In this document: positions 1 to 25,864 of the stretch, one piece after another
How the letters are laid out: every line of letters begins with the position of its first letter
Numbering within the stretch: position 1 is the stretch's first letter
UHGV virus genome: UHGV-0869939
Strand: one strand, 5' to 3'
Source of the DNA: a virus
Length of the DNA stretch: 25,864 bases
Notes under the pieces: model-generated
Told to the model about the DNA's origin: nothing
The model's database searches: none
Seen by the model: the letters and a program-made list of their open reading frames with translations, nothing else
Made by a program: the position numbers and the translations under genes

Positions 1-1
1 A

Positions 2-100
2 GACTGGGACTCATATAAACCACACCGTGGCACACGTGGTTATGAGGTCCGACTAAGTAGTCAGGCCATTGCGCAACACGTTCTGAAAAAACAACGCTGA
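2..100 (+). CDS. Partial CDS, 3' end of an upstream gene of unknown product
   Basis: Frame open from the window edge to TGA at 98-100; no start in window. Confidence 0.25.
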   Translation, partial: DWDSYKPHRGTRGYEVRLSSQAIAQHVLKKQR

Positions 101-105
101 ATTTA

Positions 106-702
106 TTGCTGCCTTTAAATCCAAAGGTTGCTTTGGCACTACTGGATGAACGGGAAAGAAACCAGCAATACATAAAACGCCGCGATCAGGAGAACGAGGA
201 TATTGCGCTTACGGTTGGGAGGCTGCGCGTTGAGCTTGAGGAAGTAAAACAACACGCTGAAGAATTATCCGAAACCAAGGCTGTTCGTAACCAATGGCGG
301 CCAGATATTTGCCCAATAACCGGACGTGCATTTTTCATGTGGATTGAGCATCCAACATTGGGAAATGTGCCGACATATGGTGGCCCATTAGATAGTTACA
401 CCATTCCAACAAAGGACGGTGACGGTGAGTTTTCATGTGAGCGTTACGATCATGATTTTGGCGGTTGGGTAGAAAGCGAATGTCTTGGGTTATATCTGAT
501 TGATGATAGAGAACAATGCAGGGTCTACGAACTGGAGGAACGCGTTAAGGAACTGGATGCTCGGGAAATATCGCTCCCGGAACGTAGCAGCATGCTTCAT
601 CGAACAGATTTTAACGAGGATTACCACACGGTAATGGCATACAAAGTTTCTGAAGTCATCGCTGCAATCCGCGCTGCTGGTATTCGCATCAAAGGAGACT
701 GA
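106..702 (+). CDS. Ead/Ea22-like prophage early protein
   Basis: 198 aa; N-terminal charged coiled-coil-like stretch (LDERERNQQYIKRRDQENEDIALTVGRLRVELEEVKQHAEEL) and Cys/Asp-rich C-terminal half as I recall for Ead/Ea22-like proteins. Start is TTG at 106, with an in-frame stop at 98-100, so the start is uncertain. Confidence 0.45.
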   Translation: MLPLNPKVALALLDERERNQQYIKRRDQENEDIALTVGRLRVELEEVKQHAEELSETKAVRNQWRPDICPITGRAFFMWIEHPTLGNVPTYGGPLDSYTIPTKDGDGEFSCERYDHDFGGWVESECLGLYLIDDREQCRVYELEERVKELDAREISLPERSSMLHRTDFNEDYHTVMAYKVSEVIAAIRAAGIRIKGD

Positions 703-703
703 T

Positions 704-901
704 ATGGATAAAAACACCACTGCTTACTGGAATCTGTCACTTGATACCGAATGCCCAAAATGCGGTCACAATTTCGATCTGCTTTGTGATGCTGATTTCT
801 GGGAGTTTTCTGGAGCTAAACAGGCATGTGAAGAAATAAAAGGTTACGAAACATGCTGTCCAGAATGTAACCATGAATTTAAAACAGATTTCGTGTATTG
901 A
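704..901 (+). CDS. Small zinc-ribbon protein
   Basis: 65 aa with CPKCGH ... CCPECNH cysteine pairs; AAAGGAG RBS at 693-697; ATG placed just after the upstream stop. Confidence 0.5.
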   Translation: MDKNTTAYWNLSLDTECPKCGHNFDLLCDADFWEFSGAKQACEEIKGYETCCPECNHEFKTDFVY

Positions 902-911
902 GGCATAACAA

Positions 912-1799
912 ATGACCACTATTACCAGAGAACAGGCACAGAAAATTATTGAAGCAGCCGATGAGGTTATTAGTGCGCTGGCCGGAACTAACGAGGATGT
1001 TCACCCTGGTAGCGATAACATGCTACGCCTGTGGGATGACCTGAATGACCGTTACGCGCCGCCGGAAGTTGTGCGTGAGCTGGCGCGTATCGTGCTGGCA
1101 TCGCTGGAAGCAGAACCAGTTGCTTATATTTTCAAACATCCGGCCGGGAAATTATTCTGGGCTTTAACGGATGAAAGCAATAAAGAGCAAGCGGACGTTA
1201 TTCCTGTTTATGCTGCCGCGCCTGCGTCGGTTGTGCCGGATGATGCATCAGGGTCGCTTGCTTATGCTTACAAAGAGCTTACGCCTGAGATTATGCGCGG
1301 TCATATCGCTGTATTCGAGCGATATGGAATAGCCCCAAACGATAGCATTACCACAATTCAGGCACTGCGAATCGCGCTGGATGGCATAGAGCGGAGCGAC
1401 GCCATGCTTCATGGTGCCGAACCTGTAAGCCAAACTTACAAGTTGCCTCCCCTGTCATCCAACGAAGTAAACGACGCGGCATGGAAATTACACAACATGC
1501 TGACTGAACACGTCCCGCTAAATGGGCGTCAGTTCAACAATCTGAAAGGTTGCTTCTATGAGGCATTAAAGGTCGCAATGCGCAACTATCCGGTAACTCC
1601 GGATGGTTGGATAAGCTGTAGTGAGCAAATGCCCGCTCAAGATGATTGGATTTTAATTTATTCAAAGCACGGCGAGTATATGGCAGGACAGGTACAAGGG
1701 GAATACGTGGAGTTGAGCGACGGCACTTTATCGTGGTTAGGGAACGCCTTGTACTGGATGCCGCTACCAGAACCGCCGCAGGAGGTTAACCGTGGCTAA
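912..1799 (+). CDS. Early-region protein with C-terminal DUF551-like domain
   Basis: 295 aa; the C-terminal block WISCSEQMPAQDDWILIYSKHGEYMAGQ...LSWLGNALYWMPLPEPP matches the DUF551 pattern common in lambdoid early regions (from memory). Confidence 0.55.
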   Translation: MTTITREQAQKIIEAADEVISALAGTNEDVHPGSDNMLRLWDDLNDRYAPPEVVRELARIVLASLEAEPVAYIFKHPAGKLFWALTDESNKEQADVIPVYAAAPASVVPDDASGSLAYAYKELTPEIMRGHIAVFERYGIAPNDSITTIQALRIALDGIERSDAMLHGAEPVSQTYKLPPLSSNEVNDAAWKLHNMLTEHVPLNGRQFNNLKGCFYEALKVAMRNYPVTPDGWISCSEQMPAQDDWILIYSKHGEYMAGQVQGEYVELSDGTLSWLGNALYWMPLPEPPQEVNRG

Positions 1800-2073
1800 C
1801 CTTCAACTTGCCGTCAAAGGTGAATACTTCGATGCCATGATTCGCGGAGAGAAAACGGAAGAGTATCGCCTGTGTAATGACTATTGGAATAAGCGCCTCG
1901 TTAACCGTAAGTATGACCGCCTGATTATCACAAAGGGATATCCGAAGCGCGACGATTCCAGCCGCAGAATTGATGTTCCGTATGACGGATATGAAATAAA
2001 GACAATCACACATCCCCACTTCGGCGATAAACCGGTAAAGGTGTTCGCGATAAAGGTGAATATTGATGGCTAA
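1792..2073 (+). CDS. ASCH/PUA-like domain protein
   Basis: 93 aa; GxKxxExR signature (GEKTEEYR) typical of ASCH domains; GGAGG RBS at 1777-1781; GTG start overlaps the upstream stop (GTGGCTAA). Confidence 0.45.
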   Translation: MANLQLAVKGEYFDAMIRGEKTEEYRLCNDYWNKRLVNRKYDRLIITKGYPKRDDSSRRIDVPYDGYEIKTITHPHFGDKPVKVFAIKVNIDG

Positions 2074-2404
2074 ATCAGCAGCAGAGCGCAAAGCCGCTCA
2101 GAGAGCCAGACAAGCTGAATCCGGTGTGCGTAAGCTGGAAATTGTGCTTGATGCTCAGGAAATTGAAATGCTGGAGCGTAACTGTGCCACACGTCGCCCC
2201 GGGCGTGCGCCTTACGAATTTGGTGAGTATATAGCGTTACTGATCCGCCAGGATGATGCGCGCGTGCACGGGCGTATAAAATCGATCAGCAGAAAACGTT
2301 GCGGTAAGTGCGGCGAGAGAGTTCCTGTGAATTCATGCCCGTGTAATGGTGACTCGCAATGCTGGGTGACTAAAGGCTGGCATGAAACGAAATTAATATT
2401 GTGA
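2066..2404 (+). CDS. Hypothetical protein with Cys-rich C-terminus (possible zinc binding)
   Basis: ATG at 2066 preceded by AGGTGA and overlapping the upstream stop (ATGGCTAA); C-terminal CGKCGERVPVNSCPCNGDSQCW. Family not recognised. Confidence 0.45.
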   Translation: MAKSAAERKAAQRARQAESGVRKLEIVLDAQEIEMLERNCATRRPGRAPYEFGEYIALLIRQDDARVHGRIKSISRKRCGKCGERVPVNSCPCNGDSQCWVTKGWHETKLIL

Positions 2405-2412
2405 CATGTCAC
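2401..2412. promoter_or_regulatory. Perfect 12-bp palindrome GTGACATGTCAC (copy 1 of 2)
   Basis: Exact palindrome overlapping the stop codon of the 2066..2404 gene; the same 15-mer TTGTGACATGTCACG recurs at 4667-4681. Confidence 0.4.
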
Positions 2413-2453
2413 GAGTGGGTTATGCATGATGAATTTGATGGGTTTTGAATACT

Positions 2454-2479
2454 GCCGCCAACTATGGCGGCTTTATTTT
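2454..2479 (+). terminator. Rho-independent terminator candidate
   Basis: Stem GCCGCCA/TGGCGGC with loop ACTA, followed by TTTATTTT. Confidence 0.6.
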
Positions 2480-2490
2480 GCATGGTACTA

Positions 2491-2505
2491 TTACCACAAC
2501 GGTAA
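2491..2505. promoter_or_regulatory. TTACC-N5-GGTAA palindromic site (copy 1 of 6)
   Basis: TTACCACAACGGTAA, about 20 bp upstream of the terminase small subunit ATG; preceded by TACTAT, followed by a TTACC half-site. Confidence 0.6.
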
Positions 2506-2522
2506 CTATTACCACGGTGGTT

Positions 2523-3122
2523 ATGATGCCTGCTGAACCTAAAACCTATAAACGCAAATCAACGCAATTTAAGCCACTAACAGCAATGCAGGAGGCTTAT
2601 TGCCAGTCATACATCAAAACGCCTGAAAACCAGACTCAGGCAGCGATTAACGCAGGATTCTCCCCAAATACAGCGGCAGTTAAAGCCAGTGTCATGATGC
2701 GCGATGAACGCATTCAAAAACGGATTGCCGAGTTGATGGAGGAGCGCAACAAACGAATGCGCGTCAGTGCTGATTACGTTCTCATGCGCCTGGTGGAGAT
2801 CGACCAGATGGACGTGATTGACATTCTCAACGACGATATGAGCATCAAGCCGGTCTCGGAATGGCCTAAGGTCTGGCGGCAGTACCTGACAGGTTTCGAA
2901 CTGGCCGACATGTTCGAAGGCCGTGGAGACGAGAAAGAGCTGGTTGGCATCCTCAAAAAAATTAAATGGCCTGACAAGGTGAAGAACCTCGAACTGATTG
3001 GTAAGCACGTCGACGTCAACGCATTCAAAGAACGCCTGGATGTTAATGTGAATGTGACAATTGCTGATCGCATAGCGGCAGCCAGGAAGAGACTGAAAGA
3101 ACGTCAGGATGGCAATCAGTGA
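2523..3122 (+). CDS. Terminase small subunit
   Basis: Sits directly upstream of, and overlaps, the large terminase; HTH-like AYCQSYIKTPENQTQAAINAGFS segment typical of small terminases. The track ORF begins at a TTG at 2445; tandem ATGs at 2523/2526 after GGTGG are more plausible. Confidence 0.65.
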   Translation: MMPAEPKTYKRKSTQFKPLTAMQEAYCQSYIKTPENQTQAAINAGFSPNTAAVKASVMMRDERIQKRIAELMEERNKRMRVSADYVLMRLVEIDQMDVIDILNDDMSIKPVSEWPKVWRQYLTGFELADMFEGRGDEKELVGILKKIKWPDKVKNLELIGKHVDVNAFKERLDVNVNVTIADRIAAARKRLKERQDGNQ

Positions 3123-4594
3123 CAGATACAGCGTTATCTCCTGAAGAGCAGTTAATCGAGGATATTGCAGGGTTCACTCACGATCCGCTTGGCTATGCCC
3201 TCTATGCGTTCCCATGGGGGGAAGAGGGGACTGAACTGGCACATGCCACCGGCCCACGTCAGTGGCAGGCTGATGCGTTCCGAGAGATACGTGATCACCT
3301 GCAGAATCCAGAGACGCGATATCAGCCGCTTATGCTGGCACGTGCTTCTGGTCACGGTATTGGTAAATCCGCATTCATCTCAATGCTGATCAACTGGGGC
3401 ATGTCCACTTGCGAGGATTGTAAGGTCGTGGTGACCGCCAACACCGACAACCAGCTACGAACGAAGACCTGGCCGGAAATTATCAAGTGGTCGAACCTTG
3501 CTATCACGAAAGACTGGTTTACCTGTACCGCTACTGCGATGTACAGCAATGATCCTGGGCACGACAAGCGGTGGCGAGCTGACGCAATCCCCTGGTCTGA
3601 GCACAACACTGAGGCATTCGCCGGACTACACAACGAGCGCAAACGCATCATCGTGGTATTCGATGAAGCGTCGAACATTGCGGATCTGGTGTGGGAAGTT
3701 GCTGAGGGTGCGCTTACGGACGAAGACACTGAGATTATCTGGGTGGCGTTCGGAAACCCTACACGTAATACCGGGCGTTTTCGCGAATGTTTCCGCAAAT
3801 ACAAACACCGCTGGAAAACTGCGCAGATTGACAGCCGGACGGTGGAAGGCACTAACAAACAGCAGTTGCAGAAATGGGTTGATGACTACGGGGAAGATAG
3901 CGACTTCGTTAAAATCCGTGTGCGCGGCATATTCCCGGATGCATCTGAATTGCAGTTTATCCCTACCGGACTTACTGACGAGGCAATGAAACGGGTGGTC
4001 ACCGCTGCGCAGGTTGCACATGCTCCGGTGATAATCGGCGTTGACCCGGCATACTCCGGTGTTGATGACGCGGTGATATATCTGCGGCAGGGGCTGCACA
4101 GTAAGGTGCTGTGGACCGGCAACAAGACCACTGACGATCTGATTATGGCGAAGCGTATCGCTGACTTTGAAGACCAGTACCAGGCTGACGCAGTGTTCAT
4201 CGACTTCGGTTACGGAACTGGTCTGAAGTCAATCGGTGATGGCTGGGGTCGTACATGGCAACTTGTTCCGTTCGGTGGCGCGTCTACTGACCCGCAGATG
4301 CTCAATAAGCGCGGGGAGATGTTCAACTCATGCAAGACATGGCTGAGGCTGGGCGGCATGCTTGATGACCAGGAAACAGCGGACGACCTGTCGGCGGCAG
4401 AGTACAAAGTTCGAGTGGACGGTAAAATCGTTATCGAACCGAAGGAAGATATCAAGGAGCGGCTTGGGCGTTCTCCTGGTAAAGGCGATGCGCTATTGCT
4501 GACGTTTGCTTTCCCTGTGTCGAAGCGTCTGCGAATTCCAGGTCAGCAGAACCAGCAAGGCAAGGCCATTACAGATTACGATCCCTATGCTTAA
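3119..4594 (+). CDS. Terminase large subunit
   Basis: 491 aa; Walker A-like SGHGIGKS, Walker B-like IIVVFDEASNI, C-terminal nuclease-like VIIGVDPAYSG...DDAVIY; GTG start overlaps the upstream stop. Confidence 0.9.
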   Translation: MTDTALSPEEQLIEDIAGFTHDPLGYALYAFPWGEEGTELAHATGPRQWQADAFREIRDHLQNPETRYQPLMLARASGHGIGKSAFISMLINWGMSTCEDCKVVVTANTDNQLRTKTWPEIIKWSNLAITKDWFTCTATAMYSNDPGHDKRWRADAIPWSEHNTEAFAGLHNERKRIIVVFDEASNIADLVWEVAEGALTDEDTEIIWVAFGNPTRNTGRFRECFRKYKHRWKTAQIDSRTVEGTNKQQLQKWVDDYGEDSDFVKIRVRGIFPDASELQFIPTGLTDEAMKRVVTAAQVAHAPVIIGVDPAYSGVDDAVIYLRQGLHSKVLWTGNKTTDDLIMAKRIADFEDQYQADAVFIDFGYGTGLKSIGDGWGRTWQLVPFGGASTDPQMLNKRGEMFNSCKTWLRLGGMLDDQETADDLSAAEYKVRVDGKIVIEPKEDIKERLGRSPGKGDALLLTFAFPVSKRLRIPGQQNQQGKAITDYDPYA

Positions 4595-4620
4595 TCCGCT
4601 GGTGGGGATAATGTCGTTGA

Positions 4621-4638
4621 TATCCTCTGGTGAGGATA
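4621..4638. promoter_or_regulatory. Palindrome TATCCTC-N5-GAGGATA
   Basis: Inverted repeat in the intergenic region after the terminase large subunit gene; an extra GGATA lies at 4606-4610. Confidence 0.25.
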
Positions 4639-4644
4639 AAACAA

Positions 4645-4670
4645 AGCCAGCTCATAGGCTGGCTGTTTGT
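4645..4670 (+). terminator. Rho-independent terminator candidate after terminase
   Basis: Stem AGCCAGC/GCTGGCT with loop TCATAG, followed by GTTTGT. Confidence 0.5.
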
Positions 4671-4680
4671 GACATGTCAC
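4669..4680. promoter_or_regulatory. Perfect 12-bp palindrome GTGACATGTCAC (copy 2 of 2)
   Basis: Identical to 2401-2412 including flanks (TTGTGACATGTCACG); lies 4 bp beyond the stop of the minus-strand 4685..4981 gene. Confidence 0.4.
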
Positions 4681-4684
4681 GGTG

Positions 4685-4981
4685 TTATTGAATTACAATC
4701 CAGTCATCAGATAGCAGATCGGTTTGAGATGCCAGCCACGGTACAAAGCAACCGTCAGCAGTTTTCATCCCAATCCACGGTAGAAGTTTAACGCCAGGTA
4801 CAAATGTATACTCGTCACCGCATGTAACGTCAAATCGCCACTCGTTCGGAGTGGCCGATTGCGGTGGCTTAACCAGTTGCAGATACATGCCTTTGCCATT
4901 CCATCCGGCACGTGCAATGCGCTTACCATCTTTGAGTGATGACAAAGCAGTGGAGAAAGATACTGTTGATGTTTCGCTCAT
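4685..4981 (-). CDS. DUF2829-like small protein (family of Thoeris anti-defence Tad2); candidate anti-defence moron gene
   Basis: 98 aa; ALSSLKDGKRIARAGWNGKGMYLQL near the N-terminus and PWLASQTDLLSDDWIVIQ at the C-terminus match my recollection of the DUF2829 signature; AAGGTGAG RBS; opposite orientation to the late operon. Confidence 0.55.
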   Translation of the reverse strand: MSETSTVSFSTALSSLKDGKRIARAGWNGKGMYLQLVKPPQSATPNEWRFDVTCGDEYTFVPGVKLLPWIGMKTADGCFVPWLASQTDLLSDDWIVIQ

Positions 4982-4990
4982 AATCTCACC

Positions 4991-5016
4991 TTAAAAAAAT
5001 GCCCGGCGAACCGGGC
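4991..5016 (-). terminator. Intrinsic-terminator-like hairpin plus U-run immediately upstream of the DUF2829-like gene RBS (minus strand)
   Basis: Minus strand reads GCCCGG-TTCG-CCGGGC then ATTTTTTT, then AAGGTGAG and ATG; could be a leader attenuator rather than a simple terminator. Confidence 0.45.
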
Positions 5017-5094
5017 GAACTGGAAGCAATGAGTTATGCCTTCCGTGGCTGTACTGGTTTACAGCATGAAGTCATCGCAATGGCGTCCTGCTGT

Positions 5095-5136
5095 AAAAAG
5101 GGCGGTGATAGTCCTTCAAGGGAAACCATCACCGCC
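5095..5136 (-). terminator. Terminator candidate downstream of tRNA-Arg (minus strand)
   Basis: Minus strand: 9-bp stem GGCGGTGAT/ATCACCGCC followed by CTTTTT, about 44 nt beyond the tRNA 3' end. Confidence 0.4.
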
Positions 5137-5179
5137 AAGCACCTGGAACTTCTGGCATCACGGTCCTTAGGCGTGATTC

Positions 5180-5256
5180 TGGCGTGGCATGCAGGATTCG
5201 AACCTGCGACCAACCGCTTAGAAGGCGGTTGCTCTGTCCAACTGAGCTAATGCCAC
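5180..5256 (-). tRNA. tRNA-Arg (anticodon UCU)
   Basis: 77 nt on the minus strand; perfect 7-bp acceptor stem GTGGCAT/ATGCCAC, D-arm GCTC/GAGC, anticodon stem ACCGC/GCGGT with loop CTTCTAA (anticodon TCT), T-arm GCAGG-TTCGAAT-CCTGC, discriminator G and encoded CCA. Confidence 0.9.
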
Positions 5257-5578
5257 AACGCTGAGAGCACTTAGCCTGTTAAGGCGCCACACTTTGTCGC
5301 GGCTCCATAAATGCTCTCATCGTTGTACCCTCGTCTCTTCCGAGGCGTCACACCGAATCGCCGGGATGGTGAATCCCCGTGCGCGGAATAAAACCGCTCG
5401 ACTTGCACATTCCGGCTACCTGGTTCGTTTGCCCGAGCAAGGGAGGGTGCCCCTTAAACGTATCCAGACCGCTATCGGCGCATGTGCCATACGCCGTACT
5501 GCTCAAAATAAAAGCTCACTCCACCTGTTCAATTTAACGACAAGCCAGTCAGGTTAATAACCGGAATGAACCATTTAC

Positions 5579-5593
5579 TTACCTGAAAGGTAA
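5579..5593. promoter_or_regulatory. TTACC-N5-GGTAA palindromic site (copy 2 of 6)
   Basis: TTACCTGAAAGGTAA in an AT-rich intergenic region about 100 bp upstream of the gp6.7-like/portal block. Confidence 0.6.
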
Positions 5594-5683
5594 TAATTCG
5601 TGCATTAAATGTCAACTGTCTACGATAAATAAATCATATGTGGTTAAATTGGTAATAATTTAATTGCGTACGGAGTCATTGAT

Positions 5684-5890
5684 ATGTGCATGGGTAGCTC
5701 ACCATCAGTGCCTGCAACACCAGAAGTTCAGGCAGCACCACAGGAGCAGGATGCCGCCGTTGTTGATGCCCGCGACGAAGAAACTCGTCGCCGTCGCGCT
5801 GCTGCTGGTCGTAGTTCTACGCTGCTTACCGGTTCTCAGGGCGACACATCAACTGCTAATACCAGCGGTAAAACGCTGCTTGGTCAGTAA
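5684..5890 (+). CDS. Small Ser/Pro/Ala-rich protein, possibly T7 gp6.7-like small virion protein
   Basis: 68 aa starting MC, low-complexity and Arg-rich centre; GGAG RBS (ACGGAGTCATTGATATG); sits immediately before the portal gene as gene 6.7 does in T7. Similarity is from memory of composition and position only. Confidence 0.4.
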   Translation: MCMGSSPSVPATPEVQAAPQEQDAAVVDARDEETRRRRAAAGRSSTLLTGSQGDTSTANTSGKTLLGQ

Positions 5891-5904
5891 CCGGAGTCAT
5901 TGAA

Positions 5905-7584
5905 ATGGCGGAAACAACTAAAGAGCGATTGAACAAACAGTTCGCACAACTTGAAAGCGAGCGTCAGTCGTTCGAGCCGCACTGGCGCGAGTTGAGTGAT
6001 TACATCAACCCGCGTGGTTCCCGCTTTCTGACTTCTGAGGTCAACCGTAACGATCGACGCAATACACGCATTATTGATTCGACCGGGACTATGGCGGCGC
6101 GCACTCTCGCCAGCGGCATGATGTCAGGCATCACAAGCCCCGCGCGTCCGTGGTTTCGCCTGGCTACGCCAGATCCTGAAATGATGGATTATGGCCCTGT
6201 TAAGTTGTGGCTTGAGGCGGTGCAGAACCGCATGAACGATATGTTCAATAAGTCGAATCTCTATCAGTCGCTGCCGCAGTTATACGGAAGCCTCGGCACA
6301 TACAGCACTGGTGCAATGGCAGTGCTGGAGGATGACGAGGACATCATTCGCACAATGCCATTCCCGATAGGCAGTTACTACCTGGCTAACTCACCTCGTG
6401 GCAGTGTGGACACCTGTTTTCGCAAGTTCTCTATGACTGTTCGTCAGCTTGTTCAGGAGTTCGGGCTAAATAACGTCAGCGAATCCGTAAAAAGCATGTG
6501 GGAAAGCGGAACCTACGAGAAGTGGATTGAAGTGATGCATTCGGTTTACCCGAACATTGACCGCGATACATCGAAGCTGGATAGCAAGAACAAGCCATTC
6601 AAATCGGTTTATTACGAGGTTGGTGGCGATAACGACAAGTTGTTGCGTGAGTCCGGATTTGATGAGTTTCCAATTATGGCTCCGCGCTGGGAAGTTAATG
6701 GCGAAGATGTTTATGGATCATCATGCCCGGGTATGCTGGCGCTTGGACCTGTTAAGGCATTGCAACTTCTCCAGGAGCGCAAGTCGCAGTTGATTGATAA
6801 AGCCACCAATCCGCCGATGGTTGCTCCGACTTCCCTCAAGAATCAGCGCGCCTCCCTTCTTCCTGGTGACATCACGTATATCGATCAGATTACTGGTCAG
6901 GATGGCTTCAGGCCTGCTTATCTGGTTAACCCCAGTACAGCAGATCTGGTAGCAGACATTCAGGACACTCGTCAAATCATTAACAGCGCCTACTTTGTCG
7001 ATCTGTTCATGATGTTGCAGAACATCAATACCCGCTCGATGCCTGTTGAAGCAGTGATCGAAATGAAAGAAGAAAAACTTCTGATGTTGGGGCCGGTTCT
7101 GGAGCGTCTGAACGACGAATGTCTTAATCCTCTCATTGACCGCGCTTTCTCGATGATGGTGCGTAAAAACATGCTGCCGCCACCGCCTGACGTGATGGAA
7201 GGTATGCCCCTGAAGGTCGAATACATTTCCGTCATGGCTCAGGCGCAGAAGTCTATCGGCCTGTCCAGTCTGGCGTCTACGGTCAACTTCATTGGTCAAC
7301 TTGCGCAAGCGAAACCAGAAGCTCTCGACAAACTCAACGTTGATCAGGCGATCGATGCATTCGCTGATATGTCCGGAGTGTCTCCAACCGTCATTGTTCC
7401 GCAGGAACAGGTTGAGCAGGCTCGCCAGCAACGGGCACAGCAACAACAGCAGCAACAAATGATGGCGATGGGGATGGCGGCGGCACAGGGTGCCAAGACG
7501 CTAAGCGAAGCTAAAACTTCGGATCCGAGTGTTTTGTCAGCTATGGCGAATGCAGTTAGTGGTCAGGGTGGGCAATCACAATGA
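5905..7584 (+). CDS. Portal (head-to-tail connector) protein, T7 gp8-like
   Basis: 559 aa; C-terminal Gln/Ala/Met-rich tail (QQRAQQQQQQQMMAMGMAAAQGA) resembles the T7 gp8 C-terminus; GGAG RBS; followed by scaffold and capsid genes. Confidence 0.85.
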   Translation: MAETTKERLNKQFAQLESERQSFEPHWRELSDYINPRGSRFLTSEVNRNDRRNTRIIDSTGTMAARTLASGMMSGITSPARPWFRLATPDPEMMDYGPVKLWLEAVQNRMNDMFNKSNLYQSLPQLYGSLGTYSTGAMAVLEDDEDIIRTMPFPIGSYYLANSPRGSVDTCFRKFSMTVRQLVQEFGLNNVSESVKSMWESGTYEKWIEVMHSVYPNIDRDTSKLDSKNKPFKSVYYEVGGDNDKLLRESGFDEFPIMAPRWEVNGEDVYGSSCPGMLALGPVKALQLLQERKSQLIDKATNPPMVAPTSLKNQRASLLPGDITYIDQITGQDGFRPAYLVNPSTADLVADIQDTRQIINSAYFVDLFMMLQNINTRSMPVEAVIEMKEEKLLMLGPVLERLNDECLNPLIDRAFSMMVRKNMLPPPPDVMEGMPLKVEYISVMAQAQKSIGLSSLASTVNFIGQLAQAKPEALDKLNVDQAIDAFADMSGVSPTVIVPQEQVEQARQQRAQQQQQQQMMAMGMAAAQGAKTLSEAKTSDPSVLSAMANAVSGQGGQSQ

Positions 7585-7877
7585 CAGATTACGAAGACGA
7601 TCAACTGAAAGAAGAAAACGCCCGTAAGCAACGTGACATGGCGCAGCGTGAAATTGATGACATTCGCTTTGTCATGAGCAGTGAACAGGGGCGTCGCGTT
7701 GTCTGGTCGGTGCTGGAGAAAGGCCGTGTGTTTTCCGCTATCTCACCGATGGACGCTATGGCAATGGCATTTAATGAGGGGCAACGCAATCTGGCGCTGG
7801 AACTGTTTCAGCGCGTTATGGCGCATTGCCCTGAACAGTATTTGAAGATGGCCAAAGAGGCCAGTGAACAGGAGTGA
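7581..7877 (+). CDS. Hypothetical protein between portal and scaffold
   Basis: 98 aa; ATGA overlap with the portal stop; function unknown. Confidence 0.5.
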   Translation: MTDYEDDQLKEENARKQRDMAQREIDDIRFVMSSEQGRRVVWSVLEKGRVFSAISPMDAMAMAFNEGQRNLALELFQRVMAHCPEQYLKMAKEASEQE

Positions 7878-7879
7878 TC

Positions 7880-8575
7880 ATGAGTTTATTTGAGCGTTTG
7901 CTGTATCGCCGTCTTTGCAATGAGCAACCAGTCGATGGTGGAGCAGCTCCGGCTGCGTCAGAACCGTCAGCGCCTGCAGGTGATAACCCTGCTCCAGTTG
8001 GTGATCCATCACAACAGGAAGGTGATAAGCCACAACCTGTTGCTGATGGCGATAAACCTGCTGATGACAAAAAGCCTGAAAACGATAAGCAGGATGAAAA
8101 AAAGGACGGCGATAAACCAGAGGGTGCGCCTGAGAAGTACGAGTTTCAGGCTGCCGAAGGCGTAGAGCTGGATACAGAAGCGTTGAAGGAATTCGAGCCG
8201 GTGGCGCGAGAACTTAACCTGACCAACGAGCAAGCGCAAAAGCTGGTTGATGCTTATCCGAAGATTCTGGCAGGTGTTCAGCAGCGCCAGGCAGAAGCCT
8301 GGCAGAAAACAACCGAGCAGTGGGCTGCGGATGTAAAAGCTGACAAAGAAATCGGTGGCGGCAAGTTGATTTCTAACCTTAGCGTCGCACAGCGTGCGCT
8401 TGACCAGTTCGGGACACCTGAACTCAAAGAATATCTGAACACCACCGGGCTGGGTAATCACCCTGATCTGGTCAAAACGTTCGTGAGAATCGGAAAGGCG
8501 ATGTCTGAAGATGGCATGGTCACCGGTGGTAATGAAGGCCAGCGTAGTGCGGCCGAAGTGCTCTATGGCAAATAA
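7880..8575 (+). CDS. Scaffolding-like protein (acidic, Pro/Asp/Lys-rich N-terminus)
   Basis: AGGAG RBS at 7870-7874 then ATG at 7880; low-complexity acidic N-terminal third and helical C-terminal part; lies between portal and capsid. Confidence 0.5.
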   Translation: MSLFERLLYRRLCNEQPVDGGAAPAASEPSAPAGDNPAPVGDPSQQEGDKPQPVADGDKPADDKKPENDKQDEKKDGDKPEGAPEKYEFQAAEGVELDTEALKEFEPVARELNLTNEQAQKLVDAYPKILAGVQQRQAEAWQKTTEQWAADVKADKEIGGGKLISNLSVAQRALDQFGTPELKEYLNTTGLGNHPDLVKTFVRIGKAMSEDGMVTGGNEGQRSAAEVLYGK

Positions 8576-8589
8576 GAGAGGAAATGACA

Positions 8590-9576
8590 ATGGCTGTTAA
8601 AGGCTTAACTGCGCTAACGCTGGCTGACTGGGGTAAGCGCGTCGATCCAAACGGGAAAGTCGATAAGATTATCGAGCTTCTCGGTCAAACAAACCCGATC
8701 CTTCAGGATATGCCTTTTGTCGAAGGGAACCTTCCTACCGGACACCGAACCACCATTCGTTCTGGTTTACCTTCAGCTACCTGGCGTTTGCTGAACTATG
8801 GCGTACAGCCAAGCAAATCAACCACAGTGCAGGTAACCGATTACGTTGGCATGCTGGAAACCTATGCTGAAGTCGATAAATCACTGGCTGATCTGAACGG
8901 CAATACCGCTGAATTCCGCCTGTCTGAAGACCGCGCATTTATTGAAGCGATGAATCAGCAGATGGCGCAGACGCTGTTTTATGGTGATTCCAGCGTTAAC
9001 CCTCAGCAGTTTATGGGACTGTCCTCCCGCTATTCCAGCCTGTCTGCGGGTAATGCTCAGAACATCATTGATGCTGGTGGCACGGGTACAGATAACACCT
9101 CAATCTGGTTAGTGGTGTGGGGCGAAAACACCGTGCATGGCATCTTCCCGAAAGGGCAGAAGGCTGGCATCCAGATGGAAGATAAAGGCCAGGTGACACT
9201 GGAAGATGCGAATGGCGGCAAGTACGAAGGCTACCGTACCCATTACAAATGGGACAACGGACTTGCTCTGCGTGACTGGCGTTATGTTGTTCGCATTGCA
9301 AACATCGATGTCAGCAATCTTTCAGAACCTTCCTCTGCCGCAGATATTGCGAAGTTGATGGTTAAAGCACTGCATCGCATTCCAAATCGTGGCATGGGTC
9401 GCCCGGTGTTCTACATGAACCGCACTGTAGGCCAGGCTCTTGATCTGCAATCTCTGGAGAAAACATCTCTGGCGATCAGCGTAAAAGAGACAGAAGGCGA
9501 GTGGTGGACTTCATTCCGTGGTGTACCAATCCGTGAAACTGATGCGCTTCTGGAAACAGAAGCCCGCGTGGTGTAA
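8590..9576 (+). CDS. Major capsid protein
   Basis: About 330 aa directly after the scaffold gene; strong AGAGAGG RBS spaced correctly for the ATG at 8590 (the ATG at 8584 is too close); followed by a stem-loop typical of capsid gene 3' ends. Family not verified. Confidence 0.6.
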   Translation: MAVKGLTALTLADWGKRVDPNGKVDKIIELLGQTNPILQDMPFVEGNLPTGHRTTIRSGLPSATWRLLNYGVQPSKSTTVQVTDYVGMLETYAEVDKSLADLNGNTAEFRLSEDRAFIEAMNQQMAQTLFYGDSSVNPQQFMGLSSRYSSLSAGNAQNIIDAGGTGTDNTSIWLVVWGENTVHGIFPKGQKAGIQMEDKGQVTLEDANGGKYEGYRTHYKWDNGLALRDWRYVVRIANIDVSNLSEPSSAADIAKLMVKALHRIPNRGMGRPVFYMNRTVGQALDLQSLEKTSLAISVKETEGEWWTSFRGVPIRETDALLETEARVV

Positions 9577-9592
9577 CGCCTGTTATTAACCT

Positions 9593-9612
9593 GTGGGTCG
9601 TAACAGACCCAC
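9593..9612 (+). other. Stem-loop after the capsid gene (possible partial terminator or mRNA-stability element)
   Basis: GTGGGTC-GTAACA-GACCCAC perfect 7-bp stem with no U-tract. Confidence 0.4.
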
Positions 9613-9627
9613 TAATGGAGAAAGAAG

Positions 9628-10065
9628 ATGATCACCGACAAACTGTTGATGTTCTCCGAAGCTCAGGCGGTTACGAATACCGCGGCTTCTACTGACGTAA
9701 TCGATCTCGGTCCAATTGACGGAAAACGTCGTGATATCGGCGTGGGTTATCCGCTTGAGTTTTGGGTGCTGGTTAACGAAGCCGCCACGGCAAGTGGTGA
9801 GGAAACTGTAAACATCCAGTTGCAGACGAGTGAGAATAACAGCTCATGGTCCACTATTTATGATAGTGGCGCACTGGCAAAGGATACCCTGACAGCAGGT
9901 AAACGAGTTGTTTCTGCAAAGGTGCCTGCCGGTGTTCAGCGATATCTGCGTGTTAACTACTCCGTCGCAACTGGCCCACTAACGGCCGGCAAATTCACTG
10001 CGGGTATCAGTCTGGATGTTGATGCCAATACGCCGTATCCGATCCGCTCAAAAGTAACTGGTTAA
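9628..10065 (+). CDS. Putative head decoration or minor capsid protein
   Basis: 145 aa, Thr/Ser/Val-rich beta-type composition; position immediately after the capsid gene; GGAG RBS. Confidence 0.35.
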   Translation: MITDKLLMFSEAQAVTNTAASTDVIDLGPIDGKRRDIGVGYPLEFWVLVNEAATASGEETVNIQLQTSENNSSWSTIYDSGALAKDTLTAGKRVVSAKVPAGVQRYLRVNYSVATGPLTAGKFTAGISLDVDANTPYPIRSKVTG

Positions 10066-10075
10066 GGTGATATTG

Positions 10076-10411
10076 ATGTCAGGTGAGAAACCAAGATACC
10101 GCGTTCTGCGCCTCTCTCATATCCATAACACTCTGTGGCCGGAGGGGGCAGAAATCGAATACGAAGGTGAGCCTGGTAGCGCACTGGAACCTGTTAACGA
10201 TGCAGCCAGACAGGCAAAAGCAAAAGTTGCAGGAAAGGTGTCAATGGCAGCAACCAGCACCAAAATCATCAACGATGTGTCAGATGATGGTGAACTGGAT
10301 AAGCTCCGTGAAGAGTACGAATTGCTCTTTAACCAGAAGCCACACCATAACGCCAAAGCCGAAACGCTCCGCGAGAAGATCGCAGATAAGCGTAAAGAAC
10401 TGGGCGTGTAA
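10076..10411 (+). CDS. Hypothetical virion-module protein
   Basis: AAGGTGA RBS then ATG at 10076 (the track ORF begins at GTG 10067); followed by a terminator hairpin. Confidence 0.45.
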   Translation: MSGEKPRYRVLRLSHIHNTLWPEGAEIEYEGEPGSALEPVNDAARQAKAKVAGKVSMAATSTKIINDVSDDGELDKLREEYELLFNQKPHHNAKAETLREKIADKRKELGV

Positions 10412-10427
10412 GCCTCGCGGATCAGAC

Positions 10428-10450
10428 AAGGGGCTTCGGCCCCTTTATTG
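10428..10450 (+). terminator. Rho-independent terminator candidate
   Basis: Stem AAGGGGC/GCCCCTT with loop TTCG, followed by TATTG. Confidence 0.5.
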
Positions 10451-10461
10451 CAGGAGTGTAT

Positions 10462-10785
10462 ATGGAACTCGTAAACCTCAAAACCGGCACTGACAGCTAC
10501 CAGGATGAGAGCGGAGAAACCAGAACTCGCGATGAATACCCGTGGGGGCTGTGCATCACGCTGAATAACGACACATTGAATAAGCTGAAGGCGCAACCTA
10601 AGGGCGTCGGAACGGAAGTGATGATAACTGCAAAGGCTGTTATTCGAGGCCTGTCTGCCAGAGAAACTGACGATGGCGTTAATCGCAGCGCCGATCTGCA
10701 GATCACTGATATGGCGATCGCTCCTGTTTCCGGGGATGTAGAAAAATCAGCGGCTGAAACTCTGTACGGTAACGGAGGTGAGTGA
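10462..10785 (+). CDS. Hypothetical virion-module protein
   Basis: AGGAG RBS then ATG at 10462; stop overlaps the next start (TGATG). Confidence 0.45.
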   Translation: MELVNLKTGTDSYQDESGETRTRDEYPWGLCITLNNDTLNKLKAQPKGVGTEVMITAKAVIRGLSARETDDGVNRSADLQITDMAIAPVSGDVEKSAAETLYGNGGE

Positions 10786-11390
10786 TGGCCTCTGTAGTAG
10801 AGATCTGTAATCGTGCGCTGTCCAATATTGGCAACAGCCGCAGCATTAACAGCCTGACGGAAGCCAGCAAGGAAGCGGGGGAATGTTCGCTGCACTTTGA
10901 GGCCTGCCGTGATACTGTGCTTTCTGATTTTGACTGGAACTTTGCTACCAAACGCGTGGCGCTTGCAGATACGAGCAATCCACCGCCTGACTGGGAATAT
11001 GCGTACCAGTACCCGTCAGATTGTCTGCGCATTACTGAAATTATGCTTCCTGGTGTACGCAATCCAACAGCAGCAATGCGCGTTCAGTACGAAGTTGGTG
11101 CAGACACCAACGGAACAGGAAAGTTGATCTACACAGACCAGCCTCAGGCATGGCTCAAGTATGTCTCTCGCGTTACAGATGTGAACATGTTTGATGCCAT
11201 TTTTATGGAGGCGTTGGCCTGGCGTCTTGCGGCAGCTATTAACATGGCGCTGACTGGGAATGCAGACCTCGGTACGTTTGCCCTCAATATGTACAATCGC
11301 GTGATTCTTAGTGCTGGCTCGCATAGCCAGAATGAATCACAGGAACCACAGCCACCGGTTGACGAGTTTACCATTGCGAGGTTGTCCTGA
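10785..11390 (+). CDS. Tail tubular protein A / adaptor (T7 gp11-like)
   Basis: About 200 aa (T7 gp11 is similar in size); sits directly before a roughly 820 aa gp12-like gene; ACGGAGGTGA RBS; ATGA-type overlaps at both ends. Confidence 0.55.
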   Translation: MASVVEICNRALSNIGNSRSINSLTEASKEAGECSLHFEACRDTVLSDFDWNFATKRVALADTSNPPPDWEYAYQYPSDCLRITEIMLPGVRNPTAAMRVQYEVGADTNGTGKLIYTDQPQAWLKYVSRVTDVNMFDAIFMEALAWRLAAAINMALTGNADLGTFALNMYNRVILSAGSHSQNESQEPQPPVDEFTIARLS

Positions 11391-13861
11391 TGGCTATCAG
11401 TTGGATCCAGCCCAGCTTTGCTGGTGGTGAGATTGGACCGTCGTTGTACGGACGTATCGACATGGCGAAGTACCAGGTGGCATTGCGCAAGTGCGATAAC
11501 TTTATCGTGCGGCAGTATGGCGGCGTTGAGAATCGACCTGGTACGCGTTTTGTCGGTGCCGCCAAATATCCAAATCGGAAATGCCGCCTGATCCCGTTCC
11601 AGTTCTCGACGGTTCAGACTTATGCTCTGGAGTTCGGACACCAGTACATGCGCGTTATCAAAGATGGTGCGTTGGTGCTGAACAGCAGCAATGTTATTTA
11701 TGAAATTTCCACGCCATATACTGAAGCCGATCTGTTCCGAATTAAATTCACGCAAAGCGCAGACGTGCTTACGCTGGTTCATCCGGCATACCCGCCGAAA
11801 GAGTTGCGCCGCTATGCGCATGACAACTGGCAACTGGTTGATGTGGTAACGAAGAACGGGCCATTTGAAGATATCAATATTGACGAGTCAGTGACGGTTT
11901 ATGCCAGCGCCAGCACCGGGACAATTACGCTAACGGCAAGCGCCTCTATTTTTGGCGCGGAGCAGGTAGGCAAATTGTTCTATCTGGAACAGCCTGCAGT
12001 GGATTCTGTGCCGGTATGGGAAACCAGTAAGAGTACGTCGATTGGCGATATTCGCCGAGCAGACAGTAACTACTATCGCGCCGTTAAAGCAGGCAAAACA
12101 GGTACTTTGCGCCCTTCGCATACAGAAGGCACATCATGGGATGGCTGGGGCGGATCCGGTGATGATGATACCGGCATTGAGTGGGAGTATCTGCACAGTG
12201 GTTTTGGCATTGCCCGTATCTCTGCTGCAAATGGAACTACTGCAACTGCCGAGGTGATTTCCTATATCCCTTCGCAGGTAGTTGGCGAGGATAATGCCAG
12301 CTATAAATGGGCTAAATATGCCTGGAACAGTATTAACGGTTATCCTGGCACTGTTGTTTATTATCAACAACGCCTTTACTTCGCCGCATCGACTGCGTTC
12401 CCTCAGACTATCTGGGCCAGCCGTACCGGGGATTATAAGGATTTTGGCAAAAGCAATCCTACGCAGGATGACGACAGAATTATCTACACCTATGCCGGGC
12501 GTCAGGTTAATGAGATCCGTCACCTGATTGATGTTGGTTCGCTGGTGGCGCTGACTTCCGGAGGTGAGTACGTCATCACTGGCGACCAGAACAAAGTGCT
12601 TACCCCATCATCATTTGCATTCAGCTCTCAGGGATCAAATGGCTCGAGCAATGTCCCACCAATTGCCGTGGCGAATATTGCTCTGTTCGTCCAGGAGAAA
12701 GGCAGTGTTGTCCGTGATCTGGCCTACTCATTCGATGTTGACGGCTATCAGGGGAACGACCTGACCATCCTTGCCAATCATCTTTTTCAGAAGCACAGCA
12801 TTGTTGACTGGTGCTTCTCTATTGTCCCTTACTCCAGCGCCTTCTGCATTCGTGATGACGGTAAATTACTGGTGATGACCTATTTGCGTGATCAGCAGGT
12901 TTTTGCATGGGCACCACAATCCAGTACCGGAAAATATGAAAGCACATGCAGTATCAGCGAAGGAAATGAAGATGCGGTGTATTTCGTCGTTAACCGAACC
13001 GTTAACGGGCAAACAGTGAGATACATCGAGCGACTGTCCAGCCGTTTATTTACCAGCGATGAAGATGCTTTCTTTGTTGATTCTGGCCTTAGCTATGATG
13101 GAAGAAATACGTCTGACAGAACGATGACCATCACTGGTGGTTCTGGTGAATGGGATTACCGCGCGGAATATACAATCAGTGTTTCTGGTGGTGCGTACTT
13201 CACCAGTAGTGATGTCGGCGCGCAACTACAGTTCCCTTATACCGGAACTGATCCTGATACTGGTGATGAGGTGTCAAAAGAATTACGTTGCGACATTATT
13301 TCTGTAACCAGCAATACCGCTGTAGTGGTTCGTGCTAACAGGAACGTCCCGCCATCCCTCAGGAATGTGGCCACCACGAACTGGCAGATGGCGCGCCGGA
13401 CATTTGGAGGCCTGTCTCATCTTGAAGGCCAGACCGTAAACATTCTCTCTGATGCGAACGTGGAACCACAGAAAGTGGTTTCCGGAGGTGCCGTCACGCT
13501 GGAATCACCGGGGGCTGTAGTGCACATCGGCCTGCCAATAACTGCTGAATTCGAAACACTGGATATCAACATTAACGGACAGGAAACGCTGCTGGACAAA
13601 AAACAGGTGATCCCGTCCGTTACTCTGGTTGTGAATGCCAGTCGCGGCATCTGGGCGACTACGCCCGGCGGTAAATGGTACGAATATCCACAGCGTGAAT
13701 TCGAGTTCTACGATGATCCTGTTGATGATGCTACCGGAAAAGTAGAAGTGAAACTGGACAGTAACTGGGGCAAAAACGGACGTGTAAAAATCCGTCAGCT
13801 TGATCCGTTGCCGCTGTCTGTTCTTGCCGTTATTCCTCGCCTTACTGTTGGTGGGTTCTGA
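11390..13861 (+). CDS. Tail tubular protein B / nozzle (T7 gp12-like)
   Basis: 823 aa, size and position matching T7 gp12; overlapping start and stop codons with neighbours. Confidence 0.6.
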   Translation: MAISWIQPSFAGGEIGPSLYGRIDMAKYQVALRKCDNFIVRQYGGVENRPGTRFVGAAKYPNRKCRLIPFQFSTVQTYALEFGHQYMRVIKDGALVLNSSNVIYEISTPYTEADLFRIKFTQSADVLTLVHPAYPPKELRRYAHDNWQLVDVVTKNGPFEDINIDESVTVYASASTGTITLTASASIFGAEQVGKLFYLEQPAVDSVPVWETSKSTSIGDIRRADSNYYRAVKAGKTGTLRPSHTEGTSWDGWGGSGDDDTGIEWEYLHSGFGIARISAANGTTATAEVISYIPSQVVGEDNASYKWAKYAWNSINGYPGTVVYYQQRLYFAASTAFPQTIWASRTGDYKDFGKSNPTQDDDRIIYTYAGRQVNEIRHLIDVGSLVALTSGGEYVITGDQNKVLTPSSFAFSSQGSNGSSNVPPIAVANIALFVQEKGSVVRDLAYSFDVDGYQGNDLTILANHLFQKHSIVDWCFSIVPYSSAFCIRDDGKLLVMTYLRDQQVFAWAPQSSTGKYESTCSISEGNEDAVYFVVNRTVNGQTVRYIERLSSRLFTSDEDAFFVDSGLSYDGRNTSDRTMTITGGSGEWDYRAEYTISVSGGAYFTSSDVGAQLQFPYTGTDPDTGDEVSKELRCDIISVTSNTAVVVRANRNVPPSLRNVATTNWQMARRTFGGLSHLEGQTVNILSDANVEPQKVVSGGAVTLESPGAVVHIGLPITAEFETLDININGQETLLDKKQVIPSVTLVVNASRGIWATTPGGKWYEYPQREFEFYDDPVDDATGKVEVKLDSNWGKNGRVKIRQLDPLPLSVLAVIPRLTVGGF

Positions 13862-14325
13862 TGATCGATGTTCGAATTGTTCCCGCTACCGAAGAGCATC
13901 TTCAGATGATTTTGCCGGATGTTCGTCAGGCTGATATTGACGAACTGTATGCGGTATCACTGATGACTACCGAAGATGCGCTGCGTGTTGGTCTGCGTAC
14001 TGCGACTATGGCCTGGTCAGGATTTGCGAACGGAGAACTGGTAACCATGTTTGGCGTATCTCCGGCGTCAATGATCGGTGGCAATGGTACGCCCTGGCTG
14101 GTCGGAACCAGCCGTATCGAAAAATATCAGAAGACATTTCTTCGCCACTGCCGCCCTGTATTGCAGCAGATGCTGGCAGTTTATCCGCGCCTGGAAAACT
14201 ACGTCGACGAGCGAAACCATGTTGCCAAAGCATGGCTGCACTGGCTTGGATTCAGGCTTGAAGAAGCTGCGCCTTATGGTGCTCTTGGTCTTAATTTCCA
14301 CAGATTTCACATGGAGAGAAAATAA
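13861..14325 (+). CDS. Internal virion protein A-like (gp13 position)
   Basis: 154 aa in the gp13 position; KAWLHWLGFRLEE resembles an acetyltransferase-like fold motif; assignment is by position. Confidence 0.4.
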   Translation: MIDVRIVPATEEHLQMILPDVRQADIDELYAVSLMTTEDALRVGLRTATMAWSGFANGELVTMFGVSPASMIGGNGTPWLVGTSRIEKYQKTFLRHCRPVLQQMLAVYPRLENYVDERNHVAKAWLHWLGFRLEEAAPYGALGLNFHRFHMERK

Positions 14326-14900
14326 TGTGCGATCCGGTTATTGCTGGTGGCGCAATGCTCGCCATGAGTGGCATTCAGGCATACACCCAGTACCAACAGG
14401 GAAAGTATGCCTCGAAGGTTGCAGAAGCGAACGCAGATATAGCCACAGCTCAGGCAAATGATGCAATAAACAGAGGTAACGCTGAAGCTGAGCAACGGCG
14501 CAGAGAGACACGACAGCGGCTTGGTACACAGGCGGCGACAATGGGGGCTACCGGCGCTGATTTATCTACAGGTAACGCGCTGGATATATTTGGCGACACT
14601 GCCCAGTTTGGCGCTCTTGATTCTCTGACGACGGTGAATAACGCGCAACGCGAGGCTTACGGTTATCAGGTTCAGGCTGCCAACTATAAAGCAGAAGCCA
14701 GTTCAGCCCGTAAACAGGGGAATGTAGGAGCAGCAACAACATTGCTCACTGCGCCTCTGAAGGCATACGGTGCGTACCAGATGTTTGGTGGGACGTGGAG
14801 TCCGTTCTCTAAAGGAAGTACATCTAGTGGTGGGACGCCAATGTTATCTAACTCAGGTTTTATGAATTCTGACTCCCGATTCAAAATAGGAGGTTACTGA
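14325..14900 (+). CDS. Internal virion protein B-like (gp14 position)
   Basis: 191 aa, Ala/Gln/Gly-rich; GGAGAG RBS; position and size as T7 gp14. Confidence 0.5.
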   Translation: MCDPVIAGGAMLAMSGIQAYTQYQQGKYASKVAEANADIATAQANDAINRGNAEAEQRRRETRQRLGTQAATMGATGADLSTGNALDIFGDTAQFGALDSLTTVNNAQREAYGYQVQAANYKAEASSARKQGNVGAATTLLTAPLKAYGAYQMFGGTWSPFSKGSTSSGGTPMLSNSGFMNSDSRFKIGGY

Positions 14901-17647
14901 TGCCTGTTGTTCCTACTACATCCGGACGCCAGGTGCAAAGTCGTGGTGTGCAAACCGGTGGTTTTCAAACCTTCGATGTTCCTCAAGCAGGTCAGGTGCT
15001 GGCGAATGTCGCAGATCAGTATGCGGTGGCATATGGTGAAGCCAGGCAGAAAGCGAATGTTGCTATGGCCCAGGAGGCGTTACTGCAATTTAACCAATTT
15101 GCAGATGACCAGATTAACAACCCAGAAAATGGGCTGATTTCTAAACAGGGTAAAAACGCTCTTGGTCAGAGTGACGCTGTTATGAAAAATATGCAGGAAA
15201 GGGCTCAGGCATTATTAGGCTCAATTCCTGAAAGTGAGGAAAGGAATAAATTATCCTTTCAACTCCAGCAGTCTATGCAGTCTTATTACAATCAGGCACG
15301 TCGATATGAAGTTGGGCAGTTTCAGCAATTCCAAGATCAAACGTATTTGTCAGGAAATGCATTGGCTGTCACTCAGTCTGCGGGGCTATATAGCGATAAC
15401 CAAGCATTTGTCGATTTAGCCAAGCAGCGATTTGAATCTATTGATCAATACGCTGATGCGCATGGGCTTCCTGATGAGTGGCGTGTTCAGCAGAAAACTC
15501 AGCTCAAGGAACAAATGGGGCAGCAAGCATGGATAGGAAATATCGCTCAAAAATACAACGAGTTTCTTCAGGTTAATGGAGAGCCAGGGGATCTTGACGG
15601 TGTGAGCCGTGCAATGTCACATGGTAATTCATTGGATGCTCGTGGTTTACGTAATAATAATCCTGGTAATATTGAAGCGAGCAAATCTAACCCGTGGGAA
15701 GGTCAGATCGGTAGCGATGGACGTTTTGCAACGTTTGCTACCCCTGAGCATGGAATCCGCGCGTTGGGTAAAAATATGTTGTCTTACCAGCGTCAAGGCT
15801 ATGACACCGTTAGCGAGATTGTTAATCGTTATGCTCCGGCTAGTGATGGTAATAATACTGATGCTTATATTAGGGCATTGTGTGGTGAGCTTGGTGTTGG
15901 GGAGAATGATCAGCTTGATATCTCTAACCCAAAGACACTAGCTGCTTTATGTGCTGGGATTATTAAACACGAAAATGGCAGTATGCCTTATAGCACCGAA
16001 CAGCTTGAAACTGGTATCTCGGCAGCCCTTGGTCTAACTAACCTTGATTCACCTAAGCGTTATACGGGCAATGCGGCATTTGATGCTATGAGCCCTCAAA
16101 TGCAAATACAGGCATTGAGGCAGGCTAATGAGCTGAGAAATCAGTACCGCCAGCAGTATGCGGACCAGCTTAGCACCGTAGTTAAAGATGCATATTCAGC
16201 CCTTGATGAAGGATTGAAACCTGAGCAGTTACCTTCTGAGGACGATTTTATCCGGGCCAATGGTCCGCGCATTGGCGCTATGAAGTGGAAGGATATGCAG
16301 GCGCAGATACAATATGGAGGTGTCATTGGTGCCGCTAAAGACCTCACTCCAGAAGGACGACAAGACATTCTTGAACGTTTACGTCCACAGGATCCAAACG
16401 CTCCTGGATTTGCAGCTAACCAGCAACGCTGGGAGAAAATGCAGGCCAAATTTAAAGAGATGGATAGGGAGTGGGAGATTCAGCAGGGAAGAAACAGGTT
16501 CGTGTCTTCAATGCAAAATAACTTCCCGCTGGACCCGAACGACAAAAACAATCAGGCAGCGGTAGACCGTTATTTCGCGCAGGATATCGCGCCTTCGTTT
16601 TCCATATCTGATCCGCAGAGCATCAATACACTGGTCACCGTCACAACTAAAAGCGGCATGATACCAACTCAGGTTAAAACAATGCTTAACAGTGGAGCAA
16701 CATCAAGAGATCCTGCGCTGGTTGTCCCGATGGCAAAATTCTACGGTCAGTTATTCGATAATAATCCGGCGGCAGCGGCAACACTTGATAAAAGTACGAT
16801 GGCATTTTACGGCAAGGTTTACGATTATTCCCGCGCTGGCGTGCCGGAGGATAAGGCTGTTGATATGGCTTACAGCCAGGTGTTCCAACAGGATGACCGA
16901 ATGAAACAGATGCTTTCCACTGCCATGCGAGACAAAAAATATGTCGCGGCGAGGGCAACTGCTGCACAAAATAACGCCAGCAGTCTGACTTCCTTTGGTT
17001 CGTGGTCTCCGGATATTACCGATCCAGGAAAATCAAATGCGGCCTATCAGCGAGATTACCAGACAATTTACGATGCTAACTTTGTACAGACAGGTGGCGA
17101 TGCAGAACAGGCTGAGAAAATGACCAATGCCATGATCAGAACCACTTGGGGAGTTTCTACGGTTAATGGCAAAGCAGAGGTTATGAAGTATGCACCTGAG
17201 GCATTGTACGGAGTAAATAATGGTGCTGGTAACTGGATACAGGGGCAGTGGGAGCAGGAAAAACGCGAGCTTAAATCAAAATCCTTTGGCGGTCCTCGCA
17301 GTGATACGGACTTAATACTTGTTTCTGATGGCCTTACGGCAAGGGATAGGAGTTATGCTGTTATGGTTTTACAGCCTGACGCAAACGGAGCGATAGAACC
17401 GAGAAATTATATTGGAGAAAATGGTCTCCCTGTTCGTTTCAAGCCGGATCAGCTGACATCTCCAATGTACAGGCAAACCATTCAGTTCCAGCAACAGCGT
17501 GTTGATGAGGCTAGAGTGCGGAGAGAAGGCAATCCGCTGCCGCAGTTCAGCAATAAAGATGGATATACTCCTCCAGATCTGACCAAACCATTCGGTTATG
17601 GTTCAGCCAATTACCTTCCGAGCAATATATACGCAGGGGGCAAATAA
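14900..17647 (+). CDS. Internal virion (core/ejection) protein C-like (gp15 position) with an embedded conserved-looking domain
   Basis: 915 aa; TAGGAGG RBS; contains an AT-rich segment encoding GLRNNNPGNIEAS...WEGQ...GRFATFATPEHGIRALGKNMLSYQRQGYDTVSEIVNRYAP. Confidence 0.55.
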   Translation: MPVVPTTSGRQVQSRGVQTGGFQTFDVPQAGQVLANVADQYAVAYGEARQKANVAMAQEALLQFNQFADDQINNPENGLISKQGKNALGQSDAVMKNMQERAQALLGSIPESEERNKLSFQLQQSMQSYYNQARRYEVGQFQQFQDQTYLSGNALAVTQSAGLYSDNQAFVDLAKQRFESIDQYADAHGLPDEWRVQQKTQLKEQMGQQAWIGNIAQKYNEFLQVNGEPGDLDGVSRAMSHGNSLDARGLRNNNPGNIEASKSNPWEGQIGSDGRFATFATPEHGIRALGKNMLSYQRQGYDTVSEIVNRYAPASDGNNTDAYIRALCGELGVGENDQLDISNPKTLAALCAGIIKHENGSMPYSTEQLETGISAALGLTNLDSPKRYTGNAAFDAMSPQMQIQALRQANELRNQYRQQYADQLSTVVKDAYSALDEGLKPEQLPSEDDFIRANGPRIGAMKWKDMQAQIQYGGVIGAAKDLTPEGRQDILERLRPQDPNAPGFAANQQRWEKMQAKFKEMDREWEIQQGRNRFVSSMQNNFPLDPNDKNNQAAVDRYFAQDIAPSFSISDPQSINTLVTVTTKSGMIPTQVKTMLNSGATSRDPALVVPMAKFYGQLFDNNPAAAATLDKSTMAFYGKVYDYSRAGVPEDKAVDMAYSQVFQQDDRMKQMLSTAMRDKKYVAARATAAQNNASSLTSFGSWSPDITDPGKSNAAYQRDYQTIYDANFVQTGGDAEQAEKMTNAMIRTTWGVSTVNGKAEVMKYAPEALYGVNNGAGNWIQGQWEQEKRELKSKSFGGPRSDTDLILVSDGLTARDRSYAVMVLQPDANGAIEPRNYIGENGLPVRFKPDQLTSPMYRQTIQFQQQRVDEARVRREGNPLPQFSNKDGYTPPDLTKPFGYGSANYLPSNIYAGGK

Positions 17648-25864: not shown

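What the first reader, a model, noticed from the sequence alone, without database searches (positions are those of the whole stretch)
2399..4681. Identical 15-bp palindromic element TTGTGACATGTCACG on both sides of the terminase genes
A perfect 12-bp palindrome GTGACATGTCAC with identical flanks occurs at 2399-2413 (overlapping the stop of the gene before the terminase small subunit) and 4667-4681 (after the terminase terminator). Possible explanations are operator sites, module-boundary or recombination sequences for mosaic exchange of the terminase cassette, or packaging-related sites.
Basis: seen in the sequence. Interest (0 to 1): 0.4.

Follow-up and report, generated by a model that had tools for sequence, protein, structure and literature searches.

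The report
Conserved palindrome tied to phage regulator
The two identical 15-mers are real, conserved copies of a 12-bp palindrome (GTGAC-NN-GTCAC) that travels through many unrelated temperate phages with one small, uncharacterised zinc-finger protein gene, so it is most likely that protein's DNA binding site and not a feature of the terminase genes.

Summary
TTGTGACATGTCACG occurs exactly twice (2399-2413, 4667-4681), which is far beyond chance. The window is an epsilon15/phiV10-like (Uetakevirus) prophage. The 12-bp core GTGACATGTCAC is invariant at up to three syntenic sites across the genus, while the flanks diverge. The sites are the stop codon of the gp49-like gene, just after the terL terminator, and the end of the structural operon (this third site is lost in the window).

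The decisive result is an association with a gene. GTGAC-N2-GTCAC follows the gp49/N15-gp46 protein family (phrog_536) into unrelated phages: myovirus ZF40, N15-like telomere phages, P2-like Yersinia prophages, Vibrio phages and Pantoea prophages. It usually overlaps that gene's own stop codon, and one to three further copies lie elsewhere in the genome. Two phages with a related terminase but no gp49 gene have no copy.

The best reading is that the palindrome is the operator of this small zinc-finger protein, whose C-terminal half weakly resembles TraR. In this genus the sites sit between a stop codon and an intrinsic terminator, at operon and cargo boundaries. The terminase cassette is not exchanged at these sites, and a packaging role is not supported. 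Site B is, however, the fixed left edge of a hypervariable cargo slot, which holds a Tad2-like gene here. Binding and function are untested.

The parts
2399..2413 (.). Site A: 15-mer TTGTGACATGTCACG with core palindrome at 2401-2412. It contains the TGA stop of the gp49-family gene.
   Evidence: The site is conserved in 74 of 78 related IMG/VR loci perfectly and in 4 with one mismatch. It is also conserved in eps15, SPN1S, Tyrion, BUCT711 and Kp4865-1. The core majority fraction is 0.99 against 0.63 for the 24 nt downstream.
4667..4681 (.). Site B: second identical 15-mer with core at 4669-4680. It lies between the terL-proximal terminator hairpin and the stop of the minus-strand cargo gene.
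   Evidence: When present, the site is always 74 nt after the terL stop. It is present in about 62 of 77 related loci and invariant in eps15, phiV10, SPN1S, Tyrion and Kp4865-1.
2066..2404 (+). The gp49-family gene (112 aa; eps15 gp49 / phiV10 p55 / N15 gp46 family, phrog_536). It is the proposed trans-acting partner of the palindrome.
   Evidence: PHROG hit with E 2e-54, and no Pfam, NCBIfam or PDB sequence hit. Cys79 and Cys82 are invariant and Cys99 nearly invariant. The AF2 model has pLDDT 92.9. hhalign to TraR gives probability 70.6% over residues 47-105.
2454..2479 (+). Intrinsic terminator (GCCGCCAACTATGGCGGC followed by TTTATTTT), 41 nt downstream of site A and upstream of terS.
   Evidence: A terminator is annotated at the equivalent place in eps15, at 39646-39672.
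2490..2506 (.). ATTACCACAACGGTAAC. This is the homologue of the eps15 site annotated as a prophage repressor binding site (ATTACC-N5-GGTAAT). It is a separate operator family and not part of the palindrome system.
2526..4594 (+). terS (2526..3122, Terminase_2) and terL (3119..4594), the genes bracketed by the two copies.
   Evidence: The cassette is aligned in 97% of 80 related loci.
4635..4664 (-). Terminator hairpin AGCCAGCCTATGAGCTGGCT followed by TTGTTTTATC, read on the minus strand. The hairpin is also formed in the + strand transcript after terL. On the minus strand the order is cargo stop, then palindrome, then terminator.
4685..4981 (-). Cargo gene, Tad2-like (Thoeris anti-defence 2 domain). 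It occupies the hypervariable slot whose left edge is site B.
   Evidence: Pfam PF11195 with E 3e-24. Only 3 of 80 related loci carry this gene, and at least 15 alternative slot lengths are seen.
21885..21925 (+). The place where relatives carry site C. Here only caGTGAtcaaac remains, in front of the conserved terminator AGGCCGCTTTCGCGGCCTTGTTTTT, so the third copy is lost.
   Evidence: compared.

Best explanation
The two 15-mers are two copies (relatives usually have three) of a short operator-like palindrome with invariant half-sites GTGAC/GTCAC and a 2-bp spacer. This palindrome is the cis-acting partner of the small zinc-finger protein encoded by the gene that ends inside copy 1 (the eps15 gp49 / N15 gp46 family).

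Shown: the motif is conserved, hugely enriched, specific for a 2-bp spacer, and genetically linked to this gene family in at least five unrelated phage backbones.

Inferred: the protein binds the motif as a symmetric dimer. Because its gene lies in the early (repressor-controlled) operon, it would occupy the sites during lytic growth.

More weakly inferred: in the epsilon15-like genus each site lies between a stop codon and an intrinsic terminator at the end of a transcription unit (early operon to terS; cargo gene and terL; structural operon and antirepressor region). The bound protein would therefore control what RNA polymerase does at operon and cargo boundaries, either blocking read-through or allowing it. 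The C-terminal half of the protein resembles the RNA-polymerase-binding protein TraR, which would fit action on polymerase.

The bracketing of the terminase genes is incidental. Site A belongs to the regulator gene, and site B belongs to the cargo/terminator junction.
For: Conservation: the 12-bp core is invariant at syntenic sites A, B and C in eps15, phiV10, SPN1S, Tyrion, BUCT711 and Kp4865-1, while the flanks diverge (core 0.99-1.00 against flanks 0.60-0.88).

Enrichment: 26 sites were found in 11 genomes that encode the family, against about 0.03 per genome in shuffles. Only spacer 2 is enriched.

Linkage to the gene: the motif overlaps or abuts the stop codon of the family gene in ZF40, N15 and a P2-like Yersinia phage. 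The same holds in 46 of 46 N15-like loci, 51 of 55 loci seeded with the P2-like Yersinia or the Vibrio homologue, a Pantoea prophage, and 23-24 of 34 species-dereplicated genome loci. In that last set, 33 of 34 have a site within 10 kb.

Spacer pattern: the central dinucleotide is lineage-specific (AT, TG, GC, AC, CT) and need not be self-complementary. This is the pattern of a dimeric DNA-binding protein.

Negative controls: two phages with related TerL but no family gene have zero sites.

Protein: it has a basic N-terminus, a helical hairpin, invariant CxxC plus a conserved Cys, and a confident AF2 model. Profile similarity to TraR is probability 70.6%, E 3.8e-5.

Terminator adjacency: 31 of 82 distinct sites have a terminator-like hairpin nearby, against 70 of 920 random positions (odds ratio 7.4, p 1e-12).
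Against: No binding data exist and no paper mentions the sequence. The protein has no recognisable DNA-binding domain: Pfam, NCBIfam, PDB sequence search and Foldseek are all negative, and the ribbon-helix-helix idea rests only on an E 0.068 hit and a sequence pattern. If the protein really is TraR-like, such proteins bind RNA polymerase, not DNA.

Terminator adjacency holds only in Uetakevirus-type elements. In N15, ZF40, P2-like and Vibrio phages the sites lie inside genes, upstream of genes or at gene junctions, so the 'operon boundary' function is not family-wide.

The site is dispensable in some relatives: site B is missing in about 15 of 77 loci, site C is missing in the window, and one-mismatch variants occur. 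One Aeromonas homologue has only a degenerate copy.

The exact 15-mer also occurs in about 28 apparently unrelated viral contigs. These include half-site arrays inside a DUF1376 replication gene.
Confidence: 0.55

Rival explanations
1. The palindromes are module-boundary 'linker' sequences. Short conserved sequences would let related phages recombine and swap adjacent cassettes.
For: Site B is the exact, fixed left edge of a slot with at least 15 different cargo contents in 80 loci. All cargo ORFs end TAA-CACC (or similar) directly against the palindrome and share the RBS region at the other end. A 70-aa ORF or an umuD-like gene is inserted right after site A in some relatives. Site C disappears in the window together with a replaced upstream gene. 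These phages encode RecE/RecT-type recombinases.
Against: The terminase cassette itself is not exchanged. Twelve base pairs is very short for homologous exchange, and the adjacent conserved terminator and RBS regions offer longer homology. A linker model does not explain invariant half-sites with a free spacer. It also does not explain the linkage to one protein family in unrelated phages, or the copies inside repA of N15 and inside ZF40 genes. Being a conserved functional anchor would produce the same boundary pattern as a by-product.
Confidence: 0.15
2. The motif is bound by some other factor (another phage regulator such as the Cro-like or PerC-like protein, or a host protein). Its linkage to the gp49-family gene would then reflect co-inheritance only.
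For: gp49 has no recognisable DNA-binding domain, and its only remote similarity is to an RNA-polymerase-binding protein. The exact 15-mer also occurs in contigs where no family gene was seen in the held stretch.
Against: The gene-site linkage persists across podo-, myo- and siphovirus, P2-like and lambdoid backbones that share no other regulator. The site is embedded in the gene's own stop codon in at least four lineages with different C-terminal residues. That is hard to explain by hitch-hiking.
Confidence: 0.12
3. It acts in RNA, as a 3'-UTR element or terminator accessory (GUGACAUGUCAC upstream of the terminator hairpin) that affects termination, processing or stability.
For: The layout stop codon, palindrome, terminator is seen at A, B (minus strand) and C. 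Terminator-like hairpins are enriched near the sites.
Against: The element folds at only -2.7 kcal/mol and is no better than shuffles (z -1.25). It has no complementarity to the terminator stems. The half-sites never vary and show no compensatory changes, while the spacer varies freely and is often not self-complementary. Sites also occur inside ORFs on either strand and without terminators in N15, ZF40, P2-like and Vibrio phages.
Confidence: 0.07
4. The motif is a matS-like site bound by host MatP, or a decoy for it, that ties the prophage into Ter-macrodomain organisation.
For: The half-sites are identical to those of matS, GTGAC[AG]N[TC]GTCAC.
Against: The spacer is 2 bp, not 3. Among 0-7 bp spacers only 2 is enriched, and a single 3-bp case was seen in eleven genomes. 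Prophages avoid true matS (PMC3603311). The gp49 family shows no homology to MatP (hhalign probability 0.1%). The motif also occurs in Vibrio and Pectobacterium phages and in plasmid prophages.
Confidence: 0.04
5. The motif is a packaging (pac) or terminase recognition signal flanking terS-terL.
For: The two copies bracket the terminase genes. One Vibrio phage site lies 30 nt upstream of terS.
Against: The motif follows gp49 and not the terminase. It is present in cos phages (N15, P2-like), far from their terminase genes, and absent in ST-35 and phiSG1, which have related TerL. A third copy lies 17 kb away at the end of the structural operon. The phiV10 record starts at the site only because it was cut after the last gene's stop codon.
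Confidence: 0.03

Closest known systems
MatP / matS of E. coli (13-bp GTGAC-RNY-GTCAC bound by a dimeric protein)
   Same: The half-sites GTGAC/GTCAC are identical. The site is a short dyad with a non-contacted centre, and a few dispersed copies occur per replicon.
   Different: The spacer is 2 bp, not 3. The partner protein is not a MatP homologue (hhalign probability 0.1%). The sites are phage-borne, while prophages avoid true matS.
Lambda Q / QBE-pR'-tR' late-gene switch
   Same: At site A the order is regulator gene, then its presumed site immediately downstream, then a terminator, then late (terminase) genes. The protein is small and carries a zinc motif. GTGACA resembles a -35 hexamer, with a weak -10 element 17-18 bp away.
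   Different: There is no homology to Q families. The promoter evidence is weak. Sites B and C are not followed by promoters. ZF40 and N15 carry the family in addition to their own Q-like gene.
TraR / DksA family (F TraR, lambda Orf73, P2 Orf82): RNA-polymerase secondary-channel binders
   Same: The profile match covers a helix, a CxxCGxxxP zinc knuckle and a C-terminal helix (hhalign probability 70.6%, E 3.8e-5; the best PDB sequence hits are YbiI and TraR). These are small phage- or plasmid-encoded proteins.
   Different: The DxxDxA motif is absent; the equivalent stretch is basic (RRPGRA). An extra N-terminal segment of about 46 aa is present. The second Cys pair is not CxxC. Foldseek does not retrieve TraR. 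TraR proteins have no DNA site.
epsilon15-type prophage repressor operators (ATTACC-N5-GGTAAT)
   Same: Both are dispersed short palindromes in the same genomes. One lies between site A and terS (window 2490-2506).
   Different: The sequence and the positions are different: these operators lie upstream of operons, not at their ends.
Gene-adjacent cognate sites such as parB-parS or sopB-sopC
   Same: One copy of the site lies directly next to the gene for the (presumed) binding protein, and a few further copies lie elsewhere on the replicon.
   Different: No ParA/ParB homology was found. Most carriers are integrating prophages. The site is embedded in the stop codon rather than forming a repeat array.

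Membership tests
matS / MatP system | 13-bp site GTGAC[AG]N[TC]GTCAC | tested here: not met
   The sites are 12 bp with a 2-bp spacer. A 3-bp spacer was seen once in 11 genomes.
matS / MatP system | Bound by MatP or a MatP homologue | tested here: not met
   The gp49 family compared with MatP (sequence verified against 4D8J) gives hhalign probability 0.1%. Binding of host MatP to the 12-mer is not testable here.
TraR/DksA C4 zinc-finger family | Significant sequence or profile similarity to family members | tested here: inconclusive
   hhalign to TraR gives probability 70.6%, E 3.8e-5. PDB profile hits to YbiI and TraR have E 0.02-0.04. There is no Pfam zf-dskA_traR hit, no match to DksA, and Foldseek does not find TraR.
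TraR/DksA C4 zinc-finger family | DxxDxA motif at the tip of the N-terminal helix, critical for function (PMC9239242) | tested here: not met
   The aligned stretch is basic (R43 R44 P45 G46 R47 A48) and is preceded by about 46 further residues.
TraR/DksA C4 zinc-finger family | C4 zinc motif CxxC-N17-CxxC | tested here: inconclusive
   The sequence has C79-x2-C82-x16-C99, with Thr at the fourth position. C91 is invariant in the 10-sequence set but not in the 64-sequence set.
TraR/DksA C4 zinc-finger family | Binds the RNA polymerase secondary channel | not testable with these tools
   This needs biochemistry or cryo-EM.
Q-type late antitermination module | Homology to a Q family | tested here: not met
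   No Pfam hit. ZF40 and N15 have separate Q-like genes.
Q-type late antitermination module | Binding element within a promoter that is followed by a terminator and the late genes | tested here: inconclusive
   A terminator and terS follow site A. The promoter-like match is only 9 of 12 (GTGACA-18-CATGAT), which is no more than shuffles give.
Ribbon-helix-helix DNA-binding proteins | Detectable RHH domain | tested here: inconclusive
   The only support is an E 0.068 hit to the LexA-regulated protein model and a beta-alpha-alpha-like sequence pattern. There is no Pfam or PDB hit. The best Foldseek hit has E 1.2.
pac / terminase recognition site | Co-occurrence with the terminase type | tested here: not met
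   The motif is absent in ST-35 and phiSG1, which have related TerL. It is present in cos phages away from the terminase genes.
Intrinsic terminator | G+C-rich hairpin followed by a T-tract | tested here: not met
   The palindrome alone folds at -2.7 kcal/mol, z -1.25. It lies next to true terminators but is not part of them.
epsilon15 repressor operator | ATTACC-N5-GGTAAT | tested here: not met
   The sequence is different. That operator is present separately at window 2490-2506.

The most novel reading that the evidence does not exclude
The gp49/gp46 family is a new class of phage factor that joins a sequence-specific DNA-recognition part to a TraR/DksA-like RNA-polymerase-binding module. 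Parked on GTGAC-N2-GTCAC sites at the ends of operons and cargo slots, starting with the site in its own stop codon, it would act on arriving polymerases. It would work as a site-specific terminator, antiterminator or insulator that separates early, late and cargo transcription in many temperate phages.
Probability: 0.15. Interest if true: 0.8.

Novelty: new variant of a known kind. Interest (0 to 1): 0.55.

Why it matters
If the pairing is right, it gives a testable function and a precise DNA target to a protein family found in epsilon15-like, N15-like, P2-like, ZF40-like and Vibrio temperate phages. That family has no Pfam domain and is annotated only as 'hypothetical' or, in phage annotation (PHROGs, RefSeq phage records), 'transcriptional regulator'. 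It would also define a fixed landmark next to a cargo slot that carries anti-defence genes (Tad2-like here), which is useful for mining such cargo. And it raises the possibility of a DNA-tethered TraR-like regulator of RNA polymerase. For genome annotation, it shows that the element is not a terminase or packaging signal.

Tried and rejected
- **Chance:** rejected by shuffles and spacer controls.
- **CRP, LacI-type or LexA operators:** rejected by inspection. The spacing and half-sites do not fit (this rests on my own knowledge of the consensus sequences).
- **Repressor operator of epsilon15:** this is a different motif.
- **pac site:** rejected.
- **MatP homology:** rejected.
- **RNA hairpin or antiterminator pairing:** rejected.
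- **Defence-system membership of gp49 or the neighbouring genes:** no PADLOC hits.
- **Domain fusions of the family as a functional clue:** none were informative. One 398-aa hit looks like a chimeric gene call with TerL fragments.
- **First AF2 model from a shallow alignment:** pLDDT 71, and Foldseek gave nothing. A deeper alignment gave pLDDT 92.9, but Foldseek against PDB and BFVD still gave no significant analogue.
- **Literature:** no paper contains GTGACATGTCAC. The epsilon15 and phiKO2 genome papers are not held. The 'gp46' detected in lysogens of telomere phage NAR688 turned out to be the cB repressor under a different numbering. The ZX5 paper deals with repressor, antirepressor and integrase only.
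Full report
**1. The observation**

The 15-mer TTGTGACATGTCACG occurs exactly at 2399-2413 and 4667-4681, and identity stops at the 15 bases. Its core GTGACATGTCAC is a perfect 12-bp palindrome.

Copy 1 contains the TGA stop (2402-2404) of a 112-aa gene (2066..2404). Copy 2 lies 3 nt after the stem of a hairpin (4645-4664), in its weak + strand T-tract downstream of terL. It lies 4 nt before the stop of a convergent minus-strand gene (4685..4981).

The generalised pattern GTGAC-N2-GTCAC occurs twice in the window, against 0.005 expected from dinucleotide shuffles. No other spacer length gives a hit.

**2. What the window is**

The region is 96-98% identical to phiV10-like Escherichia phages and to prophages in hundreds of E. 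coli genomes. It is about 80% identical to Salmonella phage epsilon15 (genus Uetakevirus).

The gene ending in copy 1 corresponds to phiV10 p55 and epsilon15 gp49, both annotated 'transcriptional regulator'. It belongs to phrog_536 and has no Pfam or NCBIfam family. The genes between the two copies are terS (Terminase_2) and terL. The minus-strand gene after copy 2 is Tad2-like, a Thoeris anti-defence domain.

**3. Conservation in the genus**

The perfect 12-mer is present at three syntenic places in epsilon15, SPN1S and Tyrion (Enterobacter). phiV10 also has three, one of them with a single mismatch. The Klebsiella phages BUCT711 and Kp4865-1 carry A and C, or A and B, plus extra sites. The three places are:

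- **Site A:** over the gp49 stop codon.
- **Site B:** next to the terminator after terL.
- **Site C:** at the end of the long structural operon, immediately before its terminator.

The core is 99-100% conserved, while the 24 nt on either side are 60-88% conserved.

In 78 related IMG/VR loci, site A is perfect in 74 and has one mismatch in 4. Site B is present in about 62 of 77. In the window, site C has been lost together with a replaced upstream gene, and only the terminator remains.

All three sites share one layout when read in the direction of the nearest gene: stop codon, then palindrome, then an intrinsic terminator 0-41 nt further on. Site B shows this layout on the minus strand.

**4. 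The decisive result: linkage to one gene family**

tblastn finds gp49 homologues in 154 phage records of very different types. The motif follows them:

| Phage or locus set | Motif at or next to the homologue's stop codon | Further copies |
|---|---|---|
| Pectobacterium myovirus ZF40 | GTGACATGTCAC, 2 nt after the stop | two more |
| N15 (gene 46) | GTGACTGGTCAC, over the stop | two more |
| P2-like Yersinia phage | GTGACGCGTCAC, over the stop | none |
| N15-like loci | 46 of 46 | the other two N15 sites are also conserved |
| Loci seeded with the P2-like Yersinia or Vibrio homologue | 51 of 55 | |
| Pantoea lambdoid prophage | GTGACTTGTCAC, over the stop | none within 10 kb |
| 34 species-dereplicated genome loci | 23-24 of 34 | 33 of 34 have a site within 10 kb |
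| Vibrio phage K303 | none at the stop | three sites, one 226 nt downstream of the gene |
| Aeromonas homologue | a two-mismatch copy over its stop | none |

Across eleven genomes that encode the family there are 26 sites, against about 0.03 per genome expected. The enrichment is confined to a 2-bp spacer.

Two phages with a related TerL (53% and 65% identity) but no family gene have no site.

The half-sites never vary. The central dinucleotide is lineage-specific and often not self-complementary. This is the signature of a dimeric DNA-binding protein rather than of an RNA structure. In agreement, the RNA hairpin is worth only -2.7 kcal/mol and is no better than shuffles.

**5. The protein**

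The family is small: 209 clusters at 50% identity among 1.84 billion representatives. Almost all members are stand-alone proteins of 100-135 aa, and every name the general sequence sources gave the listed homologues is 'hypothetical protein' or 'phage protein'; phage annotation (PHROGs, RefSeq phage records) calls members 'transcriptional regulator'.

Cys79 and Cys82 are invariant. Cys99, Pro87, Arg8, Arg13, Glu54 and Leu59 are nearly invariant.

With a 64-sequence alignment, AlphaFold gives a confident model (pLDDT 92.9). It has a basic helix at 5-19, a helical hairpin at 30-42 and 52-74, a zinc knuckle and a C-terminal helix. Foldseek finds no significant analogue in PDB or BFVD.

The profile's best PDB sequence hits are YbiI and F-plasmid TraR (E 0.02-0.04). 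hhalign to TraR gives probability 70.6%, E 3.8e-5, over residues 47-105. TraR-family proteins bind the RNA polymerase secondary channel through a DxxDxA helix tip, a C4 zinc domain and a C-terminal helix (PMC9239242). gp49 lacks DxxDxA, because the equivalent loop is basic, and it has about 46 extra N-terminal residues. It is therefore not a bona fide TraR, and the similarity is a lead only.

A ribbon-helix-helix reading of residues 22-65 rests on pattern alone. MatP homology is excluded.

**6. Boundaries and cargo**

In 80 related loci the terS-terL cassette is aligned in 97%, so it is not exchanged as a module. Alignment collapses from about 0.6-0.75 to 0.04 just after site B and resumes at about 4990.

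Between the terL stop and the next conserved gene there are at least 15 different lengths of content. Whenever the palindrome is present, it is at offset 74. The minus-strand cargo ORF ends 4 nt from it and shares its RBS region at the other end.

Some relatives carry a 70-aa ORF directly after site A, and the window keeps an 8-codon remnant of it. BUCT711 has an SOS-box-preceded umuD-like gene there.

The palindromes are therefore fixed landmarks at places where cargo turns over. I read this as a consequence of their being conserved functional anchors next to conserved terminators, not as their function. Twelve base pairs is little homology, and the linker idea does not explain the family-wide gene linkage.

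**7. Mechanism**

Shown: the motif and the gene family are a conserved pair.

Inferred (confidence about 0.55): the protein binds the motif as a dimer.

Further inferred for this genus (lower confidence): binding at stop-codon-to-terminator junctions modulates RNA polymerase passage at operon and cargo boundaries during lytic growth.

Terminator-like hairpins lie within 80 nt of 31 of 82 distinct sites, against 70 of 920 random positions (odds ratio 7.4, p 1e-12). This holds only for Uetakevirus-type elements and not for N15, ZF40, P2-like or Vibrio phages. In those phages the sites lie inside genes, at gene junctions, or 19-30 nt upstream of start codons. One N15 site lies about 25 nt upstream of a promoter-like TTGACG-18-TAGAGT before the antirepressor operon.

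At site A the order regulator gene, site, terminator, late genes mimics the lambda Q/pR'/tR' arrangement. However, the promoter match is weak, and ZF40 and N15 have their own Q-like genes.

**8. Reverse check**

Of the 119 new loci it returned:

- 61 contain the family gene or the Uetakevirus terL in the stretch held.
- About 30 more are Uetakeviruses by DNA similarity.
- About 28 are other contexts.

Some of these other contexts repeat the 'terminator, palindrome, minus-strand gene' layout. Others are arrays of GTGAC half-sites inside a DUF1376 (YdaU-like) replication gene of high-GC phages, which look like origin iterons. The sequence is therefore not exclusive to this system.

**9. Verdict**

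The finding is real and conserved. It is best explained as the operator of an uncharacterised phage zinc-finger protein. It is not terminase- or packaging-related, though it is coincident with a cargo-slot boundary. No paper in the searchable library mentions the sequence. The function is untested, and the TraR-like, polymerase-directed reading is the most novel possibility that the evidence does not exclude.

Noticed in passing
window 4685-4990 (minus strand): A hypervariable cargo slot lies between terL and the portal module. Here it holds a Tad2-like (Thoeris anti-defence 2, PF11195) gene, which only 3 of 80 related loci carry. At least 15 alternative contents share the same RBS region (ttttttaaggtgagattATG on the minus strand) and the same palindrome-plus-terminator 3' end.
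   Followed up: partly
window 2850-2950 (inside terS): A hypervariable patch in terS. Identity to 80 otherwise 95-99% identical relatives drops to 56-69% over about 100 nt. It could be a specificity-determining or recombination patch.
   Followed up: no
window 2422-2448; L009:6360-6572; L014 and eps15 next to site B: Some relatives carry a 70-aa ORF (MPKIRYDLEDM...DEFDGL*) directly after site A. The window has an 8-codon remnant (MHDEFDGF*). A homologous remnant (MKYEFDGF* / MKDEFDRF*) sits before site B on the minus strand in other phages, so the same small gene family appears to have occupied both palindrome-adjacent positions.
   Followed up: partly
window 2490-2517: ATTACCACAACGGTAAC followed by a partial direct repeat (CTATTACCAC) just upstream of terS. 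It corresponds to the epsilon15 site annotated as a repressor binding site, which implies that the prophage repressor acts directly at the terminase operon.
   Followed up: partly
window 5180-5256 (minus strand): A tRNA-Arg (anticodon TCT) gene lies between the cargo slot and the portal module, overlapping the 3' end of the conserved ORF 4999..5250 on the opposite strand.
   Followed up: no
window 21038-23773: The region after the structural operon differs from phiV10 and epsilon15. There is a 283-aa ORF without Pfam hits where site C should be, then minus-strand genes that include an AntA-type antirepressor (23117..23773) and a weak YafO-toxin-like ORF (22162..22674).
   Followed up: partly
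L265:2558-2615; L223:10812-10890; L208:3142-3182: In high-GC viral contigs the same 12-mer sits in arrays of GTGAC/GTCAC half-sites. L265 has GTGACCAGTCAC and GTGACATGTCAC in direct tandem. In L265 the array lies inside a gene with a DUF1376 (YdaU-like replication) domain and next to low-complexity sequence. The arrangement looks like origin iterons.
   Followed up: partly
L089 (N15) 28550, 33237, 39269: N15 and 46 N15-like elements keep three GTGAC-(TG/CA)-GTCAC sites. One lies over the gene 46 stop, one inside repA, and one about 25 nt upstream of a promoter-like TTGACG-18-TAGAGT in front of the antirepressor operon.
   Followed up: partly
L007 (BUCT711, reverse complement) just after site A; L338-L340 after the gp49-family stop: LexA-box-like sequences (TACTGT-N8-ACAGTA) directly follow the gp49-family gene in some relatives. 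In BUCT711 the box sits in a TTGACT-17-TATACT promoter in front of an umuD-like gene.
   Followed up: no
L324:10001-10375: A Salmonella epsilon15-like prophage encodes a 124-aa gp49 with an internal 12-residue tandem duplication (APYDMSEYIALL, twice) in the conserved helix. Its palindromes are intact.
   Followed up: no

What the first reader, a model, noticed from the sequence alone, without database searches (positions are those of the whole stretch)
5180..5256. Phage-borne tRNA-Arg(UCU) distinct from host argU
The cloverleaf is canonical but the acceptor and D/T stems differ from E. coli argU as I recall it, so this is phage cargo rather than an attachment-site tRNA. It sits amid AT-rich moron genes, consistent with supplying a rare-codon tRNA for accessory gene expression.
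Basis: partly seen in the sequence, partly recalled or inferred. Interest (0 to 1): 0.4.

Follow-up and report, generated by a model that had tools for sequence, protein, structure and literature searches.

The report
Phage tRNA-Arg fused to leader RNA
The tRNA-Arg(UCU) gene is real, phage-borne and already annotated in related phages, but it sits directly behind a widespread, strongly conserved and apparently undescribed structured RNA made from a repressor-controlled early promoter.

Summary
The tRNA is real. ARAGORN places tRNA-Arg(UCU) at 5180-5256 on the minus strand, and Rfam scores it at 73.3 bits. The window is a phiV10/epsilon15-like temperate podovirus (Uetakevirus). The gene lies between the large terminase and portal genes. 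It differs from host argU at 13 of 77 positions. About 9% of complete E. coli genomes carry it, and some phage records already annotate it.

The codon-supply idea is only partly supported. The phage uses AGA/AGG several times more often than E. coli does on average, most of all in tail and accessory genes. However, relatives that lack the tRNA have a similar AGA load.

The unexpected result is the context:
- The first base of the tRNA closes a helix of a ~245-nt pseudoknotted RNA lying immediately upstream.
- That RNA shows strong covariation, has no Rfam match and carries no annotation.
- It occurs in 34% of complete E. coli genomes: as the leader of the early leftward (pL-type) operon in lambdoid prophages, next to trnI in phage P1, and in Uetakeviruses.
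- The tRNA fills an interchangeable insert position in this RNA.
- A conserved terminator-like hairpin and a Tad2-like anti-defence gene follow.

The function of the leader RNA is unknown. It may be an RNA antiterminator or attenuator.

The parts
5587..5615 (-). Sigma-70-type promoter for the leftward unit: -35 TTGACA (5615-5610), 17-nt spacer, -10 TACCTT (5592-5587). The transcription start is inferred near 5580.
   Evidence: Read directly from the sequence. The -35 hexamer, the exact 17-nt spacing and the TACCTT hexamer are conserved in the E. coli, Salmonella and Klebsiella phages although the spacer sequence differs (A1). The scan tool reports an overlapping alternative, TAGACA-18-AATTAT.
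5579..5593 (.). Operator palindrome of the prophage repressor, TTACCTnnnAGGTAA, overlapping the -10 hexamer and the start site of the leftward promoter.
   Evidence: There are 7 matches in the window against 0.62 expected. The other close matches (at most one mismatch) lie in the ant/immunity region at 23030, 24045, 24138 and 25256. In epsilon15 the same palindrome coincides with the record's annotated 'repressor' sites and flanks the repressor gene on both sides.
5500..5586 (-). 5' proximal leader. It is lineage-specific and shared with epsilon15.
   Evidence: A1. The epsilon15 match covers query positions 47-129.
5326..5499 (-). Conserved pseudoknotted core of the leader RNA: helices H1, H2, H4 and H5 plus two loop pseudoknots.
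   Evidence: Covariance model R1 scores 137.7 bits, E=9e-41. On 48 sequences that are less than 93% identical to one another, 97.4% of cells are paired, against 24-46% when partners are slid by 1-3 columns. Twelve pairs change on both sides. There is no Rfam match at E<=5.
5256..5325 (-). Closing helix H6 of the leader (CAACGAUGAGAGCA ... UGCUCUCAGCGUUG) around a variable hairpin. Its last pair, C5325-G5256, uses nucleotide G1 of the tRNA.
   Evidence: Read directly. H6 is found in 99 of 159 instances, with compensatory variants such as GAGAGCA/UGCUCUC, AAGAGCA/UGCUCUU and GAGCGCA/UGCGCUC.
5180..5256 (-). tRNA-Arg(UCU) gene, 77 nt, with the CCA encoded.
   Evidence: In 26 loci there are only 7 distinct sequences with a minimum identity of 93.5%, and the anticodon and T arms never vary. 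The adjacent leader core falls to 70% identity in the same loci.
5157..5177 (-). Conserved small hairpin just 3' of the tRNA: AUCACG-loop-CGUGAU.
   Evidence: Conserved in the E. coli, Salmonella and Klebsiella phages, and also in a variant that has another insert in place of the tRNA (A1, A6).
5091..5136 (-). Terminator-like hairpin (14-bp stem) with the tail CUUUUUACAG. It is a conserved part of the module.
   Evidence: It is homologous, with compensatory stem changes, in the Klebsiella phage and in a lambdoid prophage (A6). The TTGGCGGT motif that starts it follows most H6-bearing instances.
4991..5016 (-). Second terminator-like hairpin (GCCCGG-UUCG-CCGGGC followed by a U-run), directly in front of the ribosome-binding site of the next gene.
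4685..4981 (-). 98-aa ORF of the Tad2/AcrIIA7 family, a candidate anti-Thoeris 'sponge'. No promoter of its own was detected.
   Evidence: Pfam PF11195 Tad2-like, E=3.1e-24. PDB sequence matches: 8kbi E=3e-15; 9eib ModTad2; 8v3e Tad2; 8sme SPO1 Gp34.65. The promoter scan is.
4645..4664 (.). Hairpin terminator between the convergent terL gene and the Tad2-like gene.
   Evidence: The phiV10 record annotates it as a rho-independent terminator.

Best explanation
This is a functional, phage-encoded tRNA-Arg(UCU) carried by a phiV10/epsilon15-like temperate podovirus. It is not an independent gene. It lies inside a leftward accessory transcription unit that points against the structural genes. The order of that unit is:
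1. A sigma-70 promoter whose -10 hexamer lies inside an operator of the prophage repressor, which implies early lytic expression.
2. A leader of about 325 nt containing a conserved pseudoknotted RNA.
3. The tRNA. Its 5' end would be cut free by RNase P exactly at the last base pair of the leader, and its CCA is encoded.
4. A conserved terminator-like hairpin and then a second one.
5. A Tad2-like anti-defence gene.

The most likely job of the mature tRNA is to add decoding capacity for AGA (and, less well, AGG). Host argU tRNA is scarce, and the phage uses these codons several-fold more often than the host, most of all in its large distal virion, tailspike and accessory genes.

Shown here: the tRNA, its phage context, its conservation, the RNA structure of the leader, the operator and the module architecture.

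Inferred: transcription from this promoter, repression in the lysogen, RNase P processing, charging with arginine, and the benefit for translation.
For: tRNA calls.

Phage context and prior annotation as tRNA-Arg.

Distinct from argU, and present at >=95% identity in 505 E. coli records.

Purifying selection: 7 variants in 26 loci, with the anticodon and T arms invariant, and all acceptor-stem changes keeping a pair (G-C to G-U, or U-A to U-G), while the flanking leader core falls to 70% identity.

Promoter: the -35 hexamer, the 17-nt spacing and the -10 hexamer are conserved across three host genera.

Operator.

Codon counts.

Co-occurrence: the tRNA and the phiV10-type leader occur in nearly the same number of E. 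coli records (505 vs 496 at >=95% identity).
Against: The tRNA-less relatives epsilon15 and PAT1 carry the same AGA/AGG load. The tRNA is therefore dispensable, and codon usage does not predict whether it is present.

The most highly expressed genes, capsid and portal, avoid AGA and AGG almost completely.

If the operator represses this promoter in lysogens, the tRNA cannot help the lysogenic-conversion genes, which are the richest in AGA.

There are no expression, charging or fitness data.

The tight fusion to a conserved RNA suggests a second, structural or processing role.
Confidence: 0.6

Rival explanations
1. The tRNA is mainly a structural or processing module of the leader RNA. It would provide the closing acceptor helix and an RNase P site that defines the 3' end of the ~325-nt leader RNA and separates it from the downstream mRNA. 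This is tRNA 'punctuation'. Decoding would be a secondary benefit.
For: tRNA nucleotide G1 forms the last pair of leader helix H6.

The same position holds unrelated inserts in other phages. In 48 of 62 of those, the insert is closed by an exact 8-bp helix, GUUGUGGU/ACCACAAC, against 0.005 expected per sequence. At least five insert lengths occur.

The tRNA acceptor stem (GUGG.../...CCAC) shares GUGG/CCAC with that helix and differs from argU (GCGC...).

In P1 a different tRNA, trnI, abuts the 5' end of the same RNA with a 15-nt spacer.
Against: The anticodon arm and the synthetase identity elements are strictly conserved. A mere processing signal would not need that.

86 of 132 loci have no tRNA within 600 nt of the element.
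Confidence: 0.2
2. The tRNA is a counter-defence tRNA. It would replace host tRNA-Arg that has been cut or inactivated by a tRNA-targeting immune nuclease or toxin, as T5 tRNAs do against PARIS and retron Eco7.
For: It is made from an early promoter, in one unit with a Tad2/AcrIIA7-family anti-defence gene that sits in a variable accessory position.

There are precedents for phage tRNAs that evade tRNA-targeting defences (PMC10264068, PMC11464382, PMC11555353).

The acceptor and anticodon stems differ from argU.
Against: The anticodon loop (CUUCUAA) is identical to that of argU, unlike the loop-mutated evader tRNAs.

In the two papers checked for it, tRNA-Arg is not mentioned at all, so no E. 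coli defence specific for tRNA-Arg(UCU) turned up.
Confidence: 0.13
3. It is a host tRNA gene, an attachment-site remnant picked up by imprecise excision, or a decaying pseudogene with no function.
For: Many temperate phages integrate into tRNA genes, and DLP12-type prophages use argU.
Against: The gene is full length and scores 73 bits. It differs from argU at 13 of 77 positions (83% identity). It is flanked by terminase and portal genes, far from int. It is conserved at >=93.5% identity across phages of three host genera. A relative integrates at guaA.
Confidence: 0.02

Closest known systems
E. coli argU (dnaY), the host tRNA-Arg(UCU)
   Same: Same anticodon and an identical anticodon loop, D stem and T arm. 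A20 and C35 are present. Both are 77 nt with the CCA encoded.
   Different: 13 of 77 positions differ: the acceptor stem at 3 base pairs, the anticodon stem at 2 base pairs, plus the D-loop and the variable loop. The flanks are phage genes. The gene is present in only about 9% of complete E. coli genomes.
tRNA genes of other temperate coliphages: ileZ-argN-argO of Stx phage 933W, and trnA/trnT/trnI of the P1 ban operon
   Same: They are rare-codon tRNAs (AGA, AUA) carried as accessory cargo and co-transcribed within phage operons. P1 trnI abuts the same conserved RNA element. The 933W comparison rests on general knowledge and was not tested here.
   Different: Here a single tRNA lies 3' of the element and shares a base pair with it. 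In P1 the tRNA lies 5' of the element, 15 nt away, and only the core of the element is present, without H6 or the terminator.
HK022 putL/putR antiterminator RNAs
   Same: The position is the same. In lambdoid prophages the element starts about 45 nt downstream of a strong promoter (11 of 12 consensus matches) that is flanked by operator-like repeats and follows the terminator of the cI-like gene. It precedes terminator-like hairpins and early leftward genes that have no promoter of their own. No N-like gene is annotated there.
   Different: There is no sequence or structure homology. Neither nhmmer nor model R1 finds a significant hit in HK022. put RNAs are about 70 nt with two stems, whereas this RNA is 170-245 nt with at least five helices and pseudoknots. 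Only one copy occurs per phage. Antitermination was not tested.
Large prophage-associated ncRNAs found next to tRNAs (GOLLD, ROOL), and the T4 stable RNAs C/D of the tRNA cluster
   Same: These are structured phage RNAs of unknown function that are physically linked to, and co-processed with, tRNAs. This comparison is from general knowledge.
   Different: No Rfam family matches, including GOLLD and ROOL. This RNA is smaller, is found in Enterobacteriaceae, and has a defined promoter and operator context.
Tad2 / AcrIIA7 (DUF2829) anti-defence proteins. This concerns the neighbouring gene.
   Same: Pfam PF11195, E=3e-24. PDB sequence matches to Tad2 proteins and to AcrIIA7 at E=1e-11 to 3e-15.
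   Different: Ligand binding was not tested. In phiV10 and epsilon15 the same position holds an unrelated gp49/gp66-family gene.

Membership tests
Bacterial elongator tRNA (Rfam RF00005) | The cloverleaf scores above the family gathering threshold. | tested here: met
   73.3 bits against a threshold of 29, full-length match to model positions 1-71. ARAGORN agrees.
tRNA-Arg isoacceptor reading AGA | Anticodon UCU at positions 34-36, with the arginyl-tRNA synthetase identity elements A20 and C35. | tested here: met
   ARAGORN reports anticodon tct. The D-loop AGUUGGACA places A at position 20 as in argU, and C35 is present (A4). The role of these nucleotides in identity comes from established knowledge.
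tRNA-Arg isoacceptor reading AGA | The RNA is expressed, processed, modified (mnm5U34) and charged with arginine. | not testable with these tools
   This needs a northern blot, tRNA-seq and an acid-gel charging assay.
Host chromosomal argU | Sequence identity to argU, with host flanking genes. | tested here: not met
   13 of 77 positions differ. The flanks are the terL and portal genes.
Attachment-site (attP/attB) tRNA | Adjacent to the integrase gene, or a partial 3' copy of a tRNA at the end of the prophage. | tested here: not met
   The gene is full length and lies in the packaging/head region. In epsilon15 the int gene and the annotated integrase sites lie about 24 kb away. A relative uses the 3' end of guaA as attB.
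Defence-evading phage tRNA (T5 or mycobacteriophage type) | An anticodon-loop sequence changed relative to the host isoacceptor. | tested here: not met
   The loop CUUCUAA is identical to that of argU. This does not exclude simple replenishment of a depleted tRNA.
HK022 put antiterminator RNA | Sequence or structure homology to putL/putR. | tested here: not met
   nhmmer's best hit has E=2.2 and falls inside the nun coding region. Model R1's best hit has E=0.75 and lies elsewhere.
HK022 put antiterminator RNA | Lies in the transcript just downstream of an early, repressor-controlled promoter and upstream of terminators. | tested here: met
   Lambdoid locus L134. Window. A promoter-like site lies within 160 nt upstream in 31% of 140 instances against 4% of controls.
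HK022 put antiterminator RNA | Makes RNA polymerase read through terminators, and depends on the zinc-binding domain of the beta' subunit. | not testable with these tools
   This needs in vitro transcription and rpoC mutants.
Any described RNA family (Rfam 15) | A covariance-model match for the leader element. | tested here: not met
   Apart from the tRNA itself, the window scan of 4550-5750 at E<=5 returned only weak matches far below each family's gathering score, and none of them falls within the leader. The lambdoid copy gave only two such weak matches at E<=10. RefSeq lists no annotated feature under any of the 40 E. coli matches shown.
Tad2-like (PF11195) anti-Thoeris sponge. This concerns the neighbouring ORF. 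| The Pfam domain scores above the curated cut-off. | tested here: met
   85.7 bits against a cut-off of 25. PDB relatives are listed. Binding of gcADPR cannot be tested here.

The most novel reading that the evidence does not exclude
The tRNA is the interchangeable 'insert' domain of a previously undescribed, modular early RNA of temperate enterobacterial phages. The module runs in this order: a repressor-controlled promoter, a pseudoknotted core of about 170 nt, closing helix H6, an insert closed by a helix (a true tRNA-Arg, or one of several unrelated multi-hairpin inserts), and a conserved terminator-like hairpin. The core occurs in 34% of complete E. coli genomes. It forms the leader of the pL-type early leftward operon of lambdoid prophages that have no annotated N gene, lies next to trnI upstream of ban in P1, and occurs in Uetakeviruses. 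It may be a new class of cis-acting RNA antiterminator or attenuator, a functional analogue of HK022 put without homology to it. Alternatively it may be an early anti-defence RNA.
Probability: 0.55. Interest if true: 0.8.

Novelty: new variant of a known kind. Interest (0 to 1): 0.5.

Why it matters
The tRNA on its own is routine. Temperate coliphages often carry an AGA-reading tRNA, and this one is already annotated in several GenBank records.

What matters is its setting. It is fused to a structured RNA that is strongly conserved, supported by covariation, and very common: it is in a third of complete E. coli genomes, in Stx-converting phages, in P1-type phage-plasmids, and in Salmonella and Klebsiella phages. 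Despite that, it has no Rfam family, no annotation, and no mention that I could find in the papers searched.

Its position at the start of repressor-controlled early operons, upstream of conserved terminators, and in phages with no annotated N antiterminator, gives a directly testable hypothesis for how those phages switch on early genes.

The finding that a real tRNA and unrelated inserts occupy the same helix-closed position is an unusual example of modular RNA architecture. The linkage to Tad2-like genes ties the locus to phage anti-defence.

Tried and rejected
1. Host or attachment-site tRNA. Rejected on sequence and flanks.

2. A correlation between tRNA presence and AGA/AGG load among Uetakeviruses. 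None was seen in the four genomes compared.

3. Homology of the leader to HK022 put. nhmmer and the covariance model found nothing. The only 14-nt match lies inside the nun coding sequence and is a chance match.

4. Any Rfam family for the leader. None in the window copy or the lambdoid copy.

5. The leader as a coding sequence. The conserved blocks are separated by variable stretches with indels of many lengths. The variation is compensatory in helices, and G-U pairs fit only the strand of the tRNA.

6. A copy in E. coli K-12 that might already have a name. The CPS-53 prophage of K-12 keeps yfdPQR but lacks the element.

7. Literature. I searched for the element's conserved 11- to 16-mers, for put-like or processive antitermination RNAs, and for prophage small RNAs (the Pas RNAs, and the Minerva ncRNA-mining preprint). 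None describes it. King et al. 2011 (PMC3187212), on put-like RNAs, is not held in the library.

8. The non-tRNA inserts as cryptic tRNAs. ARAGORN and the Rfam tRNA model do not call them. They are cloverleaf-like only in minimum-free-energy folds.

9. Terminator enrichment downstream of the element using a generic scan. It was weak, 51% against 38% in controls. The specific homologous hairpin was the informative feature.

10. Papers on tRNA-targeting defences (OLD, retron Eco7). tRNA-Arg is not mentioned in either.

Full report
**Observation.** ARAGORN reports a single tRNA in the window: tRNA-Arg, anticodon tct, at 5180-5256 on the minus strand. The Rfam tRNA model matches 5183-5256 (minus) at 73.3 bits, against a gathering score of 29, with every arm paired. 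The 3' CCA is encoded.

**What the window is.** The 241 bases around the gene are 99-100% identical to phiV10, TL-2011b, O157 typing phages 9 and 10, phiv142-3, HEMP4 and others. The whole window is about 97% identical to mosaics of the same phages. These are Uetakeviruses, epsilon15-like temperate podoviruses.
- The gene lies between terL (3119-4594, plus strand) and a small ORF plus the portal gene (5684-5890 and 5905-7584, plus strand). It points against them.
- Typing phages 9/10, phiv142-3, SPN9TCW, SPC32H/N and a Klebsiella phage annotate it as tRNA-Arg.
- The phiV10, TL-2011b and ZX5 records instead carry a probably spurious 'hypothetical protein' on the opposite strand.
- The ZX5 paper reports one tRNA, and an attP next to int that recombines with the 3' end of guaA (PMC9782041).

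**Comparison with the host.** All 5426 complete E. coli genomes match the query at some level. In 5004 records the best match is 80-90% identical; that match is argU, at 85.9% over positions 7-77. Only 505 records hold a copy at >=95% identity.
- Aligned with argU of strain Sakai, 13 of 77 positions differ. These are three acceptor pairs, two anticodon-stem pairs, one D-loop base and two variable-loop bases.
- The D stem, the anticodon loop (CUUCUAA) and the T arm are identical.
- Among 26 loci from phages of E. coli, Salmonella and Klebsiella there are seven tRNA variants, with a minimum identity of 93.5%.
- All changes fall in the D-loop, the variable loop or the discriminator base, or turn acceptor pairs into G-U pairs.
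- In the same loci the neighbouring leader core falls to 70% identity. This is the pattern expected of a working tRNA.

- GC is 0.56 for 5001-5500, so the spot is not AT-rich.
- Taking the main ORFs together, AGA is 7.7 and AGG 5.0 per 1000 codons. The E. coli averages are roughly 2 and 1. Those figures come from established codon tables and were not computed here.
- Summing the rows gives the following values per 1000 codons.

| Gene group | AGA | AGG |
|---|---|---|
| Packaging, head and proximal tail genes | 3.7 | 1.9 |
| Two large genes at 14900-21036 | 9.3 | 11.3 |
| Low-GC accessory genes at 21038-25302 | 17.7 | 6.2 |

- The capsid gene has no AGA or AGG codon.
- Across four genomes, tRNA presence does not track the AGA load.

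| Genome | tRNA | AGA per 1000 codons |
|---|---|---|
| Window | present | 7.1 |
| SPN1S | present | 5.7 |
| epsilon15 | absent | 4.4 |
| PAT1 | absent | 7.1 |

- Codon supply is therefore plausible, but it is neither necessary nor sufficient to explain why the gene is there.

**The transcription unit.** On the minus strand there is a -35 TTGACA (5615-5610), a 17-nt spacer and a -10 TACCTT (5592-5587).
- Both hexamers and the exact spacing are conserved in the Salmonella and Klebsiella relatives, although the spacer sequence differs.
- The -10 hexamer lies inside the palindrome TTACCTnnnAGGTAA (5579-5593). That palindrome has 7 matches in the window against 0.62 expected. The other close matches lie around the ant/C4/isrK region.
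- In epsilon15 the same palindrome coincides with the record's annotated repressor-binding sites and flanks the repressor gene on both sides.
- I infer that the unit is an early transcript controlled by the prophage repressor.
- Downstream of the tRNA come a small conserved hairpin (5177-5157), a 14-bp terminator-like hairpin with the tail CUUUUUACAG (5136-5091), a second terminator-like hairpin (5016-4991), and a 98-aa ORF (4981-4685).
- That ORF is Tad2-like: PF11195 at E=3e-24, with PDB relatives that include Tad2 proteins and AcrIIA7.
- phiV10 and epsilon15 carry an unrelated gp49/gp66-family gene at this position, so it is a variable accessory slot. No separate promoter was detected for it.

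**The leader RNA.** The roughly 325 nt between the promoter and the tRNA do not look like coding sequence. Invariant blocks alternate with stretches rich in indels.
- The element also occurs without the tRNA in many other phages.
- On 48 representatives that are less than 93% identical to one another, I drew a structure by hand with four helices and two loop pseudoknots.
  - 97.4% of cells are paired, against 24-46% when the partners are slid by 1-3 columns.
  - Twelve pairs change on both sides, in 94 cells. No shuffle reached the observed covariation score.
  - Near-invariant U-G pairs (9-19 and 32-90) fit only the strand of the tRNA.
- A covariance model (R1) scores 137.7 bits on window 5326-5499 (minus). 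It scores 130-139 bits on P1 and on lambdoid prophages. On epsilon15 it scores only 45 bits, over a shortened 91-nt remnant. It finds nothing significant in HK022.
- A further closing helix, H6 (5325-5312 with 5269-5256), is present in 99 of 159 instances and shows compensatory variants. Its terminal pair uses G1 of the tRNA.
- No Rfam family matches the window copy or the lambdoid copy. RefSeq lists no annotated feature under any of the 40 matches shown. No paper in the searchable library contains the element's conserved 11- to 16-mers.

**Distribution and context of the leader RNA.**
- The core is found in 1840 of 5426 complete E. coli genomes. There are 554 places on plasmids; the ones listed are 89-100 kb, the size of P1.
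- It occurs in more than 120 IMG/VR contigs and in species of about a dozen genera of Enterobacteriaceae.
- In lambdoid prophages it follows a cI-type repressor gene with a Peptidase_S24 domain by about 120-150 nt. This holds for 66 of the 121 upstream ORFs found.
- In locus L134 the order is: stop of the repressor gene, a terminator, a TTGACA-16-CATAAT promoter flanked by operator-like repeats, the element about 45 nt downstream, hairpins, terminator-like hairpins, and then yfdP-yfdQ-yfdR, with no intervening promoter detected. In these phages the element is therefore the leader of the pL-type early leftward operon.
- In P1 it lies 15 nt after trnI, upstream of ban, in the C1-controlled ban operon.
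- A promoter-like site lies within 160 nt upstream in 31% of 140 instances, against 4% of control positions.
- Of 132 loci, 29 have tRNA-Arg(UCU) fused at the 3' end, 17 have a CAU-anticodon tRNA (trnI of P1) at the 5' end, and 86 have no tRNA within 600 nt.
- The K-12 prophage CPS-53 has lost the element. That may explain why it has gone unnoticed.

**The insert position.** After H6 nearly all instances continue with GUUGUGG.
- In 30 instances this runs into the tRNA (G1-U2-G3-G4...).
- In 62 others it continues as UGGUGA or UGGUAA. In 48 of those an exact reverse complement, ACCACAAC, lies 77-193 nt downstream, against 0.005 expected per sequence.
- That helix encloses unrelated inserts of at least five lengths. 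Three that were folded came out as multi-hairpin structures closed by this helix, two of them three-hairpin junctions.
- The conserved terminator-like hairpin (UUGGCGGU...ACCGCCCUUUUUACA) then follows. It is homologous, with compensatory stem changes, between the window, a Klebsiella phage and the lambdoid prophage.
- The tRNA therefore occupies an interchangeable, helix-closed position in a modular RNA. Its unusual acceptor stem (GUGG/CCAC, where argU has GCGC/GCGC) matches the helix that closes the other inserts.

**Interpretation.** The tRNA is best read as a genuine accessory tRNA for decoding AGA, expressed early as part of this composite transcript.
- Rivals are a mainly structural or processing role within the leader, and a counter-defence role suggested by the Tad2-like neighbour.
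- The counter-defence idea is weakened because the anticodon loop is identical to that of the host. In addition, the two defence papers I checked do not mention tRNA-Arg.
- The function of the leader is unknown.
- Three points make an RNA-based antiterminator or attenuator the most attractive hypothesis. It sits just downstream of repressor-controlled early promoters. Terminator-like hairpins follow it, ahead of genes that lack promoters of their own. The phages that carry it have no annotated N-like gene.
- It is not homologous to HK022 put, and nothing here tests that activity.
- A self-contained early non-coding RNA, for example an anti-defence RNA, fits the conserved promoter-to-terminator architecture equally well.

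**Verdict.** The tRNA itself is already known. Its fusion to a widespread structured RNA that appears to be undescribed is the part worth following up.

Noticed in passing
window 5257-5590 (minus); also L134:3999-4243, L006:2999-3178 (P1), L003:2343-2584 (cdtI): A conserved pseudoknotted RNA element with strong covariation, no Rfam family and no annotation. It is present in 1840 of 5426 complete E. coli genomes, in Stx-converting and other lambdoid phages (as the leader of the pL-type early leftward operon), in P1-type phages and in Uetakeviruses.
   Followed up: yes
window 23823-24008 (minus) and ORF 23117-23773 (minus): Rfam finds a C4 antisense RNA (61.2 bits) and isrK (67.7 bits) directly upstream of an Ant-type antirepressor gene (PHROG 377). 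This is a P1/P7 immI-like c4-ant module in a Uetakevirus. It is flanked by the same repressor operator palindrome at 24045 and 24138.
   Followed up: partly
window 5579-5593, 23030-23044, 24045-24059, 24138-24152, 25256-25270: Dispersed copies of the palindrome TTACCTnnnAGGTAA: 7 matches against 0.62 expected. They correspond to the repressor sites annotated in epsilon15 and suggest a P1-like regulon of scattered operons controlled by the repressor.
   Followed up: partly
window 4685-4981 (minus): A 98-aa member of the Tad2/AcrIIA7 family (formerly DUF2829) occupies a position that holds an unrelated gp49/gp66-family gene in phiV10 and epsilon15. Tad2-like genes also follow the leader RNA in a Klebsiella Uetakevirus and in a P1-type contig (L046).
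   Followed up: partly
window 4999-5250 (plus): An 83-aa ORF lies antisense to the tRNA. The phiV10, TL-2011b and ZX5 records annotate it as a hypothetical protein (PhiV10p04) and leave the tRNA unannotated. It is probably a spurious gene call.
   Followed up: partly
L007:3048-3138 (epsilon15): epsilon15 lacks the tRNA and keeps only a shortened 91-nt remnant of the leader RNA (45 bits with model R1). Part of that remnant falls under a feature the record annotates as an RNase III site.
   Followed up: partly
L134:4366-4412 and window 5091-5136: The conserved terminator-like hairpin ends in GCUCUUUUUACAA or GCCCUUUUUACAG. This resembles the rrn/lambda boxA consensus (GCUCUUUAACAA). It is unclear whether this is a coincidence of a U-rich terminator tail or a NusB/E site.
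   Followed up: no
L162:9248-9604 (E. coli K-12 CPS-53, upstream of yfdP): The K-12 prophage CPS-53 keeps yfdP-yfdR but has lost the repressor gene and the leader element. In their place is a stretch with repeated 'GATTTTGACGGGTCA'-like units.
   Followed up: no
window 25375-25686 (plus): A 103-aa ORF matches only the conserved N-terminal head-binding part of tail-spike and tail-fibre families. It lies next to the ant module and may be a remnant of a second tailspike gene.
   Followed up: no

What the first reader, a model, noticed from the sequence alone, without database searches (positions are those of the whole stretch)
15600..16000. AT-rich domain with a GLRNNNPGNI motif embedded in the gp15-like internal virion protein
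The central part of the 14900..17647 gene is visibly more AT-rich than its flanks and encodes a compact block (GLRNNNPGNIEAS...WEGQ...GRFATFATPEHGIRALGKNMLSYQRQGYDTVSEIVNRYAP). This looks like an acquired domain inside an ejection protein, possibly a cell-wall-active or host-interaction domain delivered with the DNA.
Basis: inference. Interest (0 to 1): 0.4.

Follow-up and report, generated by a model that had tools for sequence, protein, structure and literature searches.

The report
Cell-wall-cutting domain in phage ejection protein
The GLRNNNPGNI block is a known type of cell-wall-digesting enzyme domain (the type first solved in the phage Enc34 endolysin), sitting inside a T7 gp15-like protein that a short-tailed phage injects ahead of its DNA; this is an ordinary, already understood arrangement.

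Summary
The ORF 14900..17647 (915 aa) and the motif (aa 249-258, nt 15644-15673) are real. The block is a discrete ~139-aa domain (aa 247-385, nt 15638-16054), so it runs past the finding's end at 16000.

The AT-richness is weak. GC is 0.444 against 0.468 for the gene, and GC3 is 0.33 against 0.42. It is not significant once scanning is allowed for (P=0.24), and it is absent from the same domain in epsilon15 and Tyrion.

The domain belongs to the Enc34-endolysin / PHA02564 / "structural protein P5" family:
- PDB 7Q47, E 4e-15
- Kayfunavirus gp16 homologue 9VVP, E 5e-35
- AF2 model with pLDDT 87.5, which matches only 7Q47

The catalytic Glu (E358), Tyr323 and the aromatic residue at 311 are conserved.

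The host protein lies between a gp14-like and a gp16-like gene of an epsilon15-like (Uetakevirus-type) temperate podophage. Its model hits T7 gp15 structures. Most scaffold homologues (~700 aa) lack the block. Others carry SLT, GH108 or GH73 domains at the same insertion point, and TL-2011b gp37 carries SLT there.

It is already known in kind. Epsilon15 gp15 is annotated "putative lytic transglycosylase", and reviews describe muralytic domains in gp15 homologues. Activity here is inferred, not tested.

The parts
14325..14900 (+). gp14-like internal virion (outer-membrane pore) protein, 191 aa
   Evidence: Pfam PF24072 T7_gp14 at E 4.4e-8, above its cut-off. phrog_418 'internal virion protein' at E 1e-72.
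14900..17647 (+). gp15-position ejection protein of 915 aa: a helical scaffold with an inserted muralytic domain
   Evidence: phrog_1044 matches over the full length. The AF2 model has pLDDT 78.7. Foldseek hits T7 gp15 in 7k5c_A, 6yt5_A and 7eyb_A at E 4e-5 to 1e-3 and probability about 1, but TM only 0.2-0.26. The orthologue epsilon15 gp15 matches at 44% identity over aa 1-516.
14900..15604 (+). N-terminal module (aa 1-235): disordered first ~42 aa, then long helical hairpins
   Evidence: AF2 secondary structure. It matches positions 7-237 of an HMM built from 57 domain-less scaffold homologues. The first ~55 codons are 95% identical in DNA to TL-2011b gp37, after which the two diverge.
15638..16054 (+). 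Enc34-type (PHA02564 / 'structural protein P5') muralytic domain, aa 247-385
   Evidence: phmmer against the PDB gives 9vvp_L at E 5e-35 and 7q47 at E 4e-15. The AF2 domain model has pLDDT 87.5. Foldseek against the PDB finds only 7q47, at E 9e-10 and TM 0.67-0.74. tblastn finds the domain in 807 phage records. Stand-alone family members end at the equivalent of aa ~385.
15644..15673 (+). GLRNNNPGNI signature motif (aa 249-258)
   Evidence: Position. R-N-N-N-P-G-N is at least 90% conserved in the 57-sequence family alignment. N252-N257 are invariant in 41 orthologues.
15830..15832 (+). Tyr311 codon, the aromatic residue equivalent to Enc34 Trp79 (R-Y/W-A-P motif)
   Evidence: Alignment to 7q47. 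R310, A312 and P313 are invariant, and position 311 is W or Y across the family. Its role is taken from PMC8943055.
15866..15868 (+). Tyr323 codon, equivalent to Enc34 Tyr95
   Evidence: Invariant in alignment A1 and in alignment A2. Aligned to Tyr95 of 7q47.
15971..15973 (+). Glu358 codon, equivalent to the proposed catalytic Glu131 of the Enc34 endolysin (HENG motif)
   Evidence: Invariant in 57 family members and in 41 orthologues. Aligned to the 7q47 'HENGS' motif. The catalytic assignment comes from PMC8943055.
16100..17647 (+). C-terminal module (aa 401-915): helical region plus a small beta region, with a disordered tail from aa 877
   Evidence: AF2. phmmer against 1.84 billion representatives finds 948 relatives at E up to 0.001. 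Window aa 508-876 match scaffold HMM positions 316-675 at E 3e-105.
17647..21036 (+). gp16-like internal virion protein (1129 aa) with no muralytic domain of its own
   Evidence: phrog_342 'internal virion protein with endolysin domain' matches only profile positions 192-1227 to aa 21-1129. No Pfam SLT or other hydrolase domain was found, and there is no PDB sequence hit.

Best explanation
The block is a peptidoglycan-cleaving enzyme domain of the Enc34-endolysin (PHA02564) type. It is inserted between the N-terminal helical module and the C-terminal module of the phage's T7 gp15-like ejection protein.

Proposed mechanism:
1. The protein is packaged in the capsid.
2. At infection it is expelled through the tail after the gp14-like outer-membrane pore protein, and reaches the periplasm.
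3. There the domain cuts glycan strands of the murein locally, using Glu358 as the general acid, with Tyr323 and Tyr311 positioning the sugar.
4. This opens a hole wide enough for the gp15/gp16 trans-periplasmic DNA conduit to assemble.

The domain does the job that the N-terminal SLT domain of gp16 does in T7. In this phage the gp16-like protein has no such domain. Cell lysis at the end of infection is left to a separate holin/endolysin cassette.

Shown here: homology, predicted fold, residue conservation, the insertion architecture and synteny.
Inferred: virion location, ejection, enzymatic activity, and bond specificity (glucosaminidase, muramidase or lytic transglycosylase).
For: - Sequence homology of aa 247-399 to PDB 9vvp_L (a Kayfunavirus gp16 homologue, with the domain at its N-terminus) at E 5e-35, and to the 7q47 Enc34 endolysin catalytic domain at E 4e-15.
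- The AF2 domain model (pLDDT 87.5) matches only 7q47 in the PDB (E 9e-10, TM 0.67-0.74).
- The Enc34 domain lysed outer-membrane-permeabilised E. coli, P. aeruginosa and H. alvei. Glu131, Trp79 and Tyr95 were proposed as key residues (PMC8943055).
- Their equivalents E358 and Y323 are invariant, and Y311 is aromatic, in 57 family members and 41 orthologues.
- The domain is the most conserved module of the protein. Against Serratia homologues, identity is ~80% for the domain, 37% for the N module and 65% for the C module. Against the Klebsiella phage, 13% of residues differ while 49% of the unchanged codons carry silent changes.
- Synteny runs tail tubular A/B-like, gp13-like, gp14 (Pfam T7_gp14), this gene, then gp16-like.
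- The full-length model hits T7 gp15 structures.
- The gp16-like protein lacks a muralytic domain.
- Scaffold homologues carry SLT (TL-2011b gp37 at aa 263-342; P0245), GH108 (P0317) or GH73 glucosaminidase (P0365) at the same insertion point. Another carries an M23 peptidase at a second point. Different wall-cleaving folds at one position argue that wall cleavage is the selected function.
- The near-identical phage EC.W1-9 has a separate holin/endolysin/endopeptidase cassette elsewhere in its genome.
- Muralytic domains in gp15 homologues (K1E, K1-5 gp35) and their exchange with gp16 are described in PMC8954989.
Against: - No enzymatic, proteomic or structural data exist for this protein. Activity is inferred from a homologue at 34-35% identity.
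- Sequence similarity of the scaffold to T7 gp15 is undetectable. The fold match has a low TM-score (0.2-0.26), as expected for a flexible multi-domain protein but not decisive.
- 91% of representative scaffold homologues manage without any recognisable muralytic domain, so the domain may be dispensable under many conditions. This is the case for the T7 gp16 SLT domain (cited in PMC8954989).
- The bond cleaved is unknown. The Enc34 authors only argue by structural analogy for glucosaminidase activity.
Confidence: 0.8

Rival explanations
1. The domain is a catalytically inactive remnant that serves only as a structural or peptidoglycan-binding spacer in the periplasmic tunnel.
For: Most scaffold homologues have no such domain. 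No activity has been measured. Trp79 of Enc34 is Tyr here.
Against: The proposed catalytic Glu and Tyr323 are invariant in all 41 orthologues and all 57 family members. Position 311 is W or Y throughout the family, including stand-alone members. The domain is the most strongly conserved part of the protein. Replacement by other catalytic wall hydrolases at the same site points to catalysis as the selected property.
Confidence: 0.08
2. The protein is the phage's endolysin for lysis from within at the end of infection, as the PHROG and RefSeq labels 'endolysin' suggest.
For: phrog_1044 and TL-2011b gp37 are labelled 'endolysin'. The same domain family does serve as the true endolysin in Enc34 and Chivirus phages.
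Against: The gene sits inside the virion module between the gp14-like and gp16-like genes. The protein is 915 aa with a gp15-like scaffold. The near-identical phage EC.W1-9 has a separate holin-endolysin-endopeptidase cassette about 11 kb downstream. No lysis genes are adjacent.
Confidence: 0.04
3. The block is a recent horizontal acquisition from an AT-richer donor, and the composition dip marks the insertion.
For: GC3 of the block (0.32-0.33) is the lowest in the gene. Module boundaries coincide with recombination junctions in relatives: P0007 has N 38% / D 97% / C 100% identity, and P0099 has N 67% / D 83% / C 22%.
Against: The dip is not significant after correcting for scanning (P=0.24). 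It extends upstream to about aa 60, and it is absent from the orthologous domain in epsilon15 and Tyrion. All 120 closest homologues across Escherichia, Klebsiella, Salmonella, Serratia, Proteus and Providencia carry the domain at the same position, so the insertion predates this whole group.
Confidence: 0.05

Closest known systems
Enc34 endolysin catalytic domain (ORF39, PDB 7Q47; CDD family PHA02564; also annotated 'structural protein P5' or 'V virion protein')
   Same: Same domain family by sequence (E 4e-15) and predicted fold (TM ~0.7). Same RNNNPGN, R-W/Y-A-P, NxTxxY and HENG motifs, including the proposed catalytic Glu.
   Different: In Enc34 the domain is the N-terminus of a 26-kDa lysis-cassette endolysin with a C-terminal transmembrane anchor. 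Here it is an internal domain of a 915-aa virion ejection protein with no membrane anchor, and it presumably acts from outside at the start of infection.
Kayfunavirus (T7-like coliphage) gp16 homologue 'Gp29', PDB 9VVP chain L
   Same: The closest solved relative of the domain (E 5e-35). It is also part of an internal virion/ejection protein of a podophage.
   Different: There the domain is the N-terminus of the gp16 homologue, where T7 has its SLT domain. Here it is in the middle of the gp15-position protein, and the gp16-like protein has none.
Salmonella phage epsilon15 gp15 (AAO06078, 'putative lytic transglycosylase') and other Uetakevirus gp15 orthologues
   Same: Orthologous N module plus the same Enc34-type domain at the same position (motif at aa 249, HENG at 358). 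Same gene order.
   Different: The C-terminal ~400 aa are not recognisably similar: the match stops at aa ~516. Epsilon15 has three downstream genes (gp16, gp17, gp18) where the window has one 1129-aa gene plus one 283-aa gene. The epsilon15 label 'lytic transglycosylase' rests on a weak HHpred hit to SltB, and Pfam SLT does not match.
T7 gp15/gp16 ejectosome (PDB 7K5C, 6YT5, 7EYB), with the gp16 N-terminal SLT lytic transglycosylase
   Same: Same gene order (gp14-gp15-gp16). The scaffold model is gp15-like by Foldseek. There is one muralytic domain per ejection-protein set.
   Different: T7 carries a GH23 SLT domain on gp16. Here a different fold (Enc34-type, an all-helical and circularly permuted core according to PMC8943055) sits on the gp15 homologue. 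There is no detectable sequence similarity to T7 gp15.
Escherichia phage TL-2011b gp37
   Same: Full-length homologue of the same scaffold (29% identity over 886 aligned positions, covering query aa 1-849; first 55 aa nearly identical), with a muralytic domain at the same insertion point.
   Different: Its inserted domain is Pfam SLT (aa 263-342, E 3.6e-7), not Enc34-type. This is a clean cassette swap.
gp15-position proteins with muralytic activity in K1E/K1-5 (gp35), SP6 (gp36) and phiKMV (gp36)
   Same: A documented precedent for the wall-degrading function residing on the gp15 homologue rather than on gp16 (PMC8954989).
   Different: These are different phage groups. Their domain types and positions were not compared here. 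That phiKMV gp36 carries a C-terminal lysozyme domain is from my own knowledge and was not tested.

Membership tests
Enc34-type / PHA02564 muralytic domain family | Significant sequence similarity to characterised members | tested here: met
   phmmer against the PDB gives 7q47 at E 4e-15 and 9vvp_L at E 5e-35. 288 database homologues are mostly 130-200-aa 'structural protein P5'/'virion protein' entries. No Pfam or NCBIfam model exists for this family.
Enc34-type / PHA02564 muralytic domain family | All-helical fold resembling the lysozyme alpha-lobe (helices alpha1-alpha6 of 7Q47) | tested here: met
   The AF2 model has pLDDT 87.5 and is mostly helical. Foldseek against the PDB returns 7q47_A/B only, at E ~1e-9, TM 0.67-0.74 and rmsd 2.6-2.9 Å. 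This is a predicted structure, not an experimental one.
Enc34-type / PHA02564 muralytic domain family | Proposed catalytic Glu131, plus Tyr95 and aromatic residue 79 in the groove | tested here: met
   E358 and Y323 are invariant. Position 311 is Y here and W or Y across the family.
Enc34-type / PHA02564 muralytic domain family | Peptidoglycan-degrading activity | not testable with these tools
   Measured only for Enc34 ORF39deltaC (PMC8943055).
T7 gp15-like ejection (periplasmic tunnel) protein | Gene position between the gp14-like and gp16-like internal virion protein genes, downstream of the tail tubular genes | tested here: met
   Pfam T7_gp14 on the upstream gene. phrog_342 on the downstream gene. 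phrog_376 and phrog_394 tail proteins lie further upstream.
T7 gp15-like ejection (periplasmic tunnel) protein | Structural similarity to T7 gp15 | tested here: inconclusive
   Foldseek hits 7k5c_A, 6yt5_A and 7eyb_A with E 4e-5 to 1.2e-3 and probability 0.99-1.00. TM is only 0.17-0.26 and rmsd is above 25 Å over the whole chain. This fits a flexible homologue but is not proof.
T7 gp15-like ejection (periplasmic tunnel) protein | Detectable sequence similarity to T7 gp15 | tested here: not met
   No T7 gp15 chain appears among PDB sequence hits at E up to 1. No Pfam family matches the scaffold.
T7 gp15-like ejection (periplasmic tunnel) protein | Presence in the virion and ejection into the cell envelope | not testable with these tools
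   Epsilon15 gp15 is listed among components of the packaging/injection device in PMC12391199, citing Guichard 2013. There are no data for this phage.
SLT / GH23 lytic transglycosylase (T7 gp16 N-terminal type) | Match to Pfam PF01464 SLT with the E-S ... GLMQ ... AYNxG motifs | tested here: not met
   There is no SLT hit on the window protein at E up to 0.1. The homologue TL-2011b gp37 does match. The 'lytic transglycosylase' label on epsilon15 gp15 should not be transferred as a family assignment.
Canonical endolysin of a lysis cassette | Encoded next to holin/spanin genes and acting at the end of infection | tested here: not met
   The gene lies in the virion module. In EC.W1-9 the holin/endolysin/endopeptidase genes lie at 32577-33983, outside the window.

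The most novel reading that the evidence does not exclude
The gp15-like scaffold family has a fixed insertion slot at about position 238-250 of the ~716-position core. Most members leave it empty. At least four unrelated wall-cleaving folds have been captured there independently: Enc34-type, SLT/GH23, GH108 and GH73 glucosaminidase. An M23 peptidase and several unidentified inserts occupy other sites. The ejection protein would then act as a chassis with interchangeable 'drill bits', exchanged by recombination at domain borders, perhaps matched to host murein chemistry or growth state.
Probability: 0.5. Interest if true: 0.4.

Novelty: new member of a known kind. Interest (0 to 1): 0.2.

Why it matters
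There is practical value for annotation:
- The nearest GenBank records call this protein 'hypothetical'.
- PHROGs and RefSeq call it 'endolysin' or 'head protein'.
- Epsilon15 gp15 is labelled 'lytic transglycosylase' on weak grounds.
- No Pfam or NCBIfam model covers the domain.

A correct description would be 'gp15-like ejection protein with an Enc34-type (PHA02564) peptidoglycan hydrolase domain'.

Biologically it adds one more clear case of the wall-cutting function moving between ejection proteins. It also gives a tidy natural series: the same scaffold with an empty slot, or with an Enc34-type, SLT, GH108 or GH73 domain. That series could be used to ask why podophages need a virion-borne muralytic enzyme at all. 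Virion-associated hydrolases that act from outside on Gram-negative cells are also of some interest as enzybiotic parts. None of this changes current understanding.

Tried and rejected
- Pfam and NCBIfam scans of the whole protein and of the block alone found nothing relevant. The only hit was a sub-threshold GA-like match. The family is simply not modelled there.
- PDB sequence searches with the gp16-like protein found nothing useful.
- A literature search for the PDB code 9VVP found no paper. The chain was identified instead by tblastn as a Kayfunavirus gp16 homologue. 9VVP did not appear in the Foldseek PDB results.
- The AT-richness argument was tested and rejected as evidence of acquisition.
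- Overlapping ORFs inside the block were considered as hidden genes: 15609..15941 on the + strand in another frame, and 16141..16449 on the - strand. The + strand ORF is broken by stop codons in the 81%-identical Klebsiella phage Kp4865-1. The - strand ORF was only translated and has no support. Both are treated as chance ORFs.
- A crude regular expression for SLT motifs found nothing in 150 representatives. It was replaced by proper Pfam scans.
- One MAFFT run timed out, and one Pfam call exceeded the residue limit. Both were redone.
- A search for the Guichard 2013 epsilon15 genetics paper did not find it in the library.
Full report
**Observation**

The window carries an uninterrupted + strand ORF at 14900..17647 (915 aa). 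GLRNNNPGNI lies at aa 249-258 (nt 15644-15673), and the rest of the quoted peptide follows it.

The composition claim is only weakly true.
- Block 15600-16000: GC 0.444, GC3 0.33.
- N-terminal module: GC 0.46, GC3 0.40.
- C-terminal module: GC 0.478, GC3 0.457.
- Upstream structural genes: about 0.50.

The dip starts near aa 60, not at the block. The block has the lowest GC3 of any 139-codon stretch in the gene. A permutation test that allows for having scanned the whole gene gives P=0.24. The same domain in epsilon15 gp15 and Tyrion gp16 is not AT-rich relative to its flanks. I therefore accept the block and reject the composition signal as evidence of anything.

**What the window is**

The window is 99.5% identical to Escherichia phage EC.W1-9 (window coordinate + 3834). 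This is a 40.6-kb temperate podophage with an integrase and a repressor. Its relatives are classified in or near Uetakevirus: epsilon15, phiV10, Tyrion and Klebsiella phage Kp4865-1.

The structural module reads as follows:
- terminase
- T7-type portal (PF12236)
- epsilon15-type major capsid protein (PF20911)
- tail tubular A-like and B-like proteins
- gp13-like protein
- gp14-like protein (Pfam T7_gp14, E 4e-8)
- the 915-aa protein
- a 1129-aa gp16-like protein (phrog_342)

**What the block is**

Pfam and NCBIfam have no model for the block. A search of PDB sequences gave two hits, both confined to aa 247-399:
- chain L 'Gp29' of 9VVP, E 5e-35
- the catalytic domain of the phage Enc34 endolysin, 7Q47, E 4e-15

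An AlphaFold model of aa 236-410, built on 57 family sequences, has mean pLDDT 87.5. In a Foldseek search of the PDB it matches 7Q47 and nothing else (E 9e-10, TM 0.67-0.74). The block therefore has an independent fold.

Cernooka et al. (PMC8943055) established the following for the Enc34 domain, which is CDD family PHA02564.
- It lyses permeabilised E. coli, P. aeruginosa and H. alvei.
- It is an all-helical relative of the lysozyme alpha-lobe, with a permuted core.
- It has a groove containing the proposed catalytic Glu131, together with Trp79 and Tyr95.

In the HMMER alignment these residues correspond to Glu358, Tyr311 and Tyr323 of the window protein.
- E358, Y323, R310, A312, P313 and Y296 are invariant in 57 family members.
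- E358 and Y323 are also invariant in 41 orthologues.
- Position 311 is W or Y across the family.

Stand-alone family members of 130-200 aa, often named 'structural protein P5' or 'virion protein', end at the equivalent of aa ~385. This sets the domain at aa 247-385, nt 15638-16054.

**Where else the domain occurs**

tblastn finds the domain in 807 phage records. It occurs in several settings:
- as the N-terminus of gp16 ('internal virion protein D') in Kayfunavirus and related T7-like phages. The 9VVP chain is one of these.
- as the endolysin of Chivirus and Enc34-like siphophages
- as 'protein P5' of Mu-like Pseudomonas phages
- in some microviruses

PHROG profiles containing it include a tape measure protein and a 'tail injection transglycosylase'. 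It is a widely shuffled muralytic module.

**The host protein**

The full-length AlphaFold model has pLDDT 78.7. It shows:
- a disordered N-terminus of ~42 aa
- long helical hairpins (aa 33-226)
- the globular domain
- a long, mainly helical C-terminal part, with a small beta region near its end and a disordered tail

After 7Q47, its best Foldseek hits are the T7 gp15 chains of 7K5C, 6YT5 and 7EYB (E 4e-5 to 1e-3, probability about 1, TM only 0.2-0.26). Together with the synteny this supports the label 'gp15-like'. Sequence similarity to T7 gp15 is undetectable.

**Is the block an insertion?**

Among the 120 closest homologues, all prophage proteins of Enterobacterales, every one has the domain at the same place. 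It is also the best-conserved module:
- Serratia homologues: N 37%, domain ~80%, C 65% identity.
- P0007: N 38%, domain 97%, C 100%.
- P0099: N 67%, domain 83%, C 22%.

Module borders are therefore recombination junctions, but the domain is not a recent arrival.

I then searched 1.84 billion cluster representatives with the C-terminal module alone. Of the 150 best hits, 131 are 400 aa or longer. They divide as follows:
- 8 have the Enc34-type domain (my HMM).
- 4 have another wall hydrolase:
  - SLT in P0245, aa 257-337
  - GH108 in P0317, aa 271-347
  - GH73 glucosaminidase in P0365, aa 239-365
  - M23 peptidase in P0357, aa 420-515
- 119, mostly 640-760 aa, have no recognisable domain at all.

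A profile-profile comparison of the window's family with this set gives probability 100 and E 2e-77 over aa 1-878. The region of about aa 240-400 has no counterpart.

I built an HMM from 57 domain-less members (716 positions). It hits the window protein in two pieces: positions 7-237 to aa 5-217, and positions 316-675 to aa 508-876. The break falls at about the same profile position (~238-250) in the SLT, GH108, GH73 and other Enc34-type proteins. The M23 insert lies at about position 375-382. Three further proteins have unidentified inserts.

Escherichia phage TL-2011b gp37 is the clearest example.
- It is a full-length homologue of the window protein (29% identity).
- Its first 55 residues are almost identical to the window protein, and the DNA there is 95% identical.
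- It carries Pfam SLT at aa 263-342, exactly where the window protein has the Enc34-type domain.

**Division of labour**

The gp16-like protein matches phrog_342 ('internal virion protein with endolysin domain') only from profile position 192 onwards, and it has no Pfam hydrolase domain. The equivalents in TL-2011b and epsilon15 also have none. EC.W1-9 has a separate holin/endolysin/endopeptidase cassette outside the window. The block is therefore the only muralytic domain found in the virion genes scanned, and it is not the lysis enzyme.

**Mechanism (inferred)**

By analogy with T7 (reviewed in PMC8954989), I propose these steps:
1. The protein is packaged in the head.
2. It is expelled after the gp14-like pore protein.
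3. In the periplasm its Enc34-type domain cuts the murein locally, so that the gp15/gp16 conduit can cross.

In T7 the corresponding activity matters mainly when the murein is highly cross-linked. A similar conditional requirement would explain why most scaffold homologues lack a domain. The bond cleaved is unknown. The Enc34 authors favour N-acetylglucosaminidase activity by structural analogy with GH73.

**Rivals**

- A dead, purely structural domain is unlikely, given the invariant active-site residues and the substitution by other catalytic folds.
- A role as the lysis endolysin is contradicted by gene position and by the separate lysis cassette.
- Recent acquisition from an AT-rich donor is contradicted by the statistics and by the domain's presence across the whole clade.
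- The overlapping ORFs inside the block are not genes.

**Comparison with what is known, and novelty**

- The domain family is characterised (Enc34, M4Lys), and a structure of it inside an ejection protein has been deposited (9VVP).
- Epsilon15 gp15, the orthologue, has been annotated 'putative lytic transglycosylase'.
- The review of ejection proteins states that the peptidoglycan-hydrolase domain can move from gp16 to the gp15 homologue, citing K1E and K1-5 gp35.

The finding is thus a new member of a known kind. Two things are mildly new here:
- the precise family assignment: Enc34-type, not SLT
- the observation that one slot in this scaffold family holds at least four different muralytic folds, or nothing

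**Verdict**

The compositional argument is not. The feature is ordinary. Interest 0.2.

Noticed in passing
window 25375..25686 (+) and onward to the window end: A 103-aa ORF matches only the first ~102 residues of many tailspike/tail-fibre PHROGs and then stops. In the near-identical EC.W1-9 an 'eliminase' CDS starts at the equivalent of window ~25625 in another frame. The tailspike therefore appears split into a particle-binding adaptor ORF and an overlapping enzymatic ORF. This could be a frameshift, a split gene or an assembly error.
   Followed up: no
window 21038..21889 (+): A 283-aa gene of unknown function (phrog_6118) lies directly after the gp16-like gene. It is far more AT-rich (GC 0.369, GC3 0.28) than the block of the finding. 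It marks the start of a low-GC accessory region containing anti-repressor-like genes on the minus strand.
   Followed up: partly
window 14920..15063; L002 (TL-2011b) 7001..7144: The first ~55 codons of the 915-aa gene are 95% identical in DNA to TL-2011b gp37, and 89% identical to Tyrion gp16 over nt 1-129. The rest of the proteins falls to ~30-48% amino-acid identity. This is a sharp mosaic junction just inside the gene. It suggests a conserved N-terminal segment, perhaps an interaction with the gp14-like protein or a recombination linker.
   Followed up: partly
proteins P0308 aa 211-372, P0270 aa 320-447, P0321 aa 649-739, P0323 aa 618-725 (scaffold homologues): These domain-bearing-size homologues have inserts of ~90-160 aa relative to the core scaffold HMM, with no Pfam match. 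They may be further, unrecognised enzyme or binding domains carried by ejection proteins.
   Followed up: no
literature: PMC8954989 Table 1 versus L004 (epsilon15, AY150271.2): The review lists epsilon15 ejection proteins as gp11 (229 aa), gp12 (499 aa) and gp13 (708 aa). In the GenBank record, gp11, gp12 and gp13 are 201, 825 and 154 aa, and the T7_gp14-position, gp15-position and downstream genes are gp14, gp15, gp16 and gp17. The review's placement of epsilon15 with the P22 group may rest on proteins of another phage.
   Followed up: partly
homologues P0079, P0080, P0082, P0086, P0088, P0089, P0104, P0109 (Proteus/Morganella prophages): These orthologues have an extra ~100 aa between the N module and the Enc34-type domain: the motif lies at aa ~350 instead of ~252. 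The nature of the extra segment was not examined.
   Followed up: no
window 17647..21036, aa 530-575 of the gp16-like protein: A Pfam DUF919 (nucleopolyhedrovirus protein) match at E 5e-5 lies just above its cut-off. It is probably a coiled-coil or low-complexity coincidence.
   Followed up: no
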